Positions 1 through 64,000 of a stretch of 64,000 nucleotides of DNA are shown here, piece by piece; the stretch's first letter is position 1, and each line of letters opens with the position of its first letter. Location of the stretch: assembly GCA_963811165.1 (NCBI GenBank), contig CAWEQH010000004.1, positions 384,001 to 448,000 on the forward strand. Reading direction: 5' to 3'. Below the pieces are notes generated by a model. The model was not told the origin of the DNA. It saw only the letters and a list, made by a program, of their open reading frames with translations, and did not search any database. The stretch is from an uncultured Nitrospiraceae bacterium. GTDB lineage: Bacteria > Nitrospirota > Thermodesulfovibrionia > Thermodesulfovibrionales > UBA6898. The translations under genes and the position numbers were made by a program.

Positions 1-98
1 CCCTTCCCCAGTTCAGGTAGTTTTCCAGGACCAAAGATAATCAGGGCTATCGCCAGGATTATAATCATGTGCAGCGGTTGAAACAATCCTTCAAACAT
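1..98 (-). CDS. tatA: Twin-arginine translocase TatA/E subunit (5' part, runs off the window edge)
   Basis: Reverse strand reads [32 protein letters not shown], the same as the N-terminus of 17244..17519. GGAGGTGA RBS upstream. Not in the ORF track. Confidence 0.9.
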   Translation of the reverse strand, partial: MFEGLFQPLHMIIILAIALIIFGPGKLPELGK

Positions 99-183
99 AG
101 TTCACCTCCTATTGGTTCATTATAGCGGTTCTGGAGTAGCTTTGCCTGTTTATATCACTTCAGGTTTTTGAGGATGCAGGGGG

Positions 184-268
184 AAATAAAATCGGGCAGG
201 TCTGGGAATCAGGGATCGACCTGACCGATGTAAGTTCAACTGGGCATCATTTGGAGTGGCTTACCTTC
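184..268 (-). ncRNA. Candidate structured RNA/terminator element, copy 1
   Basis: Stem ATCGGGCAGGTC (191-202)/GACCTGACCGAT (218-229) followed by a U-tract on the minus strand. Homologous to 864-964. Confidence 0.45.
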
Positions 269-358
269 AACCTTGTCTTTCTTCGCCTGTCTTTTTTCTT
301 TCAGCGTGTGCTGTGGTTTTTTCTTTGCATTTGGTTTTTGCTTATTTTCTTTGCTCAT
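236..358 (-). CDS. Small Lys-rich hypothetical protein (40 aa)
   Basis: GGAGG RBS, then MSKENKQKPNAKKKPQHTLKEKRQAKKDKVEGKPLQMMPS*. Below the ORF-track cutoff. Confidence 0.6.
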   Translation of the reverse strand: MSKENKQKPNAKKKPQHTLKEKRQAKKDKVEGKPLQMMPS

Positions 359-482
359 GCTGTCCTCCTTTATATAAGACTTACTTTCATTATACTGCAT
401 CCCTCAAAATGCTGCGTTCCGAATACCACTCCATCGCCCCCGATCATGTCTTAAATCCTATTATGGATAGCCTTACAACACT

Positions 483-773
483 TTAACAACGAGATAGATT
501 GCTACGGAGTACTTTCATCTGCCTTATATCATGGAGGTTTGATGTTTCCAATGGTGGTCTGGAAAGTAATACATGAATATATATGTAAAAGGCACATCCC
601 TCACATGATTTGATCCTTTCGGTGTGCTTACCATGCACCTTACCCCCACATAATGTCTTTGGAACGAGCCAGCACGATCTGCCCGCATTCTGCTCTACCG
701 CAGGGCATAATGAATCTTTTCCATGACCGCAGTTATTGTAATGCCAGCAGTGCATATTCCTACTACTTTCCAT
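483..773 (-). CDS. Small Cys-rich protein, two-CW-domain-like
   Basis: CWHYNNC..CPA....GRSCWLV..TLCGG...C..C pattern. Confidence 0.65.
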   Translation of the reverse strand: MESSRNMHCWHYNNCGHGKDSLCPAVEQNAGRSCWLVPKTLCGGKVHGKHTERIKSCEGCAFYIYIHVLLSRPPLETSNLHDIRQMKVLRSNLSRC

Positions 774-863
774 AATCCTTCCCCCTTTCTAAAAACCGAT
801 CCACATTACGAGCACATAGGTACATTAACACAGAAGGTCATTATTGGTTTTTTTGACTCTGTC

Positions 864-964
864 AAAAAAATAAAATCGGGCAGGTCTGGGGATCGGGGAA
901 TGACCTGCCCGATGTGAAAAGAAGGCACGTCTTAAATGGGGATCATTTGGAGGGTCGTGCCTTC
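864..964 (-). ncRNA. Candidate ~100-nt sRNA, copy 2 (two hairpins with C-rich loops and an intrinsic terminator)
   Basis: Stems 921-929/956-964 and 875-886/902-913, U-tract at 864-874, and an extended -10-like TGcTATCAT at 971-979 on the minus strand. Confidence 0.55.
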
Positions 965-1079
965 AGGTGTATGATAGCACATACGAGACTCTTTTCATCT
1001 CTTTTCTTCAATAGCTGCCTGTTCTCTTCCCTCTCCCAATTCTGTATACTTTCAATTATAAATCCATAAGGGGGATATC

Positions 1080-1241
1080 ATGACCAAATCAGAACTCATC
1101 GAAAAAATGGCGAAGGATGTAGACATCTCAAAGGCAGTGGCGGGGAGGGCATTAGATTCTTTCATTGATGGGATAGTAGCAATCAGTAACCCGTTCCACG
1201 GCTCCTGTCCCGAACAAAGAACAAGCATGAGCCTCCCATGA
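1080..1241 (+). pseudogene. Truncated HU DNA-binding protein (N-terminal ~32 aa only)
   Basis: MTKSELIEKMAKDVDISKAVAGRALDSFIDGI is a typical HU N-terminus, followed by unrelated sequence. GGGGGA RBS. Confidence 0.75.
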
Positions 1242-1370
1242 AGATAAATTGCACGGCACCCGAACCATGCTCGGTCACTGTAGCTCGGCTCATCCATGAT
1301 GGATTCAACGACCCATAAGAGGGGATTTTGAGGTTTTTTCTTCTTTGATGGGGAAGTCATTAATTCAGAG
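1175..1370 (-). pseudogene. Truncated hypothetical protein fragment (TfoX-N-like)
   Basis: Part of ORF 1052..1420 (WFGCRAIYLHGRLMLVL...EPWNGLLIAT). The rest of that ORF is the antisense of the HU fragment. Confidence 0.45.
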
Positions 1371-1388
1371 CAGAAGGAGTCTTCATCT

Positions 1389-2147
1389 TTATATTTTTTC
1401 CTCAATAGCTTTCCTAACAAACATTTTAAACTTCTCTAAGACTGCCTTAATTTCTTCATTAGTTTCTTTCAGCGGTCTTTTCTTTGGATGTCCAACATCG
1501 TTTCTCAATTTGGTATATAAGGTTTGTTTCCCCTGTCTATCGGGAAACTCTTGCACTGAGGGTTCCTCTTGACGAATGAATTCATCAACAAATTTTTGGT
1601 CATCACCCAATACCTGTAGCAAAATATTGTAAAGTGACATAAATACTGCAATGGGGTCATTATTAAGTAAGATAAATCTGTATTCACTGTAGTAGTGATC
1701 TTTCAAATTATCTTCGTAAGGCAACCCATCCAGCAAAATTTTTATCTTATCGCTTGGGGGAGGCGTGATCTTTAAATCAGCACTGACTGTTACACGACTA
1801 GTTATTGTAGAAGGATGAATTATCACTGATTTCATACCATCTTCCAAGGTAATTTCCTCTACTATGGTTCCAGAATATAACCGAGGTATTCCAATAATGG
1901 CATTAAAGGTAAAGGCTATTCGATTAAGGATTTTGTCGGAAAAATAATTTGCTATCTCACAGGCTTTTTCGAGTGACTGCTCATTGATAATCGAAAAAAT
2001 TAATATAATTTTGTCAGCCTCTTTAGATTCGAGGCATACCCTCTCTATTGAGGGATGCTGTATATCGAAAATAATTGGTTCCGAGAAAAGGACTCCTCTA
2101 TATTGCGCAAAATATTGTACAGTACCTTTAAATATTCTCGTCTCCAA
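1389..2147 (-). CDS. Hypothetical protein with a C-terminal HEPN-like RxxxxH motif (MauJ-like)
   Basis: 252-aa AT-rich ORF with LYTKLRNDVGH near the C-terminus. Confidence 0.55.
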   Translation of the reverse strand: METRIFKGTVQYFAQYRGVLFSEPIIFDIQHPSIERVCLESKEADKIILIFSIINEQSLEKACEIANYFSDKILNRIAFTFNAIIGIPRLYSGTIVEEITLEDGMKSVIIHPSTITSRVTVSADLKITPPPSDKIKILLDGLPYEDNLKDHYYSEYRFILLNNDPIAVFMSLYNILLQVLGDDQKFVDEFIRQEEPSVQEFPDRQGKQTLYTKLRNDVGHPKKRPLKETNEEIKAVLEKFKMFVRKAIEEKI

Positions 2148-2211
2148 TTCCTAATACACTCTCATTTACAAATATTCTCATTAGACTCTATTTTTGCTTA
2201 TAATAGTGCCA

Positions 2212-2730
2212 ATGAGCAAGACATTCTCAAACCCCAATCAACTGGAGGAATGGGTAGTTGCCTCCCTGGGGATAGCTAACCGATTTGGAATCGAGAAGGC
2301 ATTAGGATATCTGATCGGAGAAAAATTTTATAATCTAGTCCGTGACCTCTTCGGTTTTCAGAAGATGAGCCGAGTGATTAATAAACAACGAAAACAACTG
2401 AATTATACCCCTATAATTGAAAAGCAAGTCCGCAATCGGCGTTACGTGATTAATTTGGATGAAGTCCATGAGAGAGTAAAAGCTCGCATAATCGAGCGGG
2501 AAGGATTATTGGTGAAGTTTGTCTTCCTAATAAATCAGGCATTCCCCCCTCATGAAATCCGCAAATACTTTGACTCCCATCCACGGTTAGGCGTACATGG
2601 ACATATCTCCACGGAAGAAGATCATGAGTTCCTTATTAAGCATGGGGCAATTGAACACTCAATTGAAACTGAAGTTCAGGATGCTTTGATTTTCGGGGAT
2701 ATGATGAAATATTTTGGGATCAATGTCTAA
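2212..2730 (+). CDS. Hypothetical protein
   Basis: 172-aa ORF; ATG at 2212 preferred. Its 3' end is duplicated near 7676. Confidence 0.7.
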   Translation: MSKTFSNPNQLEEWVVASLGIANRFGIEKALGYLIGEKFYNLVRDLFGFQKMSRVINKQRKQLNYTPIIEKQVRNRRYVINLDEVHERVKARIIEREGLLVKFVFLINQAFPPHEIRKYFDSHPRLGVHGHISTEEDHEFLIKHGAIEHSIETEVQDALIFGDMMKYFGINV

Positions 2731-2908
2731 GAAGCGAAAAGAATATGGCGTGTCCAAAGACAGGATGCTTACCGTTTATCCATCTCTCCATGAGACAAAG
2801 GAAGAGGGAATGCTCAAACGTATTCTCAAAAAGCTGATTCATATACGGAAGGGGCATTGAGAGATAGGAAAAGTGACCCTCTAACATCATAACAAGGGAG
2901 ATATCACA

Positions 2909-3559
2909 ATGAAGGTTATGGCATTCAATGGAAGTCCGAGGAAAAAGTGGAACACGGCAACATTGCTTGGGAAGGCTCTTGAAGGGGCTGCCTCAAAGGG
3001 AGCCAAAACGGAACTTATTCATCTATATGATTTGAACTTCAAGGGATGCATAAGCTGTTTTGCCTGTAAGACCATCGGGGGTAAAAGTTATGGCAGATGT
3101 GCAGTCAAAGATGACTTGAACCCAATTTTTAAGAAAATTGAAAAAGCTGATGCCATAATCTTGGGTTCCCCTATTTATTTTGGTGATGTTTCTGGGGAGA
3201 TGCGGTCATTCATGGAACGACTGCTGTTTGCGAACCTCACCTATACTGATCCCCCTCAGTCGCTTTTCCCCACTAAGATCAAGACAGGGTTCATCTATAC
3301 TATGAATTCTAATGAAGAACAAATGAGGGAACGTGGTTATCTTCAGCTTTTTGGTATGAATGAAACTTACCTCAAGATGATCTTTGGAGCTTCTGAATAT
3401 ATCCTGAGTCTGGATACCTATCAATTTGACGATTACTCAAAGGTGGTTTCAACCCGCTTTGATCCTGAGAAGAAAAAAAAGAGGCGGGAGGAGATATTTC
3501 CAAAGGAGTGTGAAAAAGCCTTCGGCATGGGGGTTAGATTTGCCAATAGTGGGAAGTAA
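2909..3559 (+). CDS. Flavodoxin-family protein (iron-sulfur flavoprotein / NAD(P)H-dependent FMN reductase-like)
   Basis: NGSPRKKWNT, CISCFAC...C and GSPIYFG motifs. Confidence 0.9.
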   Translation: MKVMAFNGSPRKKWNTATLLGKALEGAASKGAKTELIHLYDLNFKGCISCFACKTIGGKSYGRCAVKDDLNPIFKKIEKADAIILGSPIYFGDVSGEMRSFMERLLFANLTYTDPPQSLFPTKIKTGFIYTMNSNEEQMRERGYLQLFGMNETYLKMIFGASEYILSLDTYQFDDYSKVVSTRFDPEKKKKRREEIFPKECEKAFGMGVRFANSGK

Positions 3560-3648
3560 CAGACATGACACAAAACTTAACAACTATTTCTTGCATACGT
3601 AACGATAAAAGGCAATGGACCTACCCCCAGTTGCTGTGCCAATCATAA

Positions 3649-4461
3649 TTAGAGTATCCCAACTACCTTTTCCTCTTCAAGCCTTATGAATTCAGCTGGC
3701 GTCAGATCGCCCAGGGAGCTATGGGGCCGCTCGTTGTTGTAATCAAGCCGATAGTCTTCAGCTATAGCACGGGCATGTCCCACGCTTATGAACCAGTTGA
3801 GATTCAGGCATTCGTCCCTGAACTTGCCGTTGAAACTCTCCATGTACGCATTATCTCCCGGCTTTCCGGGGCGGATGAAATGGAGTTTGATGCCTCGCTC
3901 ATATGCCCATGCATCCAAAGCGTTACTGATGAATTCAGGGCCATTGTCCACGACAATCTTCTCGGGGAGTTCCCGAAGAGCCGCTATTTGGCTCAAAACA
4001 GCACAAACCCGTTTGCCGCCAATCGATGTATCGACTTCGATCTTTAAGCACTCCTTTGTGTAGGTGTCAATGATCGGCAAAAATCTCAATTTCCTCCCGT
4101 TATGCAAAGCATCATGCAGAAAATCCATCGCCCAAAGCTCGTTCGGCCGTGTGGCCTTCTCTACGTCAATCCTCCCTTGGGCAGCCAGTTTCTTCCTCCT
4201 GCGAATCCGTAGTGCGAGTTTCTCTTCCTTGTACAGCCGCTCTGTGCGCTTATGATTTACGACCAAACCTTCTCTTTTAAGCAGGACGTGAAGCCTTCGA
4301 CATCCAAAACGCCTCCTTTGTTCGGCGATCTCCTTCATCCGAATCCGGAGCTCCTCATCTTCATCCGGCCCTGGTTCGTATCGTAAAATGTTTCTGCTTA
4401 ATCCAATAAGCCGACTTGCTCGTCTTTCGCTCAGCCCAAAGCAGTTGATGATATGCTCCAC
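3649..4461 (-). CDS. IS3 transposase OrfB (DDE integrase core)
   Basis: WAMDF, VDNGPEF, ESFNGKFRDECL and RPHSSLG motifs. Confidence 0.95.
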   Translation of the reverse strand: MEHIINCFGLSERRASRLIGLSRNILRYEPGPDEDEELRIRMKEIAEQRRRFGCRRLHVLLKREGLVVNHKRTERLYKEEKLALRIRRRKKLAAQGRIDVEKATRPNELWAMDFLHDALHNGRKLRFLPIIDTYTKECLKIEVDTSIGGKRVCAVLSQIAALRELPEKIVVDNGPEFISNALDAWAYERGIKLHFIRPGKPGDNAYMESFNGKFRDECLNLNWFISVGHARAIAEDYRLDYNNERPHSSLGDLTPAEFIRLEEEKVVGIL

Positions 4462-4484
4462 TGCTGCTCTCCGCGCCTTGGGCC

Positions 4485-4751
4485 TTAGAAGTTTTTTGAG
4501 ATGACCTCTTTGAGCGCCTGATTATCAAGGGTAAGGTCAGCAACCAGATGCTTCAAACGCCGGTTTTCATCCTCAAGCTGCTTCAGCCGCTTCACATCGC
4601 TTGTGGCCATGCCGGCATACTTGGCCTTCCAGTTATAGTATGTGGCGTCGCTCATTCCGTACTTCCTGCAAAGATCAGTCACCGAAATGCCCGCTTCGCC
4701 CTCTTTCAGAATGCTTACAATCTGCTCTTCCGAATACCTGGTCTTCTTCAT
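4485..4751 (-). CDS. IS3 transposase OrfA (HTH)
   Basis: MKKTRYSEEQI...LEDENRRLK. The A6 run at its 3' end fits -1 frameshifting into OrfB. Confidence 0.95.
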   Translation of the reverse strand: MKKTRYSEEQIVSILKEGEAGISVTDLCRKYGMSDATYYNWKAKYAGMATSDVKRLKQLEDENRRLKHLVADLTLDNQALKEVISKNF

Positions 4752-5283
4752 TAATCTGCCTCCTTGCTTTGAGTGTTTATATTACCAACACTCTAATTAC
4801 AAGTGGCACATTTTTCGGGGGACAGGTCCCAATCATAGCGGTATTGGGTTCAATGTGTTGCCATTGCCCTTCATCACTGTCAGTGTCACTCTTGCCATTT
4901 TTGTCATATCCTGTTATCCGAAGCGTGCGATATCTTTCCTCCTTGCAGTCCACTTCATTGTAGCCTCTCATCTCCTTAAAGCTGGGGTCGTCTGACAATA
5001 CTCGTTTATCCCAGAACGTTACCTTATCACCATCATAATGAATGCTTGCAACGTCTATAAAATAAATCGCCGTCCCTGTCGCATTCTTGGTCACCTCAAT
5101 CCAGTCTGCTGTTTCTGCCATCAGTTCGAGTGGAAAAATAATGAGAGCCAGTAACAATAGCATGCGTTTAATGAAGCCCATGAGGTTTTATATCAACTTT
5201 ACCCTGGTGTAGTCAAGATAGTAAAAAAAGTGGTGTCAAAAAAATGTCCGAGTCCAAGGATATAATATAATCTTTCGGAACCC

Positions 5284-5880
5284 CTAGCAACTCCTAGACT
5301 TCTTCTTTTGGATATATTTAAAAACTGACCACCCTGTGATAAAACTAGCGAGACAGAAGATCGCTAAATATTCAGTCTTACTGATGTGAATTCCTAAATC
5401 TTTCAGACTATGCCCCCCCACGTACCCAATTGAAACCATCACTGCAATGGTGAAAATAACCGTAACCGCATCTGCTAACAAGAATTTCAAAGGATGCATC
5501 CTCATGATGCCAGAAACAATGAATATCTGCGTTCTTAGTCCAATGAAATGCCTACCGAGCAAGATAAAAAAGATACCTTTCCTTTTATATCTGTCTTCAA
5601 GGTCTGTGAGTTTTTCTGGAGATAAAAACCTATGGAACCATCTGTGGCATACAACCATGCGACCATATTTCCTGCCAAAAGAATAGATGATAAAATCTGC
5701 TATCAACACCCCGATGTAAATAACGAGCAAGGCAGGAACAGTTTTTACTGTTCGAGCTTGAATCAAGAATCCACATAAAATGAACGTGGCATCTTCGGGG
5801 AAGAGAGGTAGCCCTATGCCTCCGAGAATAAGGAGTACGAAAAGCCCAATGTAGGGCGAATTTGCTATAAGGGCAGTCAT
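5284..5880 (-). CDS. DedA family membrane protein
   Basis: GIGLPLFPED, D...Y.FGRKYG and GRHFIGLR motifs. Confidence 0.9.
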   Translation of the reverse strand: MTALIANSPYIGLFVLLILGGIGLPLFPEDATFILCGFLIQARTVKTVPALLVIYIGVLIADFIIYSFGRKYGRMVVCHRWFHRFLSPEKLTDLEDRYKRKGIFFILLGRHFIGLRTQIFIVSGIMRMHPLKFLLADAVTVIFTIAVMVSIGYVGGHSLKDLGIHISKTEYLAIFCLASFITGWSVFKYIQKKKSRSC

Positions 5881-6076
5881 GGCATCACCCCTTTGGTTCT
5901 GGTGTGCTTTTGTTCTGGATTGTCTGAGGTAATAGGGTTTCCATTAATTGAATGATAACTCTTTCCCCCTCCTCTGTGAACCAACACCCTTTTGTTAATA
6001 AGTAGGGGAGAACATCTTTTTCAATTTGCTGAAGAAATCATTCTGTGACATACATGGTGAGAGGGTAGCGAATGGG

Positions 6077-6217
6077 CTAATTTTGCGACTTGTCGAGAAA
6101 GGGGTACTCCTTTAACAATTTAAACAAAAGAGCTATCTTTTCCTCATGGGTCATGGTCATATATAGTGGCGACTCCTTCAGGATAGAAACCAGCATTCTC
6201 ATTTTTACCATGTCCAT
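6077..6217 (-). CDS. Small hypothetical protein (46 aa)
   Basis: MDMVKMRMLVSILKESPLYMTMTHEEKIALLFKLLKEYPFLDKSQN*, downstream of a sigma54-like site. Confidence 0.45.
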   Translation of the reverse strand: MDMVKMRMLVSILKESPLYMTMTHEEKIALLFKLLKEYPFLDKSQN

Positions 6218-6244
6218 ACCGTCATTGCCTCTGAAATATCTATT

Positions 6245-6259
6245 ACAAAATATATGCCA
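6245..6259 (-). promoter_or_regulatory. Possible sigma54 (-24/-12) promoter
   Basis: TGGCATATATTTTGT on the minus strand; the -12 element is GT instead of GC. Confidence 0.4.
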
Positions 6260-6601
6260 ATGAATAAGCCTCCGCTATAGATAAATCCCAGAGGGCTAGT
6301 TAACTTGAATTGCCTTAGAAATTATGTTGTTACATCAAGTTAATCCCCAGAATGGACAGCGTTATTTTATTGACTGGGCAAGAAACCCTGTGTTATTTTT
6401 AACTCTTTTTTTCATTTTATTGACACACTTCCTGAATTCAGGCATTCAAGTATAGATGAAAAAACTCTCATAGGTTTTGATTTGCCTACAATTTTCATTA
6501 GGGAAGAGGATTTGTAATCAAAATTTCACAGTAAGGTCATTACCCTGTAACATTTCTTTTATTAAAATAAGTAGTAATCCACATGGGGAAGGGGAAATGC
6601 C

Positions 6602-6721
6602 ATGAAATGCATAGCTTGCGGCAGGGAGATGTTAGACAAGTGAACTCATTATGAGTGTTCTAATATTCTTTGTGATTGCGATGAAGAAATTGAAGACAGG
6701 GAATATTGGCATTACTGCTAA
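6602..6721 (+). pseudogene. Small zinc-ribbon-like ORF with an in-frame TGA
   Basis: MKCIACGREMLDK*THYECSNILCDCDEEIEDREYWHYC* after a GGGGAA RBS. Confidence 0.45.
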
Positions 6722-6773
6722 TCCGCTGTGAAAGTTTTCCAGTATCAAGTTAAAAAGAAAGGAGGTGCATAAA

Positions 6774-6983
6774 ATGAATGCTACAGCAAAAGAAGTCAGG
6801 AAATATTTTGAGGCATGTCCGTACTGTGATGCTAAAACCGATATATGTGAAGCGTCCGTGACATCCATCAAAATTGGTGCATTAGTAAGATCAAATCGCT
6901 GCGATAGCGAAAACTATGACAGCTGTTCCCTGTTTTTAGCAAAATGTCTTAGAAGGACACGGCAATACAGTTGTGGGTTTTGA
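6774..6983 (+). CDS. Small Cys-rich hypothetical protein
   Basis: GGAGG RBS; CPYC....IC....C.SENYDSC.LFL. Confidence 0.65.
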   Translation: MNATAKEVRKYFEACPYCDAKTDICEASVTSIKIGALVRSNRCDSENYDSCSLFLAKCLRRTRQYSCGF

Positions 6984-7072
6984 AATAGCCTTGGGCACCT
7001 AAATCTGTTTCCGCATCCCTTCTTTATCCTCCCTTTGGCTTGTGCGGGGAATAAGATAAAGGAATGACCTGA

Positions 7073-7483
7073 TTATCCCTTAATCTTAGACTTCAAAAAA
7101 ACGCCAAGGGTCATATCAGCAGTTCTTACATGATTACTGAACCATTTAATAAGAAGGTTATTGCTCCTTACTATTACGTCAGCCGTTGGTCCCTCAGTTC
7201 CAAACTTTTTCTTTATGTCAGAAAATACATCTATAAACCAGATATGTTGTATCTTGTGCTGGGAATATCTCTGGTATCCCAATTCTGTCATATATTTTTC
7301 TTCTGTGCCGAAATGAAAAAAAATGTATTTATCTAAAAAAGCAATCAGCCCATTTGTTTCGTCCTTGGCTTTTCCCTTTCTCATGGCTGAGTCAAGGTTA
7401 TTTATCGTCTCAAATAATTCTTTATGCTGGGTATCTATCTCTTCCACACCAACGGAAAAGTCTTGAGTCCAATGTAACTGCAT
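7073..7483 (-). CDS. Bacteriohemerythrin
   Basis: W...FSVGVEEIDTQHKELF, HF..EE..M, H...H and W..NH....D iron-ligand pattern. Confidence 0.95.
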   Translation of the reverse strand: MQLHWTQDFSVGVEEIDTQHKELFETINNLDSAMRKGKAKDETNGLIAFLDKYIFFHFGTEEKYMTELGYQRYSQHKIQHIWFIDVFSDIKKKFGTEGPTADVIVRSNNLLIKWFSNHVRTADMTLGVFLKSKIKG

Positions 7484-7740
7484 AAAAAAAGCCTCCTGAT
7501 ATTAAAAAAATATTTATCTGTATTTGTGCCTTACACTTCTTTACTTAGTATATGATAATTAGTGCAGTCTTTGTTCTTGCTGCATATCCGATCTCATCTT
7601 CTAAGCGATACCAAAACCACCCAACGGGGCAGCAACCCAAATCGCGCTGGAGTAATTCTCAAGGGGGATGTGCAGCCCTGATCTTCGGGGATATGATGAA
7701 GTATTTTGGATTAATGTCTAGGGAGCGAGAAGATATAACT

Positions 7741-7909
7741 ATAACAAAAAAATTTATCATGTTAGGTATGGTCATAGGGTCATTCGCTGGCAGTTATATT
7801 CCTGTAATTTGGGGTGACAGTGCGTTTTCCACGTCTTCTCTATATCTTTGGTGCTGTTGGAGGTTTTATCGGTATTTGGGCTGGCTATAAAGTAGCTGAT
7901 TGGTTATAG
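7741..7909 (+). pseudogene. Frameshifted small membrane protein
   Basis: TKKFIMLGMVIGSFAGSYIPVIWGDSAFS continues in another frame as IFGAVGGFIGIWAGYKVADWL*. No ATG at the expected start. Confidence 0.5.
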
Positions 7910-7961
7910 CTTTATTTGCGACATGTGTAGTTCTCCGGCATATTAACGTAGAGTAGAAATA

Positions 7962-8120
7962 TTAAGCCTCTTTGGCTAGGCTTATCATCTTAGAATATGT
8001 TTTTTCTAAGAGTTCTACTGCATCGGGTGCTGTTACATATTGTCCAGAGCTAACTGCTTGAATAACTATATCTGCGGCTTTTAACAAAATAGTTAGTTTT
8101 GTTGGATCATCTAGTAGCAT
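7962..8120 (-). CDS. Small hypothetical protein (52 aa)
   Basis: Strong GGAGGTGA RBS; MLLDDPTKLTILLKAADIVIQAVSSG...KEA*. Confidence 0.55.
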   Translation of the reverse strand: MLLDDPTKLTILLKAADIVIQAVSSGQYVTAPDAVELLEKTYSKMISLAKEA

Positions 8121-8761
8121 GGTCATCACCTCCTTTGGGCAATAAAATAGGTGAAATAAAATCTTTGATCCCCTGAATTTTATCAGAATTAAACGGATAG
8201 AGCTAGAATTTCTTCAATAGCAAGCATCGCACTAGTCGGAAAAATCAAACTGACCACTACCCGCCTGAATCGTTAGGTGACTCACAGGCTCTTTGAGTTT
8301 ACAAAAGGGGGTAATCCTTTAAACGTCTTTAAAGCCACGTCCGAGACTCACAAGCCAGGACTATATGTCTGGCTTGTCCCAGAAACCTCCATAACGGCTA
8401 TTGTCTCGTTTTGGTGGGGATTTGGATAACGAGACGGGAGACGATCAGGGTAGGGGGGGTGAGGGGATTATGAAGCTCTCACTTATCAGTAAAATTTCTA
8501 CTAAATTTCTACCGAAATGGAGAACATAAAAGGAAAGGGATTATCTGATGCTGACAACCCCTAAGTCATTGAAATTAAGATAAACGCTTGAAAGTTAAGT
8601 AACTTTTATGCCTTTTTTATCATACAAAAGTTAATTAACTTTGCCACATCCTTGCAAAGAAAGGGTCTAAGTATTGTGATATAATAACAAAAAGTAAGGG
8701 TTTAGAAGGTTTTTGTGCCGGGTTTCACAATCCCTATTTCGGTTTTACAGACGGAGGTTAT

Positions 8762-9757
8762 ATGCCTGAATTAAGAAAAGACCCTATCGTGGGGAGATGG
8801 GTGATTATTTCGGTCGAGAGGGGGAAAAGGCCTACCGATTTTATCTCGCCGTCCCAGAGGAAAAAAGGGGGGTTCTGCCCCTTTTGTCCCGGTAATGAAT
8901 ATACCACGCCCCCCGAGATCATGGCCTTCAGGCCTTCGGGGTTACCGCCTAATTCTCCGGGGTGGACGTTGAGGGTCATGCCCAACAAATTCCCGGCCCT
9001 GCAGATTTACGGAGAGCTCGGCAAGACGGGTGAAGGGATCTTCGACAAGATGAACGGCGTGGGGGCGCATGAGGTAATCATCGAGACGCCGGACCATCAC
9101 CTTTCGCTTTCGACAATGCCTAAAAAGGCGGTCGAGGACGTCTTATGGGCGTGCCATCTCCGGCTCACCGATCTGAAGAAGGACCAGCGCTTTAAATACG
9201 TCCTGATATTCAAAAACGAAGGGGAGGTCGCAGGGGCTACCCTCGAACACTCTCACACTCAGCTGATCGCACTGCCGATTGTCCCTGCGCTTGTCAAGGA
9301 GGAGGTGGACTCTGCGCGCCGCCACTACGAATTCAAGGAACGCTGCATCTTTTGCGATGTCATCACCCAGGAACTTGTGGACGGCAAAAGGGTCATCTAT
9401 GAAAATGCCGGATATGTTGCGCTGTCTCCCTTTGCCCCGAGGTCGCCCTTTGAGACGTGGATCCTGCCGAAACGGCACCAGTCCATGTTCACCCCTTCCG
9501 ATGGGAATTTCGGCGACCTGGCGGAGATACTCCAGAGGATACTTCGACAGACAGACAGGATCCTCGATACGCCTCCGTATAATTTCGTCATTCACACATC
9601 TCCCTTTTACGATGAGATAAACGAGCATTATCACTGGCATATAGAGCTGATGCCGAAACTTACCAAGATAGCCGGTTTCGAATGGGGTTCGGGCTTTTAT
9701 ATCAACCCTACGCCCCCTGAAGAATCGGCCAAGTTCATGCGTGAGGCAAAAATTTAG
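8762..9757 (+). CDS. galT: Galactose-1-phosphate uridylyltransferase family protein
   Basis: MPELRKDP, CPFCPGNE, NKFPAL, GAHEVIIE and HSHTQ (HxHxQ) motifs. Confidence 0.92.
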   Translation: MPELRKDPIVGRWVIISVERGKRPTDFISPSQRKKGGFCPFCPGNEYTTPPEIMAFRPSGLPPNSPGWTLRVMPNKFPALQIYGELGKTGEGIFDKMNGVGAHEVIIETPDHHLSLSTMPKKAVEDVLWACHLRLTDLKKDQRFKYVLIFKNEGEVAGATLEHSHTQLIALPIVPALVKEEVDSARRHYEFKERCIFCDVITQELVDGKRVIYENAGYVALSPFAPRSPFETWILPKRHQSMFTPSDGNFGDLAEILQRILRQTDRILDTPPYNFVIHTSPFYDEINEHYHWHIELMPKLTKIAGFEWGSGFYINPTPPEESAKFMREAKI

Positions 9758-9770
9758 CGATGGGTTTGAT

Positions 9771-11216
9771 ATGAGGATACTGATTGCGACGCCGGAGGCC
9801 GTGCCGTATATAAAGACCGGCGGACTGGGAGACGTTACGGGCGCGCTCGTGAAGGAGTTCCGCAGACGAAATATGGATGCGTCGCTGGTGCTCCCCCTTT
9901 ATAAGACAATCAGAGACCACTTCACTCCCCAACCGACGGGAAAGGGCTTCAGCCTGAGGATGGGCGACATTTCCATCGAAGGCAAGGTCTGGGTTTCGGA
10001 CGGATCGCCGGTGCCCCATGCGTATTTTATAGAATGCGAAAGGTTATTCGGGAGGACCGAGCTTTACGGACCTCCGGGTAATGGGTATCCCGACAACGCG
10101 TTGCGCTTCGCCTTTTTTTCGAGGGCCGTGCTTGAGACTTGCCTCGCGATGGACGTCCGGCCCGATGTCATACACTGCAACGACTGGCAGACGGGCATGC
10201 TGCCGCTTTATCTGAGCGGTCTTTACCGGGAGCGTCTTGACCGCACGGCTACCCTTTATACGATCCATAACCTGGGCTATCAGGGGATCTTCGCCGCGTC
10301 CGACCTGAAGTATACGGGGATTGGAAAGGACTATTTTACGCCGGAGAAGATCGAGTTTTACGGCAGCATGAATTTCATGAAGGCAGGACTGCTGTATGCG
10401 GACCTGCTTACCACGGTGAGCGAAACGTATGCGGGTGAAATCCTTCAAAGCGAGTTCGGGTTCGGGCTTGAAGGGGTATTGAGTATGCGCAGGGATGACC
10501 TCTACGGAGTGATAAACGGGATAGACTACGATGAGTGGGACCCGGCCGGAGACCCGATGATCCCCAGAAAGTACGGCCCCGATACCCTTGGGGGCAAGGC
10601 CGAATGCAGAAGGGTACTACTTCAAGAAGCGGGGATTACGCATGAGAAGTCTCCTCTTTTTGGAGTGGTGAGCAGGTTTTCAGGACAGAAAGGGATTGAC
10701 CTGATATCGGAATCGGTTGATGATCTGATTTCCCTTGGGGTGAATGTCGTTGTCTTGGGGAAGGGCGATGCCTATTACCAGAAACTCCTGACCGACATAG
10801 CCGGCAGGCACCCCGGGCGCATATTTGTCAGGGCCGGATTCGAAGAGAGGCTCGCCCGCCTTATCTATGCCGGCAGCGATTTTTTCCTGATGCCTTCCCG
10901 GTATGAACCCTGCGGACTCGGCCAATTGATCGCACTCAGATACGGTGCGGTCCCTGTGGTGAGAAGGACAGGGGGCCTTGCCGATACGGTACGAGATTAT
11001 GATCATCTTTCAGCCAGAGGGACAGGGTTCCTCTTCGAGGATTACACTCCGTCCGGCCTAAAAAATGCGGTGAAGAGGGCAGCCTGCGTCTTTGTCGAGA
11101 AACGGAGGCTGGGCCGGGTGGTGCGTGAGGCGATGGGTGAAGATTTTTCCTGGAGAAGATCCGCCGACACATATCTCGGACTTTACGAAAAGGCCGTGCA
11201 GAGGTTGACCGCATGA
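9771..11216 (+). CDS. glgA: Glycogen synthase
   Basis: KTGGLGDV, HCNDWQT, TIHNLGYQG, MPSRYEPCGL and TGGLADTV motifs. Confidence 0.97.
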   Translation: MRILIATPEAVPYIKTGGLGDVTGALVKEFRRRNMDASLVLPLYKTIRDHFTPQPTGKGFSLRMGDISIEGKVWVSDGSPVPHAYFIECERLFGRTELYGPPGNGYPDNALRFAFFSRAVLETCLAMDVRPDVIHCNDWQTGMLPLYLSGLYRERLDRTATLYTIHNLGYQGIFAASDLKYTGIGKDYFTPEKIEFYGSMNFMKAGLLYADLLTTVSETYAGEILQSEFGFGLEGVLSMRRDDLYGVINGIDYDEWDPAGDPMIPRKYGPDTLGGKAECRRVLLQEAGITHEKSPLFGVVSRFSGQKGIDLISESVDDLISLGVNVVVLGKGDAYYQKLLTDIAGRHPGRIFVRAGFEERLARLIYAGSDFFLMPSRYEPCGLGQLIALRYGAVPVVRRTGGLADTVRDYDHLSARGTGFLFEDYTPSGLKNAVKRAACVFVEKRRLGRVVREAMGEDFSWRRSADTYLGLYEKAVQRLTA

Positions 11217-14200
11217 ACTTCAGAGTGAAGTTGTCGGTCATGCTATCGGCGTTCCTGGTCCTTGTCGCTGTCTTGGCTGCGGGGAGCGTGCTGATCTTCG
11301 ACAGGATGAGCGACTCAATGGGCGCGCTTCTGCCGGTAAGCGAGAGAAACAAGCTCTACAATGAACTCGACCGCAACATCGGAGAGTTTTCGGAGACGGC
11401 CAAAAACTGGGGACTGACCGGAGACCTGCGGTTTCAGAGACTCTACCGCAAGAAGCTGGCGGACGTAAACAGGAGTTTCGGCAACCTAAACGTGACCGCA
11501 AGGGATAATGGAGAACTCCGGGAGATCGAAAGCGAATTCCAAAGGGTGCTGACCTACGCAACCCCCGTTATGGAGAACAGGCAGCCCGTCGGCGACCCTG
11601 AGGTCCTCCGCTACCTTCAGAAGATGGATATTGACACGATCGACGTGATAACGAAAATCGACCAACTCCAGCAACGGTCGGTCGATACCGTCCTCAATGT
11701 CGTCAAGGAAGGCGCTTTGGTGAAAAAAGAGATGATCTACTACCACGTCTCTCTCATTACCTGTAGCGTGCTCATGGCCATATTTCTCATCCTTCGAATC
11801 AGAAGGGCGATCGCCGCCCCTTTTAACGAACTTCTGACGGCCACCGAAAGGATAGGCAAGGGAGACCTTTCTTATCGGATACACACAGTCCGCAGGGACG
11901 AGTGCGGTGTGGTCGCCAAAAGGTTCGACAGCATGGTGGAGGACCTGGAATCTTCAAACCGGCAGATAGGAAGGAAGCTTGCCGAGACAGAACTCCTCCT
12001 TGAGGTCACGAAGATTGCAGGGACGACGCTTGACCTAAGGGACGCGCTTGCGTTCATAACCGAGACGATCGCAAACGGGCTCAATTACGAAAGCAGCGGG
12101 GTCTATATGTTTAGGCCCGATCAAAACTCTTTCTGTATCGGCCCGGGCTGCAAGGCGGACGTCGCCTGCCTTCCTGCTGAAGAGGGGATAGCGAATGAAA
12201 TTGTGAGTACGTTAAGCCCTGTCATTGTGCATGACGCCACCGGATCCAGGGAATCCGATCCCGTCTTCAGGGAGGGCTACCGCTCGGGGGTTGCCCTCCC
12301 CATTATCCGCGGCCATATGGTCTCGGGCCTCCTGCTTATCAGGAAGAAGTCTGCGCATGTGTTTACTGATGATGAGATCAGTACGCTCGAGATCCTGGCC
12401 CATACCGTAGGATCTGTGATAAGGAACGCCGAGCTCTATCTCGCCACTAAAAAGCAGCTTGAAAAGCTGATGGTGCTGTATGAGCTGAGCCGGGCCGTGA
12501 CCTCGGTCCTCGACCTCGAAGACCTGCTTAAGAAAATGGCCGAGGAGATCTCCAGAGTGCTCTCTTCGAGTGGCTGCATCATACGACTGCTCGAAAACGA
12601 CAAGCTCAGGGTTAAATCGCATTTTGGGCTTCCCGCGGGGGTTGAAGATGAAATGGAACTGCGGGTGGGAGAAGGGCTTGCGGGATGGGTTGCGCAGGAA
12701 GGTACACCCTTACTGGTGGAGGATATGTCAAAGATGCCGCCGGGCATGAGGGTCCCGCTGCTGGACGTGAAATCCATGATCTGTGTTCCCCTGAAGGTCG
12801 GTGATGCGGTCATAGGCACCCTGGGACTTTACGATAAATACGACTCAGAAGGCCGTACGACACCTTTTACCCCCGACGACATGAACACCGCCGAAGGCTT
12901 TGCTTCCATATCGGCGATCGCCATAGACAAATCAAAGGCATACGAGCATGAAGTGAGCAGGGAGCAGGAGGCGATAGAGGCAAAGAAACGGCTGGATGTC
13001 CTCTTCGACAGTGTGCAGGGGGGTATCATCACCCTCGACAGGGACTTTACGATCATTTCTGTAAACAAATACATCGAAGATTGGGTGAGCATGCCGCCTG
13101 AGATGCTCGTCGGCCACAGCAGCCTGGATATCTTTCATGAGAAGATAGGCATATGTCCTCACTGTGCCGCAAAGTCGACCTTCGAGACCGGGCAGATAAA
13201 CTCTATCACGCAATCGAGGGGGGTAAACTACGCGGAACTTACCGCTTATCCGATAAAGGAAGGGGAGGGGACAATCAGAGAGTGCGTCGTATTCGTGCAG
13301 GATATTACGGAACGGGTGCTCTATCAGGAGGAGACGCTCAGCCTCTACCGGGAAGTTATCCAGACAAAGGAATATCTCGAAAGTATCATCAGTCATTCCG
13401 CAGATGCGATCGTCACGACAGACCTCGAGGGCATAATCACCTCGTGGAACGAGGGTGCGGAGAAGACGTTCGGCTTCAGCGAGTCCGAGGCCATAGGCAA
13501 GTTCATGCTTTTTGTTCCCGATTTCCTCCTTGAAAAGGAGAAGGAGAATATCGAGAAGTTAAAAAAAGGCGAGGTCCTGAAGGATATCGAAACTCTGCGA
13601 AAGAAGAAGGACGGTATGATCATAGAGGTCAGCCTCACGCTGTCTCCGATCAAGGACGCTGCCGGAGATATCATAGGCATAAGCGGCATTTCGAGGGACA
13701 TATCCGGAAAAAAGAGCGTGGAGAAGGAGCTGATTAGACGCAACCAGGAGCTTTCCAGATTGTTCTTTATAAGTTCGGCGATGAGGGGCACTCTTGAGCT
13801 GGACAAGCTGCTCCGCATGGTCCTGGTGGCTGTTACGATGAGCGACGGTATGGGGTTCAACAGGGCGATCCTATTTCTCTTGGATGAATCGAAAAATGTC
13901 TTGAAAGGCGCGATGGGGGTCGGGCCGGGGAGTCCGGAGGAGGCATGGAAGATATGGGACGAACTCTCATTACAGAAAAAGACCCTCAACGACATTATGC
14001 AGGACGTCATCAGCGGTCCTCTTAAGAGTGACGGGTTCCTCGACAGGTTGACCCTCGGGATGGAGATCCCTCTGAATGAGGAGACCGTCCTGGCCCGGGC
14101 GGTGAAGGAGAAAAAGTCCTATAATGTGACGGACGTCAAAGCAGAAGCGCTTTCCGATACGATACTGATACAACAGCTTGGCACGCAGGCCTATGCAGTG

Positions 14201-15394
14201 GTCCCCCTGATGTCGAGGGACAAGGTGATAGGGATCATATGGGTGGACAACTACTTCAACAGAAAACAGATAACCGACGAAGACATGACGTTTCTTACGA
14301 GTTTCTCAAATCACGTTGCATCGGCTATTGAAAACGCTCGCCTTTTCGAGCAGGTGACAATGGCCGAACAGCAGCTCGAAAATATCTTCGAGTCGATGTC
14401 GGACATGGTCTACTTCAACAGCAAGGATTACGAGATAAAGAGCGTCAACCGGGCGGTCTGCAGCAAGCTCGGACTTCCGCCGGCAGAGATTATCGGCAAA
14501 AAGTGTTACGAGGTCTTCCACGGGATGAAAGAGCCCTACGAAAAATGCCCCCATCATAAAACGGTAACTACCAAGAAGGCGTATATAGAGGAACTCGACG
14601 ACCCGCATATGGGCGGGACGTTCCTGACGTCCAGTTCCCCCATCTTCGACCTGACCGGGGAATTCATCGGGTCGGTGCATGTGGTCCGGGACATCAGTGA
14701 GCTTAAAAGCCTGCGCGAGAAGCTTGTGATGGCGGAGAAAATGGCCGCCCTGGGCGAAGTGGCGGCGAAAGTCGCGCACGAAATAAGGAACCCGCTTGTC
14801 TCCGTCGGGGGGTTTGCAAAGAGGCTCGAAAAGAAACTTGACGGCAACCTCAGAGAATATGCAGGTATTATCGTAAAGGAGGTGGAAAGGCTCGAGGACA
14901 TCCTCAAGGAGATCCTCGGCTTTGTCAAGGAGGCGAGACTCGCAAGGGAAGTGGTTAACCTCAATTCCCTTTTGGATGGCGTGCTGAAGCTCATGGAATC
15001 CGGGCTCGAAGACAGGGGGGTTATGGTGACAAGGGACTTCAAACTACAGGCCGAAGTCTTCGTCGACTCTAACCGGGTGAAGGAGGCGTTTGTCAATATC
15101 CTGTCCAATGCGGTGCAGTCCATCTCGGGCAGCGGCTCCGTATCCGTCAGCACATATCTGAAGGGGACCGATGCGGTCGTGGAGGTAAGAGATACGGGGA
15201 AGGGGATCCAGGAAGAGGAAATCCCGTTCATCTTTAACCCTTTTTTTACGACGAAGCCCTCGGGCACGGGTCTCGGGCTTGCGATCACCCACAGGATAAT
15301 ACAGGAACATAACGGCACAATCGAGGTCGAAAGCGAAGTCGGCAAAGGGAGTGTCTTTAGGGTGTTTATACCAATCAAGGAGGAACAAAGATGA
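11213..15394 (+). CDS. Membrane multi-sensor histidine kinase (TM-HAMP-GAF-GAF-PAS-PAS-GAF-PAS-HisKA-HATPase)
   Basis: H-box VAHEIRNPL, N-box NILSNA, DTGKGI, FNPFFTTK and GTGLGL. ATGA overlap with glgA. Confidence 0.95.
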   Translation: MNFRVKLSVMLSAFLVLVAVLAAGSVLIFDRMSDSMGALLPVSERNKLYNELDRNIGEFSETAKNWGLTGDLRFQRLYRKKLADVNRSFGNLNVTARDNGELREIESEFQRVLTYATPVMENRQPVGDPEVLRYLQKMDIDTIDVITKIDQLQQRSVDTVLNVVKEGALVKKEMIYYHVSLITCSVLMAIFLILRIRRAIAAPFNELLTATERIGKGDLSYRIHTVRRDECGVVAKRFDSMVEDLESSNRQIGRKLAETELLLEVTKIAGTTLDLRDALAFITETIANGLNYESSGVYMFRPDQNSFCIGPGCKADVACLPAEEGIANEIVSTLSPVIVHDATGSRESDPVFREGYRSGVALPIIRGHMVSGLLLIRKKSAHVFTDDEISTLEILAHTVGSVIRNAELYLATKKQLEKLMVLYELSRAVTSVLDLEDLLKKMAEEISRVLSSSGCIIRLLENDKLRVKSHFGLPAGVEDEMELRVGEGLAGWVAQEGTPLLVEDMSKMPPGMRVPLLDVKSMICVPLKVGDAVIGTLGLYDKYDSEGRTTPFTPDDMNTAEGFASISAIAIDKSKAYEHEVSREQEAIEAKKRLDVLFDSVQGGIITLDRDFTIISVNKYIEDWVSMPPEMLVGHSSLDIFHEKIGICPHCAAKSTFETGQINSITQSRGVNYAELTAYPIKEGEGTIRECVVFVQDITERVLYQEETLSLYREVIQTKEYLESIISHSADAIVTTDLEGIITSWNEGAEKTFGFSESEAIGKFMLFVPDFLLEKEKENIEKLKKGEVLKDIETLRKKKDGMIIEVSLTLSPIKDAAGDIIGISGISRDISGKKSVEKELIRRNQELSRLFFISSAMRGTLELDKLLRMVLVAVTMSDGMGFNRAILFLLDESKNVLKGAMGVGPGSPEEAWKIWDELSLQKKTLNDIMQDVISGPLKSDGFLDRLTLGMEIPLNEETVLARAVKEKKSYNVTDVKAEALSDTILIQQLGTQAYAVVPLMSRDKVIGIIWVDNYFNRKQITDEDMTFLTSFSNHVASAIENARLFEQVTMAEQQLENIFESMSDMVYFNSKDYEIKSVNRAVCSKLGLPPAEIIGKKCYEVFHGMKEPYEKCPHHKTVTTKKAYIEELDDPHMGGTFLTSSSPIFDLTGEFIGSVHVVRDISELKSLREKLVMAEKMAALGEVAAKVAHEIRNPLVSVGGFAKRLEKKLDGNLREYAGIIVKEVERLEDILKEILGFVKEARLAREVVNLNSLLDGVLKLMESGLEDRGVMVTRDFKLQAEVFVDSNRVKEAFVNILSNAVQSISGSGSVSVSTYLKGTDAVVEVRDTGKGIQEEEIPFIFNPFFTTKPSGTGLGLAITHRIIQEHNGTIEVESEVGKGSVFRVFIPIKEEQR

Positions 15395-15741
15395 AGATTC
15401 TGATTGTTGACGATGACCAAAACATCCTCAGGCTGTACAAGGAAGAGCTCGAGGAAGAGGGGTATGTTATCGTGACGGCGTCCAACGGGCAGGAGGCGAT
15501 GGAACAGTTCGAGCGGGAGGTCCCTGATCTGGTTACCCTCGACATTCTTTTGCCCGATGTGGACGGCATCAAACTGCTTCGGCAGATGAAGGAGAAAAGG
15601 CCGCGGCTGCCCGTGATCATGTCCACCGCGTACGACTACAGGGACGATTTTGCGGTGTGGGCCTCCGAGGCGTATATAGTGAAATCGGCCGACCTTACCG
15701 AGCTCAAGGCAACTATCAAGAAGCTGGCCGAAAGGGAATAG
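15391..15741 (+). CDS. Single-domain response regulator (receiver)
   Basis: ILIVDDD, DLVTLDI..P..DG and VIMSTA. ATGA overlap with the kinase. Confidence 0.95.
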   Translation: MKILIVDDDQNILRLYKEELEEEGYVIVTASNGQEAMEQFEREVPDLVTLDILLPDVDGIKLLRQMKEKRPRLPVIMSTAYDYRDDFAVWASEAYIVKSADLTELKATIKKLAERE

Positions 15742-15745
15742 GAAA

Positions 15746-16948
15746 ATGGGAATGATACTCGAGTCCCTCTCGCCGGCCTACGGCGGGTACTCCATCGCCA
15801 GGGACGAAAAGGTGATATTGATCAAGGGCGCCATCCCTGGAGAAATCGTGGACGTGGAGATCCTGGAAAAGAAAAGGGACTATTCTGTCGGCTTTGTGGT
15901 GAATGTGATAGAGCCGTCCGCAGACAGGGTTGATCCTCCCTGTCCGGTCTTCGGCAAGTGCGGGGGCTGCCAGTTGCAGTACATACAATATGAAAGGCAG
16001 GTGGCGATGAAGGACGAGGTCCTTCGGGACACCCTTGCCAGGCTCGGCAAGGTCCAGACCGACCTTGGCGCTCCGCTTTGGGGATCGAACTGGCATTACA
16101 GACAAAAGGCGCAGTTCAAGGTCTCTAAGACCGGCGAGATCGGTTTTTTCAGGGAATCTTCACGCGACGTGATTACATTTGATGAATGTCCGTTGATGAA
16201 TGACGACATTAACGCGCTCCTGAGAAAGATAAAGGAGAAGTGTGCTGTCGGCAACCTTAGTGATATTCATATCGCAGCCGGCGATACCCCTGTGGCGCTC
16301 CTTAAGGGAAAGGGGTATAATGCGGCTTCCTTCGAGGATTTTGTAGCGGCCGGTCTTTCCGGCATCGCCTACAACGATTCGATCGCCTATGGAGGGGCCT
16401 ACACGGGATTTGATTTAAACGGCCTGAGATATACTATCTCTCCCTGGTCTTTTTTCCAGGCCCACTGGGACCTAAATAAAAGGGTCGTTGAGTTTATGAC
16501 AGAAAGAATGGGCCCCCTTGAAGGGAAGCATGTCCTTGATCTCTACGCAGGAGCGGGTAATTTTTCGTTGCCCTGCGCTGCCCGCGGTGCGGAAGTGGTC
16601 GCAGTGGAAGAGAATGCGTATGCGGTAGAAGACGGCAATAGGAACCTTGAATTAAACGGGATAAAGAACTGCAAGATTGTGAAGTCCTCCTCCGAAAAAT
16701 ATCGTATCAACAAGAGATTCGACGTCATCATCCTGGACCCCCCGAGGCCCGGACTCACCTCAGAGGTGATAAAGAAGATTATGGATAACCCTTCCGAGGC
16801 GATCGTCTACGTCTCGTGCAACCCCGCGACGCTTGCGAGGGACGTTAAGAAACTGAAGGAAAAATACGATCTTCAGTCGGTCCATCAGATAGATTTTTTC
16901 CCCAATACCTTCCATATCGAGTCCATCTCTCTTTTGAAAATACGATAG
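15746..16948 (+). CDS. rlmD: RlmD/TrmA-family RNA (uracil-C5)-methyltransferase with TRAM domain
   Basis: CPVFGKCGGCQ Fe-S motif, SFFQ, LDLYAGAG, LDPPR, YVSCNPATLARD and DFFPNTFHIE. Confidence 0.88.
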   Translation: MGMILESLSPAYGGYSIARDEKVILIKGAIPGEIVDVEILEKKRDYSVGFVVNVIEPSADRVDPPCPVFGKCGGCQLQYIQYERQVAMKDEVLRDTLARLGKVQTDLGAPLWGSNWHYRQKAQFKVSKTGEIGFFRESSRDVITFDECPLMNDDINALLRKIKEKCAVGNLSDIHIAAGDTPVALLKGKGYNAASFEDFVAAGLSGIAYNDSIAYGGAYTGFDLNGLRYTISPWSFFQAHWDLNKRVVEFMTERMGPLEGKHVLDLYAGAGNFSLPCAARGAEVVAVEENAYAVEDGNRNLELNGIKNCKIVKSSSEKYRINKRFDVIILDPPRPGLTSEVIKKIMDNPSEAIVYVSCNPATLARDVKKLKEKYDLQSVHQIDFFPNTFHIESISLLKIR

Positions 16949-17243
16949 TGTATTTCAGTGATTGCCCGAAACATGGGAGATTTTTATGGTGCGGCATTCT
17001 ATCCGGCCTCGCCCGAAATCCACTGACACGCATCCCCCTTTGTTAGGCTACCCCATAAGACTGAGGAAATATATAGGTATTTGTCTGGTAATGTTATAGG
17101 ACTTGTTGCCGACAAATATCATCTCTTCACGATAGAGATTGACCTGAACGAGAAGAAATTGAGGAGATACATCAAGAGTCTGAAGATAATAAACAGGCAA
17201 AGCCCTGTCAGAACCGTTATAATGAACCATTAGGAGGTGATGT

Positions 17244-17519
17244 ATGTTTGAAGGATTGTTTCAACCGTTGCACATGATCATAATTTTGGCGATAGCCCTG
17301 ATAATCTTCGGTCCCGGCAAACTGCCCGAACTGGGTAAGGGACTAGGCAAGGCTATGAGAGAATTCAAAAAGGCCACGTCAGATGCCGCCAGGGATATTG
17401 ATGTTACCCACGAGGTTAAGGAAATACCGAAGGAAATAACATCCCCCACCACAATGGAGACGAAGCAAGAAGCCGCCACAAAGGAAACAGTGGAAACCAA
17501 GAAAGAAACTACTGTATAG
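17244..17519 (+). CDS. tatA: Twin-arginine translocase TatA/E subunit
   Basis: TM helix, [32 protein letters not shown] and TATAAT upstream. Confidence 0.95.
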
Positions 17520-17583
17520 GCAAACCCTAGAGCGTTATGGACACATCATAGAGCCGGCTTTTCGGGGGTTCCTGCCCGCGGGA

Positions 17584-18279
17584 CTAAAATACCCCCTGCT
17601 TCATGGTCCCGTCTTCCATTACATATGTCGGAACTCCGCCCATCCCGGCCTTTTGTGCTTCCGCTACGTCTTCCTCAACCATCTTCTTGGCCTCTTTGAG
17701 AAAATCCGCCTCTTTTGTAAGATCTTTCCTGTTTTTCTTCAGCCACTCAGCCTGCTCTGCAATGGCTTTCTGCGTCGCTCCCGGATGGATCTGCTCCAGG
17801 GGAAAGTACTTCACGATGACCCTGTATTCTCCGTTATAGCTGTTCAGTTTCTCCTTGGCGCTCTTGCAATATGGACAGTCCGGATCAAAAAACGCGTAGA
17901 TCGTTTTTTTGCCCGACGGGTTATAGACGAACCTGTCCTTATCCGAAGGCGTGAAATTTATGCGGCCCAATTCAGGCTCAAGATGTTTTGTGAAAATCGG
18001 CTTATTGCCTACAAATACCATGGAATTCGGCACCACTGACTTGCCGTCGCGAGATATGAAGAATATGACCGGCATATTTGCGGTTTGCTGCTTTACGTAG
18101 ACAACGACGGCCTTCCATTCGGCCGAGTTCGTATCTTCGACATCCCTGACCGTGTAGTCCTTTACCGGGCTTGTGTTCTTTATGAAATCATCTGCAATCT
18201 TCTTATAATCAGGCTTGGTGCACGACGTACTGACCAGCAGTAGCAAAAACATAGATATGAATATAAGGTTTTTTTTCAC
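17584..18279 (-). CDS. DsbC/DsbG-like thioredoxin-fold lipoprotein
   Basis: Lipobox-like STSC, FFDPDCPYC and GVPT. GTG start after AGGAG. Confidence 0.85.
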   Translation of the reverse strand: MKKNLIFISMFLLLLVSTSCTKPDYKKIADDFIKNTSPVKDYTVRDVEDTNSAEWKAVVVYVKQQTANMPVIFFISRDGKSVVPNSMVFVGNKPIFTKHLEPELGRINFTPSDKDRFVYNPSGKKTIYAFFDPDCPYCKSAKEKLNSYNGEYRVIVKYFPLEQIHPGATQKAIAEQAEWLKKNRKDLTKEADFLKEAKKMVEEDVAEAQKAGMGGVPTYVMEDGTMKQGVF

Positions 18280-18459
18280 GCCACTTCTCCTCAATTACCG
18301 AATTTGCCTTTTATGCATTACAAAGAGTAGCACATGAAAAAGCGCTTTTTCAATCCCGGACGGTTTGGCGGTAACCAAGGATGCCTGCCGGGAGGCCTGG
18401 TTTGTCAGTATTTAACGCGCCAAAAGCCTGCTATAATTTAAAAAAACTACAGGGGTGTC

Positions 18460-20094
18460 GTGGAAGATGCAGTGAAGCGGACGGCAGGCAGGACATTCGC
18501 CCCCGACGGCGATTGTCACGGGGCTATTCATGGAGGCAGTAAGGTCGTCGACGTACTATGCGACCATGACCGGGAACTGATGACCGAGTTCAGCAGGGTC
18601 TGTGTAAGACGTCTCGGTAAGTACTTTCCCTTAAAGCTCTTCCTGTCCCTCTTTGAGCAGATCCTCGATGCCAATGTGCATAAGGAGATAGAGAAGGACG
18701 TATTGATCATCACACATGCCGCAGCCGGGTTTGTCAGGGGGAAGGACAAGGCTGCCATGGACGCGGACGAACTTTTCGAGTTGACAAAAGGGATCGATGA
18801 CGAGTTCATAAGAAAATTGTCGACCCCACTTTTTTCGATAGAAATCAGGTATGAGGATTTTGCGGAGATACGGAAAAGGAGAATCATCTCCCTCGTCAGT
18901 ATGGTATTCGATCTGATGGGTAAGTGGCGGGACGTGCTGTCTTTCGCCGATAATCTGAAAACCACGTATACGGAGAAACGCTACAGAGAAGTCCTTTACG
19001 GGCTCCTTCATCTTTACAATATCGAAACGAGGATGCTAAGCAATTCCTTCACCTTTCATGGCCCGGCCGGAAAGGTGAAGGACCTTTTTGCGGAAAAACT
19101 TTTTGCCACGATGGAAAGGACGGCCGAAGACCTTTGCTCGGAGTATACTCGCCGGGTATACGGCGAGGGAGACCACCCGATCGGCCGGCCGGGTCTGACA
19201 ATTAAGATGAAGATCTACAAAAAGGCACGGCTCCTCTACACCTGGGCTTTTAGCCGTACGAAGACCACGGCTGCGATAGACATCACAAGCAACTGCAACC
19301 TTAAGTGCGCCCATTGCTATTGGTGGAAGGAGGAGCGCCCGGAAGAACTCAGCGACGACGCCATGGTCGCCTTTATGAAAGACCTCAGGCGCCGGGGAAT
19401 GACTGCAGCCATCATCTATGGCGGAGAGCCGATGCTGCGACCCCGGATGTGCGAGGCGGCATCGAGGATCTTCGACCACCCGCTGATATTCACCAACGGG
19501 ACGCAGGGATTTGCGTCATTTGACGCCCAGTGGATCTTGTCCCTCGACGGCACAAGGGAGGTCCACGACAGCATAAGAGGTAAGGGCGCCTACGACTGCT
19601 CCGTCGAAAACCTCAGGAAGGCCCCGCGCAAACCTGTCGTCCATACAACGATCACCAGACAGAACCAGCACAACCTGGAAGAGTTCCTCGACGAGCTGAG
19701 CAGGTTGCCTGTAAAGGGGGTCGGATTCAGTTTCTACACACCCCATAGGACAAGGGATGAAAGCAGTCTCTTCATCCCGGTTGCCGAACGGGACAGCGTT
19801 TTGGATGAGCTTCTGCGGTTGAGGAAGAAGTATTGGAGGATAATGGGACTGACCGCTTCCATGGCAAATCAGTTCAGACAGGGTGGTGAATTCTCCGAGT
19901 GGAACAGCATCGAAAAATGCCCGGCCCACAAGGTTTGTAACTGTTATAACTCAGACGGTACGCCAAAGTCGTGCACCTACGGAAATGAAGCGGACTGCAG
20001 CCGTTGCGGCTGTGCAAGCATCGCCGTCTACCGTGCCGCGATCAACCATCTAGACCCCCTGGCCATCTTCATGATTCACCGCATGCTTAACTGA
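18460..20094 (+). CDS. Uncharacterised N-terminal domain fused to a radical SAM domain
   Basis: CNLKCAHC, GGEP, FTNG and SLDG..EVHD.IRG motifs in the second half, plus a C-terminal Cys cluster. Confidence 0.85.
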   Translation: MEDAVKRTAGRTFAPDGDCHGAIHGGSKVVDVLCDHDRELMTEFSRVCVRRLGKYFPLKLFLSLFEQILDANVHKEIEKDVLIITHAAAGFVRGKDKAAMDADELFELTKGIDDEFIRKLSTPLFSIEIRYEDFAEIRKRRIISLVSMVFDLMGKWRDVLSFADNLKTTYTEKRYREVLYGLLHLYNIETRMLSNSFTFHGPAGKVKDLFAEKLFATMERTAEDLCSEYTRRVYGEGDHPIGRPGLTIKMKIYKKARLLYTWAFSRTKTTAAIDITSNCNLKCAHCYWWKEERPEELSDDAMVAFMKDLRRRGMTAAIIYGGEPMLRPRMCEAASRIFDHPLIFTNGTQGFASFDAQWILSLDGTREVHDSIRGKGAYDCSVENLRKAPRKPVVHTTITRQNQHNLEEFLDELSRLPVKGVGFSFYTPHRTRDESSLFIPVAERDSVLDELLRLRKKYWRIMGLTASMANQFRQGGEFSEWNSIEKCPAHKVCNCYNSDGTPKSCTYGNEADCSRCGCASIAVYRAAINHLDPLAIFMIHRMLN

Positions 20095-20336
20095 TCTAAC
20101 CCCATTGTTGGCGGATGCGGGAGGCTAACCTTTCGCTCATTCTCGCTCCGCTCCTCCGCCACGTCGGATTTGCCTGTGGCGAAGAGGCAATTTCTTGCCT
20201 GCCTGCGGCCGGCAAATACGGGAAATTGAAGCCGCTCAAGGCCGGTCTCCTGCATCTGTGGGTCAAGTGAAAAAAGTGTAATATCGGCAAAAGAAACCGC
20301 GCGTCTTATTCGGTTCGATTTACTGAATTAAGCAGG

Positions 20337-21191
20337 TTAGAAGCGGAATCCCATTCCTGCCCCGAAGTAATGAGTGTATCCGCCCAGGTCTCCGGTAAGC
20401 CGCACGCCTCCCTCCAAATCGACTTCCCAGAAGGGCGTAAGCAAGTACTGGATGCCGCTGTCTGCGTTGTAGCCCGCGCCTTTATCCGGGGCGGTTTTGC
20501 TCTGCCCGAAAATTTCACCGTAGAACTGAAGACGCACCGCAGGCTGCCAGGTGGCAACGAGATTGGAAATGAAACCGGTAAAACGCCTGCCCCCTGCGCT
20601 TGCCGGGTCGGTCTGCGAACTCACGCCAAGTTGAAGTGAGAGCCCTGTCTGCTCAGTCGGCGAACAGGCGGCTATAACGTTAGCGGCGACGCCGAGGCCT
20701 CGGCTCCCGAATGCGGACCCGCCTGTCGGCAGCGTCAACAGGGCTTCCACCGCGCCCGACCAGGAGCTGGTGTAGCCCAGTGAATGCTTAATACCGAGAG
20801 TAACAGCAGACGTGCCGGTGATCTTTTCTTCGGCCGAATCTGATTCGTGGTGTGCCGCCTGACGCGTATAATTGGGGGCAAGAATGACGAATTCGTTCCT
20901 CCCGGGCAGGCCGGTGCGAAAGACTGCCTGTGGATAATTGTCAGCTGTGCCGCCGCCTTGTCCCCGCAAAGTGGCGTGTTGGAACCCAAACTCCATCACT
21001 ACGCTGCCTAAAGGAATGACGCATGCACTGTCCGAGACGGTCGGCCGGTCCAGGATTGCAAGGAAGGAAGATGGGCCCGCACAGGGGTCGGAGACAACAG
21101 ACTCCTGCTCGACGGCATAGGCCTGTACCCAGACTGCAAGCAAGATTGCGAGGACCAGAGAAATTTGAACCACGCGGCGCACGATTCGCAT
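20337..21191 (-). CDS. Outer-membrane beta-barrel 'transporter' (MetA-pathway phenol-degradation-like)
   Basis: Signal peptide, DRP..SDSAC, amphipathic strands and a C-terminal Phe. Start uncertain. Confidence 0.75.
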   Translation of the reverse strand: MRIVRRVVQISLVLAILLAVWVQAYAVEQESVVSDPCAGPSSFLAILDRPTVSDSACVIPLGSVVMEFGFQHATLRGQGGGTADNYPQAVFRTGLPGRNEFVILAPNYTRQAAHHESDSAEEKITGTSAVTLGIKHSLGYTSSWSGAVEALLTLPTGGSAFGSRGLGVAANVIAACSPTEQTGLSLQLGVSSQTDPASAGGRRFTGFISNLVATWQPAVRLQFYGEIFGQSKTAPDKGAGYNADSGIQYLLTPFWEVDLEGGVRLTGDLGGYTHYFGAGMGFRF

Positions 21192-21300
21192 GTCTTTAAG
21201 CATCTCATACCCTGCGTATTGGATCAAGAGGCTTTTTATCGAAAACTTGACAGAATGGCCGTTTTTGCGGTTTAATGAATATCTCCAAGTTTGGTTCAAC

Positions 21301-21375
21301 AGGCTCGTAGCTCAGGGGGAGAGCGCTACCTTGACACGGTAGAGGTCGGCGGTTCGAAACCGCCCGGGCCTACCA
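21301..21375 (+). tRNA. tRNA-Val(GAC)
   Basis: Cloverleaf with acceptor AGGCTCG/CGGGCCT, anticodon arm CTACC-TTGACAC-GGTAG, GGTTCGAA T-loop and encoded CCA. TTGACA at 21248-21253 upstream. Confidence 0.97.
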
Positions 21376-21390
21376 TATAAACATAAGAGG

Positions 21391-22213
21391 TTAGTCATTG
21401 TCCATAGCCTCTTTTTTTGTGGAATGTGAAGTAAAATGTGAAGTTGGCACTTTTTGCACGTCATTAATCGTCTTATCAAGGATATCCACCGCTTGGGCCA
21501 GGTGGGCTGGTGACAGGTGCGAATACCGCAAAGTCATTTTAATGTCCTTATGCCCGAGTAACTGGGATACCGTTGGAAGGTTCACGCCACCCATTACCAA
21601 ATGTGAAGCGAACGTGTGCCGCAAATCGCGGAAGTGAAAGTCCGTGATCCGCGCCCGTATGGCGCTTGTCTTCTTTAAAAAGCTTACCCTTTTTCATGCC
21701 CTTCAAGACTTCGGGCTCGACCGTTTCCCAATCGACCGCTTTAGAAAACATATGCTTTAATACGTTCACGATCTTGTTATTGCTCGCGGGCTTCAGGCCC
21801 CTGTTGATCAGGTCCGTTTGATGCTTTTCTACCAGTGCCTTCGAAAACTTTCTCAAAGGAAGATTGCCGAATACCTGGACCAGTTGGCCGATAATGTACC
21901 CTTTCACCTTGGCTGAGTTCTGCCGTCCGGTTACCCAGGTCATATACTCTTCAGCGAGTTGTGCAAACGTGAAATTCTGGATCTTCTTGCGGTCCGGCTG
22001 CTTACGCTCTATCTCGATGGAGTGCTTCCGGCCGGTTAGCATCGTCTTTGCATCCTGGAACTTGTCGCTTTCCGAGGAGTCACGGATCTTACGACCATCA
22101 AGGCCGACGTAACATATCCACCAAATATTTCCGCGCCTTTCGATTTTGCCGCAGAGCGTGTTCGTCGGTGCACAACGCATGCCGGCCCTTTGAGACATTG
22201 TCCATCTGGTCAA
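21391..22213 (-). pseudogene. Phage-type tyrosine integrase with an internal deletion and frameshift
   Basis: Arm/core-binding N-terminus, then a jump to FRDLRHTFASHL...LLGH..I.MTLRYSH in another frame. The first catalytic Arg box is absent. Lies next to the tRNA 3' end. Confidence 0.85.
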
Positions 22214-22434
22214 ACAGTGGCAATATGTTTAATCCAAGTCCCGCCAAAAAAATGTTCTTTGTATCTTTCCGATTCAACCTGTGTAGTTTGGTATAATTTA
22301 GTCATGAAATACAGAGATTATGAACGTGACAAGGACGGCAGGCTTACTATATATCCTTCTTTGTATGAACCCCGAGAAAAAGGTTTTTGCAGCAGAATGT
22401 TCAAGGAGATAATAAATCTTATCGTTAAACGTAG

Positions 22435-22478
22435 AAAATAGAATGGGCAGGCCGTATGGGGATCGGGGATGCGTCTTC
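22435..22478 (-). repeat. Degenerate third copy of the candidate sRNA terminal hairpin
   Basis: A-rich run, GGGCAGG, then TGGGGATCGGGGA (22457-22469), which is identical to 887-899. Confidence 0.45.
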
Positions 22479-22589
22479 AAGATCGGCGCCTTTTTGAAGC
22501 CAATCTGTGACACGATTTTTGGTTCCGTTCCATATAAACGTTTCAAGCAGTTAGATCAGGCTCCTAAGCAGGTCGTCCTTTTTATTCAG

Positions 22590-22764
22590 GGCATGTCCCG
22601 AAAAGGAACTGGGGCCAAAGGAAGAAGTGTTTCGGGACATCCGAATGAAGCTGTGGGAGATCTTAAGCCAAAAGGAAATGGACAACGTCACGTTCGATAT
22701 CAAAGAGGTTGATGACCTGCAGGTGGATCCGAAGACCGGCAAATTCAGGCTCATTACCCGCTGA
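22590..22764 (+). pseudogene. C-terminal fragment of a phenylacetate-CoA-ligase-family protein
   Basis: Ends ...VTFDIKEVDDLQVDPKTGKFRLITR*; no N-terminal part. Confidence 0.4.
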
Positions 22765-22793
22765 TCGCCCACGGTACGAGGTTGCGCCGACGT

Positions 22794-25706
22794 CTACTGC
22801 AGTATCAGATTTTCGACTGTTGCCCCTCCGGCACGTATCGTCATACCCCCTGTTATCGTCGTAAGCCCGGTCTCGGAGGAAAAATCGGAATTGTATCCTC
22901 CTTTAAGGATGATGAGCCTGTTGTCATCGAAGTAAAGGGTCTCACTAAGAGCAACCGACTGGGCCTGAAGAGTATCTCCGCTTGAGGCTGTATCATATGC
23001 ATCCTGCACCTTAAGAAAATATGACGTAACAGGACCCGATAGCCTTCTTACAGGATAAGCCCGGAAGGTAGCGGTTATCGTATGCTCGGCCACATCCGAA
23101 ATTGTGTACTGACCGTTAGACACCAGATCGGTAACGTCTGCCGAGTTGTCGGTAAGTGTTTGCAGATAATAACCCGTATCAGGGCTTATCGTGCAGACAG
23201 AACTGCCGTGGGGATCACCGGGAATTGTACAGATAATCGTACCATGCCCCGAGGGAGCCGCAAAATCAAAATAGAGCGGCGAAGCGATCTTCAGTATGAA
23301 GGCGTCGTAGGCCTCTGCGTTAGTGGTCTGATAGGCCCCTGCGGTCACAGGGAAGTCAATAGACCATGTATACCCCGTCAGATAGGCATTACCCATGGTA
23401 TCTACTGTTACGCTCTGGGGGCTCTCCTCGGGAATGCCGTACCCGGGATTGACAGCGCTTCCGCCGAGATAGGTGGAGTAGAGTAAAGAGCTGCCGCTGG
23501 CGTTTACTTTCGCGACAAAGAGGTCCACGTCTCCTTTTTTCGTATCCTGCAAAAAATTTGCAAGCGGAAAGTCGGTTGATCCGCTGGTCCCTATCACATA
23601 GGCATGTGAAGCCGAATCCACCGCGACATCGATGCCCTGATCATCCCCGCTTCCGCCGAGATAGGTGGAGTAGACGAGCGCATTTCCTGCGGCATTCAGC
23701 TTTGTTACGAAGGCATCGAATTTGTTGACATGGTCCGGAGGCAGCAGACCGTCATCGTTACAGGTGCCGTCGGTTCCGCAGGAGGTGTCAAAGGCACCGT
23801 CAGTTGTCGGGAAATCGGATGAGGCGGTCCGGCCGGCCACATATGCATTGCCTGAGGCATCCACCGCAATGCCGACTCCCCGGTCTTCGCCGCCGCCCCC
23901 GAGGAAAGTGGAATAGATTACTGTGCCGTCAGCGCCGTGTATCTTTGCCACAAAGGCGTCAAAGGCCCCCCCGCCAAATGTGTCCTGTACGGCTTCCTCG
24001 ATAGGAAAATCGGTGGAACCAGTCGCCCCTGTAACATAGACATCTGCCGATGAGTCGATGGTTATGCGATAGCCCCGGTCGTCGCCCCCGCCCCCGAGAT
24101 AGGTGGAAAAGACAAGAGATTCCTCTCCGGAGGCAGAGGGATTCACCTTCGCCACGAATGCATCATAGGCCCCGCCGCCGAACTGCTCCTGGTAGGCATT
24201 TTTTACGGGGAAAGCCGTGGAGTTGGTTAACCCAGTCACATAGGCGCTACCGGACGCGTCTACGACGATTCCCATCCCGTAGTCAGTGCCGCTTCCGCCC
24301 AGGTATGAAGAGTAAAGAAGGGTATCGCCCATGGCATTCAGTACCGTCACCACGGCGTCATAGCCTCCGGCATTGGATTTCTGGTATGCATTGTCGGATA
24401 TCGGAAAGTCGGTAGAATTCGTCAAACCGGCAATATAGATGTTCCCCGCGGAGTCAAGGGCGATAGCGCTGGCGTTATCCTCATTGTACGCGCCACTGGC
24501 GCCGCCAAGGTATGTGGAGTAAAGAAGTGTCGTGCCGTCTGCGCTCAGCTTCGAGATGAAGATGTCATACCCGCCGGCATTGTAGCCTTGCCGCGGATTC
24601 ACCGTGGGAAAGTCGGCAGACCAGGTCTCTCCCGCCACATAGGCATTGCCCGAAGAGTCCACTGCGATCGTAGTGCCGAAGTCCCAGCCATAGCCATAGC
24701 CATAATACGTGCCTCCAAGATAAGTAGAGTACATTAACACAGGGTCGATGATGAGGGGTTCGTCTGTGTGGTAGGCTGCCACTTTAAAGCCCACCTTGTC
24801 TTTGTCTTTGAGTACATAGCCGCCTTCGACACTTTGTCGCAAGCCGTGTATCAGCTGATACATGGCCGGTTTGCGCAGGGTCACCTGAGCGCCGCCGGGC
24901 ATATGGAATATCAGGTTGCCCTGTCCGTCAACTTCAAGACGGTCTGCGCCTTCAAACTTCAGCTGGATGGCCCCTGGGTCCATCCCTCTGTCCACAACAA
25001 AATCATACTCCAGCTGACGCTGATTTCCATAAAAAACCAGATCTATGCCGGGATACAGGTCATGGTATTTGACACGAGAGTAATGGGGGATCTCGGCACG
25101 CCACTTCAGTGGGTCATTGCCGATAAAATAATTGCTCCTGCCGGGCAGAGATGCCATGCCGGCGATCTTGGGGTCTTTGGCGGCGCCTGAAAACTTCATC
25201 CTGAGCATGGCGGAAGAGGTTTTTCCGGCCAGCAGACCCTTGGCATCATCGTGTTGCCTGTCTTCGCTGCCGCGAGCGGCATTCCTTTGGGGAAGCGGCT
25301 TAGCAGCTTTCAGCATCACTATCGCTTCGGCAGGGGTCAGGAGCATGGAATACCCCCTTCCGTAAGAGACAAATTTCACGGGACCATCCGACTGTCCTCC
25401 GCTCTCCTCAAAAAATAAGGGGAGCCTGCCATAGTTTTCCATGATTCGTGTCTTTGCCGCCGCATCAGGCTTCGTAAGCCCTGATAGCGGGACAGCGGGC
25501 ACTGCATGAATCTCTGCTACGATATGCGCCGTTTCCCGGCCGGTTGAAATAATGGATTTACCGGCGATGGCGGTGTCCCTAAGAGGCTGCCGCTTCTCTT
25601 TGCCGGCAGACGTGAAGTCTAATGCTATGGTGCCCCATAAAAGGATGACAAAAAATGTGATGGTAAAAATGCGAGAAAGAAGCAAGGCTGCGAACCTTCT
25701 GATCAT
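22794..25706 (-). CDS. Secreted SBBP (beta-propeller) repeat protein
   Basis: Repeated YSTYLGG...IAVD.SGNAYV.G.T.S.DFP units, an N-terminal hydrophobic segment and a distinct C-terminal domain. Confidence 0.92.
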   Translation of the reverse strand: MIRRFAALLLSRIFTITFFVILLWGTIALDFTSAGKEKRQPLRDTAIAGKSIISTGRETAHIVAEIHAVPAVPLSGLTKPDAAAKTRIMENYGRLPLFFEESGGQSDGPVKFVSYGRGYSMLLTPAEAIVMLKAAKPLPQRNAARGSEDRQHDDAKGLLAGKTSSAMLRMKFSGAAKDPKIAGMASLPGRSNYFIGNDPLKWRAEIPHYSRVKYHDLYPGIDLVFYGNQRQLEYDFVVDRGMDPGAIQLKFEGADRLEVDGQGNLIFHMPGGAQVTLRKPAMYQLIHGLRQSVEGGYVLKDKDKVGFKVAAYHTDEPLIIDPVLMYSTYLGGTYYGYGYGWDFGTTIAVDSSGNAYVAGETWSADFPTVNPRQGYNAGGYDIFISKLSADGTTLLYSTYLGGASGAYNEDNASAIALDSAGNIYIAGLTNSTDFPISDNAYQKSNAGGYDAVVTVLNAMGDTLLYSSYLGGSGTDYGMGIVVDASGSAYVTGLTNSTAFPVKNAYQEQFGGGAYDAFVAKVNPSASGEESLVFSTYLGGGGDDRGYRITIDSSADVYVTGATGSTDFPIEEAVQDTFGGGAFDAFVAKIHGADGTVIYSTFLGGGGEDRGVGIAVDASGNAYVAGRTASSDFPTTDGAFDTSCGTDGTCNDDGLLPPDHVNKFDAFVTKLNAAGNALVYSTYLGGSGDDQGIDVAVDSASHAYVIGTSGSTDFPLANFLQDTKKGDVDLFVAKVNASGSSLLYSTYLGGSAVNPGYGIPEESPQSVTVDTMGNAYLTGYTWSIDFPVTAGAYQTTNAEAYDAFILKIASPLYFDFAAPSGHGTIICTIPGDPHGSSVCTISPDTGYYLQTLTDNSADVTDLVSNGQYTISDVAEHTITATFRAYPVRRLSGPVTSYFLKVQDAYDTASSGDTLQAQSVALSETLYFDDNRLIILKGGYNSDFSSETGLTTITGGMTIRAGGATVENLILQ

Positions 25707-26317
25707 CGCGAATCTCCCTTCCTACTATGCATGCGAGGAAAACAAAATGCCTGCACCCTCCAGGGCCTCCTCATCCCCCGCTGTCATCCGGGTATCGTTA
25801 TTCAGACTATCTTAATATATGTGTGATTTTCTGTGATGGGCATCACAAGACAGATGAGATTTGACGATGAAATAATTTTAATCCCTTCGTGCACCTTGCT
25901 TTCCGGCGGGCGATTCAATGTTTTCTGCTTTTCTCTATTTTTTCCCTTAGAATGAGCGAAATAAAGTCTTCCGCATATACAGGTAATGACATCCCCTTTC
26001 TGAAAACCACCGAAAGATAATCGGCCCCGAAATATTACAATTACCTCCTAATTCCTAGTGTCCGTATAAGTGTCCAATAGACCCCAATTTTGACGAATCA
26101 CGCTTCGAAAGAATCAGTCTCGCAGACGATATCGGTTTAATTGTGATCACGTGGAGGAATTTCTTGTCCAAAAAGTGGTTATTCAGCAGAGGCTGATATC
26201 AACATGGGCCGAACATCCGATATATAACCTATCGTAATCAGATACCCACCCCTTGACAAGAGCTCTTGATGAAGTGATAGTAATATACGTGAAAACTAAT
26301 TGCCTCAAGGATATGTG

Positions 26318-27568
26318 ATGCAGGACAAGAGGAGACACAAAAGATACACTTTGAAGGTTATGGAAGTTGAAGGCAAAATGATGTTCGCTTCTGAAGTGAA
26401 AATCATCGATATAAGTATTGATGGAATATCAGTGAAAGCAAACAGGCGGCTTAATATCGGCAGTGAATATTTACTGAAATTGGATGATAAAAAAAAGGTC
26501 ATCTCTCTGAAAGGTACCGTCATATGGTCTTCACTCAGCGAAAGCAGAAAAGGTCCTGGTGGCGGATTGGTCCCCATATACGCAGTCGGTATGAAATTCA
26601 ATAATATTTCCGTTCAGCAGATTACTGAACTTCTGGAATTTATCGAAGGGCACAAGAAAGAGGAAGTGCCTATGACAGGAGGGCAGCGGCTTAATATACG
26701 GTTTCACATGAAGGATCGGGCAAACGTGATTTTGAATTTTCCCACAATGTACAAAGTAAAATCAATCAGTTTTGGAGGTATGCTCATCGAATGCATGAGA
26801 GATCTTGAAGTCAACAGCAGGATACCCATGGAGTTATCCGTTCATGACGATAAGCCTATTAATTTTATGGGCAGAGTTGTTACATGTAAAGTCATTGGCG
26901 GTGGCGGCCAGAAACTATATGAAATAGGGGTAGAGTTTTTAGATTTGGCAGTTGAGGATAGGGGAGTACTCACGACATTCATAGAGTATTGCAATATTGC
27001 GGAGACCGGAAACGAAACGGACACGACTGCCAAAAAGGCTGTTGATGAGGATATTCCCGGCATTTCACAGGAATTCATAGACAGGGCGGAATATTCGCCG
27101 CTGACCGATCCTAAATTGGGAAAGGAATATTACATAAGACCTGTCCCAAGGGGCGGACCGGCAATGGAACGCGTTAAGGTCGTCGTTAACTATGCAGATG
27201 GCAGAATTATCAGGGGCCATGCAAATGATTTCTCGCCTGCTAGCCCCTCTTTTCATGTTCATCCGATTGAATTGGGCCTTGCCGACAAGGGAATTGAGGT
27301 AGCCATGAAGGAGCTTAAGGCCCTATTCTTTGTGAAGGATTTCACCGGGAACCGAGTTTCCATTGACAGGAAGGAATTTACCAAAGGTCAGCAACTTTCC
27401 GGGCGCAAAGTGGAAGTTACATTCGCTGATGGTGAGGTGTTGGTCGGATCGGTCTTGGGTTATGACACCCGTCGTCTTGGGTTTTTCGTTACTCCTGCCG
27501 ATTCGCAGTCCAACAATTTGAGAGTGTTTGTTGTATCAGCAGCGGTAAAAAACTTTCGTTACCTGTAA
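26318..27568 (+). CDS. Tandem PilZ-domain protein fused to a DUF6982-like domain
   Basis: KRRHKR and DISIDG, a second PilZ (SISFGG...IGVEF), and C-terminal KVVVNYADG...KALFFVKDF. Confidence 0.8.
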   Translation: MQDKRRHKRYTLKVMEVEGKMMFASEVKIIDISIDGISVKANRRLNIGSEYLLKLDDKKKVISLKGTVIWSSLSESRKGPGGGLVPIYAVGMKFNNISVQQITELLEFIEGHKKEEVPMTGGQRLNIRFHMKDRANVILNFPTMYKVKSISFGGMLIECMRDLEVNSRIPMELSVHDDKPINFMGRVVTCKVIGGGGQKLYEIGVEFLDLAVEDRGVLTTFIEYCNIAETGNETDTTAKKAVDEDIPGISQEFIDRAEYSPLTDPKLGKEYYIRPVPRGGPAMERVKVVVNYADGRIIRGHANDFSPASPSFHVHPIELGLADKGIEVAMKELKALFFVKDFTGNRVSIDRKEFTKGQQLSGRKVEVTFADGEVLVGSVLGYDTRRLGFFVTPADSQSNNLRVFVVSAAVKNFRYL

Positions 27569-27823
27569 TCCCCTCTAAAATAATTTTTTGTAACGTCATT
27601 GGTCACTCAGCCGACCCGCTGAGATAATTTTCCCCCCCCCCGTTTATCCCTGGAGAATTGGGAATCTTTGTAGAGAAAAAATTATAAGTCCGTCTCAAGT
27701 GCTTCCTGAAAGCCGCAGCGATTTCGAGATCCGATAACGGTTTCTTTCCCTTCCTGATCCGTAAAATAGTGAGAGCTCAAACCGCGAGAAATACTCCCTC
27801 CTAAATCAGGCACGGGTGCCCAT

Positions 27824-27910
27824 TTACTGAGAGATAAACATCATTACCGCAACCGCGAAAATCGCCAGCAAGAGGCCGAAACCCAGACCTAGCCGTATTA
27901 CTATCTGCAT
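27824..27910 (-). pseudogene. N-terminal fragment of a chemoreceptor/sensor-like membrane protein
   Basis: MQIVIRLGLGFGLLLAIFAVAVMM then stop. Confidence 0.35.
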
Positions 27911-28344
27911 ATTGCTACCATTTCGTTTATGTTTTCAACAGCCCAAGTGAATCAATAGAATCGTTACCGCAGAATTACTATCTGGGCAATTTGAGGACAA
28001 CTGATCTGGCATCGATATCAATAATTCCACAAAATTTATAGCCAGTCAAATTAAGTTTTCTTAATGTTCCTTTAACGTGGCGACGTTTAACAGTCGGGAC
28101 TCAACAGCATGGGCCAACTATCAGGTTGTCGGGTACTCGATATTCACCCGTCTTTTCCACTCTCTTTTCTATTGCAATTCGCAATAAAGGTTGCAGGGTC
28201 GTAAAGAACACGGTAACATTATTATATCTGACCACATATTCAAGAGCGGTCGTCGATAAAGGTAATTGCATCACTCTCGCATCCCTTTAGAGTGTAGTTA
28301 TAGAACGCCCTTTGGGCGTGCATTCAAAAGCAAGGAGGCAAAGC

Positions 28345-28725
28345 ATGAAGAGAGCGTCAGTCGTTTTCCTAGTATTTTTTGTAATGTTTGTGATGGCCTC
28401 AGGAGCATTTGCACAGGAGGTGAAACCCTGTACGGGAGACATAGCTAAGTTCTGCGGCAATGTGAAACCAGGTGAGGGACGGATGGCGCGGTGTTTGAAG
28501 AAGAATGAGGCACAACTTTCGCCTGTTTGCAAGATGCATGTTAAACAGGTGGAGGAGGCAGTCAAGAAAGAAGTGGATCAGGCATGTGTGAACGAAATTA
28601 AGGCTTTCTGCGGAGGATTGAAGGCGGGAGAGGGCCGGGTCGTGGACTGCCTGAAGGCGCAGAAGGCTCATCTGTCACCCAAATGTAAGGCGAAAGTGCT
28701 GGAGGAAGAAAGAAAGATAGAGTAA
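28345..28725 (+). CDS. Secreted cysteine-rich repeat protein (GLG1-like repeats)
   Basis: Signal peptide and two C..DI.KFC..VKPGEGR...CL......LSP.C repeats. AGGAGG RBS. Confidence 0.85.
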   Translation: MKRASVVFLVFFVMFVMASGAFAQEVKPCTGDIAKFCGNVKPGEGRMARCLKKNEAQLSPVCKMHVKQVEEAVKKEVDQACVNEIKAFCGGLKAGEGRVVDCLKAQKAHLSPKCKAKVLEEERKIE

Positions 28726-29099
28726 AAGCAACATCTGCTGCTTGTGCGTTAGACGCGCTTGGGTAGCGGCTACTATGGAGAAGCTTTAGGAGCAATTACG
28801 GCAAGCTGGCTATTTACTAAAAGATATTCTATATAACGACCATTGAGCGAATATCGAGAGGCAGAGGCTATTTTGGCTCTGCCTCTTATCCTCCTTATGA
28901 CTCTTTTAAGCGATCAGCGGCTTTTCGTTGGGGAAAGGGATTTTCCAGGGCTTTAAGTCTGTCATTAATCCAAAATTCTTCGCAGATCCTCAAGAGTTTC
29001 AACCCCAATACCTGATGGTGGATTGCGACGCTAAAATTATGCAGTATAATGCAGTATACTGTAAACGAAAACGCAATAAATTAATTGTGGGTGTTTGTA

Positions 29100-29921
29100 A
29101 TGAAAAAGAACGTTGCCCTTGTATTTATCGCCATTTCACTCGTGGGTGCAGGCCTGTATGTGTATTCACTGAAGGTTGTATTTCCCAAACCGGAAAACTG
29201 CTCTATCTGTCATTTCATGGCCCCATATTATGCGAAATGGAAGACGTCGACTCATAACAAAGTCGCCTGTCTTAAATGCCATGACTATGGCATGATCACT
29301 GCCCTTGCCGCACAGCTCAAGTTCCTCACGGGGGGGGCGAGCAGCCGTCCCTTTTCGAAAGTCCCGGACAAAAACTGTCTTCAGGCCGGATGCCATGATA
29401 GACGCCTTTTAGAATCCAAGGTGACTACGTCTAAAATGAACATCAGTTTTGACCACTTTGGGCACGGATCGCACTTCACGCAAATGGAGCTGGGCATTCA
29501 GCTGCACTGTAGGAGCTGCCATTCTGACATTCTCCAGGGTGAGCACATGAAGGTTTCCATGAAGGTCTGTTATCTTTGTCATTTTAAAGACGTTCCCCAT
29601 GATCAGTCTTTTACGGGTTGTCCGTCCTGCCATACAGCTCCGGACAAACCGGTAACCGTCGCGGGAAAGAGCTTTTCTCACGATGACGTTCTCAAGGCCG
29701 GGCTTAAATGCCAGGAGTGCCATCTCGCCATCACAAGGGGGGAAGGGACCACCCCCAAGGGGAAATGCTTTTTCTGCCATGTCGACAGGTCCGAGCAGTA
29801 CAGCAATGTCCGGCTTATCCATGCAAAACATGTGACCGATAAACAGATCGATTGCCTGTGGTGCCATGAAGTTATCGAACACGGCAAAATACGCATGGCG
29901 GAGAAGATACCGAATTTATAA
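29100..29921 (+). CDS. Membrane-anchored multiheme cytochrome c
   Basis: Eight CxxCH motifs plus one CxxxxCH (CLQAGCH), an N-terminal TM helix and a NapC/NirT-like start. Confidence 0.9.
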   Translation: MKKNVALVFIAISLVGAGLYVYSLKVVFPKPENCSICHFMAPYYAKWKTSTHNKVACLKCHDYGMITALAAQLKFLTGGASSRPFSKVPDKNCLQAGCHDRRLLESKVTTSKMNISFDHFGHGSHFTQMELGIQLHCRSCHSDILQGEHMKVSMKVCYLCHFKDVPHDQSFTGCPSCHTAPDKPVTVAGKSFSHDDVLKAGLKCQECHLAITRGEGTTPKGKCFFCHVDRSEQYSNVRLIHAKHVTDKQIDCLWCHEVIEHGKIRMAEKIPNL

Positions 29922-30019
29922 GAGGGACTTATTCGTGTATCGGGAGAGGTTGCCGGGAAAAATCCTGCCGTTAAGCAATGGGGAAAAATCGCACAGATGA
30001 CTTATACTGAGAGAGGAGC

Positions 30020-31255
30020 ATGAAAAGGTATGTATCAGAAAGAGCAATTTTCATCATTCCCGCACTCCTCTGGTGCATCCTGATAACGGAAGGCGCGATG
30101 TCTGCGCCTGGTCCCATCGTCGGCGGCTGCCCTGTCTTTCTGGCAGATAATATTTGGAATACCCAGATAGATACACTTGCCATTGATGCAAATTCTTCAA
30201 ACTATATCTCCGCGATCGGCGCAGGCATTGGTCTTCATCCTGATTTTGGTTCGGGCATGTGGGACGGAGGCCCTATCGGCATCCCGTATACCATTGTGAG
30301 CGGAACACAGCAAAAAGTGAACATTACCTTTGAGTATGCAGATGAAAGTGACCAAGGTCCTTATCCGATACCACCCGATGCCCTCATTGAGGGAGGAAAT
30401 CAGGCTACAGGAGACCGTCATGTCATTGTACTGGACAAGGATGCCTGTATTCTCTATGAGACATGGTCGACATATCCTCAGTCCGATGGAACTTGGCATG
30501 CGGGTTCCGGAGCTGTCTTCGACCTCGGGTCGGATGCCTTGCGTCCCAGCGGATGGACATCAGCCGACGCGGCGGGGCTCCCCATTCTGCCCGGGCTTGT
30601 ACGTTACGATGAGGTGGTATCCGGAGAAATCCATCATGCAATTCGCTTTACCGCGCCGCAGATAAGAAGAGCCTTTGTGTGGCCTGCCCGTCATTATGCG
30701 GGAAGCATTACCGCAGCGAACGATCCTCCGATGGGACAGCGTTTTCGTCTCAAGGCAAGTTTTGACATCTCGGCTTACTCCTCAGATGTGCAGGTTATCC
30801 TCAGTGCCATGAAAAAATATGGAATAATCCTTGCCGACATTGGTTCAGCGTGGTATATTTCGGGAGTTCCCGATCCCGGATGGAATGATGATATCCTGGT
30901 AAATGAATTCAGCCGGGTTCACGGATCTGATTTCGAAGCTGTTGATGAGTCTTCCCTGACAGTAAATCCCGATACCGGGCAGGCGTGTGGTCAGCATCCC
31001 GCTTTTATTGACTCGACTGCGTACAATTCTGTTGCCGAAGCATATTCGGCGGCAGGGTCGTATAGCTCGCCGGTAACGATTAAACTGCTTGGCGCGAACC
31101 TGTCAGAAACGCTTGATTTCAACCAGGGGCATAACGTGATTCTGCAGGGCGGGTATAACTGCGGTTTTGCAAATCAGTTGCTCTATAGTGTTTTACACGG
31201 GTCCCTAATACTCACCAGCGGTATGACGGAGTTGGACAGCATAGAGATAGAGTAG
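30020..31255 (+). CDS. Secreted hypothetical protein
   Basis: GAGGAG RBS, signal peptide, 411 aa. The C-terminal domain resembles that of 22794..25706. Confidence 0.85.
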   Translation: MKRYVSERAIFIIPALLWCILITEGAMSAPGPIVGGCPVFLADNIWNTQIDTLAIDANSSNYISAIGAGIGLHPDFGSGMWDGGPIGIPYTIVSGTQQKVNITFEYADESDQGPYPIPPDALIEGGNQATGDRHVIVLDKDACILYETWSTYPQSDGTWHAGSGAVFDLGSDALRPSGWTSADAAGLPILPGLVRYDEVVSGEIHHAIRFTAPQIRRAFVWPARHYAGSITAANDPPMGQRFRLKASFDISAYSSDVQVILSAMKKYGIILADIGSAWYISGVPDPGWNDDILVNEFSRVHGSDFEAVDESSLTVNPDTGQACGQHPAFIDSTAYNSVAEAYSAAGSYSSPVTIKLLGANLSETLDFNQGHNVILQGGYNCGFANQLLYSVLHGSLILTSGMTELDSIEIE

Positions 31256-31359
31256 CCTAAGCCTCTCCCTTATTGCCGCTCTTATATTGGGGTATGCATT
31301 CTCTTAAAGCCGTCCGGCTACGCCGGAAGGGCCTTATACACGGTCGGTCGGGAAACTTC

Positions 31360-31693
31360 TATTAATTGTGGGCCTTCAGTTCCTCGGTCTCTTTGACCTT
31401 GCCAAGGCTGCCGATCACATCAACTAACCGGCATGGCTGTCCCAAATACCGAACCCAGCACTATGCTGCACTGCGCTCGCAGAATATACCCAGGGCAATC
31501 CCAACCACGGTCAGCATCCTTACTATCGTCGTTGGCCCCACAGGCCCCCCTGCCAGATGACTTATCAGTATCAATGTCCCGTAACTGCCGAAATAAAATC
31601 CCGGCACTATCCCAAATACCAGAAACACTATCCACCCAATGCCGCTCCGATCTTCGTCCCTACCTTCATCGTCTTTTTTCTTTCCTCTTTCAT
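31360..31693 (-). pseudogene. Frameshifted small Gly-rich membrane protein
   Basis: GTKIGAALGG / IVFLVFGIVPGFYFGSYGTL... / IVLGSVFGT is split across frames. Paralog-like to 31728..32043. Confidence 0.6.
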
Positions 31694-31727
31694 GACACTT
31701 CCTCCTTTTTTATTTGTTATTAATTAA

Positions 31728-32043
31728 TTATTTATGTCCTATTGTTGCCATTTCTTTTTTCCCTGTTGCTATAGTGTCCATCACTGTGCCAGGCCAGCCC
31801 CCAATCGTACAGGCCATAGTGAACATCGTCCCTGAAACCATAACTCCAAGCACCATCGAAATTGCTACGATCATCCTGGGAAGTAAACCTGCTCCTAAAG
31901 GTATGCCAAACAGTATGCTCGCTATATTTAATCCCATCACTCCGCCAAGGAATGACCCGGGAAGCAATCCAAATACTGCAAAGAGCACCACTCCGCAGCC
32001 TGCACCCATGTATGCCAGTTTCTTTGTATAGTTTGTCTTTCAT
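31728..32043 (-). CDS. Small Gly-rich membrane protein (5' frameshift, or start at 32009)
   Basis: GAGCGVVLFAVFGLLPGSFLGG. The ATG with the AGGAGG RBS (32043) is one base out of frame with the body. Confidence 0.65.
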
Positions 32044-32082
32044 CTTCTTGTCCTCCTTCTTATGTTCTTGCAAATATATAGT

Positions 32083-32097
32083 GCATTCCCCATGCCA
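32083..32097 (-). promoter_or_regulatory. sigma54 promoter, with upstream palindrome TTTTGCA-N4-TGCAAAA (32159-32176)
   Basis: TGGCATGGGGAATGC has correct GG/GC spacing and lies just upstream of the RBS. Confidence 0.65.
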
Positions 32098-32352
32098 ATA
32101 CTAACTCGCCGATTCTAAATGATTCCTCACTCCAATCCCAATGCATTCCCGCAAATCCTTTTGCATCTGTGCAAAAATAAGCGATCGGAGAAACTGTCAA
32201 GAGTAACCATTTGTTTACGGTTGAACATAGAGTTTTCTCAGTTCTTCCGCCGGCAATAATACTATTCGCTTTCTATATGTGATAGCCTATAACTAGTTAA
32301 TCAGCATCTTGTGATCTGAGCGTCCCTGACGTCGGAAAGACAGGTAACTCCT

Positions 32353-33000
32353 ATGAAGGAAAAGAGAGCATATCCGAGATTCTCCGTCGAAGAACTGGAT
32401 CTCCGGACCTCAACTGTGGTTTCAACAGAGGTCGACATTCATGATATCAGCCCTACCGGGGTCGCCGTCAGCGGACCAAAGAGGCTCAACATCGGCCGGG
32501 AATACACCCTTAACCTTGGAGGTCAAGACGATATGCTCCCTGTCGTGGGTATTGTTAAGTGGGAGGTATTGGCGGGAAACAGAATGGCGTCGCAGGAAGA
32601 AGTTGTCCCCATCTATTTGGCTGGGATTGAATTTAAAGATGTCTTGACGGAAAAGGCGGCGCACCTCATAGATTTCATAAAGAAAATCGTCGACGTAAAG
32701 GATGAGAGGCTCAACGGCATCAGGGTTAAAATCCGCACACATGAAAAGGCGGTCCTCCGTTGCATGGAGACATACTCAGTCAAGTTGATAAGCCTCGGCG
32801 GCATGCTAATAAAGACAAAGCACGGACTGCCCGTGGAAGACGTATTCCCGATGGAACTCACCTTCCCTGACGACGACATCCCAATACATTTCAGGGGAAA
32901 GATCGCCTGCTGTCAGGAGATACAGACAGAGGGTGTCAGGCATTACAAAACAGGGATCGAGTTCATCGATATGGAGATGGGGGACAGGTCGAAGGATTGA
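32353..33000 (+). CDS. Tandem PilZ-domain protein
   Basis: EKRAYPR, DISPTG, ISLGG and TGIEF. Paralog of the N-terminal part of 26318..27568. Confidence 0.85.
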   Translation: MKEKRAYPRFSVEELDLRTSTVVSTEVDIHDISPTGVAVSGPKRLNIGREYTLNLGGQDDMLPVVGIVKWEVLAGNRMASQEEVVPIYLAGIEFKDVLTEKAAHLIDFIKKIVDVKDERLNGIRVKIRTHEKAVLRCMETYSVKLISLGGMLIKTKHGLPVEDVFPMELTFPDDDIPIHFRGKIACCQEIQTEGVRHYKTGIEFIDMEMGDRSKD

Positions 33001-33210
33001 GGCCTTTGTAGATCTTCTTTAGGGGATTTTCCTTGTGCTGCGCGGCAAGGACAATATCTAGATTCGTCTCGCAAGGCCCCTGATGAATAAGGGCCATGTT
33101 CCTGAAGGGAAAGGGCAGGATCTATGCAATCCCCGAGCTTGAGGGAAAGCTTCCCAATGTCAAGATGTCACACGAGGCCGCTGTTGGAAAGATTGAGATT
33201 GTTTTTATTA

Positions 33211-33415
33211 GAACCTATCTCAAAATCGAAATAATATCATTAGCCGGTAGTTTGTCATTCCGGCTTGTCCGATAACCCCTCCCTGCCTCCCCTTATCAGG
33301 GGAGGATCCGCCCCTTCCCCCTTGATAAGGGGGGTAGAGGGGGGTTGGATTCCCGACGCGCTTCGCTTGCGGGAATGACAGATTTAAAAACGAGACCCTA
33401 TTTTGAGATAGGTCC
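33211..33415. mobile_element. MITE-like element containing nested palindromic repeats
   Basis: TIRs GAACCTATCTCAAAAT / ATTTTGAGATAGGTCC flanked by TA. Inner TGTCATTCC...GGAATGACA and an innermost CCCCTT..AGGGG palindrome. Confidence 0.75.
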
Positions 33416-33546
33416 TAATAAGTTATAGGGTATTATGTTTACGCCATCATACATTGAAGCCCATCGGACCGGAAGGCTCGTCGACAGCATAAAAGAGTCT
33501 TACAAGATTCTTGAAAATTGCTGCCTTTGCCCCCGCAGGTGTGAAG

Positions 33547-34968
33547 GAAGTTGTCCCGTCCTTTTGTTGAAGTAGAAAGGACCCCGGTTCATTATCCTAA
33601 GCTGCGGCCTCCTTTCTGTCAATGGATTTTTGCTGCAAGGCAGCAATGAGTTTTGGGATTTCCTTATAGCCCTTCACACGCTTAAATTTCTTTTCGGCCC
33701 TTAAGAGGGAAGCTACCGCCCACCTCTGGACCATATCATCGCCCCTCCATCGTTTAACCCTGCCGGTGATCGTCCTTGTCACCGAGAAACAGGACTCTAT
33801 GGGATTGGTCGTCTGGAGAGTCTTCCTCAAGAAGCCCCGTAACTCCAAGCTTGTGTACGGTCAGCGTCTCCTCAAGTCCCTCTTTCAGCGAGGCTGCAGC
33901 GCTCGGGTTCAGCTTCTCAAGATACTTCACCGTCAATTCCAGTGACTTCTTGGCATCGTCATAATCCGCCATCTTGTATGCTGCGCTGATGCGGGCATCT
34001 ATGGCGTGCTGGTGCTCCTTGGGAAGATGATCAAGCACGTTTCTCCGCTTATGCTGCTGGCATCTCTGTACTGCCACATTTGTGCCGAACATCTTGGAAA
34101 CAGCCGATCTCAGGGCCTTCGAACCATCAAGGACAAACAGATAATCCTTCCCGGTGTTCAGCCCTCGCCTGGCTATGTCCTCAAGGAGACTCGTGCATAC
34201 AGTGGCGTTCTCCGTGGCCCCCTGCCAGAGCCCCAGGACATGCTTTCTGCCGCCCTTGTCCAGGCCCAAAGCCACGACAAGCAGATGCCCCTTGAATGCT
34301 ATGCCGTCGATAAATATCGCAACAAGGTCAAGCCCGGCAGAGGTCCCTCTCCAGAAACTCCCTCATCTGTTCCGCCGTAGCCTTCACAAAATGCCTGCTT
34401 ACACTGGATTTCTTTATGCCATAGCCTTTGACGAAGCCCTCAACCGCCTCCTCATAATTGCGGCTCGATATGCCAAGGACCATATTCTTCATTACCGAGT
34501 TCCTCATGCCCCTGGGATCCCGGAAAGCCTGAAACGTTGCAAGCGGAATCTCCTTGTTGTCCTTGCCTCTTAGACGAGGACGGTCTATCAGCACCTTCTG
34601 CTTGTCGTAATATACCGGGCTGAGATCGCTGCCCCACCAATTGGCTGCCCTTAAAGGATTCTTTGAGTCCTTAGCGCCCAGCTATCATCTCGCACTCAGA
34701 ATCCATCGCCGCCGACATGAGCAACAGCCCCGCCTCCTGCGCCAACTCCCTGATTACCTCAGGCAGGCTCTCGATAACCCCAGCCACCGGCAAGGGAAGT
34801 TCCAACAATACACTCCCATCGCCGATCTCCCTTACTTTTCCGTTTGCCTTTTTCTGCATATTCCGATATCTTTTCTTCATAGAAAGCGATCTCCTTTTAG
34901 TTTTTGATCTGGTAATCAATTCTAATCGGGGGTCGCTTCCTACTTCAACAACTTACAGGGGCATCTTC
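33547..34968 (-). mobile_element. IS256-family insertion sequence
   Basis: Imperfect IRs GAAGTTGTCCC..TTGTTGAAGTAG / GAAGATGCCCC..TTGTTGAAGTAG and a 9-bp TSD GGTGTGAAG (33538-33546, 34969-34977). Confidence 0.93.
33597..34880 (-). pseudogene. IS256 (Mutator-type) transposase split by several frameshifts
   Basis: Fragments with GISSRNY, DGSKAL, QRCQQHKRRN and TTNPIES lie in different frames. Confidence 0.9.
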
Positions 34969-36115
34969 GGTGTGAAGTCAACAGGCTGGTGGGTGAGAAA
35001 GGTATTTGTGGTACCGGACGGGCAGCCATGGTGTCGAGCTTCACTCCTCATTTTGGAGAGGAAGACCCTCTGGTGGGGACCGACGGCTCCGGGACCATCT
35101 TTATGACCAATTGCAATCTCCTCTGTGTGTTCTGTCAAAACTGGGAGATCAGCCATCTCGGCGAAGGAAGCGAAGTGGACTCTAAAACCCTCGCCGGCAT
35201 GATGCTGCAACTCCAAAGGCTGGGATGCCATAACATCAATTTCGTTACCCCAACGCACGTAGTCCCTCAGATACTCGATGCCCTGGCTTATGCCGTAGAC
35301 AGCGGTCTCAATGTACCTCTTGTCTACAATACCGGAGGCTATGATTCGGTTGGAACCCTGAAACTTCTGGAAGGGGTTTTTGATATTTATATGCCTGACT
35401 TTAAATTCTGGGACCCTGAGATGGCCCGCAGGTATTTGAAGGCCCCGGATTATCCGGATAGGGCCAAAGATGCTATAAGGGAAATGCATCGGCAGGTGGG
35501 TGATCTCGCCTTGAATGACAAAGGCATCGCGCAAAAGGGGGTCCTCCTGCGCCACCTCGTCATGCCGGAAGGTGTAGCAGGGACGAGAGAGATCATGCGT
35601 TTTATCGCCAGAGAAATCTCACCTGACACGTATGTAAATATAATGGATCAATATCATCCGTGCGGCAAAGCAAGCAAATATCCACCGCTCGACCGCTGTA
35701 TTACCCATGATGAATATGAGGAGGCTCTGAGAGCGGCCCGTGAAGAAGGCATAAGAAGATTTGATAGACGAGAAAGACGGATGAGAATTATTCCCCGGAC
35801 ATGGTGAACCATCCTAAGGTCTGTGGTTGTAGTTGCCACCACGTGACCTGACGGACAATGTCTGAAAAGATCGGCATAAGTGCACTCCTACAAAAAAACA
35901 GAATTGAAAAACTATGTTTATCGGTTGGTTCTCACAGTAACTAACACTCTCGATCACCCCGATTAGACTGAAGAGTACAAGTTGGATTGCTCAGCCAAAT
36001 ACCAAAATGCCAAGCCTGATAATCATATAAAAGGCACCTCCTGAGCATACTGGGTAGTAATTCTGACCTGATATGCTTAGGAAAAGAGACCAATCTCAAC
36101 CTATGGAGGTGCCTT

Positions 36116-37135
36116 ATGAAATTGTACGCGGGAATCGATCTTCATTCAAGCAGCAGTTATCTGGCAATTATTGACGACAAGGGAGTACGGAAGTATAGAA
36201 AAAAACTCCCCAACAACCTTGAAGGAATTCTTCACGAGATGAAGCTGTACAAGAAAGGGATGGCGGGAGTTGTGGTGGAATCGACATACAACTGGTACTG
36301 GCTAGTAGACGGATTGGAGGCAGCGGGGTATGCCGTGCATCTTGCGAATCCCTCGGCGATACAGAAATATAGCGGTCTGAAACATGCCGATGACAAACAC
36401 GATGCCTTCTGGCTTGCTGAGATGCTGAGACTGGGGATCTTGCCCGAGGGCTATATTTATCCGAAGGAGGAGCGTCCATTGCGAGACCTATTGAGGAAAC
36501 GAGGCCACCTGGTAAGACTGAGGACTTCCCTCATTATCAGTCTTCAGAACATCATCAGCAGAAACTGTGGAATCAGGCTCAACGTCAACGATGCCAAACG
36601 GCTCAAAGAGAATCGCGTGACGCCTCATCTTGAGAAAAATGAAGATCTTCGTTTGGCAGGCGCTGTCAGCAAAGAGTCAATCGATTTTCTCACTCGGCAG
36701 ATCAAGAGTATAGAGAAGGTCATCGAGCCAAAGATCGAACTCAAAGATCAGTATAGACAACTCCTCTCTATGCCGGGGATCGGGAAGGTCCTTGCCTTGA
36801 CCATTATGCTTGAGACCGGCCCGATATGCCGGTTCAAAAAAGTTGGTAACTATGTATCATACTGCAGGAAGGTGGGCTCCCAGTGGACCAGTAATGGCAA
36901 GACTAAGGGAAAAGGGAATAAGAAAAACGGCAATAAATATCTGGCATGGGCGTTTTCCGAGGCAGCGGAACTTGCTCGACGGTATGATGCTCAAGTAAGA
37001 GCTTACTATAACCGGAAACTGCAAAAGAGCAATCTCATGGTGGCCCATAGTGCCCTTGCGCACAAGCTTGCACGGGCAGCGTATTACATTATGAGAGATG
37101 AGGTGCCTTTTATGACGGAAAAGTTGTTTTCATAA
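36116..37135 (+). CDS. IS110 DEDD recombinase/transposase
   Basis: GIDLH, VESTY, DKHDA and PGIG motifs, WTSNGK catalytic-Ser region, GNKYL. Intact 339 aa. Confidence 0.95.
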   Translation: MKLYAGIDLHSSSSYLAIIDDKGVRKYRKKLPNNLEGILHEMKLYKKGMAGVVVESTYNWYWLVDGLEAAGYAVHLANPSAIQKYSGLKHADDKHDAFWLAEMLRLGILPEGYIYPKEERPLRDLLRKRGHLVRLRTSLIISLQNIISRNCGIRLNVNDAKRLKENRVTPHLEKNEDLRLAGAVSKESIDFLTRQIKSIEKVIEPKIELKDQYRQLLSMPGIGKVLALTIMLETGPICRFKKVGNYVSYCRKVGSQWTSNGKTKGKGNKKNGNKYLAWAFSEAAELARRYDAQVRAYYNRKLQKSNLMVAHSALAHKLARAAYYIMRDEVPFMTEKLFS

Positions 37136-37420
37136 TAGGATGGCTGGAACGGTGAACCTGTGCAGCGGGGTTGGAAAAACCACTAAGCCTGATTGGAAGC
37201 CGTTCCACCCGGATTGCAGCATCGTTACTGCCCATGTCGCGAGCCTAAACGGGGCTGGTTAATAACCACGAGACCTGTAATCATACACTTGGACGCGATA
37301 TGGAACCGAAGATTTTCTGGGTCGCTGATAGGCGGCAAGGGAGCTGGATATGAAGCTCATCCGGTGTCCTTAATCCTGATGGGTGACTGGTGCAGTATAC
37401 GCTGACACCAAAATGATTGA
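37136..37420 (+). ncRNA. Putative bridge/seek RNA of the IS110 element
   Basis: Stem GGAACGG/CCGTTCC encloses segments that match the flanking target; a later segment matches the element's right end. Boundaries approximate. Confidence 0.7.
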
Positions 37421-37551
37421 AAACATCGGCAAGGGTAATGGTTCGGCAACCGGCGTATGCAGTGCAAGAAAAAATCCTTGTTAAAAAGGATATGGTGAAT
37501 ATTTTGTTCTTGACACGGTGCCTTTTAATGGGTGACCCCGCCATACCTCTT

Positions 37552-38238
37552 TCATCCATATATCACTATTGAATTGGTTTCGGGATCTAGGGCAACCCTA
37601 TCCCCTCTTCTTTTTTCTCCAGAGTACAAATGATCATCCAGAGAATATGCCACTAGAGGCCTAAGACTTCTGCCCGCATATTCAAGTGTCTTGAACAGAT
37701 AACCGATAAATGAGCCCGAATAACGGTAGCGGCGGATACAGCCCTCGATACGCACCTGAATCATATCGTCAAGCCCTTCCCAGCACGATATCTTTGGGTA
37801 CTGCTCGATCCACTCATCGATAGTGAGCCTGACCAATTTAATAATTTCTCGTTTAGCAGCTACGTTTCCTTGTTGAGCGATTCTTACCAGCGCAATGCTG
37901 ATGATATCCCGTATCTGCCTATCGTGGGCATCTGCCGGAGATAGAAACGTATAAAGTTTGTCGTGGTATTTTCTCAGAATAATCTCAACCACCCTTTTGC
38001 CTCTGATGCCTGCTGGAAGTCTGCCCCTGCGTGACGTCTGCCATCTTCGCTGTAATTTGCGGTCCAAAGCACGCGTGAATTTATCCCAATCTATGCCGCC
38101 GCTTTCAGCTCTAATGTTTTTCTGAATGAAACGATAAACATCTGGAGCATGTTGTCGTATCCAGGAACTGCAAAATGTATTGGGCTTTATCGCCCTGAGA
38201 AGCCTGTTTATTGCTCTAACTGAAGAGGCAAAATCCAT
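37552..38238 (-). CDS. Hypothetical protein with a sigma-factor region-1.2/2-like segment
   Basis: ALVRIAQQGNVAAKREII...IRRY...GSFIGYL. Confidence 0.6.
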   Translation of the reverse strand: MDFASSVRAINRLLRAIKPNTFCSSWIRQHAPDVYRFIQKNIRAESGGIDWDKFTRALDRKLQRRWQTSRRGRLPAGIRGKRVVEIILRKYHDKLYTFLSPADAHDRQIRDIISIALVRIAQQGNVAAKREIIKLVRLTIDEWIEQYPKISCWEGLDDMIQVRIEGCIRRYRYSGSFIGYLFKTLEYAGRSLRPLVAYSLDDHLYSGEKRRGDRVALDPETNSIVIYG

Positions 38239-38258
38239 GAAATTAGCTGTCCGACAAT

Positions 38259-38603
38259 TTACTTCTTTCTGTGGACCTCATCATGACAAATAGTGCAAAG
38301 CGTAATTAAATTCTCTGCCGTGTTTTGCCCGGCTTTGGCGTGCTGTTGGATATGATGAAGCTCCAAATGACGCGGATCGGACGGATTCCATTCTGCATGA
38401 CTCCACCGGCATTTTGTACATCTATATTCATCTCGCCTCATTACGGCAGACCTGACAGGGTCAGGAATTCTTCTATCGTGCTCAGGGCTTTGTCTGAGGG
38501 ATTCAAGGACATACGCCCCGACTGCCAAATCTGGCCTACCGGTATTTTTTGTAATAATTGGCCAGCCGAATTCCGTTCTTAACTCACGTACGCGGCGCCC
38601 GAC
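38259..38603 (-). pseudogene. 5'-truncated HNH endonuclease
   Basis: Frame open from 38603 with no start codon: RRVRELRTEFGW...CTKC...LELHH...G.N...NLITLC..CH. Confidence 0.75.
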
Positions 38604-38849
38604 TTAGAATCCTAATTCTCCGTCCTCCATCTCCAGGGCTAAAGAAAGAGCTAAAGCATTTGATAACATAAAGCTTCCATAGTCTTTTGCAAGGCGCAAT
38701 AAATGATCCGCAGCTTTTGGGCTCCAATCTCCATGACTTGAGAGCAATACCTTAATTTTTTCAGGATCACGTATTCCTTTGTCAGTTTTTTTCATTATAA
38801 GGGAGCGATATTCATCCGTCAGTGATTTGATATACTCAGGATTTTCCAT
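38604..38849 (-). CDS. Small hypothetical protein (81 aa)
   Basis: AGGAGAGG RBS; MENPEYIKSL...EDGELGF*. Confidence 0.65.
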   Translation of the reverse strand: MENPEYIKSLTDEYRSLIMKKTDKGIRDPEKIKVLLSSHGDWSPKAADHLLRLAKDYGSFMLSNALALSLALEMEDGELGF

Positions 38850-38869
38850 GCGCCTCTCCTTTCTAAAAC

Positions 38870-39652
38870 TTATTTTTGAAAAACATTTTTGCGGTGCCAT
38901 TCCAAATGACTCTGTGACGGCAGAAATCTTCGCGGTCTGATAATTGGTGCACCTTGATAACAGCAAATCATTTCTTTAATTCTTTTTTCGCCAGACCGCA
39001 GTAGCCGAGTCGAGATCATGATCGAAAGATCGTTTGATATAGTAATAAGCCCGTTATCGAACAGTCGGTCAAATGTGGCGCTTAGACACAAGCCATTATG
39101 TGGATCTGTGCGAAATCGCTCGTCTTTGCTCCAAGGAAGAATGTGACTAGCAACAAGACATTCTCGAACACTCAAACCCGTTATACAGCAACTGTTCTCA
39201 TAACTGCTTAGTACTGTTTCTCGAAAGAAAGCTTGATGTATACGAGCCTTTGCCTTTGCTTCTTTTTCTGATGGACCCTTTGGCAAAGCAAAGTCCTCCT
39301 CTAGGTCTGCCATTACTTTCTCCTTTATTGGGAGCCTATCACGTAATCGTCTTTCTTCGAGAACCAATTGGTTCCAGTTGCTATTAAACTCATCCCATAT
39401 TTCTCGGTCTAGCTTGCTTGCATGAGCAAGTCCTGTTATATGCTGTCGTCCTAGTTCGGGATCGAACGAGCCGAAATTTCCTAACTTTCTCGCAACACTC
39501 GCAGGTGACCTGTTCAGTGCCTTGGCCAATGTTATCACCTCAGGATTATTCGCTTTCGTTTTCTTGAAAGGAATCCGACAATACAATCCAAATGCAAGAA
39601 TCAATTCGTCTCGATTCCAAAGTGAGCCATACTTCTCGGGCCGTCCTTTCAT
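38870..39652 (-). CDS. HNH endonuclease (putative restriction enzyme)
   Basis: QAFFRETVL..Y...CCITG, LVASHILPW and NGLCL...FDRLFDNGLI. Confidence 0.9.
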   Translation of the reverse strand: MKGRPEKYGSLWNRDELILAFGLYCRIPFKKTKANNPEVITLAKALNRSPASVARKLGNFGSFDPELGRQHITGLAHASKLDREIWDEFNSNWNQLVLEERRLRDRLPIKEKVMADLEEDFALPKGPSEKEAKAKARIHQAFFRETVLSSYENSCCITGLSVRECLVASHILPWSKDERFRTDPHNGLCLSATFDRLFDNGLITISNDLSIMISTRLLRSGEKRIKEMICCYQGAPIIRPRRFLPSQSHLEWHRKNVFQK

Positions 39653-39656
39653 CTAT

Positions 39657-40781
39657 TCAAACCTCCCCACGTGGACTGAAAGAATCAGGAAAACTCTGAA
39701 GTCTTGCAGCCTCCCTGTGCGTTATGGGGCGGTGTTGCCCTGGATGGAGATATCGGCCTTTTTCAGGCTTAAAAAACTCCGTCCTGATTGTAAAGGCAGG
39801 TCTGTCCCACCATAATCGGCCAAATAGATCGGTGCCGCCTGTTTTTTTTCTTATCCAGCATCCCGGCGTTAAGTCTGGAGCCCGTTTCAACAGATCAAAA
39901 CGGTTCATGCCCTCTTTCGGTATAGCCCTGTAACGCTTTACGCTGAGCGGTGTCGGAGACCTGCCGAAATGAAGGTCCAAAGGCGGCGCTTCATAGCGAA
40001 TATCGGTCCCGACAGGAGGGGGCAAATCTCCAATCAGATCTCTGACTGTCCTCCATCTTTGAGGCGTCGAAAGATAATCTTCTTTGTCGAATAAATTTAT
40101 AGTCGGCTGCCGTCCGTTTCCGTTGGGGTTGAAATGAGTTTTTCTGGGCGGAAATATAAAATTAGGATCTGATATTTTCGACCCTATTATAAAGGCTCGC
40201 CAACGAGTTTGAGGTACGCCATAATCCGCTGCACACAACTTACCATGACATATTTTATTAAATCCGAGTTTAGCAGCCATACCGACTATTTCGCCATGTT
40301 CGAAGCTGCCGAGAATTTGCGGAACATTCTCTATGACAAACACTTTTGCTCCCGACCTTTCGACTACTTCCAAAAAAGGCCTCCACAATTGATTCCGGGG
40401 ATCATCTTCCCTGTTTTTATTAAGTAAGCTGAACCCTTGGCACGGAGGGCCTCCGATGACGACATCTGCGCGCGGTATTTCTACAGAGGGCTCATTCAGC
40501 AGGTCGACAATGTCGCCTTGCACACAATGATCGCCGAAATTTTCATTATATGTATCTATGCAGTATTTATTATTGTCATTGGCCCACACCGACTTGAAAT
40601 GATGGCCGAAACTCTCGGTGAACCCGAGAGTCATTCCACCGGCACCACAGAAAAGATCAATTAATTTGAACCGTTTACTTGGTTTTGTGAGTTTGTTTTT
40701 AGCTCGGGCTTTGTAGGTAGCCTGATCTTCCTTTATGAGATGCTTCTTGATTGAACTATTACTTTTATATCTTATGGCCAT
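39657..40781 (-). CDS. DNA (cytosine-5)-methyltransferase, apparently lacking motif X
   Basis: DLFCGAGG, GGPPCQGFS, ENV, QTRWR and REAARLQSFPD, then an abrupt SPRGEV* with no GNAV motif. Confidence 0.88.
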   Translation of the reverse strand: MAIRYKSNSSIKKHLIKEDQATYKARAKNKLTKPSKRFKLIDLFCGAGGMTLGFTESFGHHFKSVWANDNNKYCIDTYNENFGDHCVQGDIVDLLNEPSVEIPRADVVIGGPPCQGFSLLNKNREDDPRNQLWRPFLEVVERSGAKVFVIENVPQILGSFEHGEIVGMAAKLGFNKICHGKLCAADYGVPQTRWRAFIIGSKISDPNFIFPPRKTHFNPNGNGRQPTINLFDKEDYLSTPQRWRTVRDLIGDLPPPVGTDIRYEAPPLDLHFGRSPTPLSVKRYRAIPKEGMNRFDLLKRAPDLTPGCWIRKKTGGTDLFGRLWWDRPAFTIRTEFFKPEKGRYLHPGQHRPITHREAARLQSFPDSFSPRGEV

Positions 40782-40890
40782 AACTCACTTGCTGTATTAT
40801 AGAATATTTTCAGTAAGACAGGTGAACGGAGATGCGCTTTAAGGACGGGAAGATTACAACGTCCTTGACGGAATTCCGGGGTGCTTGTAA

Positions 40891-41697
40891 TCAGGTGGCC
40901 CTTGGATCAAGATATGCCGCCTTCCTCCGAGAATCTGCATTCTTTGTATGCGCCTTTTTCCACCTGAAGTATCTCTGTACCTCGGCAGCGCACGGATGAG
41001 ATGGAAGTGAACATACACGCTCCCATGTGGTCTGAAGAAATCTGATCCCAGGCGGAACAGGATTTGCGAATGCGTCAGAGAAGAGACTCAGGCCGACAAC
41101 TGCTCTGACCGAAGCGGCCGGGAAAAGACGCTGCGAGTAATTCTTCAGAAACTCCCCTCGTAACTGAATCTGATCCTTGTCTTTCTGTTTCCCTTGTGAT
41201 CTCCCAACGCCGGATCGCCATTTTGCCTCGTCAAGAACAACAGCATTCCGGGTTATAATCCCAAAGTCGATCTCGGGTCCTCCTACGCTTAGAGTGTCAG
41301 GGTGAGGAATTCTTCGCCAGAGAATGACCTCGGCGTGATCGGCAGATGCACTTGGAAGGTTCAGCAGTCGAAAGAGATCGGTAAGCCAGCTTTTCAATAT
41401 ATCTCGCTGAGCCCGAGCGGCAGTGCCAAACACCGACCAGGTGATGGCGTCTTCACTGTGAAGAGACTGAAGGTCACAATAGTATCCAAGGCCTGATTCG
41501 CAGATTGCTCGCTGGTTATCGTCAAAGGCATGAACCTGTCGACTCTGATAAAGTTTTTGAACCACCTCAGGCGCGGGCCATGGATCACAACCCGTCCGAA
41601 TTAGGTTGTCGAACGGGTGCGCCGCTACACAAACGCCGCCTTTGCTATGCGCAAATGTCATTTTTTTGCCGTTCCAATCCTTCATTATTTGAATCAT
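40891..41697 (-). CDS. Hypothetical protein with a PD-(D/E)xK nuclease-like motif
   Basis: SEDAITWSVF and PEID...DEAKW...DQ. Confidence 0.6.
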   Translation of the reverse strand: MIQIMKDWNGKKMTFAHSKGGVCVAAHPFDNLIRTGCDPWPAPEVVQKLYQSRQVHAFDDNQRAICESGLGYYCDLQSLHSEDAITWSVFGTAARAQRDILKSWLTDLFRLLNLPSASADHAEVILWRRIPHPDTLSVGGPEIDFGIITRNAVVLDEAKWRSGVGRSQGKQKDKDQIQLRGEFLKNYSQRLFPAASVRAVVGLSLFSDAFANPVPPGIRFLQTTWERVCSLPSHPCAAEVQRYFRWKKAHTKNADSRRKAAYLDPRAT

Positions 41698-41994
41698 TAT
41701 CTTAAACGATTATAGCAAACTCCGGTGTGAGGATTTCAGTTGGTAATCAAAGTCCTTCAGAGAACGACATAAGTGCGGAGTATCAGGTGCACTTTTTATT
41801 GTCCAAGGTCTTCGGGGTTTATCCACGAGGAGATGTTATTACGATATCGAATCACAAGTCGGGCAATGACGAAAGCGGATATTACTTTTGCATCTTTCAA
41901 TACTACCTGGATTCCGATTGCCAACTGCCGGAATGACGGAGGAAAAGGGGGAGGGGAGAGCGTGGGGAAAGCCTGGCGCAGGCTTGAATTGGTG

Positions 41995-44622
41995 TCAAGG
42001 TCTCCTCACATAGAGTTTTCTCAGTTCTTCCGCCAGCAGCAATACTATGCTAAACGGTATCAGGATCAGCCACACACTTAAGTTTACAGGCGCCGTTCCG
42101 AAAATCCTGTTTCCGATCGGACTATAAATGATAACGGCCGACAGCAATAGCTCAAAGACCACTCCGACAACGAGTAATTTGTTCGACAGGAAGCCGAGAC
42201 TGAAGATAGAGTCTTTAAAAGAGCGACAGGCGAATACCGTGCCGACCTGTAGTATCACGATCCCCAGGAATGTTGCTGTCGTTGCCCGGCGGGAAAGCAG
42301 ATCATCGATGGGCAAATCCGTTCCCCATTTCCAGCCGCCATTATAAAGGACATAGAAATACCCGAACAAGACACCGATTGTGCTTATGAGACCGATAAAA
42401 ATATATCCCCTGAAGAGTACCGAACGGTCTATAAGTCCTTTTTCGAGCGGCCTTGGGGGTCTCTTCATAATTCCTGCTTCAGGTGTTTCCATACCCAGGG
42501 CAAGGGCGGGGACGGTCTCGGTGCCGAGGTCTATGGCGAGGATCTGCATCACTGTGAGCGGCAGCGGTATCTTGATAAGCGCAAACAGGATATACGGGAT
42601 CGCCTCCGGCGTCCCATGCGCAAAGATGTAGGTGATGAATTTTCTGATGTTCTCAAATATCGCCCTGCCTTCCTCCACCGCATTTACAATTGTGGCGAAA
42701 TTATCATCGAGCAGGACCACATCTGCCGCTTCCTTTGCAACATCCGTCCCGCTCTTCCCCATGGCAATTCCGATGTCCGCCTTTTTAAGTGCGGGTGCGT
42801 CATTCACCCCATCACCCGTTACCGCAACCCTTTCCCCCTCGTCTTTAAGTATTGACACCACCCTCATCTTATGTCTGGGTGTCATCCTTGCAAAGATTAT
42901 CTCCTTAGATGCGATAGCTTCTCTCAGCGCACTGTCTTTTATTCCATCCATTGAATATCCTTCAATAACGACGGGATCGCCTTCGACAAGTCCTATCTGT
43001 CTTGCAACGGCTGTAGCCGTCTTGCTCGCATCCCCGGTAATCATAATTATCCTGATGCCTGACTCATGACATTTTCTTATGGCCTCCGGTACATCGGGAC
43101 GCGGAGGATCTTCAAGCCCTATTAGCCCGACTAATGTAAGATCGGACTCGACCGATGACTCCAGGGCGGGCCTGTCAATAACAACTTTCTCTTTGTCGGA
43201 AAGAGCAAATGCCATCACTCTCAGTCCCTCATCCATCATCGAATGATATGCCCGCGTCAATAATTCCTTATATTCTTCATTCAATGCCTTAACACCGTTA
43301 TCTAGTATTGTGTTACACAGCGGTAAAACAGTTTCCAGGGCGCCCTTTGTCAATACCACAGTCTTGCCGTCGAGCACATTTAGTGTGGTCATTCTCTTTC
43401 TTTCAGAATCGAAAGGTATCTCAAATATTCTTTCTGATTGGATATCACCGGATGTCTCCCTGACCTTCCTCAAAATCGCAACTTCCGTAGGGTCTCCTCT
43501 GTATTTCCCATCCTCATAAACGGCATTGTTACAAAGATAAGCAATCTTCATCAGATTGCCGGAAGTAGACTGCCGGCCATCAAATGTCCACACCTTCTCG
43601 ACCTCCATGCTGTTCTGCGTAAGCGTCCCTGTTTTGTCGGTGCAGATCACCGTAACAGAACCGAGTGTCTCCACAGAGGTGAGATTTTTGATGAGCGCTT
43701 TTTTCTTGGCCATCCTTTGGCTTCCCATCGCAAGGGAGAGGGTCACGGTAGGGAGGAGTCCTTCGGGCACATTGGCAATGGTAATACCGATGGCAAAAAG
43801 CAGGTTATGCCAGAAGCTTCTGCCGATTAGAGTTCCGATTGCCAGAAAGAATATGCCCGTGGTGATTGCGATCAGTGCGATTATCCTCGTCACCTTTATT
43901 ATCTCTTTTTGGAGAGGGCTCAGCCCCGGCTCAACGGCGCTCGTCAAGTGTGCGATCCTGCCGAACTCGGTGGACATGCCGGTTGCAAAGGCCACGGCCT
44001 TGCCGGAACCGCTCAGAACAAGTGTGCCGGCAAAGATTATGTTGGCACTTTCGAGATATTCCCCGTCGAACGGCGCAGCACTTCTCGGTTTCGACTCAGA
44101 CTCGCCGGTCAATGGGGCATTATTTACCATAAGGCGGTTTTCATCTATAAGCCTCGAGTCAGCAGGGACCTTGTCCCCCTCGACCAGAAGGATCACATCG
44201 CCGGGGACAACGTCCCTTGCCGGGATTTCCCTCGTTGCCCCGTCTCGCACAACTTTAACATTGAAGGGGAGGAGTTTTTTGAGCGCTTCCACCGCCTTTT
44301 CCGCGCGGAATTCCTGTACAAACGTGAAGATGGCGTTGATGACGATGACCCCAATGATTGCTATCCCGAGCGAAAGCATGCCTTCTCCGGGACGAAGATA
44401 TTCGGATATGAAAGAAAGGAAAGCTGAAACCCACAAAAGGATGGCAAGGAAATGTGTAAACTGGGAGACTAATCTTAGAAAGAGAGACTTCTTCCTTACC
44501 TCTTTAATCTCATTCGGACCATATTCATGGAGACGCCTTTGGGCATCCGCTTCTGAAAGACCTCTCTCAGAAGTTACGAGGCTCCGGAGGACTTCCTCTC
44601 GTGAGAGATTGTGAATCTTCAT
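41995..44622 (-). CDS. Cation-transporting P-type ATPase (type II)
   Basis: LTGES, PEGL, DKTGTLT, KGA, DPPR, MITGD and TGDGVND motifs. Confidence 0.97.
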   Translation of the reverse strand: MKIHNLSREEVLRSLVTSERGLSEADAQRRLHEYGPNEIKEVRKKSLFLRLVSQFTHFLAILLWVSAFLSFISEYLRPGEGMLSLGIAIIGVIVINAIFTFVQEFRAEKAVEALKKLLPFNVKVVRDGATREIPARDVVPGDVILLVEGDKVPADSRLIDENRLMVNNAPLTGESESKPRSAAPFDGEYLESANIIFAGTLVLSGSGKAVAFATGMSTEFGRIAHLTSAVEPGLSPLQKEIIKVTRIIALIAITTGIFFLAIGTLIGRSFWHNLLFAIGITIANVPEGLLPTVTLSLAMGSQRMAKKKALIKNLTSVETLGSVTVICTDKTGTLTQNSMEVEKVWTFDGRQSTSGNLMKIAYLCNNAVYEDGKYRGDPTEVAILRKVRETSGDIQSERIFEIPFDSERKRMTTLNVLDGKTVVLTKGALETVLPLCNTILDNGVKALNEEYKELLTRAYHSMMDEGLRVMAFALSDKEKVVIDRPALESSVESDLTLVGLIGLEDPPRPDVPEAIRKCHESGIRIIMITGDASKTATAVARQIGLVEGDPVVIEGYSMDGIKDSALREAIASKEIIFARMTPRHKMRVVSILKDEGERVAVTGDGVNDAPALKKADIGIAMGKSGTDVAKEAADVVLLDDNFATIVNAVEEGRAIFENIRKFITYIFAHGTPEAIPYILFALIKIPLPLTVMQILAIDLGTETVPALALGMETPEAGIMKRPPRPLEKGLIDRSVLFRGYIFIGLISTIGVLFGYFYVLYNGGWKWGTDLPIDDLLSRRATTATFLGIVILQVGTVFACRSFKDSIFSLGFLSNKLLVVGVVFELLLSAVIIYSPIGNRIFGTAPVNLSVWLILIPFSIVLLLAEELRKLYVRRP

Positions 44623-45461
44623 CAGGGTTCATGCTTGGGCCTCAGGATTATGAGATTGCATGGTGTCTCCCTGAGGACTTCCTCTACAGGATTGCCACTC
44701 ATGATGCTTTTAAAAAGGCTCCTTTCACTCGCCCCAAGCACGATGAGGTCATTACGCCTGTGGGCGGCTTCTATGGTTATCGCCCTTGAAACAGCACCGT
44801 AGCCCGTCCTCTTTTCGTGTCCGATATCGTACCTCTTTAAGCACCCTGTAAAATTCTCGATGTCCTTTGGTATGCGTTCTTCTCTTTCCGCAGGCTTCAG
44901 GTGTATCTCTCCGCCGAGAAAACTCGCAATAGGGCTATGCAGATGGAAAAGTGTGACCTGTGCGCTAAATGCATGCGCAAGCTTCGCCACAAAGCAGGCC
45001 CTTTCTTCAAGGCGGGTCATATGTTCTCTCAACGGGACGAGGATATTCTTAGGATGCGGTTTCCCCATGCGGACCACCCTCGCCATCGCAACAGAGCACG
45101 GCAGTTTTATCATAAGCTCTCTTGCAAGGGTTCTTACAAAAAACCGTTTTGATACCTCTTCCCTCCTCGTTGCAGTGAATGCAATATCTATATTTTCTTT
45201 CTTCACCATGTCGTGTATTTTCTTAAGCGGGTCGCCTTTTTCGGTGATGCTCTTCACTTCTATCCCGCGCCCCTCGGCCTCTACAAAAAGTCTCTCAAGG
45301 GCAGACTCGGCCTGTTTGAACGTGTCCTTATTACTTCCCTCCCGGGCGACAAAGACAAGGAGAAGTTTTGCCTGACATGCTTGTGAAAGGGCTACGGCGT
45401 AATGAGCTGCCACCTCTGAATTTGTAAACTCATTCACGGCAGCAAGTACTTTCTTATACAT
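44622..45461 (-). CDS. Universal stress protein (tandem USP)
   Basis: YKKVLAAV..., and DLIVLGA...GNPVEEVLRETPCNLII. Confidence 0.9.
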   Translation of the reverse strand: MYKKVLAAVNEFTNSEVAAHYAVALSQACQAKLLLVFVAREGSNKDTFKQAESALERLFVEAEGRGIEVKSITEKGDPLKKIHDMVKKENIDIAFTATRREEVSKRFFVRTLARELMIKLPCSVAMARVVRMGKPHPKNILVPLREHMTRLEERACFVAKLAHAFSAQVTLFHLHSPIASFLGGEIHLKPAEREERIPKDIENFTGCLKRYDIGHEKRTGYGAVSRAITIEAAHRRNDLIVLGASERSLFKSIMSGNPVEEVLRETPCNLIILRPKHEP

Positions 45462-45566
45462 AAGCAAATTATAGTCGTCACCCTGCCAAATCACAACAAA
45501 CTGCGGGTGTTTACCACGGTTATTTAAATTATCTCTTGAAGCCACTATTCAAGATCAAAGCGATAG

Positions 45567-45734
45567 CTATGATTTCTTGCTTGTCTTCGCAAAGAATCCA
45601 GTGATTAGCTTTTTGACCTGATCACTCTGACAGTGGGGACATGTAACCGTCGGCTTCGCCTCAAGTTCCTTGAATGAAAAAAATACTGCAAACTTTTTCC
45701 GGCAATTGTTGCAAAGATAATCATACTCCGGCAT
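45567..45734 (-). CDS. FmdB-family zinc-ribbon protein (55 aa)
   Basis: GAGGAGG RBS; MPEYDYLCNNCRKKF...CPHCQS...TSKKS*. Not in the ORF track. Confidence 0.85.
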   Translation of the reverse strand: MPEYDYLCNNCRKKFAVFFSFKELEAKPTVTCPHCQSDQVKKLITGFFAKTSKKS

Positions 45735-45873
45735 GTGGGACCTCCTCTGCCATCATCTCCACTACATAGTTTACTTCTCCCATTATAAATTCCAGGTCAT
45801 CACCACATCGTAAATGCCCGACATAGCCGCCTACATCTGCTTTAATGACACTGATTGTAATTTTGTCCGACAT
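45721..45873 (-). pseudogene. Remnant of fructose-1,6-bisphosphate aldolase/phosphatase (class V FBPase)
   Basis: KITISVIKADVGGYVGH is joined directly to CGDDLEFIM; both are recognisable motifs. Only 50 codons remain. Confidence 0.75.
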
Positions 45874-46029
45874 ATTTCCCCCCTTTCTATTCAAAGCATA
45901 GCGCGGCATTAACCTGGGGGCAACTGTCCATGCTTAGAAGAGAGTCAAGATGAATAGCGGCATGCGGTTGACAGCTGTCCATTTTGGAGGTATTAAGGAA
46001 CTAAGATTTGTGAAAAGGGGGAAGAAATC

Positions 46030-46314
46030 ATGCCGCATTACATAATCCTTAGCAAGTTAACGGACGATGGCAGAAAGACTCTCAAGCAAAAACCGGAAAG
46101 GATATCGGAGGTTAATAAGGAGCTGGAAGCAATGAATGTGAAGATCAAAGAGCAATTCGTGGTTTTGGGGCCGTATGATTTCGTCAACATCGTCGAGGCG
46201 CCGGACAATGAAACCATCATGAAGGCCTCTGTAGAAATAGGGGCCCGAGGGTCTGTTAAGCTCCTCACACTGCCGGCTATAACCATAGATCAATTTGTGA
46301 AAAAAGTGAAATAG
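46030..46314 (+). CDS. GYD-domain protein
   Basis: LGPYDFVNIVEAPD motif. Confidence 0.9.
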   Translation: MPHYIILSKLTDDGRKTLKQKPERISEVNKELEAMNVKIKEQFVVLGPYDFVNIVEAPDNETIMKASVEIGARGSVKLLTLPAITIDQFVKKVK

Positions 46315-46502
46315 GCTGCGAAAAGATCCCGACCGAGAGATGTCTGAAGACGGACCGAGAGGAGGAGCCTAAGAATGCGGGAACCGGGGAATGTGCCTCT
46401 GCCCGCATGGAATGTGCGCTCACAGATGAGAGAGGCATTCTGAGAAATAGGATCAGGATAGACAGTTTTCCGGATCGTGTGAAAGCCTGTCTGTATTACC
46501 TT

Positions 46503-47396
46503 TCATTTGCATGTTTTCCCGATCAAAAGAGAACATTTGGAATGCGCGAGAATGTTCCGTGACACACTCCCAAGCATTCCCTTGACTCCCTTTAGGCCTC
46601 TGCATCCTACCACGATGATATCCGTTTTTGATTCTTCTGCGAGTGAGAGAATCTCTGACGAGGGATCTCCTACCCGTGTCAGTCCATTTACATTCGGGAA
46701 CCTCTCCTTCAAATACTTCACGGCAGGTTCAAGGACCTTCTCCGATGTTTCATATTCGATCGATCTTGCCCTGGCGACCTCTTCCTTGATTTGTTCTCCT
46801 ATTTCGAGGGAAAGCCTCTCCGGTATATCAGACACCGCCGACCATACAACATTAAGGACGGTTATTTCCGAATCTCTGTGAAACGGCATCGAGGCCAAAA
46901 ACTTTCCAGCTACGTTGGCATGGTCGGAACCATCAGTCGCAAAAAGGATTTTCAATTTAGCCGAAGCCGCAAATTGAGGCGGTTTTATCACGAGGACCGG
47001 TTTGGGGGAGCTGATAGCGACTGACCTGGTCACACTCCCGATGATAAGCTGTTTAATCCCCTTTAACCCTCGCGCTCCCATAACAATCAGGTCAACACCT
47101 GATGTCTCAGCAACTTCGATGATAGATGTATCGGGAGATCCTTCCATAGATTCCATACTGACTTTCGCGGGCAGGGGTTTTAGTATATTCACCGTTGAGT
47201 CGAGGATCTTCGGGGCGATGTCCTGTTTTATCTGCTTGAGACGGGCGTAATGTGATTCCGCGTCCTCTTCGAAGGGCACCCAGCTGATCACATGGAGGAC
47301 GGTGACTTCGTCGTCCCAGGTGAGTGCAAGTTGCGCCATAAACCGTGCTGCACCCTCAGAGTAGTCGGATCCATCTGTCGGTAGTAACAATTTCAT
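46503..47396 (-). CDS. Universal stress protein (tandem USP)
   Basis: TDGS, DLIVMGARG..IGSV, and a second ATDGS...LGSVS. Confidence 0.93.
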   Translation of the reverse strand: MKLLLPTDGSDYSEGAARFMAQLALTWDDEVTVLHVISWVPFEEDAESHYARLKQIKQDIAPKILDSTVNILKPLPAKVSMESMEGSPDTSIIEVAETSGVDLIVMGARGLKGIKQLIIGSVTRSVAISSPKPVLVIKPPQFAASAKLKILFATDGSDHANVAGKFLASMPFHRDSEITVLNVVWSAVSDIPERLSLEIGEQIKEEVARARSIEYETSEKVLEPAVKYLKERFPNVNGLTRVGDPSSEILSLAEESKTDIIVVGCRGLKGVKGMLGSVSRNILAHSKCSLLIGKTCK

Positions 47397-47470
47397 TGCC
47401 GTATCCTCCTTCCCTAACCTAAACACATTGTATCGCCAAATCGAATGATGGTAAAGTTCTTCTGACTGCC

Positions 47471-48795
47471 TGTTGTCAACAAATAGAGTTGTCCGGTTTT
47501 AGAGCAGATAAACTGTCCGGTCCGTAGCTAGTTGATATCAGGCTGCTTTTTTGTTTAGTTTTGAGACCTCCTTCCCCTTGGAATTAAAGGCTATCAATTT
47601 TCTGTGCCCATGGAATATTGCTAGGTTGCCGTTTGGATAGCGATGGACACGGACCTTTACTTTGACATAGTGAAAGCGATATTTATCGGCTGGAATCTGA
47701 AGGGTCAGGGCATCGAATTTGACACAGTTGTTGTTGCCGACCGTCCGCTCATATTGTTCGCAGAGGATGTCTTGAAGAGGTGTTCCGGCCCAAGGGACAA
47801 ACATACTGGCAGGCTCCTCAGCGGATACGGCAAATTCATCGTTAAAGGCGGGAAGATACACATCACGGATATAGGCATTGGCCTGTTTCATCTCAGTGAT
47901 GCCGGCCATGGCAAGTTCCTTTACAAGGCGCTCCTGATGAGTGCGGAAGGCGCGTTCAGAGCGTCCTCGGGCCTCAGGGGAATAGGCCGGGATCATCTCT
48001 ATCCCTAACTGCCTCATGGCACGGCCAAATTGTGTCAGATTCTCCTTATCCACCTTCCCCCCAGCCTCTGGGGTATTCCAGTAGTGGCTGCCGCGATCCG
48101 TGTACAGTGAGGCAAATACTCCATGCTCGACGATCACCTCACTAACTCCCTGAAAACTGCTCTGAGTTCCTTCTTCATCGATAAAAAACATCGAGTAATG
48201 TCCATTGCTGGCATCATCCATTGTTACAATCAGATCCCATAACTTCCCAGGCACCCACTCATGTGTGGAGCCGTCCTGATGCAGCATCATGCCAATATAC
48301 GGAGCTCTTGGACGCTGTCTCCGGTGGGTTCCCTTTCTCGAATCCTTATGCACAAGTCCCTTGCCCTGAAGAGTATTCTTTACCCAGGTGTAGCTCCTCA
48401 TGCCCTCATGAGCCCGCCTGTACCAACTGTAAAAGTGCTTAACCGTCAATCCCTGGTACCTGCGGCTGTATAAATCTGCCAGGGCCATTACCTCATCAAC
48501 AGGCGCACTGCGGTGCGATATCTGTCCTAAACGCCTATCAATAAGTCCCTCCATCCCCTGCTCCTCATATCGAACCAGATATCGACGGTACGTCCGGTCG
48601 CATACTCCAAGCAGCCTCGCCGCTTCCTCCTGCGTCAATCTCCCCCTTTGACATCCCTCATATGCTTCCTCAAATCTCATCTTCCGTACCTCCTGTAGTA
48701 GTGCTGTCCTCTTCATCAATGGCACCTCCGTGCCATCCAATCTTAACCGGACAGTTTATGTGCTACAGATACGGACAGTTTATTGGCTCGCTACA
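47471..48795 (-). mobile_element. IS1202-family-like (formerly ISNCY) insertion sequence
   Basis: TGT...ACA ends, repeated CGGACAGTTTAT-type sub-terminal boxes and a 16-bp TSD AGTTCTTCTGACTGCC (47455-47470, 48796-48811). Confidence 0.9.
47538..48740 (-). CDS. DDE transposase (IS1202/ISNCY type)
   Basis: HQDGSTHEW, DDAS, YTDRGS and SPEARGRSER motifs. Confidence 0.93.
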   Translation of the reverse strand: MDGTEVPLMKRTALLQEVRKMRFEEAYEGCQRGRLTQEEAARLLGVCDRTYRRYLVRYEEQGMEGLIDRRLGQISHRSAPVDEVMALADLYSRRYQGLTVKHFYSWYRRAHEGMRSYTWVKNTLQGKGLVHKDSRKGTHRRQRPRAPYIGMMLHQDGSTHEWVPGKLWDLIVTMDDASNGHYSMFFIDEEGTQSSFQGVSEVIVEHGVFASLYTDRGSHYWNTPEAGGKVDKENLTQFGRAMRQLGIEMIPAYSPEARGRSERAFRTHQERLVKELAMAGITEMKQANAYIRDVYLPAFNDEFAVSAEEPASMFVPWAGTPLQDILCEQYERTVGNNNCVKFDALTLQIPADKYRFHYVKVKVRVHRYPNGNLAIFHGHRKLIAFNSKGKEVSKLNKKAA

Positions 48796-48811
48796 AGTTC
48801 TTCTGACTGCC

Positions 48812-48839
48812 TTGACAGCGTCCTAAATGCTGGTAAACT
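48812..48839 (+). promoter_or_regulatory. sigma70-type promoter for the DUF2934 gene
   Basis: TTGACA-N16-TAAACT with an extended TG. Confidence 0.55.
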
Positions 48840-48899
48840 TAAAATAGGGGTAGAATTTAGCATTCCAAACCGTGACCGAAGGCCGTCAGGGAGGTCGAA

Positions 48900-49298
48900 A
48901 TGAACTTACAAGAAGAAATAGCTAAGGTGGCTCATGAATTATATGAAAAAAGTGGGTGCATTGAAGGTAGAGACTGTGAAAATTGGCTTGACGCTGAAAG
49001 GATAGTGCTCTCAAGGCATGCCGGCCAGGACATGGAAGAGCCGGAGGGAGAAGAAGCACTCATCGAGGAAGAGACAATTGCCGAGGAAATAGAGGGAACA
49101 GAGCTAAAGCCGGCAAGCCAGGGGAATAACGAGGGGACAACTGTAATGGAGGAGATTGAGGTTAGGGAACCGGCCAGAGCTAAAAAAAGAGGGTCCAGAA
49201 TTACTGAAGCGGTAGAAAAAATCATGTCTGTGAAAAAGAGTGGCCCGGGGAAAAAAGCTGATTCCTCAAAAAAAGAGAGAGCAAAGAAAAAGACGTGA
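48900..49298 (+). CDS. DUF2934-domain protein
   Basis: EEIAKVAHELYEKSG...G....NWL.AE with an acidic/basic tail. Confidence 0.85.
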   Translation: MNLQEEIAKVAHELYEKSGCIEGRDCENWLDAERIVLSRHAGQDMEEPEGEEALIEEETIAEEIEGTELKPASQGNNEGTTVMEEIEVREPARAKKRGSRITEAVEKIMSVKKSGPGKKADSSKKERAKKKT

Positions 49299-49518
49299 CC
49301 GTTACAGCGGGCTGTCGCAAAATGCCCGTGCAGACTACGGGTTCAATAGATCACAGATACCCAAACAGTTAGAAAGCATCCCTCTGGTCTATCGTACATA
49401 ACGGCATAATCTCCTCTTACGTTAGTTACACTTTGTCAAAGCCCCCTTCTATGAATAAACTTCATGTGATAACAGGAAATATAAATACGATCAAAATCAA
49501 TGAGTTAGATGGTTACAG

Positions 49519-49560
49519 TTGACAGTTGCATAAAGTTATGTTTATATATGAGTATATCGT
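49519..49560 (+). promoter_or_regulatory. ars operon promoter with a candidate ArsR operator
   Basis: TTGACA followed by the inverted repeat CATAA-AG-TTATG and an AT-rich -10 region. Confidence 0.5.
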
Positions 49561-49581
49561 TAAATGTTTCGGAGGCCTTCA

Positions 49582-50532
49582 ATGCTGAAAACTTTTGCAT
49601 CCTATATAACATATGATCTTGCAAGGCTTGATCGCGGTACACGCCTCGCTGATGCCCTAAATTTCTTCATCTACGACACAATCAAGATATTTCTTCTGCT
49701 CGCTGTCATTATATTTATTGTTTCCGTAATCAGAAGTTATTTCCCTCCCGAAAAAACGAAACACATCTTGTCTCATAAAAAGGAATTTATCGGAAACATT
49801 CTGGCTGCATTGTTGGGTATCGTCACTCCATTTTGTTCTTGTTCGGCTGTCCCTCTCTTCATAGGCTTTGTGGAGGCCGGCGTACCCCTTGGCGTAACAT
49901 TCTCTTTCCTTATCTCCTCGCCGATGGTGAATGAAGTAGCTGTCGTTCTCCTATGGGGACTTTTCGGCTGGAAGATAGCGGCTATTTATATGGGCACCGG
50001 TCTTTTGGTGGCAGTCCTGGCTGGATTCATAATCGGGAAACTGAAACTTGAGAAATGGGTTGAGGAGTATGTATACAAGATAAAAACCGGGCAGGGACAG
50101 GAAGTCTGCGCCCAGCCATTCAAGGAAAGGCTTCAGTACGCGAAGTGGAATACGGCAGATATCTTAAAGAGGGTCTGGGTGTTTGTTATCCTGGCTATCG
50201 GTATCGGCGGTTTCATTCACGGATATGTGCCGCAGGACTTTCTTGTCCGTTATGCAGGCAACGACAATCCTTTTGCAGTTCCCATGGCCGTTGCGCTCGG
50301 TGTTCCGCTTTATTCCAATGCAGCGGGCGTAATACCGATCGTCTACGCCCTTATGGAGAAAGGCTTGAGCATGGGCACTGTCCTTGCCTTTATGATGGCG
50401 GTGACGGCGTTATCTCTGCCTGAAATGATAATCCTGAGAAAGGTATTGAAGATCCCGTTACTGGCTGTTTTTGCCGGAATCATGACCGCGACCATAACGG
50501 CTGTCGGTTATCTCTTTAACGCAATTTTATAG
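49582..50532 (+). CDS. ArsP-like (DUF318) permease
   Basis: TPFCSCSAVP, SSPMVNE and LSLPE motifs. Confidence 0.9.
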   Translation: MLKTFASYITYDLARLDRGTRLADALNFFIYDTIKIFLLLAVIIFIVSVIRSYFPPEKTKHILSHKKEFIGNILAALLGIVTPFCSCSAVPLFIGFVEAGVPLGVTFSFLISSPMVNEVAVVLLWGLFGWKIAAIYMGTGLLVAVLAGFIIGKLKLEKWVEEYVYKIKTGQGQEVCAQPFKERLQYAKWNTADILKRVWVFVILAIGIGGFIHGYVPQDFLVRYAGNDNPFAVPMAVALGVPLYSNAAGVIPIVYALMEKGLSMGTVLAFMMAVTALSLPEMIILRKVLKIPLLAVFAGIMTATITAVGYLFNAIL

Positions 50533-50542
50533 GAGGATATGA

Positions 50543-50782
50543 ATGGAAATCAAGGTATTGGGTCCGGGATGTACAAACTGTCACAAGATGGAAGAGTTGG
50601 CAAAAATCGCCGTGAATGACCTCGGCATCGAAGCAAAGGTAGAGAAGATTTCCGAAATTCAGGAGATCATGAGATATACCATGTCGACACCGGGGCTTGT
50701 GGTTAACGGCAAGCTTAAACATTCAGGTAAGCCGCTGCCAAGCCTCGACAAGGTGAAAGCCCTGATAAAGGAAGAGGCTTGA
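50543..50782 (+). CDS. Small redox-active disulfide protein (MTH895/thioredoxin-like)
   Basis: IKVLGPGCTNC and STPGLVVNG. Confidence 0.92.
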   Translation: MEIKVLGPGCTNCHKMEELAKIAVNDLGIEAKVEKISEIQEIMRYTMSTPGLVVNGKLKHSGKPLPSLDKVKALIKEEA

Positions 50783-51162
50783 CCATGCAGGATTTGATGA
50801 ACATCTTTAAAGCGCTTTCTGAAGAAACGAGGCTCAGGATATTGAAGCTGCTTGAAACCGGGGAGCTATGCGTCTGTGATATCGTTGCCGCGCTCGATAT
50901 GGTACAACCGAAAGTATCGTTTCATCTGAACGCATTAAAGGAAGCGGGCTTCCTGAAAGACCGGAAACAGGGACGGTGGACCCACTACCGCATTGACGAT
51001 TCGGATTTCTTCAGAAGGTCCCTGCTTCTGTCTGTCTTCGAAAGGATACCGAGAGAAGCCAATGCAGAGGACAGGAGAAGACTTGATGATTTTCTTGAGA
51101 ATAAGCAGACAAAAGGGGACGTGGTGCCTATTCAAAATAAAAAAAGATGTTGCGGAGGATGA
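50779..51162 (+). CDS. arsR: ArsR/SmtB transcriptional repressor
   Basis: [24 protein letters not shown] and a C-terminal CC. Confidence 0.93.
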
Positions 51163-51164
51163 CC

Positions 51165-52244
51165 ATGGCTGATAAAACGGGTAAAAGACTTTCCTTTCTC
51201 GATCGCTTTCTTACCCTGTGGATATTTGCCGCAATGGCCTTCGGTGTCGGTCTGGGATATTTCATCCCCGGGACCGAGGATTTCATCAACAGCTTCCAGG
51301 TCGGTACCACTAACATCCCGATCGCCATCGGACTTATCCTCATGATGTATCCTCCTCTTGCAAAAGTGAAATACGAGGAACTCGGAGATGTCTTCAGGAA
51401 TAAAAAGGTGCTTGTCCTGTCACTCGTTCAAAACTGGGTCATCGGCCCGATACTCATGTTTTTCCTGGCGGTCATCTTTCTTCGCGGCTATCCGGAATAC
51501 ATGGTGGGACTTATCATGATAGGCCTTGCACGCTGTATTGCGATGGTCATTGTCTGGAACGACCTGGCCTGCGGCGACCCAGAGTATGCAGCCGGCCTGG
51601 TGGCTTTCAACTCGATATTCCAGGTCCTCTTCTTTTCCGTATATGCCTATGTCTTTATAACCGTCCTGCCGGCATGGTTCGGTCTCAAGGGAGCGGTTGT
51701 CAATGTCACGATCGGCCAAATCGCAAAGAGCGTCTTCATATATCTCGGAATTCCCTTCCTCGCAGGGATGATAACCCGATTCAGCATGCTCAAGATAAAG
51801 GGGCGTGAGTGGTATGAGAGGGTATTCATCCCGAAGATAAGCCCTGTTACTCTTATTTTTCTGCTTTTTACCATCGTCGTCATGTTCTCGCTTAAGGGCA
51901 ACTACATCGTCAGGCTGCCGCTGGACGTGGTCCGCGTGGCAATCCCGCTTCTTATCTATTTTGTAGTCATGTTCCTTGTCTCGTTTTATCTGGGAAAGAA
52001 GATCGGAGCGGATTATCCGAAGACCGCGACCCTCTCCTTTACTGCTGCAAGCAATAACTTCGAGCTGGCCATAGCGGTTGCTGTTGCCGTCTTCGGAATC
52101 AATTCGGGAGCTGCCTTTGCTGCAGTCATAGGCCCTCTCGTTGAAGTTCCGGTTTTAATCAGTCTGGTGAACGTTGCCCTATATTTCCAAAAAAAATATT
52201 TCACCATTGAATACTGCAGAGTAAAAGGTCTTAACACATCATAA
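51165..52244 (+). CDS. acr3: Acr3 arsenite efflux transporter
   Basis: [28 protein letters not shown] and GPLVEVP motifs. Confidence 0.96.
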
Positions 52245-52279
52245 ATGTTCAAAGAAAGACTATGGCATATGGAGGAGCA

Positions 52280-52660
52280 ATGAAACAAAGATTAATGCTT
52301 CTTGTTGTTCTGATAACTTTGTCGACCCTATGGGGATACAGCGATGCAGGTGAGGTGGACACTGTTTTGAGTAATGCAAAAAAGGATGGCAAAGCAGTTA
52401 TGCTTGAGCTGGGTTCAGTAGGCTGCATCCCCTGCGAGAAAATGAAACCGGTCATGGCAAAGCTAAGAACGAACTATGGAGGAAAACTGGAAGTTTTCTT
52501 TGTCGATGTCAGAATAAACCATGATACCGCACAACGATTCGGCGCCTACGTCATCCCGACGCAGGTGTTTCTTGACAAGAATGGCAGAGAGTTTCACCGG
52601 CATATCGGCTTTTATGGGTATGAGGAGATCGTCCCTGTTCTGAAGAAAGCGGGGATGTAA
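52280..52660 (+). CDS. Exported thioredoxin-family protein
   Basis: Signal peptide, GCIPC and IPTQVF. Confidence 0.88.
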   Translation: MKQRLMLLVVLITLSTLWGYSDAGEVDTVLSNAKKDGKAVMLELGSVGCIPCEKMKPVMAKLRTNYGGKLEVFFVDVRINHDTAQRFGAYVIPTQVFLDKNGREFHRHIGFYGYEEIVPVLKKAGM

Positions 52661-52693
52661 GCATTGCATGCGGTCTGAATAGGAGAAAACAAG

Positions 52694-53410
52694 TTGAAAA
52701 TTGCAATTTTAGGTGATATCCATGGAAATATCGAGGCGCTGAAGGCCGTCTATGCCGAAACGTCGGCCAGGGGCGCAGATAAGATATACCATCTGGGCGA
52801 CCTTGGCGGTTATGCTCCCTTTGTAAATGAGGTGGTCGATTTTCTTATCGAACACAGCATTGAGGGAGTCCAGGGGAATTACGACGACACGGTTGCCAAT
52901 GACCGCGAACATTGCGGATGCAAATATGAAGATCCCATACAGGCCGAAATGGCGGAACTGGGATTTGAATGGACGAAGAATCACGCATTGCCGAAGAGCA
53001 AGGATTACATGAAAAATCTTCCTTTTGAAATCCAGCTCACTGTCGATGGGAAAAAGATCATCATTTTTCATGCAAGTCCGAAAAAGAATAATCTCTATTG
53101 GTATGAGGATAGGCCCGAGAAGTTCTTCAGAGAGATGGCTGAAAAGGTCGATGCCGACGTGTTTATCTACGGTCATACCCACAGACCGTATCGTAAGGAT
53201 CTCGACGGTAAAATCTTCATCAACGCCGGCAGTGTCGGGAAGCCGAAAGATGGCAATACACGGGCCTGCGTTACTTTGGTGGAGATAACTGGAGGGGATG
53301 TGAAGACCGAGTTTCTCAGGGTGCCATATGATGTCGAAAAGACAGCATCTGCAATAGTCGACAGTGGACTGCCCCTATACTTCGCGGAAAAACTCAGGGC
53401 AGGGAAATAG
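52694..53410 (+). CDS. Metallophosphoesterase family protein
   Basis: DIHGN, GD, GNYD, GHTH and NAGSVG motifs plus an HCGC segment. Confidence 0.92.
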   Translation: MKIAILGDIHGNIEALKAVYAETSARGADKIYHLGDLGGYAPFVNEVVDFLIEHSIEGVQGNYDDTVANDREHCGCKYEDPIQAEMAELGFEWTKNHALPKSKDYMKNLPFEIQLTVDGKKIIIFHASPKKNNLYWYEDRPEKFFREMAEKVDADVFIYGHTHRPYRKDLDGKIFINAGSVGKPKDGNTRACVTLVEITGGDVKTEFLRVPYDVEKTASAIVDSGLPLYFAEKLRAGK

Positions 53411-53415
53411 GACCT

Positions 53416-54105
53416 ATGGAAGCCGTTTTCAGCAACATCCAGCATATCATCCAGGACCGACATGGTCTGGCGTTCGTTGCTGTACTTGTTGGCGGACTTA
53501 TCTCAGCGGCAAGCCCTTGCGTGCTGGCGGCGATACCTTTAATTATCGGCTATGTCGGTGGCTATTCAGAGGGAAATAAGAAAAAGGCTGCTCTTTATTC
53601 TCTCGTCTTTGTCCTTGGCCTTTCGATCACTTTTACCCTACTTGGCGCAGCGGCATCGGTCATGGGCCAGTTCCTGGGATTCATGGGGAAGTGGCTTTAT
53701 ATGGGGCTTGCCGTTGTTGCGATAGGAATGGGGCTTCAGCTCATGGGGATAGTATCGATCCCCATGCCATTCCAAAAAACACGGCAGGTTAAATCAAAGG
53801 GCCTTGCAGGCGCGTTTCTGCTCGGTTTATTGACCGGCACGGTGTCGTCCCCCTGCGCAACACCGGTGCTTGCGGTGATTCTCGCTTATGTATCTACGCA
53901 AGGAGATATCTTGTATGGCGGCTCGTTGCTCTTTGTCTATGCCCTCGGCCACTGCGCGCTTATATTTATTGCCGGACTATCTATCGGGTTCACTGAAAGT
54001 ATTGTCGGCTCAAGAGGCGTCAGAAACTTCTCACTTTACGCGAAAAGGTTCAGCGGAGCTTTACTTGTCATCGCGGGAATATATTTCGGCATAACGAATT
54101 CATGA
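53416..54105 (+). CDS. ccdA: CcdA-type thiol:disulfide transporter
   Basis: SPCVL and SPCATP Cys pair in a multi-TM protein. Confidence 0.9.
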   Translation: MEAVFSNIQHIIQDRHGLAFVAVLVGGLISAASPCVLAAIPLIIGYVGGYSEGNKKKAALYSLVFVLGLSITFTLLGAAASVMGQFLGFMGKWLYMGLAVVAIGMGLQLMGIVSIPMPFQKTRQVKSKGLAGAFLLGLLTGTVSSPCATPVLAVILAYVSTQGDILYGGSLLFVYALGHCALIFIAGLSIGFTESIVGSRGVRNFSLYAKRFSGALLVIAGIYFGITNS

Positions 54106-54235
54106 GAGATCATATATGAAAAGGTTCTCAATTATTTGCAGGTGCTGGTGGCACGGAGGATAGCGGGTGCAGGTCTCCTTTAGTTTCTCCCGTTATCAAC
54201 GGGACAATTACGGATAGTTTTAAGGAGGACTTGCA

Positions 54236-54844
54236 ATGAAAGAATTCAAGGAATATCTTGATGTTGCCTGGGAGTTCCACGGCCACAGGTGTCCCGCCAT
54301 GCCGATGGGACTAAAAGCTGGACTTGCTGCGATGAAGGTGCTTGGCGTTGAGCGGTCAAAGGACAAGGAGCTTTTTGTGGAAGCTGAAACCGGTAAGGGA
54401 CATGCTGCGGGTTGTTTCCTTGACGGCATCATGACCGCCACCGGCTGCACTTACGGAAAATCGAACATCCAGAAGCTCTATTACAACAAGATGGCTTTTA
54501 CCCTCATTGACGCAAAAAGTGGAAAAGCGGTGAGGGTTTCGCTCAAACCAGAGTTCTTCGAAAAGGCCCTTAACTCTCCCTTTGTCCAGGAAAGAAAGAA
54601 GGGCGTGCCGCCACAGGAGATTCCCGCTGCTATCACGGACCCTCTTATAGACCGGGTTCTGGGCCTTCCTGAATCCGAATTCCTGAATATCAGTGATGTA
54701 TTCCAGAGAGATATGAAAAAGGGATCTGCCAACTTTGAGGTCAAACGGTGCGCGAAATGCGGCGAGGCAGTATTTACCGACAAACTGACAACTGCTTCGG
54801 ATGGACAGATGCTCTGCATCCCCTGCGCTGAGGCCGGGAAATAG
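54236..54844 (+). CDS. FmdE-family protein with a C-terminal zinc finger
   Basis: FHGHRC, C..DG...TGCT.GK, and CAKC...CIPC. Confidence 0.88.
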
Positions 54845-54882
54845 AGGACAGGGCTTCGGCCCTGCTTTCTCTCTGAGACGAT

Positions 54883-55632
54883 ATGGAAACGCTCCTGGCA
54901 GCCGCGTCGCTGGTCTTTCTGTTTACGACCGTGTTGACGATAGCAGGGGTCGGCTCAGCGTTCATCGTGATCCCGACTTTCTACTGGCTCGGCGTTCCTC
55001 TGACCGAGGCCATGGCTATTGGTCTGCTGTTGAACGCCATCAGCATGACGTTTGCATCGGTCAACTATATTCGCTACAACCTCGTTCTGTTTCGCACTGC
55101 CGTGCCTATCATCGCGCTTGCAGTTGTATTCTCTCCTCTGGGCGCCTGGTCAACGCGGTTTTTTCCGAAAAATGTGCTCATACTTCTATTCGTCCTCTTT
55201 CTTGTCTTCGCAGCGACGATGATGCTCTTTTACAAGCCGAAGAAGAAAGAGGAAGGTCCGTTGTCCGGAGGAAAGGAATTAAAGACCGGAATCGGATTGG
55301 GCATTGGGGCGGGATATCTCGGCGGACTCCTCGGCGTGGGCGGAGGAAACTTCATAGTCCCTGCCCTCGTGTGGCTTGGAATTGATCCCAAGAAGGCATC
55401 GGCCACTACGGCCTTCATCGTTGTCTTCTCGTCGCTCTCGGGTTTTTTCGGCCATACTGCAATGGGAACGATCAACTGGAACCTGCTTGCATTCGCGGCT
55501 GTCGGCTCAGTCGCGGGCGCTATGGCGGGCTCGTGGCTTATGCACAAAAAGCTCGATGCCAATCAGGTAAAAAAGGTAATCGGCATAGTCCTCTACGTCA
55601 TAGCAGCAAAGATGGCGTGGGGATTGTTATGA
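54883..55632 (+). CDS. TauE/SafE-family exporter
   Basis: GVGSA..P and GLLGVGGG..VP repeats in a multi-TM protein. Confidence 0.9.
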   Translation: METLLAAASLVFLFTTVLTIAGVGSAFIVIPTFYWLGVPLTEAMAIGLLLNAISMTFASVNYIRYNLVLFRTAVPIIALAVVFSPLGAWSTRFFPKNVLILLFVLFLVFAATMMLFYKPKKKEEGPLSGGKELKTGIGLGIGAGYLGGLLGVGGGNFIVPALVWLGIDPKKASATTAFIVVFSSLSGFFGHTAMGTINWNLLAFAAVGSVAGAMAGSWLMHKKLDANQVKKVIGIVLYVIAAKMAWGLL

Positions 55633-55673
55633 GGTATATAAAAGCAACTATCATCCGGCTCAAGGAGGTATTT

Positions 55674-56126
55674 ATGAGATCAAAGACACTTGTGAAAGTA
55701 GTAGTAGTTTTCACAATAATTTTAACCTCTTCCATGGCCTTTGCGGCCTGGAGTGGCTGGCGTGGAAGCGGCGGCTGGGGCATGGGCTCGCAGTATAACA
55801 GGATGTACGACCCTGCAACAGTCGAAACCATTACGGGCACAGTTGAATCAGTGGACAAGGTTACCCCGAGGAAAGGAATGTATTATGGCATTCATCTGAT
55901 GGTCAAGACCGATAAAGAAACAATTCCGGTCGACTTAGGCCCGGGCTGGTACATTGAACGGCTCGATACGAAGATCGAAAAAGGCGACAAGATCGAGGTC
56001 AAAGGTTCGCGGGTGACCTTCTCAGGCAAGCCGGCAATTATTGCGGCAGAAGTAAAAAAGGGAGACGATACCCTTGTGCTAAGAGACAGCGCCGGCATCC
56101 CTGCCTGGTCTGGCTGGAGAAGGTAG
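55674..56126 (+). CDS. Exported OB-fold hypothetical protein
   Basis: Signal peptide, YDPATVETITGTV, LGPGWY and LRD..G.P.W. Confidence 0.8.
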   Translation: MRSKTLVKVVVVFTIILTSSMAFAAWSGWRGSGGWGMGSQYNRMYDPATVETITGTVESVDKVTPRKGMYYGIHLMVKTDKETIPVDLGPGWYIERLDTKIEKGDKIEVKGSRVTFSGKPAIIAAEVKKGDDTLVLRDSAGIPAWSGWRR

Positions 56127-56142
56127 GAGGAAGTATAACAGG

Positions 56143-56180
56143 AGAGGCCCTGTTTCGAGCCGGAGGCAGGGCCTCTTTCC
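56143..56180 (+). terminator. Intergenic hairpin (weak terminator or mRNA stabiliser)
   Basis: AGAGGCCCTG/CAGGGCCTCT stem with a short U-tract. Confidence 0.45.
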
Positions 56181-56189
56181 CATTACAAT

Positions 56190-56924
56190 ATGGAGGTTTT
56201 AGTGAAACGGTTCATAATCATAATTAGCATATTGCTCGCTGTTATGAGTGCATTTATATCGAACGCAGCAGAAGATACAAACCCCGAGTGGTATTTCCCC
56301 GAATGGCTCGGGACCGCACTATACGCCCCTATCTTTAAAGTTAGGGACACGGAGAATAAATATGGTCGCTATGCCTCGAATACAAAAGTAGTAACCATCA
56401 AAGACCTTATTAAGTTCCATGGCCATTCCTGTGGAGGGCTTGTCGAAAGCGCGGCCTCTCTTAGAGTTGCCTTCGATATGCTCTTTTTTGACAGCATTGT
56501 TGACCGCACAGACCTGCGAATTGTTTCCAACAATTCTGCCTGCGGCGGTGATGTGGCGGCTTATCTTACCGGTGCACGGACGCGGTTTAATAGTCATATC
56601 ATAGACAATTCACTGACCGAGAGCGAGTTCTACGTTCAACAAATGTCGACCGATAAAACCATTCATGTCAAACTCGACCCTGCCGTCTACCCAAAAGAGG
56701 TCAAGACCCAGATGAAAAAAATAGAATCGGGAACGTATGCGCCAAGAGATATTGACCTATTTCAGGAACTCCAGTGGGCTTACGCAAAGCGAATGGTAAC
56801 TAAGCCGCTCAAAGAGTCATTCATAGTTGAAGAAGTTAAAGACTATAAATGGCCGGATCCCTCATGTAGGGACTTGGGCAAAAGGAAAGATAATGATTAT
56901 AAAAATGTGCCTGGGAGTAACTGA
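56190..56924 (+). CDS. Exported FmdE-like protein
   Basis: Signal peptide, KFHGHSCGG and SAC..D...YLTG.R. Confidence 0.75.
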   Translation: MEVLVKRFIIIISILLAVMSAFISNAAEDTNPEWYFPEWLGTALYAPIFKVRDTENKYGRYASNTKVVTIKDLIKFHGHSCGGLVESAASLRVAFDMLFFDSIVDRTDLRIVSNNSACGGDVAAYLTGARTRFNSHIIDNSLTESEFYVQQMSTDKTIHVKLDPAVYPKEVKTQMKKIESGTYAPRDIDLFQELQWAYAKRMVTKPLKESFIVEEVKDYKWPDPSCRDLGKRKDNDYKNVPGSN

Positions 56925-56927
56925 CGC

Positions 56928-57191
56928 ATGATCGGGACAATATATAAGACATCGAAATCAGACGCTCAACTCGCCGGACTACTGAATGAGGCAAGAGAAT
57001 ACGCACATATCTATGCGCTTGCGAGACAGAGACAAAAGGGCTGTGACGGCATGGGTGAATTGGCAACCATGAAGGAAGAATTCAGGGATGTCGTTGATAA
57101 GGTGATACACTATGCTCAAGAGAAGAAATATATTTCTCAGGACGTATCATACGATATTGATTCGGTTGCCGACGAGATTAAGAGGTTATGA
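56928..57191 (+). CDS. Hypothetical protein
   Basis: 87-aa ORF tightly spaced between its neighbours. Confidence 0.7.
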   Translation: MIGTIYKTSKSDAQLAGLLNEAREYAHIYALARQRQKGCDGMGELATMKEEFRDVVDKVIHYAQEKKYISQDVSYDIDSVADEIKRL

Positions 57192-57195
57192 TTAG

Positions 57196-57912
57196 ATGTC
57201 TTTGCTTGAAATCAAAGGGCTTGCATACAAAACCGGTGGTAAAATAATTCTCGATGATTTTTCGTTGACGGTAAGTACATCGGAAGTCCACGCCCTTCTC
57301 GGCACAAACGGAACCGGAAAAAGCACCCTTGCCTATCTTGTCATGGGCTGTGAAGGATACAATCCAACATCCGGGGAAATAGTATTTGACAGCAGAGTGA
57401 TCAATGACCTCAAGATTCATGAAAGGGCACATCTCGGCATAACTATGGCCTGGCAGGAGCCGGTAAGGTTCGAGGGGATATCGGTTAGGGACTATCTGAC
57501 GCTCAATAATAAGGATGTCGATCCGGCTCATTATATCGGGATGGTTGGGCTTCATCCTGAGCTTTATCTGCACAGGATGGTCGACAAGTCACTGAGCGGT
57601 GGGGAGAGAAAGAGGATTGAGCTTGCATCCATACTTGCACTTCATCCAAAACTTGCCATCCTCGATGAGCCTGACTCGGGTATCGATATGCTCTCCACTC
57701 AGGATATTGTCAATGTTATCAACGCATTCAAAGAACATGGTTCCTCTGTGCTGCTCATTACCCATCGCGAGGAGATTGTCATAATTGCAGATAAGGCATC
57801 GCAGATATGCAATGGCAAAGTAGTTTGTTCAGGTAGCCCTGCGAAGGTAGCCGAATACTACAAGTCGAGAAAATGCCTCGTATGCGATGGAGAGGTATGC
57901 GCTTATGTCTGA
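57196..57912 (+). CDS. sufC: SufC-like Fe-S assembly ATPase (SmsC-type)
   Basis: GTNGTGKST, LSGGERKR, LDEPDSG and C-terminal CLVC....C. Confidence 0.85.
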   Translation: MSLLEIKGLAYKTGGKIILDDFSLTVSTSEVHALLGTNGTGKSTLAYLVMGCEGYNPTSGEIVFDSRVINDLKIHERAHLGITMAWQEPVRFEGISVRDYLTLNNKDVDPAHYIGMVGLHPELYLHRMVDKSLSGGERKRIELASILALHPKLAILDEPDSGIDMLSTQDIVNVINAFKEHGSSVLLITHREEIVIIADKASQICNGKVVCSGSPAKVAEYYKSRKCLVCDGEVCAYV

Positions 57913-58840
57913 TCTCAGTGCATTAATGAAGGCATTGGGTGAAGCCGGCGGCGATAAGGCTATTCTTGAAAATAATGAGGTAGCGCATCTTGCTGTGGAC
58001 GGGCATAAATTGTTGAGTATGAACAGCGTTGAAGGCCTCGACGTTGACGCAAAAGAGACGATGACAGGAATCAGCGCTAAGGTTACTGTGAAGGAAGGAG
58101 TAAAGTTAAAGAACCCTGTGCATCTCTGCTTCGGAGTGCTTCATAAGAAGGGTGCGCAGAAGATTAAGATGGATGTGAGACTCGAAAAGAATGCAACAGC
58201 TCATTTCATAGCACACTGCATATTTCCGAATGCTGAGAAGGTACGGCATATCATGGACGCAGTGGTTGATATCGGAGAAGGCGCAGAGATGAGATACTCT
58301 GAAACGCATTATCACGGGCTTTACGGAGGCATTGAGGTCATCCCGAAATCAATCGTAAAGATCGGAAAGGATGGTCGCTACTTTACGGATTTCACCCTGA
58401 CCACGGGAAGGGTCGGACAACTCCGCATGGACTATACGGTTGAGGCCGGAGAAAACGCTGTAACCGAGTTGACAGCCCGGGTTTTCGGACATGCTAACGA
58501 CGATATAAATATAAAGGAAAGAGTCGTTTTGGCGGGTAAAAATGCGCGAAGTATTATAAAAACCAGGGTTGCCATCGAAGACGATGCACAAGCTGAAGTC
58601 ACCGGTATTACCGAAGGGCGTGCAGAAGGTGCCAGGGGCCATGTGGACTGCATGGAGATTGTTAAAGACAGGGCAGTAGCAAAGGCGATTCCGATTGTGA
58701 ATGTCAGCAATCCCCTGGCAAAAGTGACCCATGAAGCTGCCATCGGTAGCGTTGACAAACGCCAGATGGAGACACTCATGGCACATGGATTAACGCCTGA
58801 AGCGGCGGTGGATGTGATTGTAAAAGGGATACTCCGCTAA
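57905..58840 (+). CDS. sufB: SufB/D-family Fe-S scaffold (short, SmsB-type)
   Basis: PVHLCFG, ARGHVDC.E and THEAAIG motifs; 311 aa. Confidence 0.85.
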   Translation: MSDLSALMKALGEAGGDKAILENNEVAHLAVDGHKLLSMNSVEGLDVDAKETMTGISAKVTVKEGVKLKNPVHLCFGVLHKKGAQKIKMDVRLEKNATAHFIAHCIFPNAEKVRHIMDAVVDIGEGAEMRYSETHYHGLYGGIEVIPKSIVKIGKDGRYFTDFTLTTGRVGQLRMDYTVEAGENAVTELTARVFGHANDDINIKERVVLAGKNARSIIKTRVAIEDDAQAEVTGITEGRAEGARGHVDCMEIVKDRAVAKAIPIVNVSNPLAKVTHEAAIGSVDKRQMETLMAHGLTPEAAVDVIVKGILR

Positions 58841-59007
58841 TTTTCTTTACTGCAAAGTGGCCTTGTGGCTGCTATAAACGCTTCCGGGTTTTTTGTCCCT
58901 GGTTTGTTCCTGATCACTTTTTGCATTTGCGGCTGTCTCTTCTCGCTGCATTTTTCCTTCCTCTTTTTTTGCATTATTTTTTTTAGGATGTCGTCCAGAT
59001 CGCCCAT
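58837..59007 (-). CDS. Possible small basic protein (56 aa)
   Basis: GAGGAG RBS, then MGDLDDILKKIMQKKRKEK... Confidence 0.3.
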   Translation of the reverse strand: MGDLDDILKKIMQKKRKEKCSEKRQPQMQKVIRNKPGTKNPEAFIAATRPLCSKEN

Positions 59008-59312
59008 AGATACTCCTCGGTTGTGTTCTATTGTTTAATCCCGGTAGTAATTTATATTTTGCGGGAAACTTTGTAGAGCGAGGTTACAAGGAAAAGACTC
59101 GCAGATGGCATAGGCGGAATGCGGAGCTCGGAGCGTGTAGGGCAGTATCTCTCTTCTTCGATATTACCGAACGGATTTTTCGCAAAATCTTTGGATTTTT
59201 TTGATGCCCCTTTACGGCTTCCGCCACCTGAACTGCCGCCGGCATAATCTTCCGCGGTCGGATAAACCCGGCAAACATGACAGAAAACGGAGATGATTAT
59301 TTGTGACAATAT

Positions 59313-59328
59313 TGTTTCGAAGATGACA
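59313..59328 (+). promoter_or_regulatory. NifA-type upstream activator sequence
   Basis: TGT-TTCGAAGATG-ACA (TGT-N10-ACA). Confidence 0.65.
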
Positions 59329-59392
59329 TTGTTGTCTTCAGCGGAAATTGTCGTTCCTATGCGGATCCGCGCCGTTACTGGGTCTTCTGGGT

Positions 59393-59407
59393 TGGCACGC
59401 CTGTTGC
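59393..59407 (+). promoter_or_regulatory. sigma54 promoter of nifH
   Basis: TGGCACGCCTGTTGC matches the TGGCACG-N4-TTGC consensus. Confidence 0.92.
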
Positions 59408-59423
59408 TCAATAGCTGGTGTAA

Positions 59424-60287
<864 letters not shown>

Positions 60288-60430
60288 AAACGGTGAACAG
60301 TCAGCGTAAGGGAGTTAAATAAGATGAAAATTATCGGGTATACAGCAGTGAAGAGGATCTGTACCAGCAAAATCCGTGGTATTCACCATGGTCACTAACA
60401 CTCACCATACACTTATTGAGAGGAGGAAAG

Positions 60431-61858
60431 ATGAGCAATGCCATAAAAGACACTCAGAAAATGATAGAGGAAGTCCTCGATAAATATCCGGAGAAGGCGA
60501 GGAAGGAGAGGGCCAAACACCTTGCGGCAAATGATCCTACTGGAAAGTGCAGCACCTGTAAGGTGAAATCGAATGTGAAATCCAGGCCCGGTGTTATGAC
60601 GGTCCGCGGCTGCGCATACGCAGGCGCAAAGGGTGTTGTCTGGGGACCCGTAAAAGACCAGATAACGATCAGCCACGGCCCGGTCGGATGCGGACAGTAC
60701 AGTTGGTGGGCGAGGAGAAATTATTACAACGGAATAACGGGTGTAGACACATTCGGCACGATGCATATAACCACGGATTTCCAGGAGAAGGACATTGTCT
60801 ACGGAGGCGACAAGGGACTCGATGCGGCCCTTCATGAGCTGAAAGAACTCTTTCCTCTGGCAAAGGGCATCGGTATCCTTTCTGAATGCCCGGTAGGTCT
60901 TATCGGGGACGATATCGAGGCGGTATCGAAGAGGGTTGAGAAGGAATTCGGCATCCCGATAGTCCCTGTGCGCTGCGAAGGCTTCAGGGGAGTGAGCCAG
61001 TCTCTCGGCCATCATATTGCGAACGATACGATCAGGGACTATGTCTTGGGCAAGGGTAAACTCGAAAAATCTACGCCTTACGATGTGGCGCTCATCGGCG
61101 ATTACAACATAGGCGGGGACGCCTGGGCTTCGAGGAAGATGCTTGAAGAGATGGGGCTCAGGGTGATCGCGCAGTGGACCGGGGATGCATCCGTCAATGA
61201 GCTGGGCATAGCTACGAAGTCAAAGCTTAACCTGATCCACTGCTATCGCTCTATGAACTATATTTGCAGGCATATGGAAGAGGAGTACGGCATTCCTTGG
61301 GAGGAGTTCAATTTCTTCGGTCCCACGAAGATATATGCCAGTATAAGAAAGATCGCTTCCCATTTCGATGACCACATCAAGGAGAATGCGGAGAAGATGA
61401 TCGAAAAATACAAGCCGGTGATGGATGCGGTGATCGAGCAGTATAAGCCGAAACTCGAGGGCAAGAAGGTGATGCTCTATGTCGGAGGACTTAGGCCGCG
61501 GCATACCGTGGGCGCTTATGAAGATCTTGGAATGGAGATAATCGCCTCGGGATATGAATTCGGCCATAACGATGACTACAACAGGACCTATCCTGTGATG
61601 AAAGAGGGTGCCGTGATCATGGATGACGCCACCCTATATGAATTAGAGGAGTTCACGAGGAGGATGAAGCCCGATATGGTGGGCGCAGGGATAAAGGAAA
61701 AATATTCCTATCACAAAATGGGCGTGCCGTTCCGCCAGATGCATTCATGGGATTACTCGGGCCCTTACCACGGCTTCGACGGGTTCCCGGTCTTTGCCAG
61801 GGACATGGACATGACGGTCAACAACCCGTCGTGGAATTTGATACGGAGGAAGAAATGA
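60431..61858 (+). CDS. nifD: Nitrogenase MoFe protein alpha chain
   Basis: RGCAYAG, HGPVGC, SECP, SQSLGHH, HCYRS, GGLRPRH and QMHSWDY motifs. Confidence 0.99.
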
Positions 61859-63369
61859 AAACGATAAAGATCAAAGACCATAATGAGCTCTTCCAGGAGA
61901 AGGAGTATCAGGACCAGTTCGAAAATAAAAGGGAGTTCGAGGCCCCCTGGCCGAAGGAAAAGGTGAGGGAGATCGCCGAATGGACGAAGACCCTTGAATA
62001 TCAGGAAAGGAACTTTGCCAGGAAGAATATAAAGATAAACCCTGCAAAGGCCTGCCAGCCCCTCGGGGCGATCTTCTGTTCGTCGGGTTTTGCCGGGACT
62101 ATGCCCTTTGTTCAGGGCGCGCAGGGCTGCGTGGCCTATTTCAGAAGCCATCTCAACAGGCACTTCAAAGAGCCGATGGCGGCCATCTCCTCTTCAATGA
62201 CGGAAGATGCGGCGGTATTTGGCGGGCTGAACAACATGCTCGAAGGGCTCGAAAACGCATATACACTCTATCACCCGAAGATGGTTGCGGTATGCACAAC
62301 CTGCATGGCCGAGGTGATCGGAGACGATCTGAACGCCTATATAAGGACGGCAAAGGAAAAAGAGCTGATACCGAAGGACCTGCCGGTCCCCTTTGCGCAT
62401 ACACCGAGCTTTGTCGGTTCGTACGTGAACGGTTACGACAATATGATGAAAGGTATCCTTTCTTCCGTCACCGCAGGCAAGAAGGGCGAACCTAATGGAA
62501 AGATCAACGTCATCATGGGATTCGATACCTACACCGGCGATTACCATGAGATAAAGAGGCTGCTTACGATTATGGGCGTGGATTTTACGCTTCTATCGGA
62601 CGCCAGCGCAATTTTCGATTCGCCCAATACAGGCGAGTATAAGCTCTATCCCGGCGGCACTCCGCTTGAGGACGCGATGGATTCGATAAACGCCAGCGCC
62701 ACCGTCGCCCTTCAGCAGTATTCGACGTTTAAGACGATGGATTACATCCAGAAGGAATGGAGCCAGAAGACGCTGGCGCTTTCGCCCATAGGAGTAAGGA
62801 ACACCGACTCCTTTTTTGAACAGGTGAGCAAGCTGACGGGAAGGCCGATACCCCAGGAGATAGAAGATGAACGCGGAAGGGCTGTCGATGCGATGGTCGA
62901 CTCGCACCCGTATATCCACGGAAAGAGGTTCGCCCTTGTGGGAGACCCGGACACGCTGTTGGGCCTTGTGAGTTTTCTGATGGAGATGGGCGGAACGCCT
63001 GTCCATATCGTCTGCTCAATGGGAGACAAGAAATTCGAAGAAGATATGCAGGCCCTCCTTGACTCAAGCCCTTTCGGAAGCGAGGCGAAGGTGTATTCGG
63101 GCAAGGACATGTGGCATTTGAGGTCGCTTATGTTTACCGACCCCGTGGACCTGCTCATAGGCAACTCGTATGCGAAATTTTTGTGGCGGGACACGGGTAC
63201 GCCGCTTGTGAGGATCGGGTTCCCGCTTTTCGACAGGCACCATCTGCACAGATATCCGATCATCGGCTATCAGGGCGTCTTAAATCTGGTGACCATGATC
63301 GTAAACACTGTCCTTGACGAGATGGACAGAAAGACGATGAATACCACGAGTTTTGATGTGATACGGTGA
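61855..63369 (+). CDS. nifK: Nitrogenase MoFe protein beta chain
   Basis: [27 protein letters not shown] and TPSF motifs. ATGA overlap with nifD. Confidence 0.99.
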
Positions 63370-63429
63370 GCGAGGCAAACATTTTATGAGTGTACTGGAT
63401 GTGTATTTAGTATGTAAGTATTTAAGCCT

Positions 63430-63513
63430 GTCATTCCGGCAGTGTTTTGAGCCGGAATCCAGTGGTTGGCTTTTTAAAGTCGCTGGATGCCGGATTAAGT
63501 CCTCCGGCATGAC
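63430..63513. repeat. REP/MITE-like palindromic element between nifK and nifE
   Basis: GTCATTCCGG..CCGGAATCC..GGATGCCGG..CCGGCATGAC; same type as 33253-33380. Confidence 0.7.
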
Positions 63514-63554
63514 GACCAAAAACTTTATGAACAGACTCTAAATAGAGGTCAACG

Positions 63555-64000
63555 ATGATAACGCATATAGATAAACTGACAGAGCACGGATGCGCTGTCG
63601 AAAAAAAGGACAGGGTCTGCAGATCAAGAGGTGGGGAGTCGTGCGCCTTTGACGGGGCGATGATCGTGCTTCAGCCGATCGCCGACGCCGCCCATCTTAT
63701 CCACGGTCCGATAGCCTGCTGCGGCAACTCATGGGAAGGACGCGGCTCCCTGTCTTCAAGGGGCGTCCTCCACAAAATGGGTTTTACGACCGACATGTCT
63801 GAACTGGACGTTGTCTACGGCGCGGAGGACAAGCTCAAGAGGGCCATAGAAGAGACCGCTTCCTCGGTAATGCCGAAGGCCATCTTTGTATATGCCACAT
63901 GCGTAAGCGGGCTTATCGGCGAGGACATCGATTTGGTTTGCAAGGATGCACAGAGGAAACTTGGCATCCCGGTCATCCCTGTGAATGCCCCGGGCTTTGT
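63555..64000 (+). CDS. nifE: FeMo-cofactor scaffold protein NifE (5' part)
   Basis: SCAFDGA.IVLQPIADAAHLIHGPIAC, TTD.SE.D..YG and YATCV..LIGED. Runs off the window. Confidence 0.95.
   Translation, partial: MITHIDKLTEHGCAVEKKDRVCRSRGGESCAFDGAMIVLQPIADAAHLIHGPIACCGNSWEGRGSLSSRGVLHKMGFTTDMSELDVVYGAEDKLKRAIEETASSVMPKAIFVYATCVSGLIGEDIDLVCKDAQRKLGIPVIPVNAPGF

Follow-up and report, generated by a model that had tools for sequence, protein, structure and literature searches.

In the window analysed here, a stretch of 64,000 nucleotides from a contig of an uncultured Nitrospiraceae bacterium, an IS110-family element at 36012..37541 carries several short stretches downstream of its recombinase gene that match either the insertion site or the ends of the element. 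The locus thus raises the question which of these stretches would guide the recombinase, and to which DNA. As first described, the element is a textbook case; the novelty is a conserved second target-type loop, placed between the other two modules and unnoticed in the first-pass annotation. The right end would form one predicted bridge RNA with three related stem-loop modules, which we call loop 1, loop 2 and the donor loop (loop 3). All coordinates below are on the plus strand.

Since each of the matches of 7-8 bases arises on its own in 0.5-3 % of shuffled right ends, relatives have to decide. The clade is large: of 8,000 candidate proteins scored, 7,987 reach E ≤ 1e-60. From 441 genome loci and from 556 metagenome loci the best 80 each were taken, which together with the window made a set of 161 loci, and both target-type modules were parsed in 130 of them, corresponding to 110 guide types. 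A wider set, with more genome loci added, comprises 190 loci (154 parsed, 124 guide types). Three duplicate loci were removed from the wider set and several of its right ends remain mis-parsed, so figures for the right side come mainly from the 161-locus set; in the comparison on that set the right ends of L038 and L044 and the donor loops of L111 and L119 were left out as mis-parsed. Flank matches were controlled by 20,000 shuffles, and folds by 500 shuffles and by slid structures. A FastTree protein tree with 118 tips was used only for the test of co-change between loops 1 and 2. Published systems are described from the available parts of PMC11208160, PMC11187229, PMC11208158, PMC13626964, PMC13604230, PMC12288879, 10.1101/2025.05.14.653916, 10.1101/2025.10.25.684509, 10.64898/2026.10.21.760802, 10.64898/2026.08.14.744561 and 10.64898/2026.08.31.748434.

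The element is intact. Its uninterrupted reading frame (36116..37135) encodes a DEDD recombinase of 339 amino acids with the N-terminal DEDD domain PF01548 and the C-terminal domain PF02371, which bears the catalytic serine, a feature of IS110-family membership, and scores above the cut-off of the NCBIfam IS110 model NF033542. The residues D8/E55/D93/D96/S259 are retained in 103-106 of 106 relatives. The left end is short (36019..36115, 97 nt, beginning with ATAATC) and the right end measures about 400 nt, so the non-coding stretch 3′ of the gene is long, as in the IS1111 group. Near both ends we found a perfect 11-bp inverted repeat, TAAAAGGCACC at 36028..36038 and GGTGCCTTTTA at 37517..37527, which was absent from the first-pass annotation. 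In 91 relatives the longest perfect match of this repeat is mostly 7-12 bp, and both arms vary in concert in relatives such as L042, L049 and L059. The claim of a complete IS1111-type element is borne out by the open frame, the family domains, the catalytic residues and the sub-terminal repeats, and all motifs named earlier lie where they had been placed (TGA at 36017-19 and 37533-35, GCGGGGT at 37165-71, AAGCCTGA at 37185-92, ATGGGTGA at 37379-86 and TAATCATA at 37278-85), as does the stem 37146-52/37200-07. We regard the element as almost certainly an IS1111-type member of IS110 guided by loop 1, its place in the IS1111 clade being suggested by protein length and by the ISGsu4-family annotation of relatives with 48 % identity. 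It is present in a single copy in its own 3.66-Mb assembly, where blastn and tblastn found no further copies. No Rfam family reached the gathering threshold across the element; one tRNA did so elsewhere in the window.

Loop 1 (37142..37209), delimited by covariation, alignment and fold, is the main target-binding module. It contains a top-strand guide GCGGGGT (37165-71), a hairpin (37172-82), a bottom-strand guide AAGCCTG (37185-91) and a handshake-like AT (37192-93). The first guide is complementary to the right target half ACCCCGC (37535..37541), and the second matches the left target half AAGCC (36012..36016), the match reaching 36010 with one G-U pair. Among relatives, 4.53 of the 5 bases that adjoin the core on its left agreed with the second segment of loop 1, against 2.65 in shuffled pairings (86 types), and the first segment matched the right flank with 4.55 against 3.81 (89 types). 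None of 20,000 shuffles equalled either score; permutation P values of this kind are overstated, because kin loci are not independent. Non-consensus bases of the left flank were matched by loop 1 115 out of 128 times, and distinct reprogramming of loop 1 was seen in many separate lineages. The two segments had been proposed as a target guide, with covariation across homologues as the suggested check, and they do vary with both flanks in 86-89 guide types. Seven distant relatives (L196, L198, L193, L279, L280, L282 and L283) have the small inter-guide hairpin enlarged to 15-90 nt in one or the other loop, with the guides in place.

The top-strand match of loop 1 precedes the bottom-strand match, as in the IS1111 group. 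The earlier reading of the target in opposite orientation to the gene was thus correct but not new, as it is the published IS1111 order, which according to the available text of PMC11187229 holds for all IS1111 elements tested. The elements ISEc11, ISKpn4, ISPa11 and ISPst6 are alike in this order and in their long non-coding 3′ region, and also in the 11-bp sub-terminal repeats, the 339-aa DEDD protein and a junction promoter, here a predicted one (PMC11187229, in the parts available).

An empty-site homologue was found in the same-genus genome G004 (113 bp, 80 % identity over the junction) with a single TG, in agreement with the empty site that had been reconstructed by removing the element; G012 and contig C1 of the same assembly as the element hold stretches resembling the empty site. 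Both junctions, here at 36017..36018 and 37533..37534, read TG in 90 of 105 loci. The base that follows the right-junction TG is C, T or G in 18 of 118 loci, so the A is part of the element at the left junction and part of the target at the right one, and the comparison of loci gives TG as the core, not the TGA that had been described. The two bases following the core match in loop 1 equal the start of the left end in 126 of 132 loci, where the parser had fixed an A at the first handshake base of loop 1 and at the first left-end base, so that these columns, like the G fixed at -1 of loop 2, are not evidence. In two plasmid relatives the post-core bases of loop 1 change along with the start of the left end.

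The layout of loop 1 is repeated at 37232..37303, with a stem, a G-rich segment, a TGG/CCA hairpin and a guide that ends in TG. This second target-type module, loop 2, is recognised by alignment, fold and co-change on the tree, and consists of GGGGC (37251-55), a hairpin (37256-68), CGAGACCTG (37269-77) and a variable tail (37278-89) that contains TAATCATA. In the predicted structure loop 1 is a separate hairpin, and loop 2 and the donor loop lie together in a single multi-branch domain (37227..37396) bounded by a closing helix (37227-31/37392-96). The conserved structure was drawn from the fold of the window and tested on 30 sequences, in which 25 of 48 pairs showed double changes and 90.8 % of cells were paired; none of 500 shuffles equalled this, and slid controls paired at 31-49 %. 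The closing helix (helix 4) was paired in 95.6 % of cells, with double changes in 2 pairs. With three modules, against exactly two binding loops in the IS621-type bridge RNA, we class the RNA as a variant and not as IS621-type.

Loop 2 was parsed in 154 of the 190 loci. Of the unparsed loci, 22 had enough sequence, and 14 of these were read by eye: loop 2 was present in 10, interrupted in 3, and in 1 a fused single module was found. Seven of the other eight had been parsed in the 161-locus set, and one was truncated. By eye, the layout is also seen in relatives with about 50 %, 48 % (annotated as ISGsu4 family) and 34 % protein identity. In the right end of L098, the 5′ half of loop 1 runs into the 3′ end of loop 2, with an unrelated hairpin between them; this is a natural single-module derivative, possibly a dead one.

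Which DNA loop 2 follows was judged against the flanks. Where the two loops differ, the left flank agrees 102 times with loop 1, 11 times with loop 2 and 15 times with neither. Of 90 loci, loop 1 fits better in 84 and loop 2 in 1, and 5 are tied; in the wider set loop 1 is better in 87 and loop 2 in 5 of 112 loci by strict count, some right ends being mis-parsed there. These counts speak against the idea that loop 2 is a second full insertion guide, which would give the element two alternative specificities and usually keeps the common repeat target of the clade while loop 1 diversifies. The distal positions of loop 2 do remain near the flank consensus, in line with this idea, and a few sites (L053, L220 and L261/L263) suit loop 2 better, or completely if G-U pairs are allowed. 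These exceptions could, however, be explained by later mutation of loop 1 or by mobilisation by another copy. Moreover, when the flank departs from consensus at position -5, loop 2 follows in only 2 of 36 types and loop 1 in 34, and loop 2 lacks a conserved handshake AT. We consider a second full guide unlikely; a part-time role of loop 2 in insertion is possible.

The pattern along the guide is uneven. Where the flank departs from consensus, loop 2 follows it in 34 of 38 types at -3, in 24 of 37 at -4 and in only 6 of 88 at -5 to -7. On the 118-tip tree, loops 1 and 2 changed at -3 on the same branch 23.3 times against 7.1 expected, and 22.5 of these changes were to the same base. No excess of co-change was found on this tree at -4, -5, -6 and -8 or in the hairpin loop, and at -7 the value was 3.0 against 1.4 expected (uncorrected P 0.04). 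The two -3 positions share 1.07 bits of mutual information, compared with 0.28 for the next RNA column and 0.44 for the best protein column, and none of the RNA or protein columns scanned accounted for the coupling. On the other side of the core, 32 types have right guides that differ from consensus, and in these the first segment of loop 2 scored 2.81 of 4 (shuffled 2.14) and loop 1 scored 3.59 (shuffled 2.07); from these comparisons loop 2 appears to track the right side weakly.

The same data bear on the proposal that loop 2, left behind by a module duplication, is structural or binds protein, pairs with no DNA and owes its likeness to loop 1 to ancestry and occasional gene conversion. The left guides of the two loops are identical in 2 of 124 types, as conversion would leave them, and the near-identical copies within one genome are mosaics, so copies do recombine. 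In that genome (G186) the copies L186, L210-L213, L264 and L266 have 0-5 amino-acid differences and distinct loop 1 and loop 2 guides, and one of them is pieced together, as a mosaic, from two others. In 6 types a wobble T at -3 of loop 1 stands over a C in the flank, and loop 2 carries a T as well in 5 of these; at such sites reading of the target by loop 2 is inseparable from copying of loop 1. Conversion should take neighbouring bases along, yet the excess of co-change is found only at -3; the hairpin loops are identical in none of 154 loci; the coupling is explained by no RNA or protein column; and TG and stem are retained down to about 34 % protein identity. We therefore think a remnant without DNA pairing improbable.

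We consider it roughly an even call that loop 2 is an auxiliary, recombinase-bound loop which would pair over a short distance and work with the donor loop, probably at the occupied site. The suggestion that it works with the donor loop comes from their position in one folded domain. Loop 2 likely pairs with only a few target bases adjoining the TG core, and probably acts on the junctions of the integrated element while the circle forms. In IS621 the cut adjoins the core on the strand held by the corresponding guide (PMC11208158, available text), and by this analogy -3 would be the base beside the cut. The two handshake positions of loop 2 are not conserved in the wider set. The tail of loop 2 was also considered as a handshake for excision and discarded, as it is not conserved among loci. 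Without a conserved handshake, neither a role in insertion nor one in clean excision fits. According to the available parts of the sources, a short target-only RNA of 82 nt is sufficient for transposition of ISEc11 (PMC11187229) and excision of IS621 can run on donor-only recognition (10.64898/2026.08.31.748434), which means that loop 2 may be dispensable for both steps. As a tentative generalisation, somewhat doubtful in our view, a large ISGsu4-like clade of IS1111 elements may divide the labour within a three-loop bridge RNA: a long-pairing loop would seek out new sites, and a second target loop, which folds with the donor loop, would check no more than the bases at the cut and so permit excision or strand transfer out of the occupied site, a third recombinase dimer possibly taking part.

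The donor loop matches the element's two ends and likely holds them. Its right-end guide ATGGGTG is followed by a handshake-like AC (37379..37387), and the base after ATGGGTG is the same as the first base of the right flank in 95 of 98 guide types; where this flank base is not A, the two agree in 14 of 17 cases. This upholds the earlier proposal of ATGGGTG as a donor guide. The second handshake base tracks a non-C flank in only 1 of 9 cases. These cross-matches of donor loop and loop 1 are the pattern predicted by the IS621 handshake (PMC11208158, available text). The partner of ATGGGTG had been sought in TAATCATA, a candidate we rejected: TAATCA occurs in the region in 3 of 130 loci, and the segment, which lies in the variable tail of loop 2, has the wrong strand sense, as it and ATGGGTG would both pair with one strand. 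GATTTTC (37311..37317) is the likely partner, 6/7 complementary to GATAATC of the left end, where a U-T mismatch is retained; covariation is weak, and this is the weakest part of the assignment. In seven distant relatives the segment fits altered left ends at 5-7 of 7 bases including G-U pairs. The donor loop has one arm matching 7/7 with handshake covariation and another matching 6/7 with a fixed mismatch.

We deem it very unlikely that the element has an ordinary seekRNA, in which loop 1 alone matters, the protein reads the ends via the sub-terminal repeats and ATGGGTG is no donor guide: the 82-nt RNA is enough for ISEc11 movement (PMC11187229, available text), the donor match is nearly invariant and offers little covariation, and the second donor guide has its fixed mismatch, but the base after ATGGGTG tracks the right flank in those 14 of 17 non-A cases as a donor-loop handshake predicts (PMC11208158, available text), a G-to-A change of the right end has its counterpart in the loop in 5 types, with 6 types discordant (some right ends being mis-parsed), and the other donor segment fits the altered left ends. 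The available texts of the seekRNA and bridge-RNA papers disagree on a working donor loop in IS1111-type RNA, and handshake covariation in nature is evidence for such a loop at the level of sequence.

Several published RNAs can be set beside this one. In the ISEc11 group the RNAs are short (82-96 nt) or long (about 150-170 nt) with one target match (PMC11187229 and PMC13604230, in the parts available), whereas here about 255 nt are structured and comprise two loops of target type besides a donor loop. IS621 and ISCro4/IS622 share with the system predicted here a target and a donor loop, a dinucleotide core, handshake bases that cross-pair after strand exchange, and catalytic DEDD plus Ser residues; they differ in an RNA of two loops that comes from the left end and has its guides in reverse order, and in a CT core (available text of PMC11208160, PMC11208158, PMC13626964 and 10.1101/2025.05.14.653916), and their proteins are distant from this recombinase (E about 1e-8). 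A further group is that of ISGsu4, ISGsu5, ISShfr7 and ISShwo5 (ISfinder names): plasmid proteins of 48 % identity, annotated as ISGsu4 family, have the same three-module right end by eye, and it is on these annotated relatives that the likeness rests. The group is one row in the phylogeny table of Durrant et al., who in the available text place IS1111 donor bases in a multi-loop and mention no second target loop (PMC11208160). The second pathway of CazIS110-1 is alike in that two target loops act in one pathway, a full bridge RNA working together with a separate target-loop RNA, but there a truncated version of the same RNA supplies the extra loop and here two distinct target-type loops stand in tandem (10.1101/2025.10.25.684509, available text).

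An RNA with two target loops did not appear in the available text of the bridge-RNA and seekRNA literature, of which figures and supplements may show a third loop; a motif search in the part of the Durrant supplements covered gave no second target loop. The Evo-PIN preprint, in its available part, describes many deviating structures. Together with the coupling at a single position, loop 2 suggests that some bridge recombinases divide the reading of the target between two loops. This would bear on the bias between excision and insertion and on the design and trimming of guides for IS1111-type editors. The large clade offers many natural guide-target pairs, and the copies in G186 suit insertion-site logos.

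From IS621 and ISEc11 the course of transposition can be sketched. The joined ends would make a promoter, and RNA would arise by read-through or by transcription from this junction promoter. The transcript would be processed and its loops bound by recombinase dimers. The circle would insert at sites matching loop 1, which likely selects the site and would act as the seeker during insertion, and the strands would be exchanged at TG with handshake pairing. As had been claimed, the joined ends read TTGACA-N18-GATAAT. The -35 hexamer TTGACA lies at 37510..37515 and the left end gives the -10 half as well as the right donor arm. The spacer is 17 or 18 in 75 of 91 relatives and GATAAT is kept in 78 of 85, so the consensus of this predicted circle-junction promoter is conserved. 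The right end has no plus-strand sigma-70 match that could be an internal promoter. We found no circle junction in the contigs of 4 of 21 runs or in 283 loci, assemblies rarely retaining such circles, and none of 75 pattern matches (70 in viral contigs, 5 in genomes) had the context of the ends.

The 5′ part of the element forms a hairpin (36031..36115, -36.8 kcal/mol, z -6.4), in which 36031-41, including the inner half of the left repeat, pairs with the ribosome-binding site at 36105-15, and relatives show compensatory changes by eye. The stem would also form in transcripts that start at the junction promoter, and this suggests that translation of the recombinase is damped. At the opposite end, the last 15 or so bases (repeat arm and GGGTG) are tandemly duplicated in L042, L043, L059, L038, L044 and L265, perhaps by recombination at an internal core-like site. 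In L002-L006, L010, L011, L014, L026, L068 and L069 the stop codon and loop 1 are separated by a shared structured insert of about 200-350 nt, and a stretch resembling it sits after the donor loop in L038 and L052; the insert may be a small mobile element.

Regarding insertion history, a nearly identical left part of the element occurs in one sequencing run, where the upstream flank begins to diverge 23 bases from the junction, and L001, with a protein 90 % identical, has the same target sequence in another context. Together they suggest independent insertions. Extra copies of the common target motif of the clade are present in the flanks of 12 of 140 loci, where about one site is expected, and 11 of 161 loci have a Y1-transposase-like gene no more than 1 kb away; with the query used, no such gene was found in the assembly of the element. 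This suggests that the clade often targets REP-like repeats, and the repeat target and the Y1-transposase-like gene may be of the REP/RAYT kind. The literature search on the target motif returned unrelated papers only.

The flanks 35700-35981 and 37550-37900 have homologous stretches elsewhere in the same assembly (C5 91 %, C8 83 %), which places the element at a patchwork junction. A Mutator-family transposase lies in pieces upstream (33597-34919). Downstream, at 38259-41697, we identified two HNH proteins, a C5 DNA methylase and two reading frames without a Pfam match, a cluster resembling a restriction-modification or defence cluster.

Follow-up and report, generated by a model that had tools for sequence, protein, structure and literature searches.

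The window, that is, the whole stretch of 64,000 nucleotides analysed here, contains an intact 1.5-kb insertion sequence of the IS1111 group, whose right end encodes a predicted three-loop bridge RNA (Table 1). We set the boundaries of the element (its TG cores and ends) by comparison with homologues. The recombinase combines a DEDD RuvC-like domain with a Tnp domain carrying the catalytic serine, as in the IS110 family (Pfam DEDD_Tnp_IS110, PF01548, E 3e-16; Transposase_20, PF02371, E 3e-13), and its residues D8, E55, D93, D96 and S259 were 97–99% conserved among 155 homologues. The 11-bp subterminal inverted repeats and the short left end (97 nt) next to a long, RNA-bearing right end (399 nt) are those of an IS1111 element. 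In addition, the top-strand target match (the first guide of loop 1) lies 5' of the bottom-strand match (the second guide), the order described for IS1111 in the sections available of PMC11187229.

Table 1. The element, its flanks and its predicted RNA, in window coordinates
Feature	Position	Strand	Basis
Left target arm AAGCC with core TG (core 36017-36018)	36012-36018	+	Equals loop 1 second guide; same boundary in homologues
Left end: donor arm and subterminal inverted repeat (36028-36038)	36019-36038	+	Kept in homologues, where the DNA upstream differs
IS110-family recombinase, 339 aa, intact (D8, E55, D93, D96, S259)	36116-37135	+	Pfam
Loop 1, target-binding: first guide 37165-37171, second guide 37185-37191, handshake AT 37192-37193	37141-37210	+	Flank covariation
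5' strand of predicted long-range stem (partner 37428-37441)	37220-37232	+	MFE fold; pairing in homologues
Loop 2, target-type: first guide 37247-37255, hairpin 37256-37268, second guide 37269-37277	37231-37304	+	Profile, covariation
Loop 3, donor-binding multi-loop: first guide 37308-37317, second guide 37379-37385, handshake AC 37386-37387	37300-37441	+	End match
Right end: TTGACA (37510-37515), subterminal inverted repeat (37517-37527), donor arm, core TG (37533-37534)	37510-37534	+	Same layout in homologues
Right target arm ACCCCGCC	37535-37542	+	Complementary over 7 nt to loop 1 first guide

Joining the element ends in silico placed TTGACA 18 bp ahead of GATAAT, so that the left end would supply the −10 box of a circle promoter. 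A promoter scan of the linear element gave 3 weak sites, with 2.5 expected. Four sequencing runs (85% likeness) covered the element only in pieces, and there was no end-to-end joint among those pieces. No further copy of the element was present in the 3.66-Mb source genome, where the recombinase is single-copy; viral contigs contained no relative, and Rfam returned nothing at E ≤ 1 across window positions 33000-42000. As the source genome has no sister copies, we examined insertion-site classes in relatives. We retrieved 159 homologous loci (160 with the window), the named ones mostly from Nitrospirota and deltaproteobacterial genomes, and a search of 10 host genomes for extra copies gained few new sites.

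An extra copy of the right subterminal repeat motif lies within the last codons of the recombinase gene (37102-37111). An internal inverted repeat in the left end (36031-36116), present in many homologues, has its 3' arm over the ribosome-binding site and could damp recombinase translation. Upstream of the element, positions 35902-35981 are 81% identical over 80 nt to another place in the source genome (C5:7670-7749). Two HNH-domain genes lie to the right of the element on the minus strand (37552-40781), together with a further gene that, by its motif, looks like a DNA cytosine methyltransferase. Pieces of another transposase, presumably IS256-like, are found at 33597-34919 on the minus strand, left of a radical SAM gene. 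The idea that the target is one arm of an inverted repeat was set aside; an inverted copy stands at most 400 nt away in 13 of 105 loci (a count with no computed null). The insertion site may be a REP-type repeat.

Several relatives depart from this plan. The right end is tandemly duplicated, by 14–15 bp and in up to three copies, in L041, L042, L058, L147, L150, L203, L204 and L241; the clade of L041 seemingly has a shifted core register. A GC-rich insert of 200–340 nt separates gene and RNA in one deltaproteobacterial sub-clade (L002-L006, L010, L011, L014, L026, L068). After the stop codon of L097, the 5' half of loop 1 is fused to the 3' half of loop 2, and at the right end of L209 most of the donor loop is missing; both look like damaged copies. 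L068 ends at the second guide of its own donor loop, with target-like DNA directly after, as if the donor copy inside the RNA gene had been used as the element end.

Three loops of one scaffold in the predicted RNA

The structured RNA region of this element spans about 300 nt. To assign its loops we compared guide sequences with insertion sites and element ends across relatives. In 140 loci (about 97 effective), flank positions −1 to −5 covaried most strongly with the guide columns of loop 1 (z 10.8–14.4), and loop 1 was compatible with the flank in 118–136 of 136 guide sets per position, as for the target loop of a bridge RNA; its stem also shows covariation. In 137 of 142 guide sets the loop 1 handshake is identical to the first two donor bases; three of these agreements are AA/AA and one is AG/AG. 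The second guide of loop 3 corresponds to the right-end donor arm and changes along with the right end in L143, L198 and L208; the first donor guide carries a constant mismatch at +2. The handshake of loop 3 covaries with right-flank position +1 (z 9.1) and equals the start of the loop 1 right target (+1 and +2) in 138 of 141 guide sets, a count that omits loci lacking the motif and nine loci, all from one clade, whose core register differs. Each handshake thus covaries with the opposite substrate, as in known bridge RNAs. By these comparisons, loop 1 is the target loop and loop 3 the donor loop, which makes loop 2 an additional, third loop distinct from the donor loop.

That a second loop repeats the layout of the first was the starting observation of an earlier note on this DNA. 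The loop is indeed present at 37241-37295, with its loop 1 counterpart at 37156-37200. A pattern for the shared layout occurs at exactly these two places in the 3.66-Mb genome and a loose scaffold-only pattern at 4, although both were composed after the loops had been seen. With a covariance model of loop 1 built from 45 homologues, the window excluded, loop 2 was the best non-self match in the 64 kb, at only 15.6 bits (E 0.25). The reverse search with a loop 2 model matched loop 1 at E 1.8 in the window and at E 0.0009–0.007 in three relatives. On the window alone the likeness of the two loops is therefore modest, and it is the family comparison that settles it.

We built a profile that runs from loop 1 through loop 2 into the first part of the donor loop, with 85 distinct loci picked by pattern as seeds. 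The full two-loop match was present in 144 of 160 loci, the window among them; of the 147 loci with at least 330 nt downstream, the window again included, 142 had it, and the other five comprise four interrupted elements and the L097 fusion. The profile thus found loop 2 across the family, and its absence from homologues, which the earlier note had named as a reason to discard its reading, does not apply. Exactly one target and one donor loop, as in a two-loop bridge RNA, does not describe these 142 loci, which all have the third loop. Among 29 diverse loci selected by hand, pairing in the basal stem of loop 2 reached 97.8%; both sides had changed in 6 of its 8 pairs, the remaining 2 were invariant, and the whole structure was 94% paired, as against 26–43% when partners were slid. 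The predicted fold of loop 2 has a z of −3.9. Its position −1 is C37275, and a 12-nt linker (37278-37289) stands where the handshake would be. Eight pairs examined in the predicted long-range stem were paired in 88–119 of 126 homologues, and this stem, which has moderate support, may enclose loop 2 together with the donor loop as a single domain.

The loop 2 model also matched relatives at 46–58% protein identity (L205, L206, L208, L227, L244, L245, L248). One of these, the plasmid relative L244 (48% identical), is annotated as ISGsu4 family; it shares the three-loop layout with four other plasmid relatives at 47–49%, among which L245 and L248 matched the model and L243 and L246 did not, the loop being visible there by eye. 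Three loops are also visible, by eye only, in a sister clade that comprises L247 (34% identity) and its seven relatives L249-L255; the covariance models had no match there or in the 30% outgroups L256-L258. In this clade loop 1 contains a long variable hairpin, and loop 2 has no long linker and a non-matching handshake. We considered whether L097 proves loop 2 dispensable and rejected this, because the fusion deprives both basal stems of their partners.

Loop 2 and the target at the crossover

The earlier note had proposed that the RNA binds targets with two loops that recognise variants of a repeat, and had suggested checking whether some insertion sites match loop 2. We scored sites over five bases on each side, allowing G-U wobble and taking the better of two registers. 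Of 127 distinct insertion sites, 112 fitted loop 1 better, 11 tied and 4 fitted loop 2 better, 3 of them by one base; a foreign loop 2 won 1.1 ± 0.8 sites. The window's own site scored 10 with loop 1 and 8 with loop 2. In one genome (G006), an element with six copies whose loops differ at −2 carries the base of loop 2 at 0 of 6 sites. Over 136 guide sets, where the two loops differ, the flank fitted loop 1 only versus loop 2 only at 5:0, 18:1, 47:3, 20:3 and 21:8 (−1 to −5). The site of L052 scores 10/10 for loop 2 and 8/10 for loop 1, and loop 2 is also the better fit to the right flank of L252, so occasional use of loop 2 for insertion sites is possible. The comparison does not support loop 2 as a second guide with an independent address, and beside the core it changes together with loop 1. 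What stands of the multi-guide proposal is that the RNA has three loops and that loop 2 is a conserved paralogue of the target loop; two loops choosing two repeat variants is the part that is not supported.

To follow the co-variation of the loops we used 155 distinct guide sets (from 163 after locus additions; 49 new loci examined, 41 parsed). At position −1, next to the core, loop 2 carries the same base as loop 1 in 143 of 155 sets, as compared with 71.9 ± 5.8 expected from shuffling; the agreement includes G/G four times and A/A three times, and all 12 exceptions are transitions. At −2 the loops agree in 93 of 155 sets (54.5 expected), and at −3, −4 and −5 in 76, 108 and 112 (65, 93 and 94 expected). 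We repeated the comparison on a FastTree tree of recombinase genes, counting independent pairs that differ in loop 1. Among 37 such pairs at −1, loop 2 followed in 31, opposed in none, was unchanged in 5 and did otherwise in 1; measured against the actual flank, it followed rather than opposed at 27:0 of 35. At −2 the ratio was 15:2 of 47 pairs, and at −3, −4 and −5 there was no clear signal (2:1 of 38, 5:1 of 36 and 2:0 of 26); cross-position controls gave 4:7 and 8:4. Mutual information with flank position −1 was high for the columns of both loop 1 (z 12.8) and loop 2 (z 9.6). In L198, where the core is AG, all three loops read AG.

On the right side, 27 sets were retargeted at +1/+2, and the first guide of loop 2 fitted +1 in 20 of them (6.2 expected); on the tree this +1 tracking was non-significant (3:0 of 12 pairs, p 0.25), and at +2 and +3 loop 2 was at chance level in the retargeted sets. 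In L057 and L061 the first guide of loop 2 matches the right flank at +3 to +7 and not at +1 to +5; the two loci differ in a way that wobble pairing would tolerate, and the register is possibly shifted.

Two other sources of the −1 tracking were considered and rejected. Pairing within the RNA finds no complementary column for the −1 base of loop 2 in the aligned RNA; that alignment takes in neither the 5' end nor the variable insert nor the coding region. As for a recombinase residue, the best column changed with the C/T switch in 6 of 30 pairs. Loop 1 is about equally variable at all five positions (40, 53, 42, 40 and 31 changes at −1 to −5), with 44 joint loop 1/loop 2 changes at −1, whereas the distal guide positions of loop 2 stay near a fixed consensus (23, 20 and 17 changes versus 42, 40 and 31 in loop 1). 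Because loop 2 follows only the innermost of five about equally variable positions, neutral gene conversion is disfavoured. Unusual distal bases common to both loops in L044, L027, L203 and L238 are hints of copying between the loops now and then.

Taken from aligned sequences, these data show the second guide of loop 2 following the target strongly at −1, loosely at −2 and at the core, and not at −3 to −5. Since a base of its guides tracks the target across the tree, loop 2 is more than a scaffold, which had been named as a reason to discard it. The simplest reading is that loop 2 would pair with target-side DNA across the core, and we regard pairing with target-side DNA as very probable. In IS621, the available text of PMC11208158 describes a wild-type second guide that pairs with the core and 2 nt only and a cut that adjoins the core; by this mapping, the base at position −1 would sit at the scissile bond.

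Possible roles of a loop without a handshake

Where loop 1 has its 2-nt handshake, the TG of loop 2 is followed by a variable, A/C-rich linker of 10–13 nt in 133 of 155 guide sets. AT follows this TG in 5 of 155 sets and AC, the excision handshake, in only 8. By eye, all 8 sister-clade loci have AT in loop 1 and AA, TA or AG in loop 2. According to the parts of the cited reports available, handshake pairing in IS621 drives insertion and suppresses excision (PMC13626964), circle formation by ISEc11 needs target bases on both flanks (PMC11187229), and an RNA with only the target loop moves an old junction to a new target (10.1101/2025.10.25.684509).

We propose a model in which entry is the work of loop 1 and exit that of loop 2. 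During entry, loop 1 would pair with the insertion site and loop 3 with the element's own ends. Loop 2 may be occupied by its own recombinase dimer, because its scaffold bases are invariant. At an occupied site, the loop 1 handshake would already be paired with the donor end, locking the junction as in IS621. Loop 2, which has no handshake and would need few bases of the old flanks, could hold these without locking the junction, given that the handshake favours insertion in IS621 and that ISEc11 circles need both flanks. Its partner would then be loop 3 if the element leaves by excision or copy-out, or loop 1 if it moves by direct transfer. We put this exit role, the release of the element from existing flanks, at an even chance, on the comparisons above and on analogy with IS621 and ISEc11. 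Somewhat more tentatively, a broad IS1111 clade might divide the recombination cycle between two target-type loops, one strict and handshake-bearing for entry, the other relaxed, handshake-less and acting with the donor loop for exit. Against an exit role stand the lack of a positive excision handshake in loop 2, the four sites that fit loop 2 better and the moderate support for the long-range stem. In the sections available of 10.64898/2026.08.31.748434, rejoining of IS621 donor ends does not require target pairing, so a helper loop is not obviously needed.

Covariation is blind to whether a site is occupied or empty, and a role in insertion therefore fits the tracking equally well. Loop 2 could be a relaxed back-up or helper that pairs near the core with the same empty target, serving capture, off-consensus sites or the passage of the element through retargeting of loop 1. 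Core-proximal tracking is just as expected here, an element's own loop 2 fits its sites better than a foreign one (mean 7.76 versus 6.83 ± 0.11 of 10), and 4 of 127 sites fit it better with 1.1 ± 0.8 expected. However, the handshake that promotes insertion is absent from loop 2 (AT in 5 of 155), and where the loops differ the flanks side with loop 1 more often at every position, which leaves this a less probable, though serious, alternative. We consider it unlikely that loop 2 serves as a second, independent target loop that recognises a repeat variant of its own, in a multi-guide RNA. Its full target-loop scaffold, its guides spelling a similar site and the better fit of L052 and L252 would suit that role, but loop 1 is better at 112 of 127 sites and none of the six G006 copies shows the −2 base of loop 2. 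Such a loop would also call for a handshake of its own, whereas AT follows its core so rarely and the donor-loop handshake equals the loop 1 target in 138 of 141 sets. Nor should an independent address shift in step with loop 1 at −1.

Quite improbable, too, is that loop 2 is a structural leftover of duplication, a scaffold or recombinase sponge that gene conversion now and then keeps similar to loop 1. Distal guides that stay near consensus and change about half as often as those of loop 1 are in keeping with it, as are the unusual distal bases common to both loops in a few loci (L044, L027). Yet loop 2 follows only −1 and partly −2 despite similar rates of change in loop 1, conversion between flanking anchors would, if neutral, copy every position alike, and no recombinase column tracks the C/T switch at −1 (best 6 of 30 pairs). 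That loop 2 is the donor-binding loop is largely refuted and now very hard to credit. The first 8 nt of its linker (37278-37285) do equal the left end at 36020-36027, offset by one from the core, but this match is not conserved in homologues and is probably chance. Moreover, the donor loop, which changes with the donor in L143, L198 and L208, is a separate one, and the −1 base of loop 2 follows the variable target and not the near-invariant G of the donor.

Set beside known systems, as far as the cited texts describe them, the element has the familiar parts in an unfamiliar arrangement. Like IS621, it has a DEDD and Tnp-serine recombinase, a 2-bp core, target and donor loops of one scaffold and handshake dinucleotides that covary with the opposite substrate (Durrant 2024, PMC11208160; Hiraizumi 2024, PMC11208158; PMC13626964). 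Donor guides inside a multi-loop, as here, are reported for many IS1111 orthologues (PMC11208160). IS621 has two loops upstream of the gene and a single target loop for both insertion and excision (PMC11208160, PMC11208158, PMC13626964), in contrast to three loops downstream of the gene, the middle one without a handshake. The seekRNA elements ISEc11, ISKpn4, ISPa11 and ISPst6 share the non-coding region downstream of the transposase, the subterminal inverted repeats and the top-strand match 5' of the bottom-strand match (Siddiquee et al. 2024, PMC11187229), and loop 1 (70 nt) resembles their short seekRNA (82–96 nt). They differ, by description, in having one pair of target matches per RNA (PMC11187229); their long RNAs measure 148–172 nt (PMC13604230), as compared with about 300 nt including a second target-type loop here. 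In direct transfer by CazIS110-1, an additional target-type loop helps to move an existing junction, as loop 2 might here, but there it is a truncated copy of the same RNA and here a separately encoded, diverged paralogue (10.1101/2025.10.25.684509).

For the ISGsu4-like relatives, our literature search, within the texts it reached, found no description of the RNA, and the ISGsu4 protein cluster differs from the ISCARN28 and ISAzs32 clusters in the portion seen of the table of Durrant 2024 (PMC11208160). A third or duplicated loop is not stated in the text available of the IS110/IS1111 papers searched, including Durrant 2024 (journal and preprint versions) and the Perry 2025 preprint, where one that was only drawn could escape; nor is it stated in the parts available of a 2026 review (PMC13604230) and a 2026 non-coding atlas preprint. 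On the evidence found, the bridge-RNA system is already known, and what is new about this variant is its conserved layout of three loops, of which the middle one is core-only and has no handshake.

Bridge RNAs are described as two-loop guides, and in the available text of PMC13626964 their handshake biases the reaction to insertion and against excision. How these elements exit efficiently is disputed between cut-out, copy-out, direct transfer and donor-donor routes, and a conserved loop that reads only the crossover and has no handshake makes the question directly testable by single-base changes. If loop 2 is a helper for insertion, it would be a source of off-target events and a retargeting route for these elements. 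If the proposed exit role is true, loop 2 would be a natural RNA-encoded excisionase and a module for programmable excision, and direction would be set by which loop is in use. For design rules, the clade provides 155 natural guide sets.
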